A stretch of DNA of 64,000 bases from an uncultured Acidimicrobiia bacterium (GTDB lineage: Bacteria; Actinomycetota; Acidimicrobiia; Acidimicrobiales; AC-14), in contig CAWIIV010000015.1 of the NCBI GenBank assembly GCA_963836205.1, positions 1 to 64,000 of the forward strand. Direction: 5' to 3'. How positions within the stretch are numbered: position 1 is the first letter of the stretch; the number at the start of each line of letters is the position of its first letter. Positions 1 to 64,000 of this stretch are shown in pieces. Position numbers and translations under genes: made by a program. The notes under the pieces are model-generated. The model did not search any database and was not told where the DNA came from. It saw only the letters and a list, made by a program, of their open reading frames with translations.

Positions 1-167
1 GAGGTGAAGATGGCTCCAACCTCGATTCGAGGTTGGAGCCATCGTGCCGTAGCGGATCAGAATTGCGGGTCTGACCTACCCGATGTCGGCGGCGTTCGTT
101 ATCGTTTGGGCGAACCCGGCCAAAAGGGGGCGCCACGGCTGCGACGAGGCGGCGAAAGAGGGCGACG

Positions 168-3100
168 GTGCTGGCGGTCAGTGCCGATCGGTTCGCCGCG
201 GGTTGGCGCCTCGTTCCGGGATCCGGACTGGTCGAGGCGGGGGCGGTCGGGGCGGCGCCCGGCGAGGGGGCGGCGGGAGTCGAGGCGGACGCTTCCGCCA
301 TCACTGTCGACGTCGTCCGGCCGGCCGACCTCGTCGCCCTCTCGTTCACCGCCACCGGCTGCGAGTTGGTGTCGTCGGCCGACGCGCCCGTCCTCCGCCC
401 GGTGGCCGGGGCGACGGCCCGGCTGGTTGTCCGGTTCGCCTACCAGCACCTGGCCGAGGAGGCCATCTACGAGGGCCTGGCGCCCAAACCGCTCCCCTTC
501 CCGCCCGCGGTCCCCGGCGAGACCGGCAGTGAGATCCCCGACCCCGCGCCCGACCCCGCCGACCCCGTGAACGGGGAGGACGCCCGCACCGTCCCGCCGG
601 TGCAGGTCCTCCCGGCCAAGACCAGCCGGCTGGTGTTCGACATGCCCGAGGGCGAGAGCATCGAATTCTCCACCGCCGGCCTCCTCGCCGCCCTCGGCCG
701 CCTCCAGCTGGTCGTCCACCCCCTCGCCACCCCCGCCCCGACCACGCCGCCAGCGGTCGGGCCGGGCGTCGGTCCGATCCTGCAGCTGCCCGGGGGACTG
801 GCGGCCGTGATCTCCGACCGGGGTCCGGTCTTCTCCCGGGCCACCGGCGTCATGCGTCCACCCCGGATGGCCGACGTCGACAGCTTCCTCGCCACCACCC
901 GCGACCTGCGCCGGGTGCGGGCCCTGCTCACCACCACCACCGGCACCGTCGCCGGCCGCACCGTCGACCTGGGCTCCCTCGCCGACGTGGTGCTGCCGCC
1001 GATCATCGTCCGCCCCCGGCCCCGGCCCCGGCCGACGCTCAGCCGTCCCCCCGAGCCGGGGGAGACCGCGCTCGAGGCCCCCTTCCGCCTCGTCATCTCG
1101 CCCAGCCGCCTGGCCGGGTGGGCCCATGCCGCGGACCCGGTGCGCGCCGCCGATGCCCCCGGCCACGTCGAGCTGTGGCACACCCGCATGGGCGTCCGGG
1201 AGGAGCGCGCCGACGGCACCGTCGCGGTCGACGAGAGGTCGGACGCCCAGCGCACGGTGCGTGCCGTCTGGGCCCGCGACCGGGAGGGCATGGGCGCGTG
1301 GCAAACGCTCAAGGAGGCCGAGCACAACCAGCTCCCGTTCCGCATGTCGCTCGACGGGGCCGACCGCCACATGCTCGTGCGCCAGACGGCCGAGACCTGG
1401 GTGGGCCAGGCCGGCAAGCTGCTGACGCCCGAGCCCGTCGAGGCCCGCGAGCTGTGGCTGTCGGCCCTGGGCGCCTGGCTCGACCTCCATGGCGACTGGA
1501 CCACCGGGCCCTACTCGGCCGCGAGCATCGCCTCGATCCTGTCCTGGGACCACGAGGCCCCCGCCGGCCGCGACCAGTACGTGCGGGTCGTCTACCCCGG
1601 GTTCCTGTTCCCCTGCGGCCACCAGGCAGCCCTGGTGAAGCTCACCGAGCGCAAGATGAAGGACGTCAGCCCGTCGGTGGCGGGCCTGTACCAGCGCAAG
1701 TTCCTGGTCATCGGCCGGCCGCTGCTCACCTACGCCGACCAGCACAACCTTCCCTTCACCGCCATCCGGGTGGCGCCGCTCGTCACCCCCACGCTCGACG
1801 ACCCCGGCAACCTCCAGAACAGCTTCTTCTGGCCCCGGGTGGGCGGTGCCGACTTCCCCTTCGTGCTCCATTGCGCCGACCACGAGCACCGCCACGTGAA
1901 GCTGCCGACACCCCTGCTGTGGGTGGCCGAGCACTTCACGGCCAAGGCCGCCAACCGCAAGGCGGTGGAGGACGTGTACGCCGCGTCCGTACACCGGAAG
2001 GTGCCCGCCAACGGCCAGCAGATCGCGTTCGCCCCGGTCATCAAGGGTGGCGACACCACCAACGACACCGTGTCGGTCTCCCTCATGGGCACCGCCCACG
2101 CGCCGCCGGCCACGTCGACCCCCCGGATGACCCAGGCCCGGGTGAGGCTGCCGGCGGTGGAGCGGATCTCGGGTGTCGGTCCGGTGCCCGTGGCCTACGC
2201 CAAGCCGTACCTCGACTTCGGGTTCACCGGCGCCGGCAATCCCGGCCAGGTCTGGGCCGCGACGGTCACGTCCGACGCCCTCAAGCAGCTCCCCAACGAC
2301 GAGGTGGCCGCCCTCCCTGTCGTCAAGTTCGGCAACGGTGCACCGGCCGGCAGCGACCGTTCGGGCGGGTTCCTGTCGCCCGACCAGCCCGTCGCCGGCC
2401 TCTCCCGGCTCACGGGCACGGTCGGCGACGTGGCCGGCATGGCCACCCAGAAGTTCGACCCCAAGGAGTTCCTGAAGGGGGCGGTGCCCAAGCTGTTCGG
2501 GCTCGTCGACCTGCTCGACCTGCTCGACGCGGTGGGAGGGGTGGCGCCCAGCCTGGTCAACGAGGCGCTCGACCGGGCCGAGGGTTTCGTCGCCGACCTG
2601 CAGCGGGCCAAGCAGCAGGCAGCCGAGGCGGTCTCGGAGGCCAACAAGCTGGTGGCCCGGGCCGCGTCCAAGACGGCCGAGCTGCAGAACGCGGCCCAGG
2701 ACGCGCTGGCCAAGGCCCAGCAGGCCAAGACCGCGGTGGAGGGTGCGGTCGACGGGTTCATGAGCGTCCTGCCCACCCTGGTGGGCCAGACCGAGGCCGC
2801 GGTGGCGGCGGCCGTGGCCGCGCCGATCACCGCCCTCGAGGCCGCGGTCGGCAAGCTGGAGCAGGCCGCGCCCACCCTGCCGCCGCTCATCAGCAACCAG
2901 CTCACCGCCCTGGCCAAGGTGCTCCGCCAGGTGCTCGCCGCCGCCGACCTGGTCACCGACCTGGCCCGGCTGGTCAACGGGCTGGCCCAGTCGGGCGTCG
3001 AGTCCCACTTCCGCTTCGAGTGGAAGCCGAAGCTCCAGTCGTGGCCGTCGCCCGCCCATCCCTTCGGTTCGATCACGTCGCCGATCGTCGAGGTGAAGGT

Positions 3101-4022
3101 CGACAGCCTGGTCCTGGCCGTGGAGGGACGGGTCAGCGGCAAGGGCGAGGTCGGCGTCGAGATCCTGGCCGAGCTGAAGGACTTCACCCTCCACCTCCTG
3201 CCGGGCGCGCCCCTCATCCGCATCCCGTTCGACCACCTCTCGTTCCGGTCGGGCAGCGCGGGCAAGCCCGATGTCGACGTGGTCATGCACGAGATCGAGT
3301 TCGTCGGCGTCCTCGCCTTCGTGGAGACGCTGAAGGACCTGATCCCGTTCGACGGGTTCTCCGACCCGCCGTTCCTCGACGTCTCCCCGGCGGGGGTCAC
3401 CGCCGGCTTCACGCTCACCCTCCCGAGCGTGGCCATCGGCGTGTTCACCCTCGCCAACATCTCCCTGGGCGCCGACGTCAACGTGCCCTTCCTGGGCAAG
3501 ACCGTCACCGTCGGGTTCAACTTCTGCACCCGGGAGCGGCCCTTCACCCTCACGGTGATGGCGATCGGCGGTGGGGGCTGGTTCGGGATCCGCATCTCTC
3601 CCGACGGCCTCGACGTCATGGAGCTGGGGCTCGAGGCGGGGGCGTGCCTCGCCGTCGACCTGGGCGTGGCCTCCGGGTCGGTGTCGATCATGGTCGGGAT
3701 CTACATGCGGCTGGAGGGGCCCAGGGGCTCGCTCACCGGCTACGTGCGCATCCGGGGCGAGGTCGACGTGCTCGGCCTCATCTCGGCGTCGATCGAGCTC
3801 TACCTGGAGCTGCGCTACGAGTTCGACACCGGCAAGATGGTGGGCAAGGCCAGCCTCACCGTCCAGATCAAGGTGTTCGTGTTCTCCGGGTCGGTCAAGA
3901 TCGAGGTCGAGCGCAAGCTGGCGGGGTCGAACGGCGACCCCACCTTCGCCCAGGTCATGGACGTGCAGAACGGCCAGTCCGCGCCCTGGTCCGACTACTG
4001 CCTGGCCTTCGCGGGGGCGTGA
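168..4022 (+). CDS. Giant uncharacterised protein (1284 aa): beta-rich N-terminal part, Ala-rich helical/coiled-coil middle, long amphipathic beta-strand C-terminus
   Basis: Long ORF with strong GC3 bias and protein-like composition; stop overlaps GTG of next gene (GTGA 4019-4022); no catalytic motif recognised. Confidence 0.85.
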   Translation: MLAVSADRFAAGWRLVPGSGLVEAGAVGAAPGEGAAGVEADASAITVDVVRPADLVALSFTATGCELVSSADAPVLRPVAGATARLVVRFAYQHLAEEAIYEGLAPKPLPFPPAVPGETGSEIPDPAPDPADPVNGEDARTVPPVQVLPAKTSRLVFDMPEGESIEFSTAGLLAALGRLQLVVHPLATPAPTTPPAVGPGVGPILQLPGGLAAVISDRGPVFSRATGVMRPPRMADVDSFLATTRDLRRVRALLTTTTGTVAGRTVDLGSLADVVLPPIIVRPRPRPRPTLSRPPEPGETALEAPFRLVISPSRLAGWAHAADPVRAADAPGHVELWHTRMGVREERADGTVAVDERSDAQRTVRAVWARDREGMGAWQTLKEAEHNQLPFRMSLDGADRHMLVRQTAETWVGQAGKLLTPEPVEARELWLSALGAWLDLHGDWTTGPYSAASIASILSWDHEAPAGRDQYVRVVYPGFLFPCGHQAALVKLTERKMKDVSPSVAGLYQRKFLVIGRPLLTYADQHNLPFTAIRVAPLVTPTLDDPGNLQNSFFWPRVGGADFPFVLHCADHEHRHVKLPTPLLWVAEHFTAKAANRKAVEDVYAASVHRKVPANGQQIAFAPVIKGGDTTNDTVSVSLMGTAHAPPATSTPRMTQARVRLPAVERISGVGPVPVAYAKPYLDFGFTGAGNPGQVWAATVTSDALKQLPNDEVAALPVVKFGNGAPAGSDRSGGFLSPDQPVAGLSRLTGTVGDVAGMATQKFDPKEFLKGAVPKLFGLVDLLDLLDAVGGVAPSLVNEALDRAEGFVADLQRAKQQAAEAVSEANKLVARAASKTAELQNAAQDALAKAQQAKTAVEGAVDGFMSVLPTLVGQTEAAVAAAVAAPITALEAAVGKLEQAAPTLPPLISNQLTALAKVLRQVLAAADLVTDLARLVNGLAQSGVESHFRFEWKPKLQSWPSPAHPFGSITSPIVEVKVDSLVLAVEGRVSGKGEVGVEILAELKDFTLHLLPGAPLIRIPFDHLSFRSGSAGKPDVDVVMHEIEFVGVLAFVETLKDLIPFDGFSDPPFLDVSPAGVTAGFTLTLPSVAIGVFTLANISLGADVNVPFLGKTVTVGFNFCTRERPFTLTVMAIGGGGWFGIRISPDGLDVMELGLEAGACLAVDLGVASGSVSIMVGIYMRLEGPRGSLTGYVRIRGEVDVLGLISASIELYLELRYEFDTGKMVGKASLTVQIKVFVFSGSVKIEVERKLAGSNGDPTFAQVMDVQNGQSAPWSDYCLAFAGA

Positions 4023-7000
4023 CGGTGCCCGGCGAGGTCTTCACCGTCTGCGCCCTGCCGCACTCCTGCCGGCGGGGAGCCGAGTTCCACGTGTCGCTGT
4101 TCATCTCGCCCCGGCTCACACCGGGCTCGCCCCCAGGGGCGGGGAGGAGCTGCGCGAATACCGCCTGTTCCGCCGCTGGGCCACGACGCTGACCGACGAC
4201 ACCACCATCGAGCTGGGTGACCAGGGCGGGGTGATCGACTGCGAGCCCCTGCTGGCGGCGGTGCGGCCCGACGTGTGGGACGCCGCCTTCCCCGAGCGCA
4301 CCCCGGTGCGAGGCCAGCCCCTACCGGAGTGGGACCGCCGCCTGTGGCGCACCTTCCGGGCCGCGGAGGTGCACGACTGGGCCAAGGCGGCCCAGGCCAC
4401 CAGCGTGTTCACCGACCCGACCACGCCGCCCGCCCCCGGCGTCCACCCCCTCGTGAAGATGATGACCGGCCTCACCGCGGAGTGGTACCGCTGGGTCGTC
4501 ACCGCCGGCGGGCGGCGGCGGGTCTACGACGAGTCGATCGGCACCGAGGACTTCGACAACCTGCTCGAGGGCGGCGAGTCGCTGGCGATCATCGAGCGAG
4601 TCATCGCCGGCGAGCGCGACCCGCTGCGGCGGATACTGCTTGAGCTGCACCGGGCCCGCCGCTTCTACGAGCGGCCCGAGTCGGAGCAGGAATATCACGA
4701 ACGTCCAGTACCCGGCCGCAAGAGCCCGAGGCCGCCGCGGCCCGAGCCCGACTTCCACGAGCGGTGCACGCTCGCCGGCGACCACCCGGCCCTCCTCCGT
4801 GCCCTCGGCCTGGTCGTCGACCTGGTCGTCGCCGATCCCGACCGGCTGCGGCAGTCGTCGTGGCTCTCGGCCCGGCTCACCGTCGACGGTGACGACGGCC
4901 CCTGCCTGTCCACCAAGACCTCGTGCCACGCCTTCGGCGACGACCTGGTCACGATCCCGGAGACCGCCGAGTGGGTCCAGGGACTCCTGGCCGTGGGCAA
5001 CGCCGACCTGTTCGCCCTCCTCGACATGGAGGCCGACGGGGCCGCCCTCAAGATGGAGCGCTGGCTGTGGACCCTGCCCCGCCTGCTGGCCATCGAGCAG
5101 AACGGCAACCCGGTCGACGCCGCCACCCCGGCGCAACGCTCCACCGGCTTCACCGTCGTCCGCAACTTCCAGGCGCTCGACGTCCAGGCCCGAATGACCC
5201 GCCAGCGCGACCTGCTGGGTGTCGTCGAGGCGGGAGGCGATCACCGACTGGGCAGCGAGGACGTGGCCCGGGGGATGCGGGTGGAGGCGTGGGACGACAC
5301 CGCCGGGCGCTGGTTCAGCCTCCACTCCCGCCTGATCGACGTGGTGGTCGACGGTGTCGGCACCGTCATCGACGACGCCGCCGAGGAGGGGTTCGTCCAG
5401 GGGACGCCGGCGAGCGAGACCTCGGGGGTTCCCGACAGCCCGGTCCACGTCCACGAGGCCGTGTTCGGGTGGGAGGGCTGGAGCCTGTCCGCGCCCAGGC
5501 CGGGGAAGCGGGTGCGCCACGAGGACGGCGACGAGGTGGTGGAGGACCCCACGGCCACCCCCGACGAGGTCACGCCCGTGGTCATCACGGCCACGGTCGC
5601 TCCCCGGACGCTGCCGAGGCTCCGGTTCGGCCGGTCGTACGCCTTCCGGGCCTGGCTCGTCGACCTGGCCGGCAACGTCCGCCCCCACGGCCTCAACCCC
5701 CCGGCACCGGCGCCGTCCTCCGTGCAGCAGGTGCTCGCGGCCCGGCTGGCCACCGCCGGGGTCGACCCCGCGGTCGAACCCGGCTTGGTGGTACCGGGCG
5801 TCGCCCACCTGCGGGCCGAGACCCATGCCGGGCTGGAGGCCCGCCGGCTGACCGGTGCGGGTGCCGGGGCGACGGACGACGCCGACGGGTTGGGCGGGGT
5901 GGCCGTGGGCCCGAACGTGGGCGGGGTGACCATCGACCGGTTCGTCGCCGGCGGACTCGTCGGCGCCCCGGATGCGGCCGGGCTGGCGGCGGACGACGTC
6001 CGGCTCGCCGATCCCTCCGTCACGGCCGCGTCGGTGGCGGGGCGGCTGCGGGCCCGCCGGGCGGAGCGGGCAGTGGGCGGGGACGCACCGCCCAGGCAGT
6101 CGTTCGTGAACCGGTCCTCGCTCGTGGCCCAGGCCTTCGCCCGGGCCGTCGGCGACCCCCGCCAGCCGTTCGTGGCGTCGACGGTGGCCATCCGGCCGGA
6201 GGCGGTGGCGCCGGTGGTGTCCAGCCACCTGCCCCACGTGCCGGGGCCGGTGGCGGCGGCCGGGATCGACCTGGAGGCCGCTCTCGCCACCATCACCCCC
6301 CTGCGGCCCTTCCTGCGCTGGGACCCGGTGCCCAGCCCCGCCATCGTCCCCCTCCGGCGGTTCACCGAGGGCGAGTCGCTGCGGGTGCTGGTCGTGCGGT
6401 CGGGCGTCGCCCAGGACCCGGCCACGCTCGCTCTCACCGTCACCCCACCCGACGAGTACGCCGCCGCCGCGGCCGCCGCCCATCCCGCGCTCGACCTGGG
6501 CTATGGCGACGTCAACGAGCGACACCTGGCGCCGCCCAAGACCAGCCAGTTCCAGGCTGAGTTGCACGGCGCGTTCGACGACGCCATCGGGTCCGTCAAC
6601 CCCGCCGACCACGTTCGCCTGCTGGCGGTGGCGATGCGGGAAGCGGGAACGTTCTTCGACCTCGACGTCGTCGACCTCACCGACCCGACCACCACCGTCC
6701 CACAGCCGGGAGTCCGGCTCGAAACCAGCCCGGGGCCGCCCCAGGTCGACCCGAAGACCCTTCCCCTGGCCCCGGGAGACGCGCCCGCGCCCGGCCAGTA
6801 CGTCGTCCACGACACGCCCCAGCTCCGGCTGCCCTACCTGCCCGACACCCTCGCCCGAGGTGTTTCCCTCGCCTTCCCCGACGCCGGCACCGACCGCCGC
6901 ATCCCGTTCCCGTTCGGGGGCGAGGGGTGCACCGCCACCTACGGCGGCAGCGACGCCTGGCCCGAGATCGAACCGTTCCGACTCGTGCTCGCGGGGGCGG

Positions 7001-8757
7001 CCGAGCTGTCGGGCCGGGTCGACGGGACCGTGATCACGATCGATCTCCCGCCCGGTGACCAGCTCCGATTCCGCCTCGCCAGCTCCCTGACCAGGCCCGA
7101 TCTCGACCTCATGGGGCCGTGGCGCAACCTCCCGGCGACGGTGCGGTCGGATCCCGACGTGGTCGAGGCCGCCGTCGACGGTTGGCTGTGGGCCCTCACC
7201 CCCTACGAGAACGTGATCCTCATCCACGCCGTCCCCCGCCCCCTGGAAGCGCCCCGCCCGACGGTCGTCACGCCGTCCCGCCAGCTCGGCTCCACCGAGT
7301 GCACGCTCATCGGGGCGGTCGACCTCCACGGCCCGAGCACCGACAGCCTCACCGCCGAGGCCACGTGGGTGGAGCCGGTCGACGAGGTGACCCTGCTCAC
7401 CGGGCCCGAGGAGCATCCCCAGCAGGCGGTGGCGTTCACCTCGCCCGTCCAGCCCTTCGAGGACCTCGCCATCCTCTGGCCGACCGACGTCGAAGCCACG
7501 ATCGAGAACTTCGGCAAGGTCCGGGGCCACCGGGCGGTGCACCAGTTCGGCGACACCCACCACCGGCGGGTCGACTACCGGTTCCGGGCCTCCACCAGAT
7601 TCCGTGAGTTCTTCCATCCCGACCTGGTGGCGCCCGACCCGGCCGTCCCCGGCGACGACGGCCGGAGCGTGGTCGGGCCGGTGGTGAAGGTGTCGGTGCC
7701 GAGCAGCGCCCGGCCGGCGGCGCCGGTGGTGCACTCGGTCCTGCCCCTGTTCCGCTGGACCGACGGCATCGAGCCCGAGCAGCCCTTCGCCCGCCGCCGG
7801 GTCCGGCGGGCCGGAGTCCGCATCTACATGGAGCGGCCGTGGTTCTCGTCCGGCCAGGACGAGCTGCTGGGCGTCCTGCTGGCCGTCAACGGCAACGACT
7901 CGTTCGGACCGCCGCCGCCCGACCAGTCCGGCTTCCCGTTCGTGAGCAAGTGGGGTGGCGACCCGGCGTGGCTGGGCGCCCCGGTACCCAACCGGGCCAT
8001 GACGCCCCTCTTCCTCGACAGCCTGATGGCCGGCCTCACCTTCGACGACCGTCACCATCCGGCCCGCCCAGTCACCCAGGCCCGCACCCTGCCCCTGTCC
8101 GCTGTCGCTGGCGCGCCGAACGTGCAGGTGGCGGGCTACAAGCCGCAGTACAACCACGACCGCAACCTCTGGTACGTCGACATCGCCATCGACGCGGGCG
8201 ACACCTACTGGCCGTTCGTCCGACTGGCCGTCGCCCGCTACCAGCCGGAGAGCCTCGACACCTGCCACCTGTCGGCCCCCGTCCGCTGCGACTTCGTGCA
8301 GCTGGCGCCGACCCGCACCACGAGCGTGAGCCGCACCGACGACCGCCACGTGCGGGTCGTGGTCAGCGGACCGATCGGGGTGCGCTCGAAGCGGTTCCCC
8401 GATTCGGTCGACACCCTGGCCGCGCTGGTCGCCCCCAACCACCAGGTCGTGGCCCGGCTGCAACGGCGTGATCCCACGATCCCCACCGACCTGGGCTGGG
8501 AGACGGTGGCGGCCGGCGAGCTCACGGTCAGGGGAAGGGGCGAAGGCTCACCCGACTTCGAGGTCGCGTGGGTGGGCGCCCTGGAGGCGCCGGAGACGAT
8601 CCCCCTCGGCCGACCCGGGTCGAACCCCGACTGGCGGGTGACGGTGGAGGAGTGGGAGATGCTGCCCGGCGACCCCTTCACCCTCGGCCCCACGCGAGGC
8701 CGCCTGCCACCCGTCTGGGAACGCCGCCTGGTCTACGCCGACGAGGTCGAGCTCTAG
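4019..8757 (+). CDS. Giant uncharacterised protein (~1580 aa), apparent 1-nt frameshift near 4141-4144
   Basis: N-terminus VTVPGEVFTVCALPHS...FHVSLFISPRLTPG lies in the frame of ORF 1118..4192; the rest (EELREYRLF... to YADEVEL) lies in ORF 3571..8757; adding one G to the G-run joins them. Confidence 0.8.
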
Positions 8758-8798
8758 CCCAGCAGCTTGACCCGAGCAGCTTGGCCCGAGCAGCTTGG
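8758..8798. repeat. Three tandem copies of a ~14-bp unit (CCCGAGCAGCTTGG)
   Basis: cccagcagcttga / cccgagcagcttgg / cccgagcagcttgg directly after the stop codon. Confidence 0.8.
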
Positions 8799-8829
8799 GT
8801 AGCGGGGGAGGAGCGACACCTCACCGCCC

Positions 8830-8989
8830 GACCCGACCCCTCGGGTAAGGGTAGGCGAAGGGCTGTCAGCTCTACCGAAGTATGCGGTCTGCACCATTGT
8901 CGGAAATGCCGGAAAAGACAATTCTCTCCTTGACAACAGCCGCCGACAAAGCGAGGTGGCCAAAAAAGGACAAGAGGAAAGAACCGACA
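8830..8989 (+). promoter_or_regulatory. Conserved upstream regulatory/leader region, copy 1
   Basis: Blocks GGGCTGTCAGCTCTA, GAAGTATGCGGTC, CACCATTG, TCCTTGACAACAGCCGCCGA and AAAGCGAGGTGGC recur at 11735-11888. Confidence 0.75.
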
Positions 8990-9464
8990 ATGAGCAAGAA
9001 CGCGACCATCAAGCGTGCATCCCGGCTCGGACTGGCAGCGGCCGCCCTGGCGACTGCAACCATGCTCGGCGCGAGCGTCGCCCCCGCCCACGCCGGCCTC
9101 GACGACCTGTGCATCCCCGGGCCCACGCCGAGCATCATCCCCGTCGATATCGTGACCTACGAGGACCTCGGTGTCGAGCAGATGACCGTGCGCCTGTCCA
9201 GGCCCGCCTGCTGGCAGGTGACCGTGCACTACGCCACCCAGGGCATCACGGCCACCCAGGCCCACGACTACAAGGGAACCTCCGGTTTCGTGGTCTTCCC
9301 GCCCAACTCCACCATCAGGACGCTCCCCGTCACCATCCTCGACGACCCCTGGGTCGAGCAGCCGGAGATCGTGGCTGTGAACTTCCAACGCCCCCTTCGG
9401 TGCCACCCTCCCCGACAAGGTCGGGCTCATGACGATCCTGGACGGGTCCCCGACTCCTGGGTGA
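8990..9464 (+). CDS. Secreted Calx-beta-like protein, copy 1 (extra C in the C-run 9391-9395)
   Basis: Signal peptide ending APAHA; VxVHYAT..TA...DY..TSG.V.F.P.....LPVTILDD..VE..E Calx-beta pattern; removing one C gives ...FGATLPDKVGLMTILDGSPTPG*, collinear with the paralog at 11889. Confidence 0.75.
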
Positions 9465-9491
9465 TCCAACCCTGCACAGCCGGGCAACGCC

Positions 9492-9536
9492 AGCCGGCCG
9501 GAGAGACGACGAGGTCTCTCCGGCCGGTTTCCTTTT
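9492..9536 (+). terminator. Intrinsic terminator
   Basis: GCCGGCCGGAGAGAC...GTCTCTCCGGCCGGT stem followed by TTCCTTTT. Confidence 0.75.
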
Positions 9537-9785
9537 GTGGCGTCACGGAACTCGACGTCGGCCTATTCCCCGCTCGCATATCCGGCGATTTGATTTGCTC
9601 TCCGCCTCGTTCTCCGTCACGCAGGAGAAGAAGCATCCGCCGGTGGACGAGAAGGGTCGAACGCATCGGCGCCAACAGGGCAGCCTCGTCGGAGAGCGTC
9701 GAGGTGCGGACCCGCCGCGGCCACCGAACCTCCCCGGCCCCGGGATGAAGCCGACGGCCGGGTCCGGTGCCATCATGCGTCTGGC

Positions 9786-10472
9786 ATGGGCGAGCGGTTG
9801 CGGGCGGTGCTGGCGGAGGACAACCTCCTCGTGCGGCAGGGTTTGTGCAGCCTGCTCGCCATCTCCGGCGAGGTCGACGTGCTGGCCGCGTGCTCCTCGC
9901 TGCCCAAACTGCTCGAGGCGGTCGACGCCCACCAACCCGACGTGGTCCTCACCGACATCCGCATGCCGCCCGGCTTCTCCGACGAGGGCATCCAGGCCGC
10001 CCGGCTGCTGCGCGAGAGCCACCCCACCCTGGGCGTGGTCGTCATCTCCCAGTTCGCCGACCCCAGCTACGCCATGGCCGTGCTCGGCGACGGTTCGAAC
10101 GGCCGGGCCTACATCCTGAAGGACCGGGTCCACGACCTCGACCGCCTGCTCCGAGCCATCCGAGCGGTCGTCGCCGGCGACTCCTTCGTCGACGAGGAGA
10201 TCGTGGCCGCCCTGGTGCAGTCGCACGCCCGGCTGGGCGAGGGCCCCACCGACTCGCTCACCGACCGCGAGCGGGAGGTCCTGGCCGAGGTGGCCACCGG
10301 CGCCAGCAACGCGTCGATCGCGGAGTCGCTCGGCGTCTCCGGCCACGCGGTGGAGAAGCACATCAACTCCATCTTCTCCAAGCTCGGGCTGTCGGGCAGC
10401 CCGTCGGTGAACCGGCGGGTGCAGGCGGTGCTCGTCCACCTCCAGAGCCAGCCCCGTGGCGACCAGCGCTAG
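9786..10472 (+). CDS. NarL/LuxR-family response regulator
   Basis: AEDN, DVVLTDIRMPP receiver domain; LTDREREVL...SNASIA...VEKHINSIFSKL HTH. Confidence 0.93.
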   Translation: MGERLRAVLAEDNLLVRQGLCSLLAISGEVDVLAACSSLPKLLEAVDAHQPDVVLTDIRMPPGFSDEGIQAARLLRESHPTLGVVVISQFADPSYAMAVLGDGSNGRAYILKDRVHDLDRLLRAIRAVVAGDSFVDEEIVAALVQSHARLGEGPTDSLTDREREVLAEVATGASNASIAESLGVSGHAVEKHINSIFSKLGLSGSPSVNRRVQAVLVHLQSQPRGDQR

Positions 10473-11735
10473 CCCCGACGCCGAGGTCGCCACCGACCTC
10501 TCCCGCCTGCGGACCTTCGTCGTGGCCGACTTCCTCGCCGCCATGGGCGGGGTGGCCTTCATCCTGGTGGTGTGGCTGACGGTGCTCCGGTCGGGCTGGT
10601 TGCTCGTGCTGGCGCTGATCACGGCGACCACCGGGGGCATCATGCTGCTCGGCCTGGGACCGCTGCGCCGGGGCCGGGTGGAGCCGGCAGTGGCCTGGCT
10701 TGCCGTCGCCAACTGGTGCAGCGCCCTGTCGATGACGGCCATCGCCAGCTTCGCCTGGCCCATCCTCGTCTTCGCCGCGGTGCTGCCGGCCGTGTTCTCG
10801 GTGCCCTACGTGTCACGGAAGTCGCTGCACCGCTATCTGGCCGTCTCGCTGGCGGTCGCCACCGCGGTGGCCGCCCTGGGCGTGCTCCAGGACGTGACCG
10901 GGTTCACCAACCGGGCCCCACAGTGGGTGAAGGAGGCGGTGCTCATCACCTTCGTCCCGGCCATGGCCGCCCTCCTCGTCGAGTTGTCCCTGGCCAGCCG
11001 CGCTCACCTGCAGCGGCTGCTCGACGCCGCGCTGGGCGCGGTCGCCGATCTCCGCCGCTCGGAGACGGCGCTGGCCGAGTCGGTCGCCGAGCTGCAGGCG
11101 TCCCGCGCGCGGTGGTGGCCGCGACCGACGAGGAACGCCGCCGGATCGCCCGCGACCTGCACGACGGGTCACAGCAGCGGCTGACTGCGTTGGGGCTCAA
11201 CCTGTCCGTCGTCCGGGAGCTGCTACGCCGGTCCCCGGACGAGGCGGCTGACGCGCTGACCGCCCTGCGCGGCTCGGTCACCGAAGCCCAGGCCGACCTC
11301 CGGGCTGTCGTCCACGGGATCTACCCGCCCGCGCTCACCGAGCACGGCGTGGTGATGGCCCTCGGTACGGCCACCACCCAGTCGCCCAACACCGTGCGCC
11401 TGGTGGCCGATGGCGTTGGGCGCCACCCGCCCGACGTGGAGGCGGCCGTCTACTTCTGCTGCACCGAGGCCCTCCAGAACGCGGCCAAGCACGCCGGTCC
11501 TAATGCCACCGTGCGGGTGACGCTGGCCGAGAAGGAGCCCGGCTGGCTCGAGTTCGAGGTGCGGGACGACGGGCGCGGGTTCGACCCGGCTGCCACTTCA
11601 GGCGGAGGCGGCTTCGTCAACATGCGGGACCGGGTGGGCGCCCTCGGGGGAGAGCTGCGCGTGGTCAGCTCGCCCGGGGGAGGCACCGTGGTCCGGGGCC
11701 TGGTGCCGGCGGCACCCCGGCCCCTGCCGGCCTGA
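10456..11735 (+). CDS. Membrane sensor histidine kinase (HisKA_3 type), apparent frameshift near 11110
   Basis: Multi-TM N-terminus in ORF 10456..11184; ERRRIARDLHDG, EALQNAAKHA and DDGRGF in ORF 10572..11735; one missing G in cgg-gtg joins them. Confidence 0.85.
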
Positions 11736-11888
11736 CCCCCCCGAGGTAGGGGTAGCCGTAGGGCTGTCAGCTCTAGGGAAGTATGCGGTCACCACCATTG
11801 AGGGCAAGTTCGAAAAGGAGGATTCTTTCCTTGACAACAGCCGCCGAGAAAGCGAGGTGGCAACAAAGACAAAGAGGAGAGAATCGAA
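11735..11888 (+). promoter_or_regulatory. Conserved upstream regulatory/leader region, copy 2
   Basis: Same sequence blocks as 8830-8989; SD GAGGAG. Confidence 0.75.
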
Positions 11889-12368
11889 ATGAACAAGAAC
11901 TTGACCATCACGCGTGCATCCCGCCTCGGCCTGGCGGCGGCGGCCGTGGCCGTGGCCGCTGGCAGCATGCTCGGCGCAGGCGTCGCCCCCGCCCACGCCG
12001 GACCGACCCTTGGTTGCATCCCCGCCCCGAGCATCACCATCCACGACGAGGCCGGCTGGGAGCTGAACGGATCCGTCGTCCCCACGGTGAGCCTGTCGAA
12101 GAAGGCCTGCTGGCTGGTGAAGGTGCACTTCGCCACCAACGACGGGACGGCCAAGAAGAGCGCCGGCGACTACCCGGGCACCAGCGGTGACCTGGTCTTC
12201 CAGCCCGGCACCACCCACCTGCAGCTCCCAGTCACGATCTTCGACGACGGCCTGGGCGACTCGGGGGAGACGTTCAGCGTCAACCTCAGCGGCCCCTCGG
12301 GCGCCACCATCGCCGACAGTGTCGGCATCATGACCATCCTGGAAGGCGAGCCGCCCACCCCCGGGTAA
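11889..12368 (+). CDS. Secreted Calx-beta-like protein, copy 2
   Basis: Signal peptide ending APAHA; VKVHFATNDGTA...DY...SGDLVFQPG...VTIFDD...ETFSVNLS.PSGATI. Confidence 0.85.
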   Translation: MNKNLTITRASRLGLAAAAVAVAAGSMLGAGVAPAHAGPTLGCIPAPSITIHDEAGWELNGSVVPTVSLSKKACWLVKVHFATNDGTAKKSAGDYPGTSGDLVFQPGTTHLQLPVTIFDDGLGDSGETFSVNLSGPSGATIADSVGIMTILEGEPPTPG

Positions 12369-12393
12369 CCGTCAACCCAAGAACCGAATACTC

Positions 12394-12438
12394 AAGCCGG
12401 TCGCAGAGACAACAAGGTCTCTCCGACCGGCTTCTTTT
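12394..12438 (+). terminator. Intrinsic terminator (paralog of 9492-9536)
   Basis: AAGCCGGTCG-AGAGAC...GTCTCT-CGACCGGCTT followed by CTTTT. Confidence 0.75.
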
Positions 12439-12560
12439 CGTCGTGACGGACTCATGATCGTCGGCCGCATATCGAGCGTCGTAGGTGAGGGTGACGATGT
12501 CTTTTCCCGGTGGGCGCCCGCTGTAGGCTCGCTGACGTCACCGGAAAGGCGGCGTCGCCC

Positions 12561-13514
12561 ATGAAAGCGTTCATCTACGAGAAGTACGGGCCGCCGGAGA
12601 CGCTTCGGATGACCGACGTCGAGACACCCGCGCCGGTCGCCGGTGAGGTCCTCCTCAGGATCGTGGCCACCTCCGTCAATCCGGCGGACTGGCACTGCAT
12701 GCGGGGCAAGCCCCTCTTCTCGCGCGCCACCCTGGGCTTGCGGCGGCCGAAGCACAGGATCCTCGGGGCCGACGTCGCCGGGCAGGTGGAGGCGGTTGGC
12801 AGCGGCGTCACCCGGTTCAAGCCCGGCGACGAGGTCTATGCCGATCTCTCGGCCCACGGTTTCGGCGGCTTCGCCGAATACGTCTCGGCGCCGATCGAAG
12901 CCATGTCACTCAAGCCCGCAAACCTGTCGTTCGAGGAGGCGGCGGCAGTCCCGCTGGCCGCGGTGACCGCACTCCAGGGCCTCCGCCGCCACGGAGAGGT
13001 GCAGCCGGGGCAGAAGGTGCTGGTCAATGGTGGTTCGGGCGGCGTCGGCACCTTTGCGGTCCAGATCGCCAAGTCGTACGGGGCGGAGGTGACCGCGGTG
13101 ACGAGCACCCGGAACGTCGACCTCGTCCGTTCGCTCGGCGCCGATCACGTCGTCGACTACACGACGACCGACTTCGCCCAAAACGGGCAGCAGTTCGACC
13201 TCATCCTCGACACGGTGGGCAACCGATCGGTGCCGGATCTCAAACGGGCGCTGACCGAGAGTGGCAAGGCCACCATCGTCGGGTTCACCAGCGTGTCGAG
13301 GATGATCGGTGCCTCGCTGCGCGGCGGCAAGGGAATCGCCATGATGTTGGCCCACGCGACGAGCAAGGATCTGGAGTTCCTTGCCGGGCTGATCGAGGCC
13401 GGAAAGGTACGCCCGCAGATCGACCGGCGCTACCCGTTCGCCGAGATCCCCGCCGCCATCGCCTACCTCGAACTGGGCCACGCCCGGGGCAAGGTGGCCG
13501 TAGGGGTGACGTGA
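12561..13514 (+). CDS. Zn-independent MDR-family NAD(P)-dependent oxidoreductase (quinone reductase-like)
   Basis: MKA..YEKYGPPE, SVNPADW, GADVAG, NGGSGGVG, HARGKV. Confidence 0.9.
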   Translation: MKAFIYEKYGPPETLRMTDVETPAPVAGEVLLRIVATSVNPADWHCMRGKPLFSRATLGLRRPKHRILGADVAGQVEAVGSGVTRFKPGDEVYADLSAHGFGGFAEYVSAPIEAMSLKPANLSFEEAAAVPLAAVTALQGLRRHGEVQPGQKVLVNGGSGGVGTFAVQIAKSYGAEVTAVTSTRNVDLVRSLGADHVVDYTTTDFAQNGQQFDLILDTVGNRSVPDLKRALTESGKATIVGFTSVSRMIGASLRGGKGIAMMLAHATSKDLEFLAGLIEAGKVRPQIDRRYPFAEIPAAIAYLELGHARGKVAVGVT

Positions 13515-13747
13515 CGGACCCGCGGGCGTCACGATCCCGGCCGTCGTCGACGCGCACGAACCGGCGGGGGGTTGACTGCCCGGTCCGTAGAACCACCCGG
13601 CCGCGGGCAGCCCCGGCGCCGGCTCGCACGGGCGAGCGGAGCTGTCGGCCAGGCCGGACGGCGGGCGGGGTATCGCCGTCCGGGCCGGACTTCCGCCCCG
13701 CAAGACGCTCACCGGATAGCCCGGAACGCCCGGCGCCGGGGCCGCAG

Positions 13748-14206
13748 TCAGGCGACGGTCACCCCGAAGGGGAATCGAACACCGACGACGCCACCACCGG
13801 TGAATCGGGCGCCGACCGCCACCGCCACCGGGGCGAGGCCGGCCGGCCAGTCCTCGTCGGCCGGCCAGTCGTGGACGGCGGCCAGCCCGGCCGTCGGTGC
13901 CCGGCCGGAGATCGTGAGGTACAGGGCTGAGGTGTCCCGGGGATGCGCCGGCGAGCCGCCGAAGGAGACGCCGCGCCCCGGGTAGTACGCGTCCGACAGG
14001 GCGATGGCCAACACGAATGGCTCGGCGCTCTCCACCCTCACCCCGACGATGGCGGACTCACCCACCGCCAGCTCCGTGGGCAGTGGCGTGAGGAGGGTGA
14101 AGGTGACCTGCGGGGCGGCGGCGGCCGGAACCGGCGGGCCGACGAGGACGAGGCTGCACGCCATCAGACCGGCTGCGAGGAACGAGCGCCTACATCTCAC
14201 GGTCAC
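13748..14206 (-). CDS. Secreted hypothetical protein (possible Tat-like signal RRSFL)
   Basis: SD GAAGGAG before GTG 14206; hydrophobic stretch then PAAAA cleavage-like motif. Confidence 0.6.
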   Translation of the reverse strand: MTVRCRRSFLAAGLMACSLVLVGPPVPAAAAPQVTFTLLTPLPTELAVGESAIVGVRVESAEPFVLAIALSDAYYPGRGVSFGGSPAHPRDTSALYLTISGRAPTAGLAAVHDWPADEDWPAGLAPVAVAVGARFTGGGVVGVRFPFGVTVA

Positions 14207-14309
14207 AAATCTCCTTCTGGGGCGAGATTGAGCGGCTCGGCTCACTTCAATGATCGCGTCCAAACGAGAAATCGGACATCGGATGCGTCCTGACCAGCCG
14301 GACGCCGTT

Positions 14310-14657
14310 CTAGGCCGCGGGCTTGACCTCCACCACGTCGACCAGGGCGGGGAGCGGCGTGACGGTCGAACGGGCGTTCCGCTCGGCTGCCTCATGCCTG
14401 GCCATCTGACGGCTGAGGGGGAGCACACCTCCGAAGAAGACACCGCTCAGGGCGCAGGGCAGGATCGACACCGCCAGGGCGTTGCCCAGACCGGTGCCGG
14501 CCGCGAGGCACATGCCCACGACGAGGAGGTAGACGAGCGGGGTCCCGACGAAGATCCCGAACAGGACGTCGTTTCCCAGTTCCCCATCGGAGACGGCGTC
14601 GCCGCTCGAGAGACTGGAGGCGTGATCGGGCGTCGCGGCGGCGGTGGTGGTCGACAC
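14310..14657 (-). CDS. Small two-TM membrane protein
   Basis: Two hydrophobic segments; SD GAGAGG. Confidence 0.6.
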   Translation of the reverse strand: MSTTTAAATPDHASSLSSGDAVSDGELGNDVLFGIFVGTPLVYLLVVGMCLAAGTGLGNALAVSILPCALSGVFFGGVLPLSRQMARHEAAERNARSTVTPLPALVDVVEVKPAA

Positions 14658-14858
14658 TGGGCAACCTCTCGGTCGAGAGGATTGTCGAGAAGGGCCGCTC
14701 GCATGCGAGACCGCCGGACAACGAACGTCCTCGGGGGAGGCCCAGCGTAGCGGACGCCCGCGGAGGCCCTGGCCTCTCGACCGGTTGAGGCCCGTCGTCC
14801 GAAAACTGGTATTCAGCCAGATTTGGATCTACTCCAGCATGCGGTCTAGGCTCCGAGC

Positions 14859-15290
14859 GTGCCCCCGGAAACACCCGTCGACAACGATGCGGTTCTGCGC
14901 CGGCACGGTCTGCATGTCACAGCCCAGCGTCTGGCGGTCCTGCGGGCGGTGTCCGACCGACCGCACAGCACCGCCGACGACATCTACACAGTCGTGCGGG
15001 CCGAGATCGGGGCCATCTCACGGCAGGCGGTGTACGACGCCCTCGCCGCCCTCACCGACAAGGGCCTCTTCCGGCGCATCCAGCCCGCGGGGTCGTCGAC
15101 CCGCTACGAGAACCGGGTCGGTGACAATCACCACCACCTCATCTGCCGAGCGTGCAGCCGGATGGTCGACGTCGACTGTGCGGTCGGCCACACCCCGTGC
15201 CTGACCGCGGCCGACGACTCCGGCTACGAGATCGACGAAGCCGAGGTCATCTACTGGGGTCGATGTCCCGAATGTCTCGCATCCACCTGA
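14859..15290 (+). CDS. furA: Fur/PerR-family regulator FurA
   Basis: [30 protein letters not shown]; directly upstream of katG; leaderless -10 TAGGCT at 14847-14852. Confidence 0.92.
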
Positions 15291-15335
15291 GCCTGGATGC
15301 CGGGGAACCAGCTTTGAGAGCAACGAGCCATGTGA

Positions 15336-17555
<2,220 letters not shown>

Positions 17556-17568
17556 TCGACGGTTTCCC

Positions 17569-17608
17569 GGTCTAGTGGCCGGTTCGACCCCGAACCGGTC
17601 ACCAGACC
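17569..17608 (+). terminator. Stem-loop after katG
   Basis: GGTCTAGTGGCCGGTTCG-ACCC-CGAACCGGTCACCAGACC. Confidence 0.6.
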
Positions 17609-17643
17609 CGCTCGCGTGGGTGCCGACTCCCGAGGATGGGCCT

Positions 17644-18126
17644 ATGACGGGTGACGAGGCCGAGCGTGTACATGTGGTCTTCCCGCTCGACGTCGGCGTC
17701 GACGGATGGCCACCGGTTGGCGGCGAGCGGGTTTGGGCGCACGCGTTGGGCGACGATCGCTACCGACTCGACAACGTCCCGTGGTTCGTTCGAGGGATCG
17801 CCGAAGGCGATGTCGTGCGGGCGGTGTCCCCGGACGGCGACTCCTGGCCGGTCTTCGTCGAGCGGGTGGAATGGGGCGGGAACTGCACCGTCCGCGTGAT
17901 CCCCCTGCGAGCAGGCCCCCTCGATGCCAGTCAGGAGGCCGTTCTCGAAATGTTCGTCGGTCTCGGAGTCACCGGCGAGTGTGCCGGGACCTATCCCATC
18001 GTGGCCCTCACGATCCCACCCGACGCCGACGCCCGGGCCGTGAAGGAACTCCTCCGCCAGGGTGAGGCGGACGGTCGTTGGGAGTACGAGGAAGGCTGCA
18101 TCAGCGATGCCTGGCGAGAGATCTGA
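17644..18126 (+). CDS. DUF4265-like protein
   Basis: ERVWA....YRLDNVPWF..GIAEGDVV...GGNCTVRV...WEYEEG. Confidence 0.75.
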   Translation: MTGDEAERVHVVFPLDVGVDGWPPVGGERVWAHALGDDRYRLDNVPWFVRGIAEGDVVRAVSPDGDSWPVFVERVEWGGNCTVRVIPLRAGPLDASQEAVLEMFVGLGVTGECAGTYPIVALTIPPDADARAVKELLRQGEADGRWEYEEGCISDAWREI

Positions 18127-18129
18127 GGC

Positions 18130-18318
18130 TTAGCCGGACGCAGGACGAGATCGGCGGAAGGTGTGAGGCCGTGGTGGCGTGTCCGACTCGATGATCTGCA
18201 AATCGTCCCCTTCCCGTCCGGACCAGCCCACACCCTTCGTCGCGAACGTGGTCGGCACCTCGGGCGCCAACTCGTCGTTGCGGTTGCCCTCGTCCGTCGG
18301 TCGGTCCTTGTCGGTCAT
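18130..18318 (-). CDS. Small hydrophilic hypothetical protein (62 aa)
   Basis: SD AAGGAGG before ATG 18318; GGGTA sigmaB/F-like boxes further upstream. Confidence 0.45.
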   Translation of the reverse strand: MTDKDRPTDEGNRNDELAPEVPTTFATKGVGWSGREGDDLQIIESDTPPRPHTFRRSRPASG

Positions 18319-18586
18319 GGTTCCCCATCCTCCTTCGCCTGTGCGAGTGCGAGAGCACCGGCGCGACGCGCTGAGCCCTGCATGATTGTCTACCCGTTTG
18401 CCCTGTCCTACCCGCTTTCCTGCGCCCGTCACTCTCGGCGCATCCGATCGGCGTCGCTTCCGGCGTCCCTGATCGGTATCGCACGGTCGTAGGCTCCTGC
18501 CGGTGCTGGCGACCAAGGCTGTCGGGGGGGAGGCTGATCACCACGCTCGCTGACCTGCCCGAGGGGCGTGCGGGGGCGGTGGGCCC

Positions 18587-19165
18587 ATGCTGATCAGCAA
18601 CGCCGAGCTGGAAGCCATCCGCGCCGGACGGGTCGACCTCGCCTTTCGGCGCTGGGACCGACCCCGGCTGCGAGTGGGCACGAAGATGCGCACCGCAATC
18701 GGGCTCGTCGAGGTTACGTCGCTCGACGAAATCGCGCGCGAGGCGATCAACGACGAGGAAGCCCTCCGGGCGGGTGCGACCACTCGCCACGAGCTGCTCG
18801 CCCGGCTGGCCAGCCACCCCGACCGTCCCGTCTATCGGGTCGGCCTGCGCTTCGCCGGAGCCGATCCACGCATCGCGCTCAGGGAGACGACGCACCTCAC
18901 CGAGGATGAGTACTCCCTCCTCGTCGATCGCCTGGACCGGCTCGACCGGGCGTCGCGCCATGGTCCGTGGACGCGGGCGACCCTGGCGATCATCGGCCGC
19001 CGCCCCGGGGTTCGGGCCCCCGAACTGGCACTCGAAATGCTCCGGGAGCCGATGGCCTTCAAGCGGGACGTCCGAAAGCTCAAGGAGCTTGGCCTCACCG
19101 AGTCGCTCGAAACCGGCTACCGCCTCGCCCCCCGAGCCTTGGCCCTGATTCAGCGCCTCGAATGA
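18587..19165 (+). CDS. ASCH-like domain + C-terminal winged-HTH protein
   Basis: AIRAGRVDLAFRRW.RP...G; FKRDVRKLKELGLTESLETGY. Confidence 0.75.
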   Translation: MLISNAELEAIRAGRVDLAFRRWDRPRLRVGTKMRTAIGLVEVTSLDEIAREAINDEEALRAGATTRHELLARLASHPDRPVYRVGLRFAGADPRIALRETTHLTEDEYSLLVDRLDRLDRASRHGPWTRATLAIIGRRPGVRAPELALEMLREPMAFKRDVRKLKELGLTESLETGYRLAPRALALIQRLE

Positions 19166-19266
19166 GAACGCTCGCCCCTCAGCGCTGATCTGGGCGCTGA
19201 GATTCGGCGCCAGGATTGCGCTAAGAATCCCGGCCACAGGTCCGGCGAGGTGATCGGAGCGATCGA

Positions 19267-19767
19267 ATGGGTCTACGAAGGACGTCGTTGGAGTGGTTCG
19301 GCTGGGAGATGTACGAACTGCCGGTCGAGTTCGTGGAGGAGATGACCGACGAGACGAACCTGGCCTATGCCAAGGCGATCATCGTGTGCGCCGCGGGCGA
19401 CGGCGAGATAAGCGAACGGGAGCGAGCGTGGCTGGTCGGCTATCTCATCTCCGCGGGCGACTCCGACGCGGTCGTCGACGAGATCAGGACCTACACCGGC
19501 AGCGACGACCTCCAGGACCTGATCAACAGCTCGGAGTACATGTCACTGACGGCTCGCCCCATGCTCTATGACGCGCTGCGGGCATGCTCGGCGGACGGGG
19601 AGCTCTCGGAGGGGGAGCGAGCTCGGATCGCAGAAGCGGCGTCGCAGCTCGGCGTGCCGGCTGAGGTCGTCGCCGAGCTGGAAGAGATCGTCGAGGAGGA
19701 AGCCAAGCTGCGAAAGCGCCGGCACCAGCTGATCGTCCTGGACACGCTCGCCGCCGCCGGGCGCTGA
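19267..19767 (+). CDS. TerB-like tellurite-resistance family protein
   Basis: Two ADG/GDG-E-x-S-x-x-E motifs (AAGDGEISERE, SADGELSEGE). Confidence 0.75.
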   Translation: MGLRRTSLEWFGWEMYELPVEFVEEMTDETNLAYAKAIIVCAAGDGEISERERAWLVGYLISAGDSDAVVDEIRTYTGSDDLQDLINSSEYMSLTARPMLYDALRACSADGELSEGERARIAEAASQLGVPAEVVAELEEIVEEEAKLRKRRHQLIVLDTLAAAGR

Positions 19768-19860
19768 GGCGTCCTCCGGCTCGGCGCCCCGCCGGGCCGC
19801 GCTCCAGGTCACGCTTCGCGTGAGGGGACCTGAACGGCGCCACCCGAATGTGATTGCGGT

Positions 19861-20826
19861 CTAGTCGCGACGGGCGCGCGCCCGGCGCTTCCCCTCGTGC
19901 ATGGCCTGCACCCGACCACCGGGGATGGTGTGGCCCTCCTCGACGAGCTCCGCCGGAAGAGCCTGGGCGGGCGGCATCCGGTCCGACCACGGGTCCCGGG
20001 ATCCGAGGTGGTCGAGGGCGGTGTGCACGGTGAAATCCCCCGATGTGACGTGGTCGAGATCGTCCCAGGCGATGGGGAAGGAAACGGGGGCACCGGGTCG
20101 CACCCGGGGGCTGTAGGCCGCCACCACCGTCGCCCCGCCTACCCGGGTGGCATCGACGAAGACCTTGTCGCCCCGGTCCTCCTTCATGAACGCGGTCGTC
20201 GCCACTTCGGGATCGAGCGTCGCTGCCCGGGCGGCGATGGCCCGGGTGGCGGCGGCCGCGTCCTCCAGGGACACCTGGTCGTCGATCGGGACGAACACGT
20301 GGACACCCTTGGCCCCGCTCGTCTTGACCGCCCCCTCGAGGCCGGCGTCGGTGAGGGCCTGGCGGACCAGCTTGGCGGCCCGGACGGCCATGGCGAAGGC
20401 GTCGGTGCCGGCAGCCGGCGGGTCGAGGTCGAGGACGAGATGGGTCATGCGATCGGGACGGTCCATCCGTACGAGGGTCGGGTGGTACTCCACCGCCCGC
20501 TGGTTAGCGAACCACAGAAGCGTGCGGCGGTCGTTGCACAACGCGTACGACACGTCCCGCTTCGAGCTCTCCGCCCACATGGTGACAGTCGGGACCCACT
20601 CGGGGGTGTACTTGGGGACGTTCTTCTGCATGAACGCCTCCTGGCCCCGGTGGACCCGGATCACCGACAGCGGACGGTCCTCGAGGACGGGGAGAATCCG
20701 GTCGGCCACCCCATCGAGGTACTCGACCAGATCCCGCTTGGTGGCCCCCGCCCCCTCGAACAACGGCTGGTCGAGGTTGGTCAGCGTCACGCCGTACCTG
20801 GCTTCGCCGCTCTTCGCATCGGCCAT
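19861..20826 (-). CDS. Stand-alone LigD-type primase-polymerase (AEP) domain protein
   Basis: LTNLD, RPLSVIR, LDLDP, KTSGAKGVH, AYSPR.RPGAPVSFP. Confidence 0.88.
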   Translation of the reverse strand: MADAKSGEARYGVTLTNLDQPLFEGAGATKRDLVEYLDGVADRILPVLEDRPLSVIRVHRGQEAFMQKNVPKYTPEWVPTVTMWAESSKRDVSYALCNDRRTLLWFANQRAVEYHPTLVRMDRPDRMTHLVLDLDPPAAGTDAFAMAVRAAKLVRQALTDAGLEGAVKTSGAKGVHVFVPIDDQVSLEDAAAATRAIAARAATLDPEVATTAFMKEDRGDKVFVDATRVGGATVVAAYSPRVRPGAPVSFPIAWDDLDHVTSGDFTVHTALDHLGSRDPWSDRMPPAQALPAELVEEGHTIPGGRVQAMHEGKRRARARRD

Positions 20827-21039
20827 CGGACCCGACGGTACCGGCGGTTACCCCCGCGCGTCTCCCAGATCGTCGGGCGATACGAGGTGCCGGGGTATGC
20901 ACCGGCCGCTCCTCGGCGGCACCAATCTGCCCAGGATGGGTCCGTCGCCGGAGCCTCGAACCGTCGACTCTGAAATGGAAGGAAGCGAGCTTCTCGTGCG
21001 TCCAACCCACTTGCAGGCACTACGGGAGAAGGAGGAACC

Positions 21040-21477
21040 ATGGCGAAATCGACAGTTCCGACGCTCGGCGCCCAAGAGCCGGTCCGTCATCAGTACCGGC
21101 CCGCGGACAGGTTCCCGACGCGGCGATTCCTCATGCTGCTCGCTGCGGTGTGCATGGCTGCGAGCGTCTGGGGAGGAGCGGTGTCGTCGGCATCGGCCGA
21201 GGCGGCTTCGCCGTCTGAGCATTGGGTCGGCGTCATTGAGCAGCACGGGGACCACTTCGACTACGTGGGCCGCGCGTGCCCCGTCGAGGTCGACGTGTGT
21301 GTGGCCATCGAGGCCCGCTACCGGATCATCCCCGTAACCCCTGAGGCAGCGCAAGTGCTTCCGACCGTGGCCGGCGGCACGGCCAGCGTCGAAGGATTCC
21401 TGATCGCCGTCCAAGGCGGCGGGCACGGCGGGTTGCTGATCGCCGAGCGCGTGTCGCCGACGACCGCCGCGGCATAA
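21040..21477 (+). CDS. Secreted hypothetical protein
   Basis: SD AAGGAGG; RRFL + hydrophobic stretch + ASA; CxxxxxxC pair. Confidence 0.6.
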   Translation: MAKSTVPTLGAQEPVRHQYRPADRFPTRRFLMLLAAVCMAASVWGGAVSSASAEAASPSEHWVGVIEQHGDHFDYVGRACPVEVDVCVAIEARYRIIPVTPEAAQVLPTVAGGTASVEGFLIAVQGGGHGGLLIAERVSPTTAAA

Positions 21478-21892
21478 CTCCCATCTGTCGCACGGCAGGG
21501 GAGTGTTCGCCCAAATCCGACGTCGGACATGCAAAACTGGTCGTCGCGCTGGCGAGCGCCTGGTCGAAACGGCGAACGACGAGACACAACGCAGGCGTCG
21601 ACGACGACGTTGAGCCGGCCGCCACGGTGCTCGCGACGACGTCGTCGTTGACGCTGTCCACTATCCCCGGCTCGCCCGCCGGCCTGGGCGCCGTGGACTG
21701 GCCGAGGGTGATCGACGCTCTCGACTGCAACCCGAAAACGCCGGCGTCGAGGTCGTCCGCAGATCTGCGGCGGACGTCTGTACGTTCCAGGCCGGTGTGA
21801 TGCGACAGGAAAGCGCAGTGAAGACGACAAGAGCGTGACAGTCGTCGTCAGCCGGGACCGCCACGTCCCGCGGGAGCGATATGCTGATCTGT

Positions 21893-22132
21893 ATGCGGAC
21901 AACCATCAATCTGCCTGATGCTCTTGCCCAAGCGGCGAAGGCGAAGGCGGCGGCCGAGGGACGGACGTTCACCAGCCTGGTCGAAGAAGGGCTGAGAGCG
22001 GTTCTCGCCGCAGAGCCGACGACCGCTCCGATCACGCTCCCGGCGTACGGCACGCGTGGTGGCAAGGTCCTCATCGATATCGCCGACCGGGAAGCACTCT
22101 GGGCGGCGCTTGACGCTGATGGCGCGCCTTGA
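21893..22132 (+). CDS. vapB: VapB-type RHH antitoxin
   Basis: MRTTINLPD.L...AK..A...GRT..SLVEEGLR; -10 TATGCT 7 nt upstream (leaderless). Confidence 0.85.
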   Translation: MRTTINLPDALAQAAKAKAAAEGRTFTSLVEEGLRAVLAAEPTTAPITLPAYGTRGGKVLIDIADREALWAALDADGAP

Positions 22133-22569
22133 TCGTCTTGCCTGACGTCAACGTCCTCGTCTACGCCTTCCGCCGAGAGTCGTCACTCCACGAACGGTAT
22201 GCCGCGTGGCTCGCCGATCTGTTGAGTGGCGCGGACGAGGTAGGCATCACCGAAGGCTCGCTCACTGGTTTCCTCCGCATCGTCACCAACCCACGCATCT
22301 ACGCCGACCCGGCGCCGACGTCCGGCGCGCTGATGTTCGTCGATGCAGTACGTCTCGCCCCACGACGGAGGTGGGTCGGCGTAACCGATGCGGTTTGGAC
22401 GACCTTTTCGGCGCTGGTCAACTCCGATCCGCAGGTCCGGGGCAACCTCCTGCCGGACGCATGGCTGGCTGCCCTCGCCCTCGCTCACGGGTGCTGCCTC
22501 GCCACGGCGGATCGCGGCTTCGCTCGCTTCGATGGCCTCGACTGGTTCGATCCGGCGCGGCCTCGATGA
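22129..22569 (+). CDS. vapC: VapC PIN-domain ribonuclease toxin
   Basis: PDVNVLVYA, GNLLPDAWLAALA, TADRGFARF; TTGA overlap with the antitoxin. Confidence 0.92.
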   Translation: MIVLPDVNVLVYAFRRESSLHERYAAWLADLLSGADEVGITEGSLTGFLRIVTNPRIYADPAPTSGALMFVDAVRLAPRRRWVGVTDAVWTTFSALVNSDPQVRGNLLPDAWLAALALAHGCCLATADRGFARFDGLDWFDPARPR

Positions 22570-22730
22570 CCTGGCAGTGCCTCCAGCCGTCGCGACGGTC
22601 GAGGTGTCACCTCACCGCTGCCGCTCTTCCACGCGAGGCGACAGGCACTCACGCTGCGGATGCCCAGCGGTCGATTCTGCGGACGAGGCTCGTTACCGCT
22701 CACGTCGCCTGACAGAGAGGGCGGCGGTTC

Positions 22731-23537
22731 TCATCGTCCGCCGTAGTCGTCCTCCGCCGCGCCGGTCGTGGGCGGGTGCCACTCAAGGTCGGGCTTCTGG
22801 AGCCGCACCATTTCCTCCAGCTGCTGGAGCGCGGGCGACGGATCGATACCGAGCACCCCCGCCAGATTGGCCCGCAACCGGCCGAAGGCGCGCAGCGCCT
22901 CGGCCTGGCGGTCGGAGCGGTAGAGGGCCAGCATCAGTTGGGCCCAGAGCGGCTCCCGGAGCGGGTAGGAGTCGGCCATCCGCCGGAGCTCATCCACCAC
23001 CGTGGAGTGATGGCCCAGGACCAGCTCGGCCTCGATCCAGTCCTCGACCGCCGCCTGCCGTAGTTCCCGCAGCCGGGTCGCCGCGTCATGAACGAACACC
23101 TGGCCCGCGAAATCGGCGAGCGCGTCGCCCCGCCACAGGCCGAGCGCGCTTCCCAGATGGACCGCCGCCTCCCCCGGCCACCCCACCGCCATTGCGATCC
23201 GGCCGGCCTCGACCAGCCGCTCGAACACGGCCGCGTCGAGCTCGTCGTCACCGACATGGAGGACGTAGCCCGGCTCGCGCTCCTCGAGCACCGCCTGGGC
23301 GTTGCGTCCGCAGCGGGCCAGCACCTGGCGGAGGAGGGAGACCTGGACCTGCACCGCCGCCGCCGGGTCGGCCGGGAGGTTGCCGGGCCACAGGACCGCG
23401 ACGATCCGGTCGGCCGCGACAACCTGGTTGGCGTGCACCAGGAGCAGCGCCAGGAGCGCCCGCTGCTGGGCCCGTCCGAGGTCGAGGAGGCAGTCGTCGT
23501 GAACAACCTCAAGGGTCCCGAGGACGAGGAACTGCAC
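22731..23537 (-). CDS. SARP/AfsR-family regulator (winged HTH + BTAD)
   Basis: LGTLEV, QRALLALL, LDAAVFE, ALGLWRG, PLRE.LW..LMLALYR, LGIDPS; -10 TAGACT 6 nt before GTG. Confidence 0.92.
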   Translation of the reverse strand: MQFLVLGTLEVVHDDCLLDLGRAQQRALLALLLVHANQVVAADRIVAVLWPGNLPADPAAAVQVQVSLLRQVLARCGRNAQAVLEEREPGYVLHVGDDELDAAVFERLVEAGRIAMAVGWPGEAAVHLGSALGLWRGDALADFAGQVFVHDAATRLRELRQAAVEDWIEAELVLGHHSTVVDELRRMADSYPLREPLWAQLMLALYRSDRQAEALRAFGRLRANLAGVLGIDPSPALQQLEEMVRLQKPDLEWHPPTTGAAEDDYGGR

Positions 23538-23981
23538 CGAGGAAGTCTAGGACGCGCTGATCTGACGGCACCCGGCAGGAGACCATCCAAGAAGCCCTGA
23601 CGGGCATTGCTGCGTTTGCCGTACTTTACATAACCAGGATTATGGGCGGCAGGGCGGCGCCGTGTCAGTGAAGTGCGCACACCCGGTGAACAGGGTCACG
23701 GATCTGTCACTGGAAACGACATGAACGTGTCAGCCAGACGGCGTCATTCCGGTGTCAGTGATCGCGACGAGGGCGTAGTCCTCGGCAGGTGGCGGCAGTC
23801 CGATCGAAATGGGTCCCGACAGAGGCGGTCGTACCCGCTCCACGTGACGTCTCTGCCCGGAGCCCGCAGTCGGGGGTGCCGGTGGGTACTCTCCACGGAT
23901 TCCGTAGCCGCGGGTCGAGCCCATATTTTGGGGCCGGGCGTGCGTCCGACCGCGCCAGGGCGGGGGGAGTTCGACGGCCGG

Positions 23982-24767
23982 TCAGCGAGCCCGGTCCAGC
24001 TCCTCCAGCCGCGCCGCGGTCTCCCGGTACCGGACTCCTGGGATGAGGTGCACGCCGGTGAAGGCGCCGCTCTCGGCTACGCGGTGGGCCAGGTCGCATG
24101 CGAGCTCCACGCCGGCGTTCCTGTCGCTCTCGATGGCGCCCAGCCAGGTGGCGGGGACGTCGATCTCCGGGATGGCGGCGACGAGCTTGCGGGCCATCGA
24201 CGCGCTGGGCAGCACCATGACGCCGGCGTACACGTCGCCGTCGAAGGGGACGGCGTCGCGCCACACGAGCAGCGCGTCCACGTCGAAGGACACCTGGACG
24301 AACAGGAAATCCGCCTCCTGCTTCCAGGCCGGGAGTGGTCGCAGCCGGGTCGTGACGCCCGCCCGGAAACGGCCGGCGTGGCCCTGGTGCTCGTCGCTGA
24401 ACCGCCGCAGTTGCTCGATCATCGACCGGACCGTGAGCTGTCCGGTGCGGGCGCCCGCAACCGGCTCGTCCCCGTACACGAAAAGGAACTCGTCGACGCC
24501 ATAGGCGGCTCCGGTCAGGAGGTCGCGTCGGAAGCCAAGCGCGTTCCGGTCGCGGGCGTTGAGACAGGCGATGGCCCGCCCACCCATGCGATCGACCTCG
24601 TGGGCGACGGCGACACTCGACACGGTGGCCCGTCCCACGTGGTTGTCGGGGATGAGGTACGCAGAGGCCACCTTGCTGAGCACGCCGATCTGGTGCCGGA
24701 CGTGCATCAGGTCGGGCCTGGTGGGCGGCTCGATCTCACAGATCCACTCGAAGGGCCGCCCGCTCAT
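23982..24767 (-). CDS. Methylenetetrahydrofolate reductase-like flavoprotein
   Basis: EIEPP, IPDN, CLNARDRN, GD, ADFLFVQ, GVHLIP; -10 TAGCCT 7 nt before ATG 24767. Confidence 0.75.
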   Translation of the reverse strand: MSGRPFEWICEIEPPTRPDLMHVRHQIGVLSKVASAYLIPDNHVGRATVSSVAVAHEVDRMGGRAIACLNARDRNALGFRRDLLTGAAYGVDEFLFVYGDEPVAGARTGQLTVRSMIEQLRRFSDEHQGHAGRFRAGVTTRLRPLPAWKQEADFLFVQVSFDVDALLVWRDAVPFDGDVYAGVMVLPSASMARKLVAAIPEIDVPATWLGAIESDRNAGVELACDLAHRVAESGAFTGVHLIPGVRYRETAARLEELDRAR

Positions 24768-25292
24768 CCAGAGCAGGCTATCCACAGAGCTGGGCCTTGG
24801 GGCCTGGTCCCTGCCTCGCGCCGGAGCGCCAGCAGCGGACGGGCCGCAACGGGCCTCAGACGGCAGCCTCTGATGTGGACTCGCAACCGTCGACGTCTCA
24901 TCGGCCGGGCGTTCGCCACGGCGGTCACGCGGCTGGTGACACCCACCCGAACACTGCGCCTACTTGTCGGTTGGTGCCAGCTTCCTGAACGGCACCCCAT
25001 CTCGCTGATGAGATTATCATGCGACTGCGCATGTGGTCATGCGTCAGCACATCACCGGGGAAACGGGCGGCAGGTCGATCTCCTGACTGCCCTCCCTGGG
25101 ACGAGTTGCGCGTTCGTCGCCCCGAGAGGCGACAACCATGTCCAACTCGCGGGGCCACCTCCCCGCCGACGAGTCCAGTCCGACAGGCGATGTCATCGAT
25201 GTCGTCAGCAGCTGACGCAGGGTGAAGCCTCCTCAGGTGACCGTCTCGGGAGTCCGGTACAACCTGCCCAATGTGACGGATCCGAGGCCTTG

Positions 25293-25853
25293 TCACTCGG
25301 GCAGTTGGCCGAGCAGGAAGCTGCCGACGCCGTCGGGGTTCTCGTCGAAGTAGAAATCGTGGATCGCCTGGAGCAACTCGTCTGCGGTGATGAGGCCGTC
25401 GCCATCGGTGTCGAGCCGCCGGACGACCTCGCGTGCATCGGCCGGAGGCAGACGCATCAGCGAACCGGTCCAGCGGACATGCTCGTCCGCGGCGAGCATG
25501 CCGTCGCCGTCGGTGTCGGCGACGGCCAGAATCGCCTGGAGGAACGGCCGGTAGCCCTGTTCGAACGAAGCTTCCGTCACCAACAGCCCGTCGGCAAACG
25601 CCTTCTTGTACTCGCCGAGGCTGATCTTCCCGTCGTCTTCGGAGTCGGCCACGGAAGCCAGGTGATCCCACAGACCCAGACTCAGTTCCATCAGCCGCTC
25701 CCGCGCCGGCGACCCGCCGCCGTGACCGAACTCGTCGGCGCAGCGTCCTGCCGATGTCTCGAAGTCCGACCGCTCGATAAGGCCATCGCCGTCGTAGTCG
25801 AAGGTCTGAAACCGGCGGGTCAGCTTTCGCCCCAGGAATTCGCTGATCTCCAC
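25293..25853 (-). CDS. EF-hand Ca2+-binding protein (calerythrin-like)
   Basis: Four EF loops: DYDGDGLIERSD, DSEDDGKISLGE, DTDGDGMLAADE, DTDGDGLITADE. Confidence 0.9.
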   Translation of the reverse strand: MEISEFLGRKLTRRFQTFDYDGDGLIERSDFETSAGRCADEFGHGGGSPARERLMELSLGLWDHLASVADSEDDGKISLGEYKKAFADGLLVTEASFEQGYRPFLQAILAVADTDGDGMLAADEHVRWTGSLMRLPPADAREVVRRLDTDGDGLITADELLQAIHDFYFDENPDGVGSFLLGQLPE

Positions 25854-25912
25854 GAAACACGTCCTTTCTCGCTTGACCGGATTTGCCCGCAGTTCCCGAG
25901 CCCAACGGGTTG

Positions 25913-27082
25913 CTAGGGGGACAAGCAGTTGCTGGGTAGGGGGGATCCGGCGACTCGAGCATTGAGCCAGAGCATTGCCGCTGGGGCCCCTTCGAGAACC
26001 CCGGTCACGTGCTCGGCGGGGTAGGTAAGGAACTCGACGCTGACCCCGCGGGCGCACCACTGGTTCCGCAGGTTCTTGCCGAGGGAGTAGGGAATCACCT
26101 CGTCGAGCAGGCCGTGATACTGCAGGATCGGGACGTGGGGGGCGATGCCGCCCAGGCGGCTCTGAGCGAAAGCGGCCTGCCAGGCAGGCAGCGCCAAGAC
26201 GTCGGTGGTCAGGATGTCGCTGTAGTGCTTCAACGCGAACGTGGCGATGAGACCGGCCAGGCAGTCGTTCTGGTGGGCCGCCACCAGCTGCCGGCCGGCA
26301 GCGTTGAGGTAGTTGGACAGGTGGAGTTCGGGGTGTGCGGCGTCCAGGCCGATCAGCGCGGCCACGCCGAAGCCGAAGAACGCCCCGCCGTCGAGGTTAC
26401 GGGCCGTGGCCACGATGTCGGCGGGCACTCCACCGGTGGCCACACCGAGCAGGTGCAGCTCGGGGGCGTAGGTGGGTTGGAGCTGGGCGGCCCAACTCGA
26501 CGCTGCCCCACCCTCGGAGTACCCCCAGATCACCACGCGTGTGTCGGACGCCAACCCGGTGCCGGGGAGGCGGATGGCGGCCCGGGCGACGTCCAGGACG
26601 GCGTGGCCGAGGCTCGGGCCGACCACGTAGGTGTGCTGCCCCGGTGTGCCGAGGCCCTCGTAGTCGGTGACTGCCACCGCCCACCCCTGGAGGAGGAGGC
26701 CTTCGATGATCCCCGTCTCGGTCTCGGTGCCGGCCGCCATCTGGCTCGACGGGGCGCACCGGTCGCCCAGGCCCTGAGTCCCAACCGCGTAGCTGACCAG
26801 GGGGCGCTTGCCGCCTCCGAGGTAGGGGCCGGCGGGAATCAGGATCGTGCCCGACACCACATTTGCGCTGCCGGTGCCGTTGGTTGACCGGTAGGAGATC
26901 CTGGTGGCCGTGACGCCGGGCATCGGGAGGCGCAGCAGCGGAACCATCGTGAACACCGTCGGGGCGGAGCTGACGATGTCGCCCGGCTGACCGCTGTCGG
27001 CCACCGCGGGCGTTGCCCACCCCGCCAGCAACAGCAGCGCGGTCAGCAACGCCCCGAGTCGAAGCAACCTGGCTGTTCGCAC
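25913..27082 (-). CDS. Secreted lipase (LIP family alpha/beta hydrolase)
   Basis: Signal peptide (AVA); GTQGLGDRCAPS, TDYEGLG, GYSEGG nucleophile, HG..DEVIP, EH. Confidence 0.9.
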   Translation of the reverse strand: MRTARLLRLGALLTALLLLAGWATPAVADSGQPGDIVSSAPTVFTMVPLLRLPMPGVTATRISYRSTNGTGSANVVSGTILIPAGPYLGGGKRPLVSYAVGTQGLGDRCAPSSQMAAGTETETGIIEGLLLQGWAVAVTDYEGLGTPGQHTYVVGPSLGHAVLDVARAAIRLPGTGLASDTRVVIWGYSEGGAASSWAAQLQPTYAPELHLLGVATGGVPADIVATARNLDGGAFFGFGVAALIGLDAAHPELHLSNYLNAAGRQLVAAHQNDCLAGLIATFALKHYSDILTTDVLALPAWQAAFAQSRLGGIAPHVPILQYHGLLDEVIPYSLGKNLRNQWCARGVSVEFLTYPAEHVTGVLEGAPAAMLWLNARVAGSPLPSNCLSP

Positions 27083-27298
27083 GATGATCCTGCCTTCGAT
27101 TCGTTCGAGTCCCGCTGCCGCGTATCGCCCACAACGGTAGGTTTCGACGTTCCCGACAGGCAAGGGCCCGAGGTCTCCCCTCCGTCCTTGCCGACTTGGG
27201 AGCCGGTGTCTCTAGGCGGCGTCGCCGCCGCGTGGTGTAGGGGTGGGTCCGCCCTTGTTGGCGGACGGGACAGCCTCGCCCGGCGGCCACCCCGCGGC

Positions 27299-28546
27299 TT
27301 ACAGCCCTCCGCCGATGGCAGCGGTGCCGGCGCGCGGTGCTCGTTCCCACCGGATGTGCCCACGGCGCACGCCGAGCAAGGCCTGAACCGTGACCGCGAG
27401 TGTGAGGCTGCGGTGGGCGAACTGTTGGAGTGGCAGCGTCAGCAGCGGCCGCAGACTGTCGCCGTCGAGGCGCAGCATGTAGGCGGCGAGTGCGGATTGG
27501 GTGACAGTCACCGCAGCCAAGCCGACCAGGCGCCCCGGTTGGCCCACTACCACCCCGGAGAGGCCGTAGACGTCGACGGCAGGGGCAATCAGCGGCAACA
27601 CCACCTGGTAGGCGATCATGAACGGCAGGCCCCGACAGCCCAACGGGCACCGTTCGGTGATCGCACCCCGATGCTTCCACATGCAGCGATAGGTGCCGCC
27701 AACCCAGCGCTTACGTTGACGCCACAAGGACCGTAGGTGGGCCGGGGCCTCGGTCCAGGCCCGGGCCCGGTCACGGTAGACGACATCCCATCCGGCACGG
27801 CCAATGGCCATCGTGACGTCGGTGTCCTCGGCCACCGTCTCGTCGCTGAACCCGCCCACCTGGGCCAGGGCCTGGCGGCGGAACGCGCCGACCGCTCCCG
27901 GGACGGTGGGCATGCAGCCCAGCACGTCGTAGACCCGCCGGTCGGCGTTGTACCCGGCCACGTACTCAAGGTGCTGCCAGCGACCCAACACGCCGCCCCG
28001 GTTTCCGACCTTGGTGTTGCCCGCCACTGCTCCGACACGGTCGTCGGCGAACACTTCGACGAGGCGGACCAACGTGTCCGGCTCGAAGACGGTATCGGCG
28101 TCCACGCACACCACGACCTCCCCACCGCAGGACCCGATCCCGGCGTTGAGCGCTCCGGCCTTTCCGGTGTTCGCCTGCCGGAGAAGCCAGACGTCGGCCA
28201 CGCCCAGTCGCTCGACGATGTCACCGGTCCCGTCGGTGGAGCCGTCGTCGACGACGACGACATCAAACTGGGGGTAGTGGCTGGCGGCTAGGGAGCGGAC
28301 GCAGGCGGCGATCCCGGCCGCTTCATTCCACGCGGGCACCACAATCGACACCGTCGGCGGGCTCCACCCGTCCGGCTCGGGGCCGACCTGGCTGGCCACG
28401 TGGCGACGGGCGGTCGCCGCAACCAGCACGGCGCGACCCACGAACAGGACGACCGCCGGCACGACAAGCCAGCCCGTCACGACGAAGAAGACCTGCGCCG
28501 GCTTCACGTGGGCGACCGCGAACCCGAGTAGACCGTTGACTGCCAT
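27299..28546 (-). CDS. GT2 processive glycosyltransferase (IcaA/PgaC-like)
   Basis: VPAWNE, DDGSTD, GKAGALN, DAD, AEDTD, QRKRW; TM helices. Confidence 0.9.
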   Translation of the reverse strand: MAVNGLLGFAVAHVKPAQVFFVVTGWLVVPAVVLFVGRAVLVAATARRHVASQVGPEPDGWSPPTVSIVVPAWNEAAGIAACVRSLAASHYPQFDVVVVDDGSTDGTGDIVERLGVADVWLLRQANTGKAGALNAGIGSCGGEVVVCVDADTVFEPDTLVRLVEVFADDRVGAVAGNTKVGNRGGVLGRWQHLEYVAGYNADRRVYDVLGCMPTVPGAVGAFRRQALAQVGGFSDETVAEDTDVTMAIGRAGWDVVYRDRARAWTEAPAHLRSLWRQRKRWVGGTYRCMWKHRGAITERCPLGCRGLPFMIAYQVVLPLIAPAVDVYGLSGVVVGQPGRLVGLAAVTVTQSALAAYMLRLDGDSLRPLLTLPLQQFAHRSLTLAVTVQALLGVRRGHIRWERAPRAGTAAIGGGL

Positions 28547-28729
28547 GAGCAGCGACTCGAAAAACGGCCCGGGCAGTGTTCAGCCGACGGCGACCATCCC
28601 CTCACGGTCCAGCAGTGTCGAGCCATGACGACGGCGCGTAGACGAGATCGAGGTCATCGCCGCCTGGGTAGAGGTCTGCGCCGTTCGCCCCACTCCGCCC
28701 TCGCGCCATCCTCGCGACGGTAACGCGCC

Positions 28730-29503
28730 GTGGACGAATCCCAGCTCGGCCCGCTCCCCGCGGACCTCCGGGGACGGCGGGCTGTCGTCACCGGCGCCGC
28801 CCACGGTATCGGGCGAGCCATCGCGGCCCGCCTGGTGGGCTGTCGGGCGCTCGTGATAGCAGTCGACAGCGACGAGGGCGCCTTGGGCAAAACGGCATCG
28901 GCGCTCGGGTGCGACGCCGTCGTGGGCGACCTGTCTCGCCTCGACACCTCGACCTTGGCCGACCAACTCCTCGCCGTCTATGGCCCCATCGAGCTCATCG
29001 TGAACAACGTTGGCATCTCCACCCCGCATGGTTTCCTCGACCTCCAGGAACCCGATTTCGACCGGGTACTGCGCGCCAACCTTCGAGGCCCTTGGTTCTT
29101 CACCCGCCGCCTGGTTGAACGGCTGGTCGCCGACGACCGGCGAGGCTCGATCGTGTTCATCTCCTCCCTGCACGACACCATCCTGCGGCTCCAGCCCCAC
29201 TACAGCACCAGCAAAGCCGCCGTGGCCATGCTGGCACGCGAGCTTGCCTACGAGCTCGGAGCCCACAACATCCGGGTCAACGCCGTGTCACCCGGCTCCA
29301 TCAGGTCGACATCCAATCCTCAGCCCGATGTCGAGGACCTCGCGATCGGCCGGCTGATCCCCATTGGCCGCACCGGCGACCCCGACGACGTCGCCAAAGC
29401 CGTGGCCGTGCTGCTCAGCGACGCCTGGGCCGGCTACATCACCGGCGCCAACATTCTCGTAGACGGCGGCCTGGCCCTGCACTCCTGGCTCATGGACCGC
29501 TAG
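28730..29503 (+). CDS. SDR-family oxidoreductase
   Basis: TGAAHGIG, NNVG, YSTSK, IRVNAVSPG. Confidence 0.92.
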   Translation: MDESQLGPLPADLRGRRAVVTGAAHGIGRAIAARLVGCRALVIAVDSDEGALGKTASALGCDAVVGDLSRLDTSTLADQLLAVYGPIELIVNNVGISTPHGFLDLQEPDFDRVLRANLRGPWFFTRRLVERLVADDRRGSIVFISSLHDTILRLQPHYSTSKAAVAMLARELAYELGAHNIRVNAVSPGSIRSTSNPQPDVEDLAIGRLIPIGRTGDPDDVAKAVAVLLSDAWAGYITGANILVDGGLALHSWLMDR

Positions 29504-29641
29504 ACCGAAACGGACCACTGCTCACGCTGGCCACGTGTCACCGGATATCCAAGTTCGGTGTGAGTGGATACGCAGTCCGAACCGAAGAATGGGCGTGTCT
29601 CCGACGCGTCGGCCACAGCACCTCACCGGATCTCGACCCGG

Positions 29642-30343
29642 TCACGGCCAGGTGATGCCGCTGGCGTCGCCGGGTCGGACGAGACAGTGCTCGTAGGCGA
29701 GGATCACCGCCTGGACCCGGCTGCGAACGCCGAGCTTCAGGAGCAGGCTGCTCACGTGGCTCTTCACCGTGGCCTCGCTCAGGAAGAGCTCGGCCGCCAG
29801 CTCACGGTTCGATCGGCCCCTGGCAAGGCCAACGAGGATCTCGCGCTCCCGCCCGGTCAGGTTGGCTACCGGGGCCGGCAGGTCGCCAGACGGTGACATG
29901 CGGCCCTCCAGCTCGGACCACCGCTGCACCAACCGTCCGGTGACGGCCGGATCGACGACGGCGTCCCCGGCCGCCACCGCCCGGATGGCGGCCAAGAGAG
30001 CGTCCGGCGTGGCGTCCTTGAGGAGGAACCCGCTGGCTCCGGCGCGCAGGGCCCCGAAAACGTAGTCGTCGTCCTGGAAGGTCGTAAGCACGAGCACGCT
30101 GGGGGCATCGTCACCGCCGGCGTCGAGGATGCGCCGTGTCGCCTCGATGCCGTCGCTGCCCGGCATCCGGATGTCCATGAGAACGACATGCGGCTTGGCG
30201 GCCGCCACCACCCGCACGGCCTCGTCGCCGTCACCGGCCTCACCCACCACGGTGAGATCGGGTTCGTTGTCGACGATGAGCCGCAGGCCGCCGCGGATGA
30301 CGGCTTGGTCGTCGACGACGACGACGCGCACCAGGCCCGTCAC
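29642..30343 (-). CDS. NarL/LuxR-family response regulator
   Basis: VDDQ, LMDIRMP, LTGREREIL, SEATVKSHV. Confidence 0.93.
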   Translation of the reverse strand: MTGLVRVVVVDDQAVIRGGLRLIVDNEPDLTVVGEAGDGDEAVRVVAAAKPHVVLMDIRMPGSDGIEATRRILDAGGDDAPSVLVLTTFQDDDYVFGALRAGASGFLLKDATPDALLAAIRAVAAGDAVVDPAVTGRLVQRWSELEGRMSPSGDLPAPVANLTGREREILVGLARGRSNRELAAELFLSEATVKSHVSSLLLKLGVRSRVQAVILAYEHCLVRPGDASGITWP

Positions 30344-31560
30344 GGCGCGGCCACGACCGCTCCCGGGAACCAGGCCCGGACCCGCCAGCCGCCGAGGGCG
30401 CTGCGGTCGACGCCGAACTGACCGCCGCAGCTCGTCGCCCGCTCCCGCATCCCGAGGAGCCCATGGCCGCCGCCCGGGCGGACGTGCTCGGGGTCGGGTC
30501 CCGCCCCGTCGTCCTCGACCGTGACGGTGATGCCGTGCTCGAGCGGCTGCACGGAGACGACGGCCACTCGGGCGCGGGCGTGGCGGAGCACGTTGGTGAG
30601 CGACTCCTGCACGACGCGGACAACGGCGTGCTGTACCTGAGGCTCCAGAGGCGGCAGGGCCTCGTCCACTTCGATCCGCACGTCGAGCCCGGCGTGTTCA
30701 ACCCGCGCCACGATGGCCGCCAGGTCGCCGAGCGATGGGGTCGGCGCGAGCGTCGCCGGTCCCTCGCCTTCGCGCAGCACCGTCACGGTGCGACGCATCG
30801 AGGTGAGAGCCGAGCGGGCGGTCTCGGCGATCCAGCCGACGCTCTCCACTGCGAACTCGGGACGGGAGCCGGCGATCCGCGCCGCGGCCTGGGCCCGGAC
30901 GACCAGGGCGGTGAGGTGGTGGGCGACGTCGTCGTGGAGCTCACGGGCGATGCGCGTGCGCTCCACGGCGACGGCGCGGTCGGCCTCGACCTGGCGGAGC
31001 CGCTCGAGCTCGTCGTTGCGGGCGGCGAGCGTGGCGGTGACCCAGCCGAGCACGACCATGACGGCCACCGCGAACTCGTCGAAGAGGATGCGGGACCAGT
31101 CGAGAGGCGATGTCCCTCTCCCCCCGTTGGGCGCCAATCCGCTCCCCCCGAGGCGCGGCACCCCGATGCCCCCGAGGGCATCGGGGTGGAGGACGCCGGA
31201 AGACAGCAGGAACCCGGCGGCCAAGGCGGCGGCGGCGGTGACTGCGGCCCACACCGATGGGCGCCGGGCCGAGGCGTAGGCCACCAGCAGCACCGGGAGC
31301 AGGTGGAACTCGGTCTGCAGTTGCTGCTGGTAGAGCAACGGGTAGGCGAGCACCCCGGCCGCGAGCAGGACGGAGGGCGCGGCCCGACGGGCGGCGAGGG
31401 CGAGCACCGACACTGCGCCGGCAATGTCGTAGGCACCGTCGTTCGCCGGGGACCAGCCCCTGCTCTCCCAGTAGGCAGAGCACCCGAACCAGACCAGGCC
31501 GAGGACCGCCGCCAGGCAGGCGTCCTGGACGGGTGGCGGTTGGCGCCGCCAGCGAGTCAT
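30340..31560 (-). CDS. Membrane sensor histidine kinase (HisKA_3 type)
   Basis: ERTRIARELHD, QESLTNVLRHA, DDG.G, GHGLLGMRER. Confidence 0.92.
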   Translation of the reverse strand: MTRWRRQPPPVQDACLAAVLGLVWFGCSAYWESRGWSPANDGAYDIAGAVSVLALAARRAAPSVLLAAGVLAYPLLYQQQLQTEFHLLPVLLVAYASARRPSVWAAVTAAAALAAGFLLSSGVLHPDALGGIGVPRLGGSGLAPNGGRGTSPLDWSRILFDEFAVAVMVVLGWVTATLAARNDELERLRQVEADRAVAVERTRIARELHDDVAHHLTALVVRAQAAARIAGSRPEFAVESVGWIAETARSALTSMRRTVTVLREGEGPATLAPTPSLGDLAAIVARVEHAGLDVRIEVDEALPPLEPQVQHAVVRVVQESLTNVLRHARARVAVVSVQPLEHGITVTVEDDGAGPDPEHVRPGGGHGLLGMRERATSCGGQFGVDRSALGGWRVRAWFPGAVVAAP

Positions 31561-31603
31561 CACGGGAGGCGAGCGTACCGGTGCGACCCCCCGCGGCCGC
31601 ATC

Positions 31604-31673
31604 GGCCGAAAGGCGGATCACGTGGCCCACGACTCCCGACCTTCGGCGGAGAAAGTGCTCGACCGACGGCCGA
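31604..31673. promoter_or_regulatory. Imperfect direct repeats (CGACCnnnGGCnGA-like) between the divergent kinase and peptidase genes; probable response-regulator sites
   Basis: ggccgaaaggcgga 31604, cgaccttcggcgga 31637, cgaccgacggccga 31660 (last two 23 bp apart). Confidence 0.55.
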
Positions 31674-31707
31674 TGTGCGCCGCTGGGCCGTCACGGACTA
31701 TCCCCTC

Positions 31708-32241
31708 ATGCAGCTTCGTCCCGCCCGAACCGTCGCCCTCCTCATTGCCGCGGCAGCCATCATCGTCACCGGTTCCACGGCCTGGCCCCACACCGCCGCC
31801 AGTGGTGGGAGGACTCTTCCCGCCCTGCTCCCGACAGGCGCGCCGACGACCGCGGCGCCGACCGGCCTCCACCCCGGCCTTGTCGCCGCCCTCGAGGCCG
31901 CCGTTGATGCCGCCCGCCAGGCAGGCCAGGACCTGTCCGTGACGTCCGGCTTCCGGACAGTCGCCGACCAGGAGGCGCTCCTCGCGGACGCTATTGCCGA
32001 GCAGGGCCCCACGGAGGCGCTGCGGTGGGTGTTCCCATCCGACAGGTCCATGCACGTCCGGGGCCTCGCCGTCGACATGGGCGACAGGCCGGCCGCCGAG
32101 TGGCTGGGAGACCACGGCGCTCGGTTCGGCCTCTGCCGCACCCTCGCCTGGGAGTGGTGGCACTTCGAGTGGCGCCCCGCGTGGGAAGCCTTGTCGACCT
32201 GCCCCGGACCCGTCGACGACCCAGCGGACGCCCCCGCCTGA
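31708..32241 (+). CDS. VanY-like D,D-carboxypeptidase (peptidase M15B)
   Basis: SGFR, SMH..GLAVD, EWWH; N-terminal membrane anchor. Confidence 0.88.
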   Translation: MQLRPARTVALLIAAAAIIVTGSTAWPHTAASGGRTLPALLPTGAPTTAAPTGLHPGLVAALEAAVDAARQAGQDLSVTSGFRTVADQEALLADAIAEQGPTEALRWVFPSDRSMHVRGLAVDMGDRPAAEWLGDHGARFGLCRTLAWEWWHFEWRPAWEALSTCPGPVDDPADAPA

Positions 32242-32324
32242 GTTCGAGATCCATCTGGACCCGGGAGGCCCGCGCCTCGACGAGAACCGGCAACGCCCGC
32301 GGGCGCGCGCCGACTCAGCCGACT

Positions 32325-32639
32325 TCAGCAGTCGAGGGTGATGCCGGCGGTTCGACAGATGTCTCGAGCGCGATCTTGACCCAACGCACCGATCCGGTGA
32401 ACGAGCATCGCCTTGGGGAACGGCTGCAGATTGTCGAACGAGGCCGCCGACTGCTGCGGGAGGCCCTCTGCCTCGCCAAGAGGTAGCTCGCTGGGAACAC
32501 CGCGGATACGGCTGGTGACCGGCGCGACCAGGACCCGCTGCATCACGCGGTTGGCGGCGTCCCGGCTCACGACGAGAAAGGGCCGGCCCTTCTCCTCCGG
32601 AGTCTCACCCCACCAGACCTCGCCTCTCGCTACCACCAC
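32325..32639 (-). CDS. mazF: MazF/PemK-family toxin
   Basis: RGEVWW...KGRPFLVVSRD..N...VAPVTS...FDNLQ. Confidence 0.9.
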   Translation of the reverse strand: MVVARGEVWWGETPEEKGRPFLVVSRDAANRVMQRVLVAPVTSRIRGVPSELPLGEAEGLPQQSAASFDNLQPFPKAMLVHRIGALGQDRARDICRTAGITLDC

Positions 32640-32890
32640 TTCTCCCAAGGTTCGTCGTCGATCGCCTGCGTCGCCAGGCGTTTCGCCTCCGCCAGCTCGC
32701 TCTCGGACTCCGGGGCCTGTCGATAGCCGTCGGTGTAGGCCTGCTCCAGGGCATCTCGTCGCTGCCCTGAGACGACCATCTCCACCCCCCGCCGAACGGC
32801 CGATGAGCGGCTTGGGTAAAGCCCCTGAGCAACCAGCTCGTCGAGTTCGCGTACCAGCCCATCTGGCAGCTTCACGGCAATCTGCGTCAT
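32630..32890 (-). CDS. RHH antitoxin (MazE partner)
   Basis: MTQIAVKLPD.LV.ELD.LV..G.Y.SRS..VR; acidic tail; overlaps the toxin. Confidence 0.85.
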   Translation of the reverse strand: MTQIAVKLPDGLVRELDELVAQGLYPSRSSAVRRGVEMVVSGQRRDALEQAYTDGYRQAPESESELAEAKRLATQAIDDEPWEKWW

Positions 32891-32896
32891 TCCTTG

Positions 32897-32922
32897 AGTA
32901 TACCGATGGGTATCACCATCGG
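32897..32922 (-). promoter_or_regulatory. TA promoter (-10 TATACT) and operator palindrome CCGATGG-N6-CCATCGG
   Basis: -10 at 32897-32902, 6 nt before ATG; inverted repeat 32903-32922. Confidence 0.7.
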
Positions 32923-33096
32923 AACCACCGCGACTGAGGTGTCGCTGCAGATGGCCGCTGTCACGCCGAGAATTGCCGGCGGGGCAGTGCCTATCGGGCT
33001 GACCGCGGCTGGCTCGCGTCGCGGCGCGCCTCCCGGTTGACGATCAGGGGCTGCGGGAACATACGCGCCACGCGGACAGGGTCCTACGGAGGCGAC

Positions 33097-33258
33097 ATGA
33101 CTGAGCGGCCGAACAAGACGCAGCCGGCGGACGAGCCAGGCGGCACCGACAAGGACGGCGACGACCGGAACGGCGGCACCATCAACGATCCGCTCACCCG
33201 GCGGGATGTCAAGGCGCCCCGCACTCCGTTCCAGTCCAACCCTCCGACGAACGGCTGA
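33097..33258 (+). CDS. Small acidic hypothetical protein (53 aa)
   Basis: SD GGAGG before ATG 33097. Confidence 0.45.
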   Translation: MTERPNKTQPADEPGGTDKDGDDRNGGTINDPLTRRDVKAPRTPFQSNPPTNG

Positions 33259-33574
33259 TCCGCCGGCTCTGGGCGCGGCGGGCCCGGTCTCGGCGTGTCG
33301 AGCCCGCCTGCGCCGCTCGCGATCGTCGGCGGATCGCCGGGCGAGTCGAGGCATCCCTGGCGCGAACCGCCAGAGGGACGTGAGGCGACGGTGTCGTGAC
33401 GACGCCGGCCAGCCGGGCAGATTGGCGCGCTCGCGGGCCGGGCGACGCCCTGGGCCTCGCCGAAATCGCGTCGAGGAGCCGGCGCTCCTTCTCGGTAAGG
33501 GAGATTTGGTCCGCAACGTGAGGTACGGCGGCATCACCTGTCCCCCCTCCGCCGCGAACGCCCTTGCCGAAGCT

Positions 33575-33593
33575 TAGGATACTGAGTATCCTA
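33575..33593. promoter_or_regulatory. PadR-type operator palindrome
   Basis: Perfect TAGGATACT-G-AGTATCCTA 30 bp upstream of the padR start. Confidence 0.75.
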
Positions 33594-33622
33594 CTCCGTA
33601 TGGTCGAAGGTTCGAGCTGGCG

Positions 33623-34219
33623 ATGAGTGTCCGTCACGCGCTGTTGGCGCTGTTGAGCGACGGGCCGAAGTACGGGTTGCAGCTGCGGCACGAGTTCGAG
33701 GCCCGCACCGGGGAGGTGTGGCCGCTCAACGTCGGGCAGGTGTACACGACGCTCCAGCGGCTGGAGCGCGACGGCCTGGTGGCGTCCGACGGCGAGGTCG
33801 ACGGTCCCCAGAAGGGCTACACCATCACCGACGACGGCCGCCGGGACCTGATGGCCTGGTTGCAGACGCCGCCCGAGATCGTCCAGCCGCCGCGGGACGA
33901 GCTGCTGATCAAGGTGCTGGTGGCGGTGCAGGTGCCGGGGGTGGACGTGCACCACGTGGTCCAGGTCCACCGCCGCCACCTGATCGAGCTCATGCAGCGC
34001 TACACGGCGGTGAAGGCCGACGCCGCCGAGGACGACTTGGCCCTGGCCCTGGTGGTCGACGCCGAGCTGTTCCGGATCGAGGCGGCCGTGCGCTGGCTGG
34101 ACACGGCCGACATCCGGCTCCGGAAACACGCCGAGCGACCGCCGCAGCCGGCGGCCTCGCCGACCAAGCCGCCGCCGTCCCGGGTGGGCCCGACCGGCCG
34201 ACTGGCGGTGCGGTCGTGA
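33623..34219 (+). CDS. PadR-family regulator
   Basis: LLALL..GPKYG..L, NVGQVYTTLQRLE.DGL, Y.IT..GR. Confidence 0.92.
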   Translation: MSVRHALLALLSDGPKYGLQLRHEFEARTGEVWPLNVGQVYTTLQRLERDGLVASDGEVDGPQKGYTITDDGRRDLMAWLQTPPEIVQPPRDELLIKVLVAVQVPGVDVHHVVQVHRRHLIELMQRYTAVKADAAEDDLALALVVDAELFRIEAAVRWLDTADIRLRKHAERPPQPAASPTKPPPSRVGPTGRLAVRS

Positions 34220-34949
34220 CCACGATGCTCGAGCTGCGGCAGGTGTCCAAGACCTACGGCGAGGGCCAGACCGAGGTGCACGCCCTGCGGGAGGTCGACC
34301 TGGCCGTCGCCCGGGGTGAGCTGGTGGCGATCATGGGCCCCAGCGGCTCAGGCAAGAGCAGCCTGCTCACCATCGCCGGCAGCCTGGAGGATGCGACCAG
34401 CGGCGAGGTCGTGGTCGACGGGGCCCGGCTGGAAGGGATGAGCCGCAAGGAGCAAGGCCAGCGCTGCGACGCCGGTCGATCGGCTTCGTGTTCCAGGACT
34501 TCAACCTCCTGTCCGGGCTCACCGCGCTGGAGAACGTGGCCATGCCGTTGGAGCTCGACGGCACCGCCGCCCGTGCGGCCCGCCGGGCAGCCGGGGCCGC
34601 GCTCGACGACCTGGGCCTTTCCGATCGGGCCTCGCACTTCCCCGACGACCTCTCCGGCGGCGAGCGCCAGCGGGTGGCCATCGCCCGGGCCATCGTCGGC
34701 GAGCGCCGGCTGCTGTTGGCCGACGAGCCCACCGGCGCCCTCGACTCGGTCAACAGCGAGTCGGTGATGCGGCTGCTGCGGGACATCACCCGTCGGGGCG
34801 CGGCCGCGGTGGTGGTCACCCACGACGCCCAGCTGGCAGCTTGGGCCGACCGGGTGGTGTTCCTCCGCGACGGACGGGTGGTCGACCAGACCGGCGCCCC
34901 CGCGGGTCCGGAGTCGCTGCTCTCGGCCGGACTCCGACCGCGGCCGTGA
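34216..34949 (+). CDS. ABC transporter ATP-binding protein (LolD/MacB-like), apparent frameshift near 34455-34465
   Basis: Walker A GPSGSGKS in one frame; FQDFNL, LSGGERQR and LLLADEPT in another. Confidence 0.85.
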
Positions 34950-37396
34950 GCATCGACCGGCGAGGCTCAGGCCCCGGACGGCGGGCGGTGCTGCGCTGGG
35001 CGTGGCGGATGTTCCGCAAGGAGTGGCGGCAGCAGCTCCTCGTCCTCAGCCTGGTCACCATGGCCGTGGCCGCGGCCGTGGCCGGGGCCTCGATGGCGGT
35101 CAACGCGGCGTCGCTGAGCCGGGACAAGATGGGGAACGGAGCCGGGCGCATCCAGATCGACGGCCGCGACCCGGCCAAGGCCCAGGCCGACGTGGCCGCC
35201 GCCCGCCAGCGGTTCGGTGTGCTGGAGGTCATCGGGCACACTCCCGTCGCCGTCCCGGGGTCGGCCGAGCCCCTCGACCTCCGGTCCCAGGACCCCGAGG
35301 GCGGGTTGGGTCGTCCCCTGCTGGCCCTGCGGGACGGGCTTTTCCCGCTCACCAGCGGCGAGGTCGCCCTCACCGACGGCGCCGCCGACCGGTTGTCGAC
35401 CGCCATCGGTGAGGTCGTCGAGCTCGGCGGCCGCACCCTGATCGTCGTCGGGAAGGTCGAGAACCCGGCTGACCTGGCCGACGACTTCGCCCTGGTCCCG
35501 CAGGAGGCCGGTGCGCCCGCCGACACGCTCATCCTGCTGCTCGAGTCGGTCGACCGCAACCGCGCCCAGACGGCGGCGCCTCAGGCCGGATCGGCCCCGA
35601 GCTCGCCGTCGTTCCGACTCGAGGTCTTCGGCAACGAGAAGCAGGCGGTCGTGGCCTTCGTGTTGATCGTGGTGACCCTGGCCATGGCCCTGGTGGCCTT
35701 GATCGCAGCCGCCGGCTTCGTGGTCGTCGCCCACCGCCGCCAGCGCCAACTCGGGCTCCTGGCCGCCCTCGGGGCGACGGAGCGGCACCTGCGGCTGGTG
35801 ATGCTGGCCAACGGCGTGATCGTGGGCGTCGCCGCGGCGGTGGTCGGTGGTGCGCTCGGCATCCTCGGGTGGATGGTGGCCGCGCCCGCGGTAGAGGCCG
35901 CCGCCGGGCACCGGATCAACCGGTGGGCCCTGCCCTGGGGGCTGATCGGCGAGTGCCTGGCCCTCGCTGTGGTCGCGGCCGCGGCCGCCGCCTGGTGGCC
36001 GGCCCGGGCCATGTCCCGGGTGCCCGTCATGGCCGCCCTGTCGAGGCGACCGGCCCGCCCCGCTCCGGTGCACCGATCGCTCGTCCTGGCCGTGGGCCTG
36101 CTGGGGCTGGGCGTGGCCGCCATCGTGGCCGCCGACCCCAACGGCGACGTCCGCCCCCTCGTGCTGATCGGCGGACTGGTGACCATGATCATCGGCCTGG
36201 TGTTCGCCGCTCCGGGGGCGATCCGGGCCCTGGGTGCGGTCGCCGGGCGCCTGCCGTTCGGTCCTCGCCTGGCCCTGCGCGACCTCGTCCGCCACCAGGC
36301 CCGGACCGCAGGCGCCCTGGCCGCCATCACCCTCGGCCTCGGCATCGCCGTCTCCATCGTCGTCCTGGCCGAGATCAACGAGTACCGGCCTGACGAGGGC
36401 AACCTTTCGAGCCGGGCACTGCTCGTGCAGGTCGCGGGCGACCAGCACGACTCGCTCGACCCGACCCTCACACCGGCCGCCCGCCGCCAGCTCGACGCCG
36501 ACGCGGCCGCGATCGCGTCCGCCGCCGGCAGCCATGAGGTGGTGGCCCTCGAGGTCGCCCTGAACCCGGCCACGCGCGACGACAACGCGGTCGGGGAACC
36601 GGTCGGCGTCCTCCGCCCGATCAATCGGGGCTACCGCGGTGTCGACCAGCCCTACGTCGCCACACCGGCGCTCCTGGCCCACCTCGGGATCGATCCCGGC
36701 TCGATCGACCCGGCGACGGAGCTCCTCACGTCGCTGCCCGACCACCCGGGACCGCTGCTCCTCGTCGACATGAGCGTCCGCCCCGAAGGCAGGGAGCGCC
36801 ACACCGCCGTCCAGGAGGTGGACCTGTCCGACTACTCGTCCACCCCCCGGTCGCTGATCACCGAGCACGCCATGGAGGAGCACGGCTGGGTCACGGCCCC
36901 GGCCGGGTGGCTGGTGGAGTCCGCCACCCCCTTCACACCGGCGCAGGTCAGTGCCGCCCGCGAGGCCGCGGCCGGGGCCGGCTTCACCGTCGAAGCCCGT
37001 TCGGCCCAGGACGAGCTGGCGGCGCTGCGCACGGGGAGCACGGTCGTCGGTGCCCTGCTAGCCCTGGCCATCGTGGGCATGGCCATCGGGCTCCTCCGAG
37101 GGGAGGCCGCGGCCGACCTCCGCACGCTGACCGCCACCGGCGCAACCTCCCGCACCCGGCGGGCGCTGACGGCGAGCACCGCCGGTGCGTTGGCGCTGCT
37201 GGGGGCGGTGCTCAGCATCGCCGGGGCCTATGCGACCGTCGTGGCCGCCTATCACGGCCAGCTCGACCGCCTGCTGCCCCTGCCCCTCGGCCACCTGCTG
37301 CTGCTGGCCGTCGGCCTGCCCGCGGTGGCCGCGGGAGGGGGCTGGCTCCTCGCCGGTCGGGAGCCGCAGGCCTTCGCCCGACAGGCGTCGGACTGA
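34946..37396 (+). CDS. FtsX/MacB-family ABC permease
   Basis: RRQRQLGLLAALGAT and LRTLTATGAT motifs; two TM bundles; GTGA coupling. Confidence 0.88.
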   Translation: MSIDRRGSGPGRRAVLRWAWRMFRKEWRQQLLVLSLVTMAVAAAVAGASMAVNAASLSRDKMGNGAGRIQIDGRDPAKAQADVAAARQRFGVLEVIGHTPVAVPGSAEPLDLRSQDPEGGLGRPLLALRDGLFPLTSGEVALTDGAADRLSTAIGEVVELGGRTLIVVGKVENPADLADDFALVPQEAGAPADTLILLLESVDRNRAQTAAPQAGSAPSSPSFRLEVFGNEKQAVVAFVLIVVTLAMALVALIAAAGFVVVAHRRQRQLGLLAALGATERHLRLVMLANGVIVGVAAAVVGGALGILGWMVAAPAVEAAAGHRINRWALPWGLIGECLALAVVAAAAAAWWPARAMSRVPVMAALSRRPARPAPVHRSLVLAVGLLGLGVAAIVAADPNGDVRPLVLIGGLVTMIIGLVFAAPGAIRALGAVAGRLPFGPRLALRDLVRHQARTAGALAAITLGLGIAVSIVVLAEINEYRPDEGNLSSRALLVQVAGDQHDSLDPTLTPAARRQLDADAAAIASAAGSHEVVALEVALNPATRDDNAVGEPVGVLRPINRGYRGVDQPYVATPALLAHLGIDPGSIDPATELLTSLPDHPGPLLLVDMSVRPEGRERHTAVQEVDLSDYSSTPRSLITEHAMEEHGWVTAPAGWLVESATPFTPAQVSAAREAAAGAGFTVEARSAQDELAALRTGSTVVGALLALAIVGMAIGLLRGEAAADLRTLTATGATSRTRRALTASTAGALALLGAVLSIAGAYATVVAAYHGQLDRLLPLPLGHLLLLAVGLPAVAAGGGWLLAGREPQAFARQASD

Positions 37397-37530
37397 CCTG
37401 GGCTCCACCTGGAGTCCGAGGATGCGGTGCGGGCGGCGCCTCTCGAGGGGCCCAGCAAGGCTTGTGCCGCGTCACAATCGGAGCGAAACTGGCAATTCCG
37501 GGGGACACCCCGCACGGCGAGAGGGATGAA

Positions 37531-39267
37531 ATGACGGCGGACGGCGGATCGATTGGAAACTGGCTTTGGCGTGCCGCGACGGCGCTCCTCGTACGAAACG
37601 TCATCACAGGACTCGTGTGCCTGGGCGTGCTCCTCCTGCCAGCGACGACCAGCGTCGCTCAGGCTCCGTTGCCGCCAGGTGGGCCGATGGCGCCAGGGGT
37701 CAAGGCCGGCCCCAGTCCGGCGGTCACCCCCACCGCAGCCCAGCAGCAGAGCGCAGCGAACACCGTGATCGGGTTCGACGACCTTCCACAGGACGGGCCG
37801 GTGGGAGTCGTGATCTCCAGCCAGTACCCATCGGTGACGTTCTCGTCCACCCCCGGGAGCGTCAACTATGTATCGACCCAGCCGGAGTACCAGGCGTCGC
37901 CGCCCAACTTCCTCTGCAGCGGGCCCGCCTCGCCCCGCACAATCAACTGCCAGGACGAGACGATTCTCGACTTCACCAGTCCGGCGAGCGGCCTGACCTT
38001 CAAGGGAGTCGGGATCAACGACACCGGTCAGGTCGCCAGCGTCGATGTGTTCCAGGGCGGCACGCTGGCCGCGACGGTGCCGGTGATCGGCCACGCCACC
38101 CTCTACGACGCCGAGCTACAGGACCTCACGGCCTTCGGTGGAGTAACTCGCATTCGCATCCACAACATCACCGACGGGGCTGGGATTGGGTGGGACGACT
38201 TTGCCTTCAACGCCAGCGGCTGCGAGGTGCAAGTCGACGGCCTGGCCGAGCGCGACAATCCGTGCAACGCCGTTCCCAATACCAAGCCGACGCCCGCCAA
38301 GCGCCTGTACGTCTCCGTCGAGAGCAGCGGCCGCGTCCAGCTCCAGCTCAAGACCTCCTCCATGAGTGGTGACTCCGTGTGGGGGCTCAAGGACGGCACG
38401 AGCCTTCTCCCCGAATCCGGGCGGATCCAGGCAGGCGGCATCACCAACGTCGACTTCACGCCGACCCGGAGCCTCGGCCTCTACACCCTGGCCGTCGGCT
38501 GCGACGAGAATGGCGACGGCCGACTCCAGGCCAGCGAGATCGATCCCTCGCTCGACGCCAATGCCCATCCATTCACGATCCAGGCCATTACCGCGGCGGA
38601 CTACGCCTCGGCTCGGTTCTTCCTCGGAGTCGCAGCGAACGTCCCCGGATCGATCTCGGCGAAGCTGCTCCGTGCCTTCCTCGACGGGGTGGCACCGGCA
38701 GGGAGCAGCCCGAACGGCACGGTGCCGGTGGCAGCGGCGAGGCGAGATCTGACCCATGTCGCCGGTGAGCATTTCGGTGCCGGGTGTATCGCAACTGCGA
38801 GACGGTTCACGTTCTACGAGAACTCCGACGTCTCCCGCGGCGTGGAGGTGTCGCAGGGCTTCAGCGGCGCCCTGCGATCCTTCGTCCGTGGCAAGAAAGC
38901 CGAGGTCCAGGCCTACTTCCAGATGTCGTTCCTTCCGGTGTCGACGTTCACCTGGTCGTGGAACGGGACAGTTGGTTTCGGTGCATTGGAACCCGATCTG
39001 CTGCTGGCGTTCGGGACCGCGACGATGACGGCCACCGTGACTGCCGTCGTCCGCCGCGACCTGACCGTCCAGCGAGTGGTCACCACCGGCGCGCTGACCG
39101 ACATCTACGACTTCAACTTCGAGGGAAGCCCCGGGCCGCTCGTGCAGAGGGCGGCGACCGTCGAGATCGGGTGGAACGCCACACCGGCCAACACGGCCGG
39201 GCGGATCTTCGTGCCTCAGGTCCGGCTGGCGAGCAACCGCGTCGACATGGCGGACGCGCTCCGGTAG
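37531..39267 (+). CDS. Secreted multidomain protein (beta-sandwich N-domain, Ca-binding loop, C-terminal DxYDF domain)
   Basis: Signal peptide ending AQA; IGFDDL...IGWDDFAF domain; DENGDGRLQASE; TDIYDFN. Confidence 0.75.
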   Translation: MTADGGSIGNWLWRAATALLVRNVITGLVCLGVLLLPATTSVAQAPLPPGGPMAPGVKAGPSPAVTPTAAQQQSAANTVIGFDDLPQDGPVGVVISSQYPSVTFSSTPGSVNYVSTQPEYQASPPNFLCSGPASPRTINCQDETILDFTSPASGLTFKGVGINDTGQVASVDVFQGGTLAATVPVIGHATLYDAELQDLTAFGGVTRIRIHNITDGAGIGWDDFAFNASGCEVQVDGLAERDNPCNAVPNTKPTPAKRLYVSVESSGRVQLQLKTSSMSGDSVWGLKDGTSLLPESGRIQAGGITNVDFTPTRSLGLYTLAVGCDENGDGRLQASEIDPSLDANAHPFTIQAITAADYASARFFLGVAANVPGSISAKLLRAFLDGVAPAGSSPNGTVPVAAARRDLTHVAGEHFGAGCIATARRFTFYENSDVSRGVEVSQGFSGALRSFVRGKKAEVQAYFQMSFLPVSTFTWSWNGTVGFGALEPDLLLAFGTATMTATVTAVVRRDLTVQRVVTTGALTDIYDFNFEGSPGPLVQRAATVEIGWNATPANTAGRIFVPQVRLASNRVDMADALR

Positions 39268-39289
39268 CGCTGAGCGCTGGTAACTGCCC

Positions 39290-39580
39290 ATGCTGAAGGG
39301 CGGCGTCCTAGAGGTGACCGACCGCCGGATCCTGGAACACGAGTGCGTCGGGACCGTCGAGGCCATCGGGGCCGAGGTGGAGACGGCGAAGGTCGGCGAC
39401 CGGGCGTTCGACTCCCGACGAACCGGCCCGCGTCGAGCTGCTGGCTCCGACGAGGCCGGGCAGGGACGCAATGTCGTCCATTTCGCCGCCAGGCGGGACC
39501 AGGCCGAGGAGGCCTACGACGTGTTCGCCCGCGCCGCCGAGACCGGCGCCCTCAAGGTCGTGCTCGCCGGGCCTGAGCCC
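39290..39580 (+). pseudogene. Internally deleted remnant of a Zn-dependent alcohol dehydrogenase
   Basis: N-terminal piece RILEHECVGTVEAIG.EV...KVGDR (degenerate GHE) joined to C-terminal piece EAYDVFARAAETGALKVVL; core missing. Confidence 0.7.
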
Positions 39581-39644
39581 GAGGCGGCGTCCGGGGCGAT
39601 CATCGACGTGGGCCAGACTGGGCGTCGAGGCAAGGAGAGCCGCC

Positions 39645-40135
39645 ATGGAGATCGTTCGCAACGCGGATGGCACCCTCGTCGTTCCGGTGAGAGTGGAACG
39701 GCAGCACGATGTCGAGGAGGGTGACGGCGCGTCGTCCGTTGGCGGCGAGGGAGAGGCGACACGCAGATCGATGCTCCGCCCCAGACCCGGGTGATCCATC
39801 CCGGCGAAGGTGGGTACGACGAGGCCCTGGCCGAGTGGGACCTCCAGCAGAACCCCGACCGCGCGCCGGTGGTCTCGACGGCATCCGGTCGGGAGCAGGC
39901 CATGGCGATCGTGCACGCGGTGGCCACGTCGCCCGACCATTCGGTCGCGGCGGCGGTGGAGGCGGTCGATGATCCCGAGGCCAGCGGCGAGGCCTTGCGC
40001 CACGTTCTCGTCGGCGGCGTGCACTCGGTGGAGGACTTCGCGGCCGAGGTCGCGAAGGCCGAGGGCGGCGACCCGCTTCCGGCGCACCAGACGACGAAGA
40101 TCATCGGTGAGGTGCTCTCCGAGCTCGATTCCTGA
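39645..40135 (+). CDS. Hypothetical protein, probable frameshift near 39770-39790
   Basis: SD AAGGAG + MEIVRNADGTLVVP; continues in another frame as VIHPGEGGYDEALAEWD. Confidence 0.55.
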
Positions 40136-40190
40136 CAGGCTGGCGGCCTGGCGTCGGGCGCGTCGGCCAGACTGGGGCCGCGTGGGGGCG

Positions 40191-41897
40191 ATGAGATGCG
40201 GGCCGCGCCTTCCGGCCGGGCGGCGCGAAGAGACGGCCGGGGGCCGAGACCGGTCGCATGGCACCCGGCTGGTGGCGGCGATGGCCGTCTGCGTCCTGGT
40301 GGTCGGAGTGGCCGGGCTGGTGGGTTGCGTGCGGGCGCCGTCGGCGTGGGCCCACGCCGGCCTGCGGGACTCCGAACCCGCAGCCGGGGCCGTTCTCGAC
40401 GTCGCCCCGTCGACGATTCGGCTCACCTTCGTCGAGGAACCCGTACCGTCGCTGGCCGTGATCCGGGTGCTCGGGGCGGGAGGCACCTCGTATGCCACCG
40501 GTCCCCCGCTGCCGCTCCCTGGCGTGGAGTGGACGTTGGCCGTGCCCGTGCACCTGCCCGACCGCCGGGTGTACACCGTCACCTGGCACGTCGTGTCGGC
40601 CGTCGACGGGCACCCGAGCTCCGGTTCCTTCGCCTTCGGCGTCGGCGTGCCCGCGCCCCAGGGGGCAGCCGCCGCCAGCTCGTCCTCGTCGACCTTCGAC
40701 CTGTCGCCGCTGGGGGTGCTCGCCAGGTGGTTCTTCGCCCTCGGGCTGATCGCCGTTCTGGGGGCGTCGACAGCCCGCCTCCTAGGCTTCGCAGGAACGG
40801 GACCGGCGGCTTCGGCCCTGGGCGGCGCCGGCCTGACGGCGGCGTGGATCGGCCTGGTCCTGCTGGCCGAGGCCCAACGGCGGGCGGCGGCGGCGTCGTG
40901 GGGCGACCTGTTCGACACGTCGATCGGCGACGCCCTCGCCCGGCGGGGTGTGGCCCTAGGCGTGGTCCTGCTCGGGCTCCTGCTGGCGCGGTCGTCCCGG
41001 CCTGTGCTCGCCCGCCGAGGAGCGTGGGTCGTGGTGGCGGGGGCCTGCGCCGCCTTTGCCGTGCATGTCGCCGCCGGCCATGCCGGTGCCCAGGACGACC
41101 TCCGGTTGGCGAACGTGGCCACCCAGTGGGCCCATGTCGTCGCGGTGAGCGTGTGGGCCGGCGGTCTCGCAGCCCTGTTGCTCGGCGTCCGAGGCGCTCC
41201 CTCCCCGGACCGGGCGGACTCGGTGCGCCGCTTCTCGCGGATGGCCGCGCCGGCGCTGGCCGTCGTCCTCGTGACGGGGGTCCTGCGGGCGCTCGACACG
41301 GTCCCCGCCTGGGGCGACCTGGCGTCGACCGGCTACGGGCGGGCGGTGGTGGCGAAGTTGCTGCTGTTCGGGGGGATCGTCGGGCTGGCCTGGACCAACC
41401 GCCGGCGGGCCGTGCCGGTCGCGGCCACGACCCTGCGCCTGCTTCGCCGCCTCGCGGGCGGTGAACTGGCGCTGGCCGTCGCCGCCCTCGGTGCGGCCGC
41501 CCTCCTGTCCAGCCTCCCGCCACCGTCGGCGCTGGCCGAGGTCGAGCGTCCGGGCCTGACCGCCAGCGGCACCGATGCCGCGTTGACCGTGCAGGTCCGG
41601 CTGACCGTGGCCACTGCCGTCCCCGGACCCAACCGCTTCACCGTTCGCGTCACCGACTACCGGACGGGGCGGCCCATCGTCCCCGATCATGTGTCGCTGC
41701 GATTCACGGCCCTCGACGACCCGTCGGTCCCGCCGACGGCCCTCACCCTCAAACCGGGCTCGGACAAGACCTTCGAGGCCGCCGGGAACAACCTGTCGGT
41801 CGGCGGTCGCTGGGCCGTCACCGCGGCCGTGGATCGGGGGCGGGAGGTGGCGTCGGTCCGCCTCGACGTCGAGATGAGGCGGGCGCCGCCGGCGTAG
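40191..41897 (+). CDS. CopC-CopD fused copper-uptake/resistance protein with C-terminal Ig-like domain
   Basis: AWA|HAGL..SEP, WHVVSAVDGH (CopC); AGHA, HVVAVSVWAGGL, RRFS, TGYG (CopD). Confidence 0.88.
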   Translation: MRCGPRLPAGRREETAGGRDRSHGTRLVAAMAVCVLVVGVAGLVGCVRAPSAWAHAGLRDSEPAAGAVLDVAPSTIRLTFVEEPVPSLAVIRVLGAGGTSYATGPPLPLPGVEWTLAVPVHLPDRRVYTVTWHVVSAVDGHPSSGSFAFGVGVPAPQGAAAASSSSSTFDLSPLGVLARWFFALGLIAVLGASTARLLGFAGTGPAASALGGAGLTAAWIGLVLLAEAQRRAAAASWGDLFDTSIGDALARRGVALGVVLLGLLLARSSRPVLARRGAWVVVAGACAAFAVHVAAGHAGAQDDLRLANVATQWAHVVAVSVWAGGLAALLLGVRGAPSPDRADSVRRFSRMAAPALAVVLVTGVLRALDTVPAWGDLASTGYGRAVVAKLLLFGGIVGLAWTNRRRAVPVAATTLRLLRRLAGGELALAVAALGAAALLSSLPPPSALAEVERPGLTASGTDAALTVQVRLTVATAVPGPNRFTVRVTDYRTGRPIVPDHVSLRFTALDDPSVPPTALTLKPGSDKTFEAAGNNLSVGGRWAVTAAVDRGREVASVRLDVEMRRAPPA

Positions 41898-43101
41898 GAG
41901 TTGGACGGCGCAGGCAGGCCCACACCACGCCGGTGAGGGCGACGGCGGTGCCCGCGACCAGAGCGGTGACCACGCGGCGGAGCGGGTCGCCCGGGATAGA
42001 CACCACCGCCACCGACGCCGTCGCGCCCGCGAGCCAGGCCGCGGCCGCGGCCCGGACCCGGCCGGCACCGGCCAACGCCGAGGTGGCGGTGAGGGCGCCC
42101 AGGTAGGCGGCGGTGGCGACCGCCAGGAGGGCCAAGATGCCCGCCCCCAGTCGGGGGCCCGTGCCGGTGAGCACGTCGAGGACCGGGTCGCCCGCGATCA
42201 CGGCCACGATTGTTCCCACGGCGGCGGCGACCGCGACCCCGACCACGACCGCCCGTCCGACGGCGACCAAGGCCGGGGCCGGTGCCGAAGTCGTCGACGG
42301 GGCGGGGACGACGGCGGCCGCCACGGCCGGGGCGACCGCGGCGAGGACGCCCTTCCAGGCCAGGGCCGGTGCGCGGGCGAGGACGACGGCCATGGCGAGG
42401 CGGGCGGTGCGGGGGTCCCCCGCCGGCGCCAGCAGCTCGAAGACGGCAGGGGAGGTGAGGAACAGGCCTTGCGACAGCAGGCCGGCTCCGGTCAGGGTCC
42501 TGATGCGCGCCGCCGCGCCCGGGGGACCGGCGGCCCCGGATGCGATCCCCTCCCCCGCCATGGCCGTCGCCACCACCGCGGCGAGGGCGACGGCCGCGGC
42601 CAGGGCCACCGCCGACGCCCCGACGTCGTGAGTCACCACCGCGGTCCCGCCCACCAGGACCAGCCGGGCCAAACCCTCCACCGCCACCGACGTCGCCAGC
42701 ACCCGTGACCGGCGCTCCCCCGCCAGTCGTCCCCAGGCCAGGTGGAGGGGGCCGTAGGCGGCGGCGACGGCGGCCAGGGTGAGGGGAACGGCGACGCTCC
42801 CGCGGAAGACCTCGTCCCGGACGGCGACGCCGGCGACGGCTACCACCAGCGCCGCCAGGGCCGCCCGCCGGATGACGACCCGGGCAACCGCCGATGTCGC
42901 CTCGCCCCGGGCCGCGCCCCGGGCCGCCTCCAGCTCGACCGCAGACCACAGGCCCGGCCCCACCACCACAGCCAGGGCCCATGCCACCGCCAGGGGACCC
43001 GCCCGCTCCCCGCCGAGGGATCGGGTGGCGATGGCGAGGCCGGCCACCGAGGCCGCGCCCGACAGGAGGGCGCCCCCGGCCACCACCCCGACCGACGCCA
43101 T
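41818..43101 (-). CDS. Polytopic membrane protein, possible Wzx/MATE-like glycan flippase
   Basis: About 10-12 hydrophobic segments; adjacent to glycosylation genes; 3' end overlaps the convergent copC/D gene. Confidence 0.55.
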   Translation of the reverse strand: MASVGVVAGGALLSGAASVAGLAIATRSLGGERAGPLAVAWALAVVVGPGLWSAVELEAARGAARGEATSAVARVVIRRAALAALVVAVAGVAVRDEVFRGSVAVPLTLAAVAAAYGPLHLAWGRLAGERRSRVLATSVAVEGLARLVLVGGTAVVTHDVGASAVALAAAVALAAVVATAMAGEGIASGAAGPPGAAARIRTLTGAGLLSQGLFLTSPAVFELLAPAGDPRTARLAMAVVLARAPALAWKGVLAAVAPAVAAAVVPAPSTTSAPAPALVAVGRAVVVGVAVAAAVGTIVAVIAGDPVLDVLTGTGPRLGAGILALLAVATAAYLGALTATSALAGAGRVRAAAAAWLAGATASVAVVSIPGDPLRRVVTALVAGTAVALTGVVWACLRRPTPTPAAPASSRRRGGPTPPPAPDPRPR

Positions 43102-43230
43102 CCGATCTTGCACCGCGCCACCGTGGCCGCACCACGTGGAGGCGCGCCAGCGGGAGGATGGACGAGGCCGCCGCCGCACCCCGACCGCCCGCCTGTTGGC
43201 GCGCCGAACCGCCTTTGTTAGCTTCTCCTA

Positions 43231-44025
43231 ATCGAACTCTTCGCCTTCACCACAGACCCCGGCCTGGCCCGTCGAATCGTCGATGCCGGGGCCGCGGGCG
43301 TGGTCCTCGACTGGGAGCGGCGAGGCAAGCGCCGACGCCAGGCCGGGTCCGACACCCAGATCAACGCCGACACCCCCGACGACCTGGCCGCGGTGCGCGC
43401 CGCCACCGGCGGCCGGGTGGTGTGCCGGGTCAACGGGTGGGACCGGTGGACGCCGGGCGAGATCGACCTGGCCGTGGCGCTCGGTGCCGACGAGGTCCTG
43501 CTGCCCATGGTGAGGCGGACGGAGGACGTCGACGCCGCCATCGACCACGTCGGCGGGCGTTGCGGCCTGGGCATCCTGATCGAGACCACCGACGCCGTGC
43601 GCCGGGCCGACGAGCTGTTGCGCCGGCGGTTGGCCCGGGTCTACGTCGGCATGAACGACCTCATGATCGACCGGGGCGGCGGACCCCTCTTCGCCGCCCT
43701 CGTCGACGGCACCGTCGACCGGCTGGCCGAGCTGGCCGCGGCCGCCGGCATCCCCTTCGGCGTGGCCGGCCTGACCGTCCCCGAAGGCGGCGACCCGGTG
43801 CCGTGCCCGCTCCTGGCCGGCGAACTGGCCCGCCTGGGGGCGTCGTTCACGTTCCTGCGCCGCTCCTTCCACGCCGACACCGCCGGGCGCGACCTCGACG
43901 TGGAGGTCCCCCGCATCCTGGCCATGATGAACGAGGCCCACCGGCGCGACCCCGTAGAAACAGCCGCCGATCGGGCCCTACTGGAGGCGGCGGTGGGCGC
44001 CCAGTTCGAGGTCGCAGCGGTGTGA
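43231..44025 (+). CDS. HpcH/HpaI aldolase/citrate-lyase-like TIM-barrel protein (start uncertain; probably ATC at 43231)
   Basis: LDWERRGK..RQ, LLPM, ILIET, YVGMNDL; coding pattern extends to 43231 with no ATG/GTG/TTG before 43300. Confidence 0.7.
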   Translation: MELFAFTTDPGLARRIVDAGAAGVVLDWERRGKRRRQAGSDTQINADTPDDLAAVRAATGGRVVCRVNGWDRWTPGEIDLAVALGADEVLLPMVRRTEDVDAAIDHVGGRCGLGILIETTDAVRRADELLRRRLARVYVGMNDLMIDRGGGPLFAALVDGTVDRLAELAAAAGIPFGVAGLTVPEGGDPVPCPLLAGELARLGASFTFLRRSFHADTAGRDLDVEVPRILAMMNEAHRRDPVETAADRALLEAAVGAQFEVAAV

Positions 44026-44942
44026 GAGCGCTGGTCACGGGGGTCGGCGGGTTTGTCGGCGCCCACCTGGCGGCCCGCCTGGTCGGTGAGGGGTGGGACG
44101 TCACCGGCACCGTCCGCCCCGGAAGCCCGCCCTGGCGGCTGGCCGCCCTCGGGGTGGGCGACGGGCTCACCATCGTCGAGGCCGACCTGGCCGATCCCGT
44201 GGCCGCGGCCGCCGCGGCCCGAGCCGCCGACGCCGACGTCGCCTTCCTCCTCGCCGCCTCCCGGGCCGCGGAGACGCCCGCCGACCGGGCCGCCACCGCC
44301 GCCCTCAACGGGACGAGCCCGCTGTGGCTGGTCGACGCCCTCCCCGACCACTGCCGGGCCGTCGTGCGCCTGGGCTCGTCCACCGAATACGCCGAGGTCG
44401 ACGCGCCGATGGACGAACGCACGCCCCTGCGGCCGCGGGGCTTCTTCGGGGCCACCAAGGCCACCGGCTCCCTCCTCACGGTGGCCGCCGCCGACCGGCG
44501 GGGCCTGCGGTCGGCGGTGGTGCGGGCGTTCCAGGTCTACGGGCCCCACGACCATCCCGGCCGGCTGGTGCCGAGCGCGCTCGACGCCGCCCGCCGCGGG
44601 TCTCCCCTCCCCCTCACCGCCCCCGGCCGGCGGCGGGACTGGGTCTACGTCGACGACGTGGTGGAGGCGTGCGTGCGGGTGGCGCGGGCCGATCACCTGG
44701 CGCCGGGCCAGGTGCTCAACGTCGGCACCGGCCGCCAGGTGGCCAACGAGGAGCTGGTGGCCGAGGTCGAGCGGGTGACGGGGCGCCGGGTGGCCATCGA
44801 CGCCCACGCCCACCCGGGACGCTCGTGGGACGCGTCGTCGTGGGTGTGCGATCCGACCCTTGCCCGCACCCTGCTCGGATGGGAGGCCAAGGTCGACCTG
44901 GCCGACGGGCTGGCCCGGTGCTGGGAGGTCGTCGACCGATGA
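44022..44942 (+). CDS. NAD-dependent epimerase/dehydratase (extended SDR)
   Basis: TGVGGFVG, GSSTEY, FGATK (YxxxK with Y to F), VYGP, RDWVYVDDV. Confidence 0.88.
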   Translation: MRALVTGVGGFVGAHLAARLVGEGWDVTGTVRPGSPPWRLAALGVGDGLTIVEADLADPVAAAAAARAADADVAFLLAASRAAETPADRAATAALNGTSPLWLVDALPDHCRAVVRLGSSTEYAEVDAPMDERTPLRPRGFFGATKATGSLLTVAAADRRGLRSAVVRAFQVYGPHDHPGRLVPSALDAARRGSPLPLTAPGRRRDWVYVDDVVEACVRVARADHLAPGQVLNVGTGRQVANEELVAEVERVTGRRVAIDAHAHPGRSWDASSWVCDPTLARTLLGWEAKVDLADGLARCWEVVDR

Positions 44943-45706
44943 CGGCCCCGGCCGCTGTCGATGCAGCCGCCGTCGACGTGGCCGCCGTCGATGTGGTTGT
45001 CGTCACCCCCGTCCACGGCAACGAGGCCACCCTCCCCGAGCTGGTCCGCCGGCTGGTCGTCGCCCTCGACGGCCGGACGTGGCGGCTGCGAATGGTGGTC
45101 GACGCCTCGCCCGACGCCAGCCTGGCCGTGGCCCGAAGCCTGGCCGCCCTCGACCCCCGCATCGCCGTCACCGCCCTCGACCGCAACGTCGGCCAGCACC
45201 GGGCCCTCGCCCGGGGCCTGGCCGCCGAGGACGAGGCCACCGCCACCGCCGCGGCCTGGGTGTGCCTCGACGCCGACCTCCAGGACCCCCCCGAGGCGGT
45301 GCCCGTCCTCCTCCGGCGCCTGGCCGGGGGCGACGTGGGCGCCGTCTTCGCCGGCCGCCGGGGTGCCTACGAGAGCCGCGCCCGGATGCTCACCGGCCGC
45401 CTCCACCGGGCGGCCCTCGGACGGGTCACGGGGCTGCCAGCCGACGCGGGCGCGTTCGTGGCCATGGGGCCGGCCGCCCGCCGGGCCGTGCTCGACCTGG
45501 GCGGGCCCAGCATCGTGGCCGCGATCGGGGCGTCGGGCGTGCCGGTGGCGTCGGTGCCGGTCGAGCGCGATCGGCGGCCGTCGGGCCATTCGTCGTGGTC
45601 GGCGGCCGGTCGTGCGCGCCAGTCGGCCCGCACCCTGGCCTGGGCCGCGGCCCACCGCCGTCAGGCGGACGCCGCCTCCCAGCGCTGGACGAGCGTGTCC
45701 GAGTAG
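44939..45706 (+). CDS. GT2 polyprenol-phosphate glycosyltransferase-like (ArnC/GtrB type)
   Basis: VTPVHGNE, VDASPD, RNVGQH, DADLQDPP. Confidence 0.85.
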   Translation: MTAPAAVDAAAVDVAAVDVVVVTPVHGNEATLPELVRRLVVALDGRTWRLRMVVDASPDASLAVARSLAALDPRIAVTALDRNVGQHRALARGLAAEDEATATAAAWVCLDADLQDPPEAVPVLLRRLAGGDVGAVFAGRRGAYESRARMLTGRLHRAALGRVTGLPADAGAFVAMGPAARRAVLDLGGPSIVAAIGASGVPVASVPVERDRRPSGHSSWSAAGRARQSARTLAWAAAHRRQADAASQRWTSVSE

Positions 45707-47082
45707 CGACCCGCGAACCGCAGCTCCTCCGACACCCGCAGGCCCCGCCCCCCGAGGTCGACGTCGAGCGCCTCCAGCTTCTCCCGATCGCCCTTCACCC
45801 CTCCCTTGGCCCGCCGCACCACCCAGACCGTGTCGGACGGGGGGACCGCGGCCGGCGGCAGCACCATGTCGGCGGCCAGGTCGGGATGGCCGGCCCGGAC
45901 GTAGTGGTCGACGCCGAGGGCGTCCCACCGGGCGGCGGCCACCACCGGTTGCCCCTCGACGTGGGCGGCGGCGACGGCGGCGACTGCGGCCCGGACGTCC
46001 TCCTTGGGCCCCAGGCGGGTCTCCGCCACCGTCGCCCACAGCGACGCCCCCAGCATCACGGCCAGGGCGACCGGCAGCAGGCGGCGGGGTGCCCGCGTGA
46101 TGCCCAGGGCCACCAGCACGGCCAGCCCCAGCACCGACGGGAGCAGGTAGCGGTCGACGAACACCGGCCGCACCGCCTCCAGCACCGTGACCGCCGCCAC
46201 CGGCACCGCGAACCAGCACGTGGCCAGCACCGTCACGTCCCGCCGCCCTCGGGTACGGATCCCGGCCAATCCCACTGCCGCGGCCATGACGGTGAGCGCC
46301 ACCAGCGGCCACCGTCCACCCGCCCACGACGTCAGCAACAGGCCGGGCACCGCCCCCCCGACGTCGGACAGCCACCACACGCCCGACGCGCCCACCCCGT
46401 TCCCGACGGCAACCGCCACCAGCGATAAGGCCGGTAGGGCGGCCACCGCCGTCGCCCCTACCAGCGGAACCGCCCGCCGCTGGCGGAGCACCACCGCCGC
46501 CACCGCCAGCCCGCCCAGCACCAGGAGGGCGAACCAGTGGGCCAGGCCGGCCGCCGCCCCCGCCGTCCCGTAGAGCAGGAGGGCGCGGGGCTCGTCGTCG
46601 AGCCACCGGGCCAGCCCCAGGGCGGCCAGGGAGACGGCGAGGAGGGCCAGCCCGTAGCCCCGGGCCTCGGCCGCGTACTGCACCACGAAGGGGTTGGTGG
46701 CCGCCACCAGTCCCGCCACCACCGCCAGCCCGGGCCCGGCCAGTCGACCGACGGTGCGGGCGAAGACGCCCACCGCCCCCACCGCCGCCACCAGCGACAG
46801 CAGCCGCAGCCCCACCTCGTCGGCCGGCAGACGGGTCACGGCGAGCCACAGGTGGGCGACCGCGTAATACGGCCCGTTGTACGACGGCGGGGCGTCCCGC
46901 AGGTAGGAGATGGTGCCCTCACCGTGGACGACCGCCGACAGCAGCCGGCCCAGGGGGACCGGCGCCACCTCCGCCGTGTACAGCTCGTCGTACCAGAGGC
47001 CGTGGTTGCGGGCCACGACCCACCCCCCGATCACCGCCAGCACCAGCGGGGGAAGCAGCCACCACCCGACCCGCGCCCACAC
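45661..47082 (-). CDS. GT-C (GT39/ArnT/PMT-like) membrane glycosyltransferase
   Basis: LWYDE, P.YY, LRLLS, EARGY, RYLLP; many TM helices. Confidence 0.82.
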   Translation of the reverse strand: MWARVGWWLLPPLVLAVIGGWVVARNHGLWYDELYTAEVAPVPLGRLLSAVVHGEGTISYLRDAPPSYNGPYYAVAHLWLAVTRLPADEVGLRLLSLVAAVGAVGVFARTVGRLAGPGLAVVAGLVAATNPFVVQYAAEARGYGLALLAVSLAALGLARWLDDEPRALLLYGTAGAAAGLAHWFALLVLGGLAVAAVVLRQRRAVPLVGATAVAALPALSLVAVAVGNGVGASGVWWLSDVGGAVPGLLLTSWAGGRWPLVALTVMAAAVGLAGIRTRGRRDVTVLATCWFAVPVAAVTVLEAVRPVFVDRYLLPSVLGLAVLVALGITRAPRRLLPVALAVMLGASLWATVAETRLGPKEDVRAAVAAVAAAHVEGQPVVAAARWDALGVDHYVRAGHPDLAADMVLPPAAVPPSDTVWVVRRAKGGVKGDREKLEALDVDLGGRGLRVSEELRFAGRYSDTLVQRWEAASA

Positions 47083-47143
47083 GCGGCCGAGGCGCCTTTC
47101 CTCAGGCGGGGTCGCAGATCGGGCGATTGGGTAGGTGACAGGC

Positions 47144-47872
47144 ATGGCAGTCACCCGCACACTTGCACGTCCCATGCTGGCCGCGATGTTCGTGTCCGGC
47201 GGCGTCGACCAGCTCCGGCGTCCCCAGACCAAGGTGGCGCAGGCGGAGAAGGTGGCCGAGCCCATCGCCCACGCCCTCCATCTCCCGGAGGACCCGAAGA
47301 CGCTGGTGCGCATCAACGGCGCCGTCCAGGTGGGAGCGGCGTCGATGCTCGCCCTGGGCAAGCTGCCCCGGGTGTCGGCTCTGGCGCTCGCGGCCTCGCT
47401 GGTACCCACCACGCTCGCCGGCCACCGCTTCTGGGAGGAGTACGAGCCCGGGCGGCGGACCACCCAACGCACTGCGTTCCTCAAGAACGTCTCCATGCTC
47501 GGTGGCCTGGTGCTGGCCGCCACCGACACCGAAGGCCGGCCGTCGCTCGGCTGGCGGGCCCGCCGGGCGACGTCGAAGGTGTCCCGGAAGGTCAGCCGCC
47601 GGTCGCACCAGACTTCGGCCAGGCTGGGCCAGGCGATGCACGAGGTGGAGAAGGCCGCCGAGACCGCCGCCCACCGGGTGGAGAAGGTGGCCCAGACTGC
47701 TGCCCACCGGGTGGAGAAGGCGGCCGACACCGGCGCCCACAAGGTGGCCGCCGTCGTCGGCCACTTGAGGCCGCTCGAGCTCGACCCGGACGCGACGATC
47801 CGGCCACCCCTCGAGGGATGGCCGGATCGAGAACGTCGCGGTTCTGGTTGTTGGGCTCGGCTCAGCCCTTGA
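47144..47872 (+). CDS. DoxX-family membrane protein with C-terminal 11-residue repeats
   Basis: ARPMLA.MFV.GG, PTTLAGHRFW, FLKNVSMLGGL, DTEGRPSL.WRA. Confidence 0.85.
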   Translation: MAVTRTLARPMLAAMFVSGGVDQLRRPQTKVAQAEKVAEPIAHALHLPEDPKTLVRINGAVQVGAASMLALGKLPRVSALALAASLVPTTLAGHRFWEEYEPGRRTTQRTAFLKNVSMLGGLVLAATDTEGRPSLGWRARRATSKVSRKVSRRSHQTSARLGQAMHEVEKAAETAAHRVEKVAQTAAHRVEKAADTGAHKVAAVVGHLRPLELDPDATIRPPLEGWPDRERRGSGCWARLSP

Positions 47873-48671
47873 GCTTGCCGATGGCCCCCATGGCCGCGTC
47901 CATCAGGTTGCCGCCACCGGCACCGCCGGTGAGGCCGCTGACCATGCCCATGGCCTGGTCGAGGAATGGCTTGACCATCTCGCCCGCCTGGCCCAGAATG
48001 GCCGTGGCGCCGCCGAGGTCGATGCCGGCGAGGCCGCCACCGCCGCCGCTGAGCAGGCCGGACGCCTGGTCGAGGAGCGGCTTGGCCATGCCTGTGGCCT
48101 TGCCCAGCAGGTCGCCGCCGCCGCCCCCGCTGATGAGGCCCATGCCCGACTCGAGCAGGGGCTTGGCCATCTCCTGGAGCTGGTTGAGCAGGTCGGAGGC
48201 TCCACCCAGTCCGCCGCTCATGAGGGTGTTGACTGCACCCGAGCTCTCGTCGAGCAGAGGCTTGACGACACCGGCGGCCTTGCTCAGCAGGGCGGTGACC
48301 CCTTCGAGGCCTCCGGCGCCGCCGAGCAATCCCGTGGCCTGTCCGAGGAGGGGCTTGACCATCTCCATGCCCTGGCCGAGGAGGGGCTTGGCCATCTGCA
48401 TGCCCTGGGAGATCATGGGGCCGGCCATGGCCTGGGCCTGCTCCATCATGGGAACGATGCTCTGGAGGTTGAGACCGCCCAGGTTGAGGCTGCCGAGCGC
48501 ACCCATCCCCGGGAGCCCGCTGAGGAAATCGAGCGGGTTGGCTCCACCGCCGCCTCCACCCGAGTCCTCGGCAGGCGGCCCCCCGCTCGCCGCTGCTTCT
48601 GACCTGGGCGCAGGCGCCTCCAGGCCCTTCTTGGATCGAGCTGCCGCGACCGCTTCCGACATTGAGCCCAT
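47862..48671 (-). CDS. Gly/Leu/Met-rich repeat protein (KPLLxQ repeats)
   Basis: SD AAGGAG; repeated (M/V)(A/V)KP(L/F)L units separated by poly-Gly. Confidence 0.75.
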   Translation of the reverse strand: MGSMSEAVAAARSKKGLEAPAPRSEAAASGGPPAEDSGGGGGGANPLDFLSGLPGMGALGSLNLGGLNLQSIVPMMEQAQAMAGPMISQGMQMAKPLLGQGMEMVKPLLGQATGLLGGAGGLEGVTALLSKAAGVVKPLLDESSGAVNTLMSGGLGGASDLLNQLQEMAKPLLESGMGLISGGGGGDLLGKATGMAKPLLDQASGLLSGGGGGLAGIDLGGATAILGQAGEMVKPFLDQAMGMVSGLTGGAGGGNLMDAAMGAIGKLKG

Positions 48672-48730
48672 CCCGGTCTCCTTTCCGGCGGGTTTCACGC
48701 CGAGTACGTGGGTGGCTATTCGCGTTCAAT

Positions 48731-49540
48731 CTATGTCTCTCCGGCGCGCCGCTCCAAGCTCTTGGGGTTGGAATTTGGCACGATGCGGACGATGTAGGTG
48801 CGAACGGCCGCCGGAAGCGGTCGATCGGGGTAGGCGTAGGTGAAGCAGAGGGTGGACGCGCCGAACGACTGGGCCGCCAGCCGGACCAACTGATGAGGGA
48901 AATCGCCGGGCTCGTACTCCTCGTCGACCACGGTGAGGGCCCGTCCCACCATCTCCATCCGCCACGCCTGGCGCTCGCCCGGAGGGATGGGGAGCCGGAG
49001 GTCGAAGGTGGAGTCGGCGGCCACGTCGAGGACCTTGAGTGATCGCTCGGTGGGCATGTCGAGCGGCGGCGGTCCCGGGATCATGACCTCGGGACCCTGG
49101 GCCGTGCCGTCGGCCTCGTCGTCGCCCGCTCGGGGGCGGAAGGGCCGGACCTCGAGGCTGGGGTCGTAGCCCTCGGGCGCCGGCTTCGGGAAGGGGTCGA
49201 TCCAGATGCGGCCGTCACGCTCCTCCACCGCGAAGCACGGGAGGTAGCCCGGCTTCAGCTTCCAGAGGTTCTCCCGCTTGGCGGTGCAGGCGGGCACCAC
49301 GTTGCTCCCGGTCTTGGGGTCGTAGAGGTAGCGGTGCCGGGGGCAGCTGACGAGGCCGTCGACGATGGTGGAGGTGTCGAGCTCGGTGACCTGGTGGGGA
49401 CAGGTGCCGTCGAAGGCCACCACCTCGCCGTCGGCCAACCGGGCCACCAGTACGTAGGTGTCGACCACCCGGACCCGGCGGATGGCGGTGTCGGCCCCTT
49501 CACCGGCGGGCAGCTCGTCGCTCCTCAACGTCGGGAACAC
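48731..49540 (-). CDS. Rieske [2Fe-2S] ferredoxin domain fused to a C-terminal beta-sandwich domain
   Basis: CPHQ...CPRH; -10 TAGACT 6 nt before GTG. Confidence 0.8.
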   Translation of the reverse strand: MFPTLRSDELPAGEGADTAIRRVRVVDTYVLVARLADGEVVAFDGTCPHQVTELDTSTIVDGLVSCPRHRYLYDPKTGSNVVPACTAKRENLWKLKPGYLPCFAVEERDGRIWIDPFPKPAPEGYDPSLEVRPFRPRAGDDEADGTAQGPEVMIPGPPPLDMPTERSLKVLDVAADSTFDLRLPIPPGERQAWRMEMVGRALTVVDEEYEPGDFPHQLVRLAAQSFGASTLCFTYAYPDRPLPAAVRTYIVRIVPNSNPKSLERRAGET

Positions 49541-49567
49541 CCAGGGAGTCTACGGACGCGGCCCGCG

Positions 49568-49804
49568 CTACCTGGTCGCCCGGCTCACGGCACGGCGCGA
49601 CCGCCAAGGCCGTGGCACCCAGAACAGGACCTCGCGGCCGGTCTCGATATGCGCGCCCAGCCGGGTCGCGGGAGGCGGCGTCAGCTCCCGCCAGCCGTCG
49701 GCGGCGGCGGCCTGGTGGACCCGGATGCCCGTCGGCTGGTAGTCGTCGGGTTCGGACGGCAGGGCAAGAGGCTCGGTGCCCGCCGGCGTTGCGTCGTCAC
49801 CCAT
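49568..49804 (-). CDS. Small hypothetical protein (78 aa) at the end of the radical SAM operon
   Basis: ATG 49804 overlaps the upstream stop by 8 nt; no motif. Confidence 0.4.
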   Translation of the reverse strand: MGDDATPAGTEPLALPSEPDDYQPTGIRVHQAAAADGWRELTPPPATRLGAHIETGREVLFWVPRPWRSRRAVSRATR

Positions 49805-51395
49805 AGGACGTACGAGCGGCCGTCGAGGTCGACAGGGAGTTCTCGGCGAGGAAGGCGGTGGCAGAGAAGGTGGGGCCGAGGAGCGCCCGGCCCAGCCGTT
49901 CCAGGGCCTCGAGCTCGGCCGGAGCGACGGAGCACGAGGTGACTCGGGTCGCCCGGGCGCCGAGGGCGCGGGCGTAGGAGCGCGCGATCCGTCTCGCCTC
50001 CTCCGGCGGGTTCCCGGGGCGGCCCTCGGCCAGGAGGCGGAGAAGGAGCTCGAGGGCACTGATGGTCGCCTCCGCCGGCGGGGGCGTTCGTTCGGCCGAG
50101 GCGGGGGTGACGGGGGCGTCGTCGAGGATCTCGACCTCGCCCGACCCGCCGTCGACGGCCACCCGCCTCCCGTCGAAGCGGGCGAGGGCGCCGTCGATCC
50201 CGCAGACGAACGGGACTCCGAGCTCCCGGCAGAGGATGGCGACGTGGCTGAGGGGAGACGCGTCCTGCTCCATGACGACGCCCGCGTGGCCGAGCACGAT
50301 CCCGAAGTCGGCCGTGGTCAGGCGGCCCACCAGTGCGATGCCCGGCCCGTCCCCGGAGCCCACCTCCCCCGCCCGGGCGTCGACAGCGGTTCCCACCGCC
50401 CGGCCCCCGGCGCACGCCCGTCCCCGCAGCCGGCCCGCGGCACCGGCACCGGCGTCGGCGTCGGCGCCGGTCGCCGAAGCCGCGGCCCGGTGGGTGATGG
50501 GCCGGCACTGCAGGATCACGGGCTCACCCCCGTCCCCCGGCAGGGCGAACTCCACGTCGACCTCGGCGTCGAGGTGCGCACCGAGGATCAAGGCGGCCCG
50601 GTGCACCGCTTCCAGGGACTCCCCCACCGCCGGGTCCCCGTCGATCCCTGACCACTGCTCGCCCTCGCGCCGGGCCCGCAACGTGGCCCGGGCCCCGTCG
50701 ACCAGGGCCGACGGTCCCTCGTCGCTCAGGTCGGCCAACGGTCCACCGAGACCGGTGAGGGGGTCGGCGCTCACGTACACGCCGTACCAGGCCGCCTCGA
50801 CCTGGGCCTGGAGGAGCACGGCGATGGAGAAGTCGACCGGCTCCGTCCGCAGCCGCAGGAGGTAGCGGATGGCGTCGGCGGAGAAGGCCGAGCGCCAGCA
50901 GCCGACGATGGCCGCCGCCACCGCCGCGGGCGAGGCCAGGTCGAGGGCGCTGACGAACACACCGGGGAAGGCGGCCGTGGGGCCATCCTCCATCGCCGCC
51001 GACGACCGGCAGACGACCCGGGGGTCGCCCAGCCGGGACCACGCGGCCTGGGCCGCGGCCGCGGCCTGAGCGTCCACCGCCGGGCAGAGCATCGCCTCTC
51101 GGATGGCGGCGGCCAGTTCGAGGACGTGGCGGGGGTCGAGGCGGAGGGCGGCGGTCTGGAGGTAGTCCGCCTGGCGGCCGACACCGGCCGCCTCCAGCGC
51201 GGCCCGGAACCGCTCCGCCGGCACCACCCACCCGCCCGGGGTCACCAGCCCGGCAGCCGCGGCCCAGCCCAGGAGGACGGCCTTGCGCCCCACCCTCGCC
51301 GCGGACTCCTCGGCGCAGTCCGCCAGCGGGAGCAGGCCCCCCGGGGCCACCTCCGGCTTCTGGTTCGGGACGGGCCGGCCGGCGGGTACCGTCAC
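49797..51395 (-). CDS. PEP-synthase/PPDK-like phosphotransferase: ATP-grasp + phospho-His swivel domain only
   Basis: GRKA, RSSAAMEDG..AFPG.F, LLQAQV, DVEFA, ILQCRPIT; SHVAILCRELGVP. Confidence 0.88.
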   Translation of the reverse strand: MTVPAGRPVPNQKPEVAPGGLLPLADCAEESAARVGRKAVLLGWAAAAGLVTPGGWVVPAERFRAALEAAGVGRQADYLQTAALRLDPRHVLELAAAIREAMLCPAVDAQAAAAAQAAWSRLGDPRVVCRSSAAMEDGPTAAFPGVFVSALDLASPAAVAAAIVGCWRSAFSADAIRYLLRLRTEPVDFSIAVLLQAQVEAAWYGVYVSADPLTGLGGPLADLSDEGPSALVDGARATLRARREGEQWSGIDGDPAVGESLEAVHRAALILGAHLDAEVDVEFALPGDGGEPVILQCRPITHRAAASATGADADAGAGAAGRLRGRACAGGRAVGTAVDARAGEVGSGDGPGIALVGRLTTADFGIVLGHAGVVMEQDASPLSHVAILCRELGVPFVCGIDGALARFDGRRVAVDGGSGEVEILDDAPVTPASAERTPPPAEATISALELLLRLLAEGRPGNPPEEARRIARSYARALGARATRVTSCSVAPAELEALERLGRALLGPTFSATAFLAENSLSTSTAARTSYG

Positions 51396-51405
51396 GTCGC
51401 CCGCA

Positions 51406-52653
51406 TCAGCGGGGGCGGCCGATCCAGGTGCAGAGGTAGTCCATGTGGACGAGGCGGGTCTCCGTCACGAGGGTCGGCCGCTGGGGGAACCCGTTCTCGG
51501 GTGCCTCCCGTGCCGGGCAGTAGGGGTCGGGGGCGCGGAAGCTGCGCTCGCCGGTGCCGTGGAGGTGGTACAGGTACGAGCGCCCGGCGCAGCCGCCGCC
51601 GCACTGGTCGAGCCGGGGGCAGCCGGCACAGCCCTCGACATGGTCGGGGTTGGCGTTGCGCTGGCGGAAGACCCGGAACTGAGGGCTGTGGATGATGTCG
51701 ATCAGGTCGTGTTCGAGCAGGTCGAGCGGCGCCTTGTAATCGTGCAGGTAGACGCACGGGCTCACGTGGATCCGGCCTTCGGGGGTGATCGAGTGGATGC
51801 GGAACGACGTGCGCCCGCACGGGCAGCGCTTGGCGTCCTGGTAGTCGGTGACCGACGCTATTGGGGGCTCGCCCAGGTCGATCGGCTGGCACAGCTCCAT
51901 CAGTCGTGAGAACCCGGCGTAGTACATGTCCGGGGGCAGGGCCACCTCCATGTGCTGGGGCTGCACCGGCTTCACCGGGTTGATGCGCACGTTGGCGTCG
52001 TAGCGCTTGGCCAGGGCGACCAGGGCCTCGATGTCGGCGATGGTGAAGTTCCACCGCATCCCGCACATGATGACGCTGTGGGGGGTGTCGTGGCGCTGGC
52101 AGATCTCGAGTGCCTCCAGGGCCTGGTGGTAGATCCGGGCGCCCCGGTTGCGGTTGTGGGCGTCCTCGTCGGGTGAGTCGAGGGAGACGTCGACGTCGTT
52201 GAGCCGGTCGAAGGCGGGACGGTGGTCGCGGTAGAGGCGCAGGATCGTGATCCCGCTGGTGGTGAGCCCGACGATGATCCCCGAGTCGGTCAGCCGCTCG
52301 ATGATGTAGGGCAGGAGGGTGGCCTTGGGGTTGGCCCCGTTGGTGAACAGCGGCTCGTTGCCACCGAGGTTCACCGTCTCCACCCCGTTGACCCGGAGTT
52401 GGTCGACGACCCGGTCGATCATGGCCACCGTCATGTCGGCCCCCTTCTGGCGGGCGTTCATGCTGTAGCAATGGGTGCAGCGGTAGGGGCAGTCGTTGCC
52501 CAGGGTCCACCCGATGTTGCGGATGGTGGGCGGCGCCTCGGGCAGGTCACCGAACTCGTGGGTGGGGCCGGTGTTCAGCCCGTAGTGGTCGAAGGCGTCG
52601 TAGCCGTTGGACACGTGGATGAGGGCTCGCCCGAGCAGGGGGTTGGCGGTCAT
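51406..52653 (-). CDS. Radical SAM/SPASM-domain enzyme
   Basis: CPYRCTHC, GGNEP; SPASM Cys array CPCG...PC...CAGC.....CGGGC...DPYC. Confidence 0.92.
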   Translation of the reverse strand: MTANPLLGRALIHVSNGYDAFDHYGLNTGPTHEFGDLPEAPPTIRNIGWTLGNDCPYRCTHCYSMNARQKGADMTVAMIDRVVDQLRVNGVETVNLGGNEPLFTNGANPKATLLPYIIERLTDSGIIVGLTTSGITILRLYRDHRPAFDRLNDVDVSLDSPDEDAHNRNRGARIYHQALEALEICQRHDTPHSVIMCGMRWNFTIADIEALVALAKRYDANVRINPVKPVQPQHMEVALPPDMYYAGFSRLMELCQPIDLGEPPIASVTDYQDAKRCPCGRTSFRIHSITPEGRIHVSPCVYLHDYKAPLDLLEHDLIDIIHSPQFRVFRQRNANPDHVEGCAGCPRLDQCGGGCAGRSYLYHLHGTGERSFRAPDPYCPAREAPENGFPQRPTLVTETRLVHMDYLCTWIGRPR

Positions 52654-53729
52654 GGCGCCGGCGTCCGCGTCGGTGTCGGCGTCGGCCCGCAGGCGGCGGC
52701 GAAGGCGGGGAGCCCGTCCCGTTCGAGGTCGAGGCCGGCCATCTCGGCCAGGTCGCGCAGGTCGCGCAGCAGCCGCATCTTGGCCCGCCGGTTCTGGTCC
52801 TCGTGGGCGGCCACGGCCCGGGCCAGGAGGACGTGGGACACGAGGGTGGCCACCCCGTCGCGCTCGCCCTCCCCCGCCGTCGCCAGCCGTTCGGCGAACA
52901 GCCGGCGGGCGTGGGCCTTGCGGGCTCGGTCGCCGGCCAGGGCGTCGTCCAGGCGGCGCTTCTCGGTGGTCAGAGCGACCGCGCCCCCTTCGGCCAGGGC
53001 GGCCAGCCGGGCGTCGATCGCCTCTCGGGTCTCGTGGTCGCGGAAGTCCACGTCCTCCCCCATCAGGTAGCCGAACGCCTGCCGGTGCTGGGCGAGGCGT
53101 CGCTGGTACTGGGCCGCCGGACCCTTCCCCCGCAGCCGGGCCAGGGCCAGATCGCGGGCGCTGACCACCGACCACAGTGTCGGCTCCTCCGGCGCCAAGA
53201 GAGCCTCGACGAGCGCAGGGTCGTCGATCCATGCCGCGAGGCGGGCGGGCAGCGTCTCCGGGAGGCAGAACTTGAGCGCGCCCAGGGCCTGGTCGTGGGC
53301 CGCCGCCCCCACGTAGGCGAGGAAGCCGGTGCCGGTCGGGCGGGCGCCCCGGGCCAGCCTCCCGGCGAAGCCGCCAGCGACGCGGTCGAGCGCCGCCCGG
53401 GCCCGCGCCAGCCTGCGCAGGAAGACGACCGCCCCTTCCGGACCGGCGTCGAGCCGAGCCCGGACCGCGGCGTTGGCCGCCATCAGCCCGTCGGCGTCGA
53501 CCTCGAGGGCGGACCCGTCCGCGGTCAGGTTGGCGGCCACCAGGTCCGTTCCCACGCCGAACGCCTGCGCCGTCACCCGCAGGCGGGCCTGGAGCATCTG
53601 GCGGGTGACCGTGCTCCGGAAGGTCGACAGGTCGAAGCGCAGGACCTCGCCGTCCACCGGCATCGGTCGGAGGTAGGCGTCGAGGCCGTCATCCGAGCGG
53701 ACCGCCACCACCACCTGGGCCGCGGTCAA
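52650..53729 (-). CDS. Helical hypothetical protein, possibly the detached substrate-binding domain of the phosphotransferase
   Basis: TTGA/ATGA coupling to both neighbours; Ala/Arg/Leu helical; FGYLMGEDVDF motif. Confidence 0.65.
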   Translation of the reverse strand: MTAAQVVVAVRSDDGLDAYLRPMPVDGEVLRFDLSTFRSTVTRQMLQARLRVTAQAFGVGTDLVAANLTADGSALEVDADGLMAANAAVRARLDAGPEGAVVFLRRLARARAALDRVAGGFAGRLARGARPTGTGFLAYVGAAAHDQALGALKFCLPETLPARLAAWIDDPALVEALLAPEEPTLWSVVSARDLALARLRGKGPAAQYQRRLAQHRQAFGYLMGEDVDFRDHETREAIDARLAALAEGGAVALTTEKRRLDDALAGDRARKAHARRLFAERLATAGEGERDGVATLVSHVLLARAVAAHEDQNRRAKMRLLRDLRDLAEMAGLDLERDGLPAFAAACGPTPTPTRTPAP

Positions 53730-54685
53730 CCGGACACCGCCGTCGACGCCTGGGCCCGCAGCAGCGAGACGCAGGAGGACGGGGGGAGGTCGCCGATCTC
53801 CCGGGCGTACATGTCCATCGCCGCGCCGACGTCCATGCCCGCCGCCCGGTCGCGCCAGACGACGTTGTCGGTGAGGGTGCACGGCAGCAGCCGGCCGAGG
53901 GCGTCGATGTAGAGGACCGACCGGCCCGCCCCGCACTCTTCGCCGCCGCAACCGCGGAACTGGGTGGTGCGGATCACCATCCGCCCGCCGTACTCCTCCC
54001 GCTTCGCCGCCACCCGCTCGAAGAGCAGGTCGGCCTGCGACGGGCCGATCCGGTAGTCGCGGCAGTCGTCGCGGAAGCGGGCGGGCGACGTGGGGTCCTT
54101 GAACACGTTGATGACGCTGATCCCGGGGATGCCCCGGGCCGCCACCCAGTCGACGATCTCCTCGACCTCGTCGTAGTTCTCGGAGCTGACCGCGGTGATG
54201 ACGTTGACCTGCTCCGGCGGCAGCCGATCGAGGGTGGCGCACAGCTTGGCCCAGGCGCCGGGGCGGCGGAAGATGGCGTCCGCCTTCTCCGGGCGGACGG
54301 AGAGGATGCTGAGCGAGACCTCGATGGTCGGGTCGGCCTCGATCATCCCGAACACGGCCTCGTTGGCGATGGTGCCGTTGGTGAGCAGCTTCACCAGCAC
54401 CCCGCCGTCAACCAGCCGGCGCATGACCTGGTCGACCCCCCGGAACAGCAAAGGCTCGCCCCCCGAGAGCATCACCTTGGCCACGCCCCGCTCCACCAGG
54501 GCGTCGGCGATGGCGAGGGCCTGGTCGAGGGAGATGTGCGACCGCTTCATCTCCACCAGGCAGAAGTCGCACTTGAGGTTGCAGGCGCTGGTGATCTCCC
54601 ACAGGACCCGCACGCCCGAGCTGGTGATCGACCGGAAGCAGCAGATCTGATCCTCCGCCTGCAAGACCGACCGGACCTTGGACAT
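53726..54685 (-). CDS. Radical SAM enzyme with Twitch-like C-terminus (paralog A)
   Basis: CNLKCDFC, SGGEP, LTNGT, CGAGR...LLPC. Confidence 0.92.
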   Translation of the reverse strand: MSKVRSVLQAEDQICCFRSITSSGVRVLWEITSACNLKCDFCLVEMKRSHISLDQALAIADALVERGVAKVMLSGGEPLLFRGVDQVMRRLVDGGVLVKLLTNGTIANEAVFGMIEADPTIEVSLSILSVRPEKADAIFRRPGAWAKLCATLDRLPPEQVNVITAVSSENYDEVEEIVDWVAARGIPGISVINVFKDPTSPARFRDDCRDYRIGPSQADLLFERVAAKREEYGGRMVIRTTQFRGCGGEECGAGRSVLYIDALGRLLPCTLTDNVVWRDRAAGMDVGAAMDMYAREIGDLPPSSCVSLLRAQASTAVSG

Positions 54686-54764
54686 CGGCTGCCCCCTTCT
54701 CGCCTGTCCGCCCGGGGTTTCAAGGCCAGGTTACCGTCGCGACAACCGATCCGAAAGGGCGCCC

Positions 54765-56045
54765 ATGGCCGTAACCCTGGCCCTCTTCGGCGGGCCGCCG
54801 GCCGTCACCGAGCCCACCGACTTCGTGTGGCCGCCGATCACCGCCGCCGACGTGCGGGCGGTGACGAGCCTCCTCGAGCGGGGCGAGATCTCCTACTACG
54901 GCCGGGAGGGCGAGGTGGAGGCGCTGGAGAACGCGTTCGGCGCCTACGTGGGCGTGCCGTTCACGTTGGCGTGCAGCTCCGGCACCGCCGCCCTCCACTC
55001 CGCCTACTTCGGCCTCGGCCTGGGCGCGGGCGACGAGGTGATCGCACCCACGTTCACCTTCCTGTCGACGGTGATGCCGCTGTTCGTCGTCAACGCCACG
55101 CCGGTGCTGGTCGACTGCGAGCCGGACACGGGCAACATCGACCCCGCCGCCATCGAAGCCGCCATCACCCCGCGAACCCGGGCGGTGGTCGTCGTCCACG
55201 TCAACGGCCATCCGTGCGCCATGGCCCCGATCGTCGACCTCTGCCGCCGGCGGGGGCTGCGGCTGGTGGAGGACGCCAGCCACGCCCACGGGGCGACCCA
55301 CGACGGCGCCATGGTCGGTGCCTTCGGCGACGTGTCGGTGTTCAGCCTCCAGGGAGCCAAGCTGACCGCCGCCGGGCAGGGCGGGCTCATGCTCACCGCC
55401 GACCGCGAGATCTTCGAGCGGGCGGTCCTGCTCGGCCACTTCCGGAACCGGGCCTTCGACGACGTGACCAGCGACGCCTACCGCCCGTTCGCCACCACCG
55501 GCTACGGCCTGAACTACCGGATGCACCCCCTGGCCGCGGCCCTCGCCCGGCGCCAGTTCGAGGACCTCGACGCCTACATCGACGGCCGCAACGCCAACCT
55601 CGGCGTGCTCTCGGCCGGGCTGGCCGACATTCCCGGCGTCGAGCCCCCGGCCCGCCGGGCCTATGCCACCCGCCACCCCTATTTCAACTACAAGCCGCTC
55701 TACGACGGGGAGGCGATGGACGGGTTGGACCGGGGGCTGTACCTGCGGGCGTTGCAGGCGGAGGGCGCCCCGGTGGCGGACTCGACCTCCCTGCCGCTGC
55801 ATCGGGAGCACCTGTTCCAGGTGGCCGACGACGGCAGCCGCACCTACGGCCGCGACCCCCACCGGCGGGTCTACGCCGACGGTGACCTCCCCCGGGCCGA
55901 GTCCTACGCCACCCGGGCCCTCCGCATCCCGACCTACACCGACCCCCGGCCCCGCCTGATGGAGCAGATCCTCGACGCCTTCGACAAGGTCGGGCGGGCT
56001 CGGGGCGCCCTCCTCGACCACGCCCGCCGGGCAGCCGCCGGCTGA
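54765..56045 (+). CDS. DegT/DnrJ/EryC1/StrS-family PLP aminotransferase
   Basis: SSGTAALH, GDEVI.P, VEDASHAHG, FSLQGAK (PLP Lys), GLNYRM. Confidence 0.93.
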   Translation: MAVTLALFGGPPAVTEPTDFVWPPITAADVRAVTSLLERGEISYYGREGEVEALENAFGAYVGVPFTLACSSGTAALHSAYFGLGLGAGDEVIAPTFTFLSTVMPLFVVNATPVLVDCEPDTGNIDPAAIEAAITPRTRAVVVVHVNGHPCAMAPIVDLCRRRGLRLVEDASHAHGATHDGAMVGAFGDVSVFSLQGAKLTAAGQGGLMLTADREIFERAVLLGHFRNRAFDDVTSDAYRPFATTGYGLNYRMHPLAAALARRQFEDLDAYIDGRNANLGVLSAGLADIPGVEPPARRAYATRHPYFNYKPLYDGEAMDGLDRGLYLRALQAEGAPVADSTSLPLHREHLFQVADDGSRTYGRDPHRRVYADGDLPRAESYATRALRIPTYTDPRPRLMEQILDAFDKVGRARGALLDHARRAAAG

Positions 56046-56063
56046 GGCGCGGCCGCGCCTCGC

Positions 56064-57020
56064 TCAGGTGGGCGCCGCCACCAGGGTCTCGGTGGCCAGG
56101 CGGGCGGAGCACGACGACGGGGGCGTCTCCGGCAGGTTGGCCCGGTACCAGGCGACGGCCTCCCCCACAGTCATTCCCTGCACCGCCTCCCGCCAGATGC
56201 GGTTGTCGGTGACGGTGCAGGGCGACACGGCCCCCATGGCGTCGACGTAGAACACCGTCCGCCCGGCCATGCAGCGCTCGTTGGGCTGGAGGACGAACTG
56301 CGTCGTCCGGATGACGAGACGGCCGCGGTACTGATCCCGCTTGCGGGCGACCAGGTCGAAGAGCTGCGCCCGCTGCCCGTCGTCGATGCGCAGGTCGCGG
56401 CAGTCGTCGCGGAACCGGGCCGGGCTGGCGGGGTCCTTGAAGATGTCGGTGAGGCTGAGACAGGGCACGCCCGCGGCCGCCACCCAGTCGACGACGTCCT
56501 CTACCGCGTCGAAGTTGAGTCGGCTGACGGCGCAGATCACGTTGAGGCGGGCCTTGGGCAGGGCGTCGATGGTGGCCGCGATCTTGGCCAGGGTGTCGGG
56601 GCGGCCGAAGATGCGGTCGGCCTCGACCGGGTCCACCGTGGGCAGGCTCAACGACACCTCGATCGAGTCGGAGGCCCGGATGAGGTCGAAGACGCCGGGG
56701 TGGTGGACGGTGCCGTTGGTGAGGAGCTTGACCAGGACGTCGGAGCTGCTCAGGCGGCGGATGATCGCCTCCGCCCCCGGATGGAGCAGGGGCTCGCCTC
56801 CCGAGAGCAGGACCTTGTCGACCCGGGCCGCCACCAGCTGGTCGGCGATGGCCAGGGCCGGCTCCACCGCCAGGTGGCGGCCCTTGATCTCCACCAGGCA
56901 GAAGTCGCACTTGAGGTTGCAGGCGCTGGTCAGCTCCCACAGCACCCGGGTGCCCTGGCTCTCGACCGAGCGGTAGATGCAGAACTGGTCCTCGTCCCGG
57001 ACGACCGAGTGGGTGGTCAT
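56064..57020 (-). CDS. Radical SAM enzyme with Twitch-like C-terminus (paralog B)
   Basis: CNLKCDFC, SGGEP, LTNGT, CMAGR...VSPC; ATGA overlap with the HD gene. Confidence 0.92.
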   Translation of the reverse strand: MTTHSVVRDEDQFCIYRSVESQGTRVLWELTSACNLKCDFCLVEIKGRHLAVEPALAIADQLVAARVDKVLLSGGEPLLHPGAEAIIRRLSSSDVLVKLLTNGTVHHPGVFDLIRASDSIEVSLSLPTVDPVEADRIFGRPDTLAKIAATIDALPKARLNVICAVSRLNFDAVEDVVDWVAAAGVPCLSLTDIFKDPASPARFRDDCRDLRIDDGQRAQLFDLVARKRDQYRGRLVIRTTQFVLQPNERCMAGRTVFYVDAMGAVSPCTVTDNRIWREAVQGMTVGEAVAWYRANLPETPPSSCSARLATETLVAAPT

Positions 57021-58459
57021 CCGAACACCGCCTCGGCCGCGGCGGTGGCGGCGGTGGCCTGGCCCTGCCACCGGGGCGCCAGGTAGACCCGCAGCGACCA
57101 CAGCCGCTGGTAGCGGCGGGACGCCTCGTCGGCGTCGGTGGCGAAGCCGTGGGCCGACGCCTCGGCGAGGGTGAACACGGCCCCGCCCCGTCCGACGAGG
57201 CGGGCGTTGGCCGGCTTGGCCTGCATCGCCGCGGGCGAGACGGCCACGATCACGTCGCCCTCGGCGGCCCACGGCAGGCGGGCCCGCAGGGCGGCCTCGG
57301 CATCGGTGCGCCAGTCGGGATCGAGGGCGAGGGCGCGGGCGGGGTCGGCGTCGACCCGGCTGCGGAAGCCTTCCAGGTCGTCGGTGCGCCACACCTCCCG
57401 GTACTGCCGCCCGGCCCGAAGGGCCTCGCCGACCGACTCCCGGCCACGGTCGCGGGCGGCGCCGGCCTCGGCTCCCGCCAGCCGGTCGAGCAGCTCGTCG
57501 TCGCCGAGCTCACGGAGGTGGTCCTCGGGCAGGAGGTCGCGGCAGGCGTCGGGTCCGAGGCGGCGCAGGACGAGGTCGAGCATGGCGTCCGCCGCCAGCT
57601 TCACCGGGTGGAACACCGAGGCCGCGAACACCTCGAAGCGGGCCCGGTAGAGATCGTCCGCCATGGCCACCCGCTCCACCGCGGTGGCGGGGTCGGAGGC
57701 GTCGAGGGCGAGGCCCCATCCCCGGTCGGTGTCGACCAGGCGCAGCGCCGCCGGCAGGCTCCCGGGGAACGCCTGGGGGCGGTTGACGGCGAAGGAGTCC
57801 CGCAGGGCGAAGTCGACCAGGTCGGTGCCCAGGCCGGAGTTCACGATCTCGGCCGCCAGCCGGTTTCCGGGGTCGACGGCGGCGTCGAGGTGACGGTCGA
57901 AGGCGGCGAGCCACGCCCGCCGCTCGGCGTCGGTGGTCTCGTGGAAGGCGTGGCGGCGGGCGTGACGCTTGACGGCGGCGATGCACGCCGCCAGACGGGG
58001 CCGGCCGGCCGGTTCCCCGAACAGGCCCGACTGGTAGCGGAGGGTGTGGCCGAGGGGGAGCAACTCGATGTCGTGGACCAGGGCGAACAGGCGCACGACC
58101 AGGTCGAGCGACAAGCCTTGGGCCTGGGCCGCGCCCTCGGCCGCGGCCAGGCCGGCCTGGGTCGTGGGGTCGTCCGCCCGCCGCAACGCCTCCAGGTAGG
58201 TGGCGCTCCAGTAGGCCACGCCCAGGCTGTGGGACGCCCGGGTGTTCTCGGCGTTGGGCCAGGCATGGAAGGCGAGGCCCATCTGTCGCAGCCGGCGCAG
58301 GCGTTGGAACGGCGGCGACGCGATCACCGCCTCCTCGGCCCGGGTCACGAGGTGGGCGCACCCGGGCCACACGTCGAGCGTCCGCACCGGCTGGGCCAGG
58401 GCTCGCGCGACGGATCGGGCCACGTCCAGGTCGACCGGGGTCAGGTCGGTGGCGGTCAT
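57017..58459 (-). CDS. HD-domain phosphohydrolase (SAMHD1/dNTP-triphosphohydrolase-like scaffold)
   Basis: FQRLRRLRQMG, TRASHSLGV, LVHD, D.VDF.LRD, V.FHP.K. Confidence 0.85.
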   Translation of the reverse strand: MTATDLTPVDLDVARSVARALAQPVRTLDVWPGCAHLVTRAEEAVIASPPFQRLRRLRQMGLAFHAWPNAENTRASHSLGVAYWSATYLEALRRADDPTTQAGLAAAEGAAQAQGLSLDLVVRLFALVHDIELLPLGHTLRYQSGLFGEPAGRPRLAACIAAVKRHARRHAFHETTDAERRAWLAAFDRHLDAAVDPGNRLAAEIVNSGLGTDLVDFALRDSFAVNRPQAFPGSLPAALRLVDTDRGWGLALDASDPATAVERVAMADDLYRARFEVFAASVFHPVKLAADAMLDLVLRRLGPDACRDLLPEDHLRELGDDELLDRLAGAEAGAARDRGRESVGEALRAGRQYREVWRTDDLEGFRSRVDADPARALALDPDWRTDAEAALRARLPWAAEGDVIVAVSPAAMQAKPANARLVGRGGAVFTLAEASAHGFATDADEASRRYQRLWSLRVYLAPRWQGQATAATAAAEAVFG

Positions 58460-59559
58460 GCCCGGAGCGCGGGGTCGCAGGCGACGGCCCGAGCCGCCAG
58501 CCCGTCCCGGCGGGCATCGGCCGCGGCCAGGGCGGCTGCCAACGGCTCCTCCTCCGTCACGCCGTCGAACAGGGCCAGGTAGCGCCGGGCCAGGTCGTCG
58601 CCGTCCTGGGTGGTGAAGGTCTCGATGACCCCGCCACCGGCGGCGGGCGGACCGAGCAGTCCGGCGGTCAGGCGAGCGGCGAACTTGGCCACGTACTGGG
58701 CCTCGACGAACCGACCCGACGCCTCCAGGTCGTCGGCGTCGTCGAGGCACCGGGACACGTAGCCGGCCTGGGCGTAGGTGGGGGTGTGGCCGAGGTCGAG
58801 GATCTCCTGGTGGGACGGGAGCCCCAAGCGGGCGTAGGCCCGCTCGACGAGGTCGCGAACGCCCGCCACCGCGTCCTGAGCCGAGGCGGCATCGTCGGAC
58901 CGCAGCCCGTAGGCGGCGAGGACGGCGTCGACCAGCCCCACCTCGCCCGCGTGAAGCAGGTCGGCCAGCGCCCACTTCGCCTTCTGGTAGCGGCGGGGAC
59001 GTTCGAGGAGGGCCAGGAGGGCGAGGTTGTCGAGGCACCCCCGCAGGGCGTCCATCCGCGTCGCCCGGTCGCCGGGGCCCCGGCCCAGGTCGACCAGCAG
59101 CAGGTAGACGTCGCGCAGGGTGGCCTCGAAGCGGTCCGCCCACGGGTGCATCGCCGCCGCCCGCCGGGCCAGGTGGGGGGCGAACCCGTCGTGGTCGAGC
59201 ACGGGAACGCCGCCGCCCAGGCGGGCCGCCTGCCGCAACTCCCAGATCCAGCCGCCCCCCGTGGTGGTGGCCAGGGCCGCGGCCCGGTCGACCCGCTCGA
59301 TCTCGACCCGCACGCCGTCGACCACCCGGGACTCGAAGGCGTCCCGTCCGCTGCCACCGTCGGTGACGATCACCAGGTCGAGGTCGGCCCGCACCGAGCA
59401 CCGGCGCAGAGCGGTGGACCCGACCACCAGGGCGGCGACCACCGCCTCATCCCGGTCCAACTCCGCAGCCACCTGCGCCGCCAGTGCCAAACGGGCCTGC
59501 ACCACCGCCGCCGGGGTCTCGTGGGCCGCCACCCGGCCGGCCAGCGCAGCCGCGGTCAC
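58456..59559 (-). CDS. Pol-beta superfamily nucleotidyltransferase with helical C-terminal domain (KNTase-like)
   Basis: VVGS.........ADLDL, VEIE third acidic strand; ATGA overlap with the HD gene. Confidence 0.78.
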   Translation of the reverse strand: MTAAALAGRVAAHETPAAVVQARLALAAQVAAELDRDEAVVAALVVGSTALRRCSVRADLDLVIVTDGGSGRDAFESRVVDGVRVEIERVDRAAALATTTGGGWIWELRQAARLGGGVPVLDHDGFAPHLARRAAAMHPWADRFEATLRDVYLLLVDLGRGPGDRATRMDALRGCLDNLALLALLERPRRYQKAKWALADLLHAGEVGLVDAVLAAYGLRSDDAASAQDAVAGVRDLVERAYARLGLPSHQEILDLGHTPTYAQAGYVSRCLDDADDLEASGRFVEAQYVAKFAARLTAGLLGPPAAGGGVIETFTTQDGDDLARRYLALFDGVTEEEPLAAALAAADARRDGLAARAVACDPALRA

Positions 59560-59608
59560 TCCAGGCGGGCTCGCGACCGCCTCGCCCTGTGCCAGCGGGG
59601 CCGTGGTG

Positions 59609-59989
59609 CTAGCCGCCTGGTGCGACGATGTCCTTGCCCGCCGGCCCGGCCTTGATGGCGGCGGACGCCCCCGGAGTCACGTGCAAGGCCTTGCTGAGCT
59701 GTTTGATCACCTTGGCCTCGACCTTGGTCCGCGGCCGGGAGACCTCCTTGCGGGCCATCGTGGACAGCTGGTCCATCGACAGCTTCTCGGCCCGGGGCCG
59801 CAGCGTGGCCACGATCTCGTAGCCCTGGGCCAACTCCACCGCGTCGGCCGGCAGGGCCCCCGGGTCGGGGTTGCCCTGCTTGGCCAGGGCGGACTTGAAG
59901 CCCGCTTCGGCCACCAGGAGCTCGTTGGCGGACAGCCCGAGCTTCATGGTGCGGTTCATGACTTCCAGCGCGTGGAAAACCTCGCCCAT
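59609..59989 (-). CDS. Hypothetical protein (126 aa), probable first gene of the operon
   Basis: SD GGAGG, upstream -10 TATGCT; good codon bias. Confidence 0.65.
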   Translation of the reverse strand: MGEVFHALEVMNRTMKLGLSANELLVAEAGFKSALAKQGNPDPGALPADAVELAQGYEIVATLRPRAEKLSMDQLSTMARKEVSRPRTKVEAKVIKQLSKALHVTPGASAAIKAGPAGKDIVAPGG

Positions 59990-60051
59990 CGGATCCTCCC
60001 GACCTCGGCGCAAACCGGCCCCGCCAGCATAGCTCCGAGGGACCCTCGCGG

Positions 60052-60870
60052 CTACGGGTTGCGGAGCAGGCTGCGCAGCTTCAGCCCGAGCCACGGCTTG
60101 CGGCCGTAGGCGAGCAGCTTGCCCTTGAGGATCGGCGGCCACTGGCCGGTGCGGCCCCACGCCACCGCCATGAAGGCGGCGGGGTCGACCGACAAATGGC
60201 AGTCGACCCGTCCGGGGGCGGCGTCGGAGACGGCCAGGTCGCCGTTGGCGAAGCGGAGGTAGGCCTCTCCCCCACCCCGGAGGGCGACGTGGTAGGTGGC
60301 GGTGACACCCTTCGCCCGCTCGTGCACCATGGCCCCGCCCAGGGCGCCCAGCACGGGGAACATGAACCCCCGCAGGACAAGGGCGGCGTGGGCCCGCTCG
60401 ACGGGCCAGGGGGCGTCGTCGGTCCGGGCCAGGTCGCCGCCGTGGACGACCAGCTCGTTGAGGGCGTGGCAGGCGATGGTGGACAGGGGGAAGTCGACAC
60501 CCTCGATCACCCATCTCCGCAAGGGATCGTCGGGGGTGTCACGCAGGACGCCGAGGAGGGCGGCCACGCTGGCGTCGACACGGGTGGCTATGGCTCCCAG
60601 GTCTCGCTCGGATTCCCCGGCGACCAGCATCGTCGTGAGGGTGGAGAGGTCCCAGATGTCGTCGGACATCGGCGACGAGCCCCGGGCGAGCGAGGTGATC
60701 AGGTCGACCGAGTGGGAGATGTGGATCGCCACATCGGTGGTGGTCCAAATGCCCAGCGCCGGCCGCTCGGGGAAGTTGATGCAGCGCACCAGGGCCGAGA
60801 CCCTCGCCCCCATGGCGGCCACCGCCCGCCGGGCCGCCACCGGGTCGACCGGCGCGATCGCTCCCATCAC
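60052..60870 (-). CDS. MDMPI/DinB-like N-terminal domain + SCP2-like C-terminal domain protein
   Basis: WTTTDVAIH, ELVVHGGDLA; C-terminal AILKGKLLAYG. Confidence 0.78.
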   Translation of the reverse strand: MMGAIAPVDPVAARRAVAAMGARVSALVRCINFPERPALGIWTTTDVAIHISHSVDLITSLARGSSPMSDDIWDLSTLTTMLVAGESERDLGAIATRVDASVAALLGVLRDTPDDPLRRWVIEGVDFPLSTIACHALNELVVHGGDLARTDDAPWPVERAHAALVLRGFMFPVLGALGGAMVHERAKGVTATYHVALRGGGEAYLRFANGDLAVSDAAPGRVDCHLSVDPAAFMAVAWGRTGQWPPILKGKLLAYGRKPWLGLKLRSLLRNP

Positions 60871-61028
60871 GCAGGAGCGGCCGACGACACCGAACTGGTG
60901 ACGGAAAAGGCGCCGGGGCGACCAAAACTGTCACCGGTTCGGCCGTCGAAAGGTTTGCGGACGCGGGCCATCCCCCAGAGTGTGGCTGGTGGTGGCCACC
61001 GAAGCGGTAATCCGGCGGCCGAAATCTC

Positions 61029-61223
61029 TTAGGGCCAGGCCGCCTTGAACGTGTCGTACATCGTGGGGATGACGAACAGCGCCAGCCCGAGGGGCAGCAG
61101 GGCGATGCTCGGCGCCAGGCCCCGGCGTCCCCGGGCGCCGAACTTCCACCCTTCACCTGCGGCCGCGAGGGCGAAGCAGATGAAGGCCGCCAGGTAGAAG
61201 AAGAACGCGGTCTTCGGGCTCAA
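61029..61223 (-). CDS. Small two-TM membrane protein
   Basis: Two hydrophobic helices; TTG start 8 nt after the microprotein gene. Confidence 0.65.
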   Translation of the reverse strand: MSPKTAFFFYLAAFICFALAAAGEGWKFGARGRRGLAPSIALLPLGLALFVIPTMYDTFKAAWP

Positions 61224-61231
61224 CGCCGCCC

Positions 61232-61291
61232 CTAGGTGAGGATGAGGACGAGGATGATGATGAGGATGAGTGTTCCAAGACCGATGTACAT
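61232..61291 (-). CDS. 19-aa single-TM microprotein MYIGLGTLILIIILVLILT (absent from the ORF track)
   Basis: SD GGAGGT 3 nt before ATG 61291; TAG 61232-61234; mostly C-ending codons. Confidence 0.7.
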   Translation of the reverse strand: MYIGLGTLILIIILVLILT

Positions 61292-61376
61292 GGCACCTCC
61301 CGGCTCCGCCGGCGGTTCCGGCGCTACCTGATCACTTCCCTTACCGGCAGGGCGCGAAACTCTGGAAACCCGCAGG

Positions 61377-61994
61377 TCACCGCGGGTGATCCTGCCCCCG
61401 GCGGTGGACGGAGACGGCCCGGTGGACGGAGACGGCGTAGTCGCCGCCCCCGAACGGCCGGCGGTCCCAGGTCGCCCACCGCCCGGCCGGCTCGAGCCCG
61501 GCGTCCCGGCAGTGGCGGTCGTAGGCGTCGAGGTCGAGGCGCTCGGGTTGGAGCTGGAAGCCGGCGACGAGGTGGCCCCCGGGGCGTACGTGGCGGGCCA
61601 GGTTGGCCACCACCGCGGCCTCGGTGCCGGGGGCGAGGAAGATCATGACGTTGCCCGCGAGCACGACGACGTCGAAGTCCCGGCCCAGGTCGACGCTCGC
61701 CAGGTCGCCCTCCACCCACCGCAGATCGGGACGCTTGGCGCGCGCCCCGGCCAGCATCGACGGGTCGAGGTCGACACCCACGGCCTCGATCCCCCGCCGG
61801 GCCAGCTCGATCGCCACCCGGCCCGTCCCGCAGCCGGCGTCGAGCACCGCCGCCGGCGCCAGGCTCTCGACGAAATCGGCTTCGCCGTGGACGTTCCTGC
61901 CCTCCGCCGCCATCCGCACCCACCGCTCGTCGTAGGCCGCGCCCCGGGGCACGTCTCGGGCCAGCCATCGGTTCTCCGGCGGATGCTCGTCGAT
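61377..61994 (-). CDS. Class I SAM-dependent methyltransferase (start uncertain: ATC 61994 or GTG 62042)
   Basis: HGEADFV, VLDAGCGTGRV, GVDLD, FD...LAGNV. Confidence 0.88.
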   Translation of the reverse strand: MDEHPPENRWLARDVPRGAAYDERWVRMAAEGRNVHGEADFVESLAPAAVLDAGCGTGRVAIELARRGIEAVGVDLDPSMLAGARAKRPDLRWVEGDLASVDLGRDFDVVVLAGNVMIFLAPGTEAAVVANLARHVRPGGHLVAGFQLQPERLDLDAYDRHCRDAGLEPAGRWATWDRRPFGGGDYAVSVHRAVSVHRRGQDHPR

Positions 61995-62144
61995 ACCGCC
62001 ACTATGGCGTGAATTTGCGCGGATTCGGGGGGTTCGCCTCACCCCTGGGATCCAGTGACAGCACCCTGTTTCGGAACGGTGCTCCTCAATAGGTTGACCT
62101 CATCGGGCCAGGGGATGTGGCCCCGAGGGGAAGGCGGGCTCGAC

Positions 62145-63464
62145 ATGAGTCTCTTCGGCGTCGACATCGATTACACCCGGGAGTCGTTCGACTTCGGGGC
62201 GTTTGCCAACCAAGGCCACCGCTTCGCGTGGATCAAGGCCACCGAGGGCCGTACCTGGCCCGACCAGGACGAGCCCGGGCTGGTGCCCGTGTTCGCCGCC
62301 ATGCGCCAGCGCATGGCCGCCGCCGGGCTCCTCTACCGGGGGATGTACCACTTCGCCCGACCCGACAACAACCCCGACCCGACGACCGAGGCGGCCCACT
62401 TCGTGGCCTACCTGGGCGGGCGGCTGGAGCCGGGTGAGGCGGTGATGCTCGACTGGGAGCCGGCCCACGTGGGCCTGGTGACCGACCCCGAGCGCTGCCA
62501 GGACTGGGTTATCGGCTGGGTCGACGCGGTCGAGGCCGCACTGCCCGCGGTCCGGGGCAAGATCGGCTTCTACGCCAACGCCGGCGAGGTGGCGCGGATC
62601 AAGACCGACCGCATCGCCGCCCGCTGCCGGCTCCACGTGGCCGCCTACGGCCCCGACGACGGGCAGCAGCACCCGGGCGCCCTCGGCCTGACCTCGTTCC
62701 CGGGACAGGTCGACCTGTGGTCGGCACCGACGTTCTGGCAGTTCACCAGCGCCGCCCGCCTCGACTTCTTCGGGATGGCCCTCGACATGAACCGCTTCGA
62801 CGGCGACGAGCAGGCGCTGCGGGCGCTGGCCGCGGAGGAGTCGTCGGGCAACGGCAACGGCGCCGCTCCGGTGGCGAGCCCCGTCCCCCCCATGATCGAG
62901 GTGCCGGCGGCCGGCGGGGCGCTCGACGGCCTGACCGTGGAGCAGGCCAAGGCCCAGATCTTGGCCTGGCAGTGGGAGGACACCGCCGCCTTCCAGCAGG
63001 GCTTCGCCTGGTTCGACATCGCGGTCGACGGCGACGTCGGCACCGAGACGGCCAAGGCGGTGGCCAAGGTGCTGGCCGAGAAGGGCAAGCTCTCGCCCCA
63101 CTTCCACATGGACGAGTTCCGGTCGACCAACAACAAGCGCATCCGCATCCACCGGGAGCTCATCCTGGCCCTGGAGAAGGCGCGGGAGAAGCTCGGCGCC
63201 CCCATCAACATCACGTCCGGCTACCGCGACCCGCAGCACCCGCTCAGCATCGGCCGCCCCGGCAGCCAACACGTCCTCGGCTGTGCCGTCGATCCCGACC
63301 CCTACCTGCCGCCCCACGTGGTGGAGGGCTGCGGGTTCTCGGGGATCGGCATGAGCGTGGTGGCCGACCCGGGCAAGGTGTCGCACGTCGACGTCCGCCA
63401 CGCCAGCCCGGTCAACCCCACGAACTCGACTCCCGGCGAGCCGGCCATCTTCGAGGACAACTGA
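62145..63464 (+). CDS. Peptidoglycan hydrolase: GH25 muramidase + PG-binding-like segment + peptidase M15A
   Basis: GVD, IKATEG, YHFA, LDWE, WQFTS, DMN; VDGDVG.ET; LSPHF..DEF, ITSGYR, SQH..G.AVD, HVDVR. Confidence 0.88.
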   Translation: MSLFGVDIDYTRESFDFGAFANQGHRFAWIKATEGRTWPDQDEPGLVPVFAAMRQRMAAAGLLYRGMYHFARPDNNPDPTTEAAHFVAYLGGRLEPGEAVMLDWEPAHVGLVTDPERCQDWVIGWVDAVEAALPAVRGKIGFYANAGEVARIKTDRIAARCRLHVAAYGPDDGQQHPGALGLTSFPGQVDLWSAPTFWQFTSAARLDFFGMALDMNRFDGDEQALRALAAEESSGNGNGAAPVASPVPPMIEVPAAGGALDGLTVEQAKAQILAWQWEDTAAFQQGFAWFDIAVDGDVGTETAKAVAKVLAEKGKLSPHFHMDEFRSTNNKRIRIHRELILALEKAREKLGAPINITSGYRDPQHPLSIGRPGSQHVLGCAVDPDPYLPPHVVEGCGFSGIGMSVVADPGKVSHVDVRHASPVNPTNSTPGEPAIFEDN

Positions 63465-63468
63465 CCGC

Positions 63469-63518
63469 CAACCGGTGACGGATCCGGTGGCTCTGGCCCC
63501 CGGATCTGTCACCGGTTG
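63469..63518. terminator. Long inverted repeat (terminator or REP-like)
   Basis: CAACCGGTGACGGATCCGG...CCGGATCTGTCACCGGTTG. Confidence 0.7.
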
Positions 63519-63545
63519 CCTCGGCGGGCCGTACGATGGGCCCGA

Positions 63546-63937
63546 TGGCGCGGCAACCCCTGCACCGGCTGTGGCTGGCCCTGGTGGTCGTCGCGGCTGC
63601 GGTCGGGGTGGCCGGCGGCCTCCTCGCCGGAGGATCCGACCCGGGTGCGACCCGACCTCCCTCGGCCGCCCACGACCCGGCTGCGGTCAGCTTCACCCCG
63701 AGCGGGGTCGAGGCCGCGGTCGTGCCGGCCCGGACGGAGACGGCGCCCGCCGCCGGTGCCGCCCGCCACGGGTCGGGGCGGGGGCTCCTGCCGCTGGTCG
63801 CCGCCCTCGTGGGCCTGGCCGCCGCCCTCGGCACTCGGGCCCGGCTGGTCCGGCCACCGACGCCCGGTGGCCAGCCCCTCCGGGCCCGTCGCCACGCCAT
63901 CGCCCGGCGCGCCCCACCTTCGCTCCAGCTCGCCTGA
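63546..63937 (+). CDS. Hypothetical membrane protein (start approximate)
   Basis: Two hydrophobic segments, C-terminal RRAPP motif; -10 TACGAT upstream. Confidence 0.5.
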
Positions 63938-64000
63938 CGTCACCGTCGTCGTAGCGCCGCGCCCTCCGCCGAGGGCCGGCCGGAGCTGCCCGGGCCGACC

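What the first reader, a model, noticed from the sequence alone, without database searches (positions are those of the whole stretch)
168..8757. Translationally coupled pair of giant proteins with no recognisable domain
8.6 kb holds two genes (1284 and ~1580 aa) joined by a GTGA overlap, with no signal peptide, TM helix or enzyme motif that I can recognise. Protein 1 has an Ala/Leu/Gln apolipoprotein-like helical run (about nt 2560-2990) and a C-terminal ~300 aa of continuous amphipathic beta strands. Protein 2 has conserved-looking blocks (GWEGWSL, LPRLRFGRSYAFRA, RFREFF, WYVDI...PFVRLAVARYQP) separated by low-complexity inserts. Inference: a stoichiometric two-subunit machine, e.g. a toxin/pore complex, a beta-groove lipid-transfer bridge, or cargo of a contractile or secretion system.
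Basis: partly seen in the sequence, partly recalled or inferred. Interest (0 to 1): 0.75.

Follow-up and report, generated by a model that had tools for sequence, protein, structure and literature searches.

The report
Paired giant proteins of unknown function
Two very large neighbouring genes belong to a huge, unnamed, always-paired protein family that in many bacteria carries an export signal on the first partner only, so the pair probably works as one complex at the cell envelope, although what it does is still unknown.

Summary
The two giant genes are real, but the observation needs one correction. P1 is window 168-4022 (1284 aa). P2 starts at the GTGA overlap (4019). In the window copy its frame breaks after about 41 codons, at a G-run (4141-4144) that is one G short. 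An overlapping contig (C16, 99.68% identical) carries the intact 1579-aa gene, which matches all homologs.

Neither protein matches Pfam, NCBIfam, PADLOC, PHROGs or PDB sequences.

Structure predictions:
- P1 has a confident beta-rich core, a four-helix bundle and about 17 amphipathic beta strands resembling part of a membrane barrel.
- P2 (pLDDT 87.5) shows only Ig/FN3-like sandwiches; no larger fold match was found.

The P1 family is very large (5116 clusters at 50% identity). P2 follows P1 directly in 72 of 72 and 50 of 51 evaluable loci. No third gene is conserved.

In other branches P1 carries a twin-arginine (Tat) signal, sometimes with a lipobox, or LysM/Big_2/lectin-like modules. The partner P2 never carries a signal (0 of 27).

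Best reading: an obligate two-subunit complex that interacts with a membrane or cell surface outside the cytoplasm. The window's own clade lacks any signal, so its location is open. Function remains unproven. No defence-island enrichment was seen.

The parts
12..43 (.). Perfect inverted repeat (hairpin) between the upstream RTX-repeat gene, which lies on contig C16, and P1. It is probably the upstream gene's terminator and marks the 5' limit of the module.
   Evidence: Sequence read; reverse self-match of 9-43; the upstream gene ends about 39 nt before window position 1.
168..4022 (+). P1, 1284 aa. GTG start with a GAGGG Shine-Dalgarno-like stretch 8-14 nt upstream. No in-frame start lies further upstream.
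   Evidence: GC3 0.96; 735 homologs at E<=1e-3, the 120 best listed all near full length.
1500..2342 (+). P1 conserved beta-rich core (aa ~445-725). This is the best-predicted part of P1 (pLDDT mostly above 90). No fold match was obtained for it.
   Evidence: the fold searches were dominated by other parts of the model.
2574..2975 (+). P1 helical bundle (aa 803-936), Ala/Leu/Gln-rich. Its length varies across the superfamily: it is absent in one relative and expanded by hundreds of residues in others.
   Evidence: AF2 helices; VIA Z 12.8, rmsd 2.0, 108 aligned to a four-helix bundle, a generic match; variable length.
2997..3920 (+). P1 C-terminal beta domain (aa 944-1251). It has about 20 strands, the last six strongly amphipathic. 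It is the most conserved stretch of P1 (GGGGW, RGEVDVLG motifs) but has low pLDDT (30-70).
   Evidence: resembles part of membrane beta-barrels (TamA Z 10.7 rmsd 4.9 124 aligned; BamA Z 10.3 rmsd 3.3 118 aligned).
4019..4022 (+). GTGA start/stop overlap of P2 with P1.
   Evidence: P2 begins 0-40 nt after P1 in most loci.
4019..4192 (+). P2 N-terminal reading frame as it stands in the window. The true P2 sequence runs for about 41 codons, then the frame is lost and a stop follows at 4190-4192.
   Evidence: residues 1-44 match at 4019-4150.
4141..4144 (+). G-run with 4 G in the window and 5 G in contig C16. This is the frameshift site of P2.
   Evidence: one contig of run X1 also has the extra G.
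4145..8757 (+). Remainder of P2, in the frame of ORF 3571-8757. The intact protein is 1579 aa (C16 copy, P0123).
5695..6297 (+). P2 variable, partly low-complexity insert (aa ~560-760). It is longer here than in most homologs.
   Evidence: Alignment; AF2 pLDDT below 50 at aa 615-666.
9492..9529 (+). Strong terminator-like hairpin (16 pairs followed by a T-run). It lies after the small Calx-beta gene that follows P2 and may mark the end of the transcription unit in this genome.
   Evidence: the Calx-beta gene is 193 aa in the C16 copy and ends just before the hairpin.

Best explanation
P1 and P2 are the two subunits of one obligate complex. They belong to a very large, horizontally spread superfamily that no curated library covers.

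Shown:
- The two genes are always adjacent and usually overlap or nearly touch.
- No other gene is conserved beside them.
- P1 combines a beta-rich core, a helical bundle of variable length and a highly conserved amphipathic beta sheet that resembles a piece of a membrane barrel.
- P2 is a compact multi-domain body in which only Ig/FN3-like sandwiches are recognisable.
- In many other branches P1, and never P2, carries a twin-arginine signal. Several of these signals end in a lipobox.
- Other P1 relatives carry LysM, Big_2, LRR-like or lectin-propeller-like N-terminal modules.

Inferred:
- The pair assembles in the cytoplasm. In the signal-bearing branches it is exported folded by Tat, with P2 riding on P1's signal.
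- It then works outside the cytoplasm, at the membrane or cell surface. P1's bundle and amphipathic sheet would be the membrane- or lipid-contacting part, and P2 a rigid binding scaffold.
- Whether the outcome is envelope maintenance, lipid handling or damage to another cell's membrane cannot be decided here.

The window's own clade has no signal on either protein, so it either stays inside the cell or leaves by another route. The window copy of P2 is frameshifted, by an assembly error or a real strain variant.
For: Pairing:
- 72 of 72 evaluable genome loci.
- 50 of 51 evaluable metagenome loci.
- Distant 33-45% identical relatives are also paired.
- Adjacent locus tags in 4 named genomes.
- No conserved third gene: the best neighbour cluster covers 10 of 74 loci and 10 of 80 loci, each from one lineage.

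Size and spread:
- 5116 representatives at E<=1e-3 and 2755 at E<=1e-30.
- 328 species genomes across several phyla.
- Patchy among relatives: 8 of 41 genomes, one of them (G015) flagged unpublished.

Export signals:
- 32 of 69 P1-like ORFs with their own start have (S/T)RRxFL in the first 110 aa.
- 0 of 27 partner P2 proteins have it, and they begin directly at the conserved N-terminal strand.
- 24 of 149 top representatives have the motif, about 21 with a hydrophobic region and several with a lipobox cysteine.

Accessory modules:
- LysM (P0287) and Big_2 (P0379) by Pfam.
- Propeller-like and LRR-like repeats seen by eye.

Structure.

Background on Tat export of heterodimers in which only one partner carries the signal: abstracts of PMC10924467 and PMC4273604 (search listing).
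Against: - The window's own clade shows no genuine Tat or Sec signal. Only 1 of 81 homologs with the N-terminal landmark matches the motif, and that one has no hydrophobic region. The extracytoplasmic reading is therefore borrowed from other branches.
- No physical interaction was demonstrated, and no P1-P2 fusion was found among 9 longer relatives.
- The barrel-like sheet has low model confidence (pLDDT 30-70), and Z of about 10 with rmsd 3-6 A can reflect only a common arrangement.
- The Tat motifs were found by a simple pattern, not by a trained predictor, and some start codons are uncertain.
- The P1 core, the P1 N-terminal 285 aa and P2 aa 1201-1579 were never tested as separate folds, so an enzyme domain could be hidden there.
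Confidence: 0.4

Rival explanations
1. A released two-component toxin that damages membranes of other organisms, such as predators or competitors. P1's bundle and amphipathic hairpins would rearrange into a pore and P2 would bind the target surface. The signal-less clade would be released by lysis or a dedicated release route, as some large toxins are (the last point is recalled, not tested).
For: - Amphipathic, barrel-like C-terminal sheet with low model confidence, as expected for a segment that changes shape.
- Lectin-propeller-like, LysM, Big_2 and LRR-like N-terminal modules in relatives.
- No adjacent immunity-like gene, which would fit a non-bacterial target.
- Patchy, horizontally spread distribution with decaying copies.
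Against: - No match to any toxin family in Pfam or in PDB sequences.
- Several relatives look like Tat lipoproteins, that is, anchored to the producer's own membrane, which is unusual for a released toxin.
- The putative pore segment is the most conserved part of the protein.
- No release or secretion genes are conserved nearby.
Confidence: 0.2
2. An intracellular anti-phage (abortive infection) pair. P2 would be a large sensor and P1 a membrane-disrupting effector.
For: - No signal peptide in the window's clade.
- Patchy distribution and horizontal spread.
- Some loci lie beside clear defence genes: IetA/IetS in L074, JetD in L078, DpdF in L075, a CBASS-type phospholipase in L077, TIR in L043 and L051.
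Against: - Neighbours are not enriched for PADLOC hits. 15 of 133 neighbour ORFs hit at E<=1e-5 and 6 of 133 at E<=1e-20. In arbitrary stretches of the own genome the figures are 14 of 121 and 7 of 121.
- There are no PADLOC hits for P1 or P2.
- Tat signals, lipoboxes and LysM/Big_2 modules in relatives point outside the cytoplasm.
- 50-77% identity across phyla is high for a defence gene.
Confidence: 0.1
3. A cytoplasmic assembly, either a scaffold or an enzyme whose active site sits in a part that was not fold-tested. The Tat-bearing branches would then be secondary adaptations.
For: - No export signal in 81 of 81 close homologs carrying the N-terminal landmark.
- 44 of 81 have an Arg/Lys-rich leader instead.
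- There are many invariant His/Arg/Asp/Glu residues in P2: H211 R212 R214 R215 E221, R835 H836 E848, H1171 D1179 H1182.
- Large parts were not tested as single domains.
Against: - No enzyme family was detected by sequence profiles or by the fold searches that were run.
- The recognisable P2 domains are Ig/FN3-like, which are commoner outside the cytoplasm (recalled).
- Accessory domains of relatives are cell-surface types.
Confidence: 0.15
4. In this particular strain the pair is a dead gene remnant, because the P2 frameshift is real.
For: - The window reads 4 G where 5 are needed.
- The two overlapping contigs differ mostly by synonymous changes (12 synonymous against 8 non-synonymous codon differences). 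They therefore look like two real strains rather than random errors.
- Relatives in the same genus carry broken copies.
Against: - The indel lies in a homopolymer at a contig end.
- A second indel in the same window copy makes the downstream Calx-beta ORF read through a terminator-like hairpin, which suggests consensus errors.
- Downstream of the shift the P2 frame is open for 1538 codons with GC3 0.91.
- The C16 allele and the only environmental contig covering the site are intact.
Confidence: 0.25

Closest known systems
Tat-exported heteromers with a signal on one subunit ('hitchhiker' export, e.g. E. coli PaoABC; abstract of PMC4273604, and the general statement in the abstract of PMC10924467)
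   Same: In many branches only the first of two adjacent, co-translated genes carries a twin-arginine signal, and its partner has none (32 of 69 against 0 of 27).
   Different: Known cases are mostly cofactor-containing redox enzymes of modest size. Here there is no cofactor motif or enzyme family, the pair would total about 3000 residues, and the window's own clade has no signal at all. Export was not tested.
Beta-pore-forming and binary toxins, including lectin-fused haemolysins (recalled class)
   Same: Amphipathic beta hairpins long enough to span a membrane, a helical bundle, carbohydrate- or surface-binding modules fused in relatives, and two co-encoded components.
   Different: No sequence match to any toxin family, and no fold match beyond generic hits to the helical bundle. 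The candidate membrane segment is extremely conserved. Several relatives look like lipoproteins.
Tc toxin complexes (TcA/TcB/TcC)
   Same: Giant, co-encoded subunits without classical signal peptides; beta-rich shells.
   Different: No RHS/YD, SpvB or TcdB-mid domains at Pfam E<=1. Tc chains are not among the fold matches listed. The system has two genes rather than three, and a different size pattern.
AsmA/TamB/VPS13-type beta-groove lipid bridges and large lipid transfer proteins (MTP/lipovitellin)
   Same: Long amphipathic beta sheet plus helices. Foldseek's top P1 row is MTP (E 7.2e-6).
   Different: TM-score 0.08 and rmsd 38 A for that row. MTP and lipovitellin are absent from the 50 best VIA rows. 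No AsmA/DUF490/Vitellogenin_N Pfam hit. No N-terminal anchor in the window protein.

Membership tests
Tc toxin complex | RHS/YD repeats, SpvB or TcdB-mid domains detectable by Pfam | tested here: not met
   No such family at E<=1 for P1 or P2.
Tc toxin complex | TcB/TcC beta-cocoon or TcA shell fold | tested here: inconclusive
   Not among the rows listed by Foldseek or VIA. The models were large multi-domain pieces, and P2 aa 1201-1579 was not modelled.
AsmA/TamB/VPS13 lipid-transfer bridges | AsmA/DUF490-type sequence family and an N-terminal membrane anchor | tested here: not met
   No Pfam hit. No anchor: the top 19-aa hydropathy window of 1.8 lies in the C-terminal beta region.
AsmA/TamB/VPS13 lipid-transfer bridges | Continuous open beta-groove fold | tested here: inconclusive
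   The C-terminal sheet matches closed-barrel proteins at Z about 10. The groove geometry could not be inspected, and pLDDT there is 30-70.
Large lipid transfer proteins (MTP/lipovitellin) | Vitellogenin_N-type beta-barrel, helical domain and lipid-cavity sheets | tested here: inconclusive
   Foldseek E 7.2e-6 but TM 0.08 and rmsd 38 A. Not in the 50 best VIA rows. No Pfam hit.
Outer-membrane beta-barrel proteins (porins, Omp85) | Sec signal peptide and a C-terminal aromatic beta-signal | tested here: not met
   No signal peptide. The protein ends ...CLAFAGA. Relatives use Tat signals, which folded-protein export implies.
Outer-membrane beta-barrel proteins (porins, Omp85) | Closed transmembrane barrel | tested here: inconclusive
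   Only about 110-125 residues align to part of a barrel (TamA Z 10.7 rmsd 4.9; BamA Z 10.3 rmsd 3.3).
Tat substrates (window protein itself) | N-terminal (S/T)RRxFLK motif followed by a hydrophobic region | tested here: not met
   Absent in window P1 and P2, and no upstream in-frame start exists. Only 1 of 81 close homologs matches the motif, and it has no hydrophobic region.
Tat substrates (other branches of the superfamily) | N-terminal (S/T)RRxFLK motif followed by a hydrophobic region, on one partner only | tested here: met
   32 of 69 P1-like ORFs against 0 of 27 partner P2. 24 of 149 representatives, several with a lipobox. This is pattern-based; export itself is not testable here.
Known anti-phage defence systems (PADLOC) | Match to a defence protein model, and location in defence islands | tested here: not met
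   The best hit is ZorA at E 0.3. Neighbour hit rate is 15 of 133 against 14 of 121 in the control.
DUF6603 (PF20248) | Sequence or profile similarity to the domain | tested here: not met
   No Pfam hit. hhalign probability below 1%. hmmsearch of the P1 and P2 profiles found nothing in DUF6603 loci. Only a language-model score of 0.77 pointed there.
Phage tail / contractile injection system parts | PHROGs or viral-structure match, and conserved tail-gene neighbours | tested here: not met
   PHROGs E>=0.14. BFVD has no row at E<=1e-3 for P2; the P1 model was not searched there. No conserved neighbours.

The most novel reading that the evidence does not exclude
The pair defines a previously undescribed class of giant two-subunit machines that interact with membranes or cell surfaces. 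It is present in thousands of sequence clusters across bacterial phyla. It would be exported folded through Tat, with the second subunit riding on the first one's signal. The P2 architecture has no solved relative, and P1 may store a membrane-inserting beta sheet in a soluble form.
Probability: 0.3. Interest if true: 0.8.

Novelty: categorically new. Interest (0 to 1): 0.66.

Why it matters
P1 belongs to a family of more than five thousand 50%-identity clusters. It is always paired with a partner of about 1500 residues, yet neither has a Pfam, NCBIfam, PADLOC or PHROGs model or a relative in PDB sequences. I found no paper on it in the three searches made.

If the Tat reading holds, these would be among the largest folded cargos proposed for that pathway, and a clean natural case of partner co-export.

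If the C-terminal sheet of P1 contacts or enters membranes, the pair would add a new kind of membrane-active protein in soil and groundwater bacteria.

The work here turns 'two big hypothetical genes' into testable statements: the proteins co-purify, export depends on the RR motif, and the C-terminal domain binds lipid.

Tried and rejected
- Complex prediction of P1 aa 945-1284 with P2 aa 1200-1579: score 0.00, no verdict. It counts neither for nor against binding, and the choice of domains was a guess.
- RNA evidence: no RNA holder is listed for window 3800-4500, and the best DNA share is 0.13.
- DUF6603 lead from the language-model atlas: not supported.
- The atlas lead 'peptidoglycan-binding protein' for P2 (score 0.76) could not be followed up.
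- P1-P2 fusion proteins: none among the 9 longer relatives found. They are P1-type proteins with expanded helical middles. This is weak evidence, because word-based candidate picking can miss relatives.
- Defence-island enrichment: none against a control from the own genome. The control comes from one genome only and happened to include one island-like stretch (L091).
- Conserved neighbours: none. The immediate neighbours are heterogeneous.
- Viral structure library for P2: no row at E<=1e-3.
- PDB sequence profiles: only coiled-coil noise for P1 and nothing for P2.
- MTP/lipovitellin likeness: not upheld by VIA.
- RTX and Calx-beta neighbours as module parts: rejected, because they are not conserved in other loci.
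- Literature: 'DUF6603' gave 0 papers. A search for giant proteins / gene pair / Actinobacteria gave nothing relevant in the listing.


Full report
**What is in the window**

The window is the first 64 kb of contig C15 of a 4.05-Mb, 25-contig, ~72% GC assembly.

A 1284-aa ORF (P1) runs from a GTG at 168 to a TGA at 4020-4022. Its GC3 is 0.96. A GTG at 4019 overlaps that stop, giving GTGA.

The frame that opens at 4019 closes at 4192. The long ORF that reaches 8757 is in another frame and formally starts at 3571, inside P1.

The first 10,032 bases of C15 overlap the reverse complement of the first 10,031 bases of contig C16. Identity is 99.68%, with 29 mismatches and 3 single-base indels. One indel sits in the G-run at 4141-4144: four G in the window, five in C16.

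With five G, the gene starting at the GTGA overlap is open for 1579 codons (P0123). Its N-terminus (M..E.F.VCALPHS....FHVSLF.SP) is conserved in all 25 aligned homologs. Database homologs cover 100% of this intact form.

The window copy itself is frameshifted.

- The codon differences between the two copies are 12 synonymous against 8 non-synonymous. That looks like two real strains.
- The shift lies in a homopolymer at a contig end. Another indel of the window copy makes the next gene read through a terminator-like hairpin.
- The only environmental contig covering the site (run X1, 78 nt) has the extra G.
- I cannot decide between an assembly error and a real strain variant.

**No known family**

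P1 and P2 give nothing significant in any library:
- Pfam: best E 0.09.
- NCBIfam: none.
- PADLOC: best E 0.3.
- PHROGs: best E 0.14.

Profiles of 25 homologs each against all PDB sequences give only coiled-coil noise over P1 aa 790-950 and nothing for P2.

**Predicted structures**

P1 aa 286-1284 was folded with 61 sequences, giving pLDDT 70.8 and pTM 0.57.
- aa ~445-725 form a confident beta-rich core.
- aa 803-936 form a helical bundle.
- aa 944-1251 form about 20 beta strands with low confidence (30-70), although this is the most conserved stretch of the protein.

P2 aa 1-1200 was folded with 66 sequences, giving pLDDT 87.5 and pTM 0.87. It is a compact multi-domain body with a disordered insert at 615-666.

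Fold searches for P1:
- Foldseek against PDB lists MTP first (E 7.2e-6), but with TM 0.08 and rmsd 38 A. S-layer SbsC, lipovitellin and porins follow.
- VIA-align finds a generic four-helix bundle (Z 12.8, rmsd 2.0, 108 aligned).
- For model residues ~797-967 it finds parts of membrane barrels: KdgM Z 10.6, BamA Z 10.3 (rmsd 3.3, 118 aligned), TamA Z 10.7.
- MTP and lipovitellin are not among the 50 best VIA rows.

Fold searches for P2:
- No Foldseek row reaches E<=1e-3 in PDB or in the viral library.
- The best VIA Z is 5.5. All rows are Ig/FN3-type sandwiches around residues 4-306, 313-770 and 1072-1197.

The P1 core, P1 aa 1-285 and P2 aa 1201-1579 were not tested as separate folds.

In the 17 C-terminal strands tested, the alternating-residue hydrophobicity contrast averages z +1.69 against within-strand shuffles, with 9 of 17 at z>2. 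The last six strands score 2.07-3.83. The 15 core strands average +0.17, with 2 of 15 at z>2.

**An obligate pair and nothing else**

- P1 has 735 and P2 has 490 relatives at E<=1e-3 in the word-indexed collection. Identity is 50-77% across Actinomycetota, Lysobacter, Burkholderiales, Sphingomonas, Verrucomicrobiota and others, and all are unnamed.
- In one genome per species, 328 species encode a P1 relative. 74 loci were kept.
- P2 lies directly downstream on the same strand in 72 of them. The other two contigs end at the P1 stop.
- Relatives at 33-45% identity in neighbouring genera show the same order. Some are split or decayed.
- In 80 metagenome loci seeded from a distant branch, 50 of 51 evaluable loci are paired. 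Of the other 29, 23 have P1 within 500 nt of the contig end and 6 had no P1 ORF called by my script.
- No neighbouring gene is conserved beyond single lineages: the best clusters cover 10 of 74 and 10 of 80 loci.
- The RTX-repeat and Calx-beta proteins that flank the pair here are therefore local neighbours, not parts of the module.

A profile of P1 aa 286-1284 from 55 sequences, scored against 1.84 billion representatives, finds 5116 proteins at E<=1e-3 and 2755 at E<=1e-30. This is a very large family with no curated model.

**Clues from other branches**

Of 25 long relatives, Pfam finds a LysM domain in one N-terminal extension (P0287) and a Big_2 domain in another (P0379), and no surface-type module in the other 23. 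One more relative gave only weak hits, below Pfam's cut-offs, in its helical part. By eye, the extensions also show propeller-like repeats of the PLL/tectonin kind and LRR-like repeats (labels recalled).

Many relatives carry a twin-arginine signal:
- 32 of 69 P1-like ORFs with their own start in the metagenome loci match the motif, for example ..LSRRKFLSYAGILGATPV...
- 24 of 149 top representatives match. About 21 have a hydrophobic region, and several end in a lipobox cysteine such as LTGC, LTAC or LGGC.
- None of the 27 partner P2 proteins has the motif. They start directly at the conserved first strand.

Tat exports folded proteins, and some substrates leave as heterodimers with the signal on one partner (abstracts of PMC10924467 and PMC4273604, seen in the listing). 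A signal on P1 only is what one expects if P1 and P2 assemble before export.

In the window's own clade the picture differs. Of 81 homologs that carry the N-terminal RFAAGW landmark, one matches the motif, and it has no hydrophobic region. 44 have an Arg/Lys-rich leader instead. The window P1 has no leader at all and no upstream start.

**Mechanism**

Shown:
- obligate adjacency with start/stop overlap;
- the domain anatomy described above;
- the distribution of signal motifs and accessory modules.

Inferred:
- The two proteins form one complex.
- In the signal-bearing branches it is exported by Tat with P2 as passenger. It then acts at the outer face of the membrane or at the cell surface.
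- P1's bundle and amphipathic sheet contact a membrane or lipid, and P2 serves as a rigid Ig/FN3-rich scaffold.

I put 0.4 on this reading. The exact output is open: envelope upkeep or lipid handling, damage to another cell's membrane, or something else. The signal-less clade in the window may behave differently.

**Rivals**

- Released pore-forming toxin (0.2). It fits the lectin-like fusions and the lack of an immunity gene. It fits poorly with lipoprotein-type relatives and with the extreme conservation of the putative pore segment.
- Intracellular anti-phage pair (0.1). Some loci sit beside IetAS, JetD, DpdF, a CBASS-type phospholipase or TIR genes. But the PADLOC hit rate among 133 sampled neighbours (15 at E<=1e-5, 6 at E<=1e-20) equals that of 121 ORFs from arbitrary stretches of the own genome (14 and 7).
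- Cytoplasmic scaffold or hidden enzyme (0.15). This cannot be excluded, because large parts were not fold-tested.
- Separately, the window copy may be a real pseudogene (0.25).

**Comparison with what is known**

The nearest functional analogy is Tat export of a heteromer on one partner's signal. The nearest structural analogies are amphipathic beta-sheet proteins: barrels, beta-pore formers and lipid-groove proteins.

It was either not met or inconclusive (see the membership table).

I found no paper on this family: 'DUF6603' gave 0 papers, and a search for giant proteins and gene pairs gave nothing relevant in the listing. Supplementary files were not consulted.

**Verdict**

The finding is real and interesting, with one correction (the frameshift in the window copy) and one extension (the size of the superfamily and the Tat signal on P1 only). 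Function is unproven.

One count, 8 of 41 related genomes with a match, includes genome G015, which is flagged unpublished.

Noticed in passing
window 1-10032 and contig C16 1-10031 (L009): The two contig ends overlap in reverse complement at 99.68% identity (29 mismatches, 3 indels). Codon differences are mostly synonymous, so the assembly seems to hold two close strains that were not merged.
   Followed up: partly
window 8882-9748 (C16 copy: L009:569-1150:-): A small Calx-beta protein with a signal peptide follows P2. In the C16 copy it is 193 aa and ends just before a strong terminator-like hairpin (9492-9529). In the window copy a 1-base insertion at about 9382 makes the ORF 288 aa long and reads through the hairpin.
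   Followed up: partly
L009:10070-10870:- (just upstream of window position 1): A 266-aa protein with four RTX calcium-binding repeats and a twin-arginine-like leader (RRARRAFLAG...). The Kdp potassium-pump genes (KdpA, a KdpB-like P-type ATPase) and the KdpD/response-regulator pair lie further upstream.
   Followed up: no
window 11889-12368: A second small Calx-beta protein lies after a LuxR-type response regulator (9786-10472) and a histidine kinase (10572-11735). Calcium-binding secreted proteins cluster around this locus.
   Followed up: no
L088 (G028:C31:8000-26000) and L090 (G013:C266): DUF6603 genes sit in rows of giant ORFs (1040, 1186, 1096 and 1926 aa in L088) with overlapping starts and stops. 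The two downstream giants have no Pfam family. This is another uncharacterised giant-gene cluster, not detectably related to P1 or P2.
   Followed up: partly
P1 homologs (alignment A1, columns 1-50): About half of the close homologs (44 of 81) begin with an Arg/Lys-rich leader of 10-45 residues with no hydrophobic stretch. The window protein lacks it. Its role is unknown.
   Followed up: partly
L137:7757-8704, L137:17854-19809, L167:4670-6544, L167:18291-20390: In two low-GC metagenome loci the pair is flanked on both sides by secreted proteins that share an N-terminal motif (..QPPPNQLKVADLW..LIN..). They are not seen elsewhere.
   Followed up: no
L091 (G000:C6:100001-120000): This control stretch of the own genome holds a group II intron-type reverse transcriptase. 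It also holds two ORFs matching the N- and C-terminal ends of PADLOC Orf5/HEC-06 models, which may be a split defence gene.
   Followed up: no
L104 (G006:C6) and L105 (G007:C90): Same-genus relatives carry divergent copies of the pair that are broken into several ORFs. This suggests decay of the module in this lineage.
   Followed up: partly
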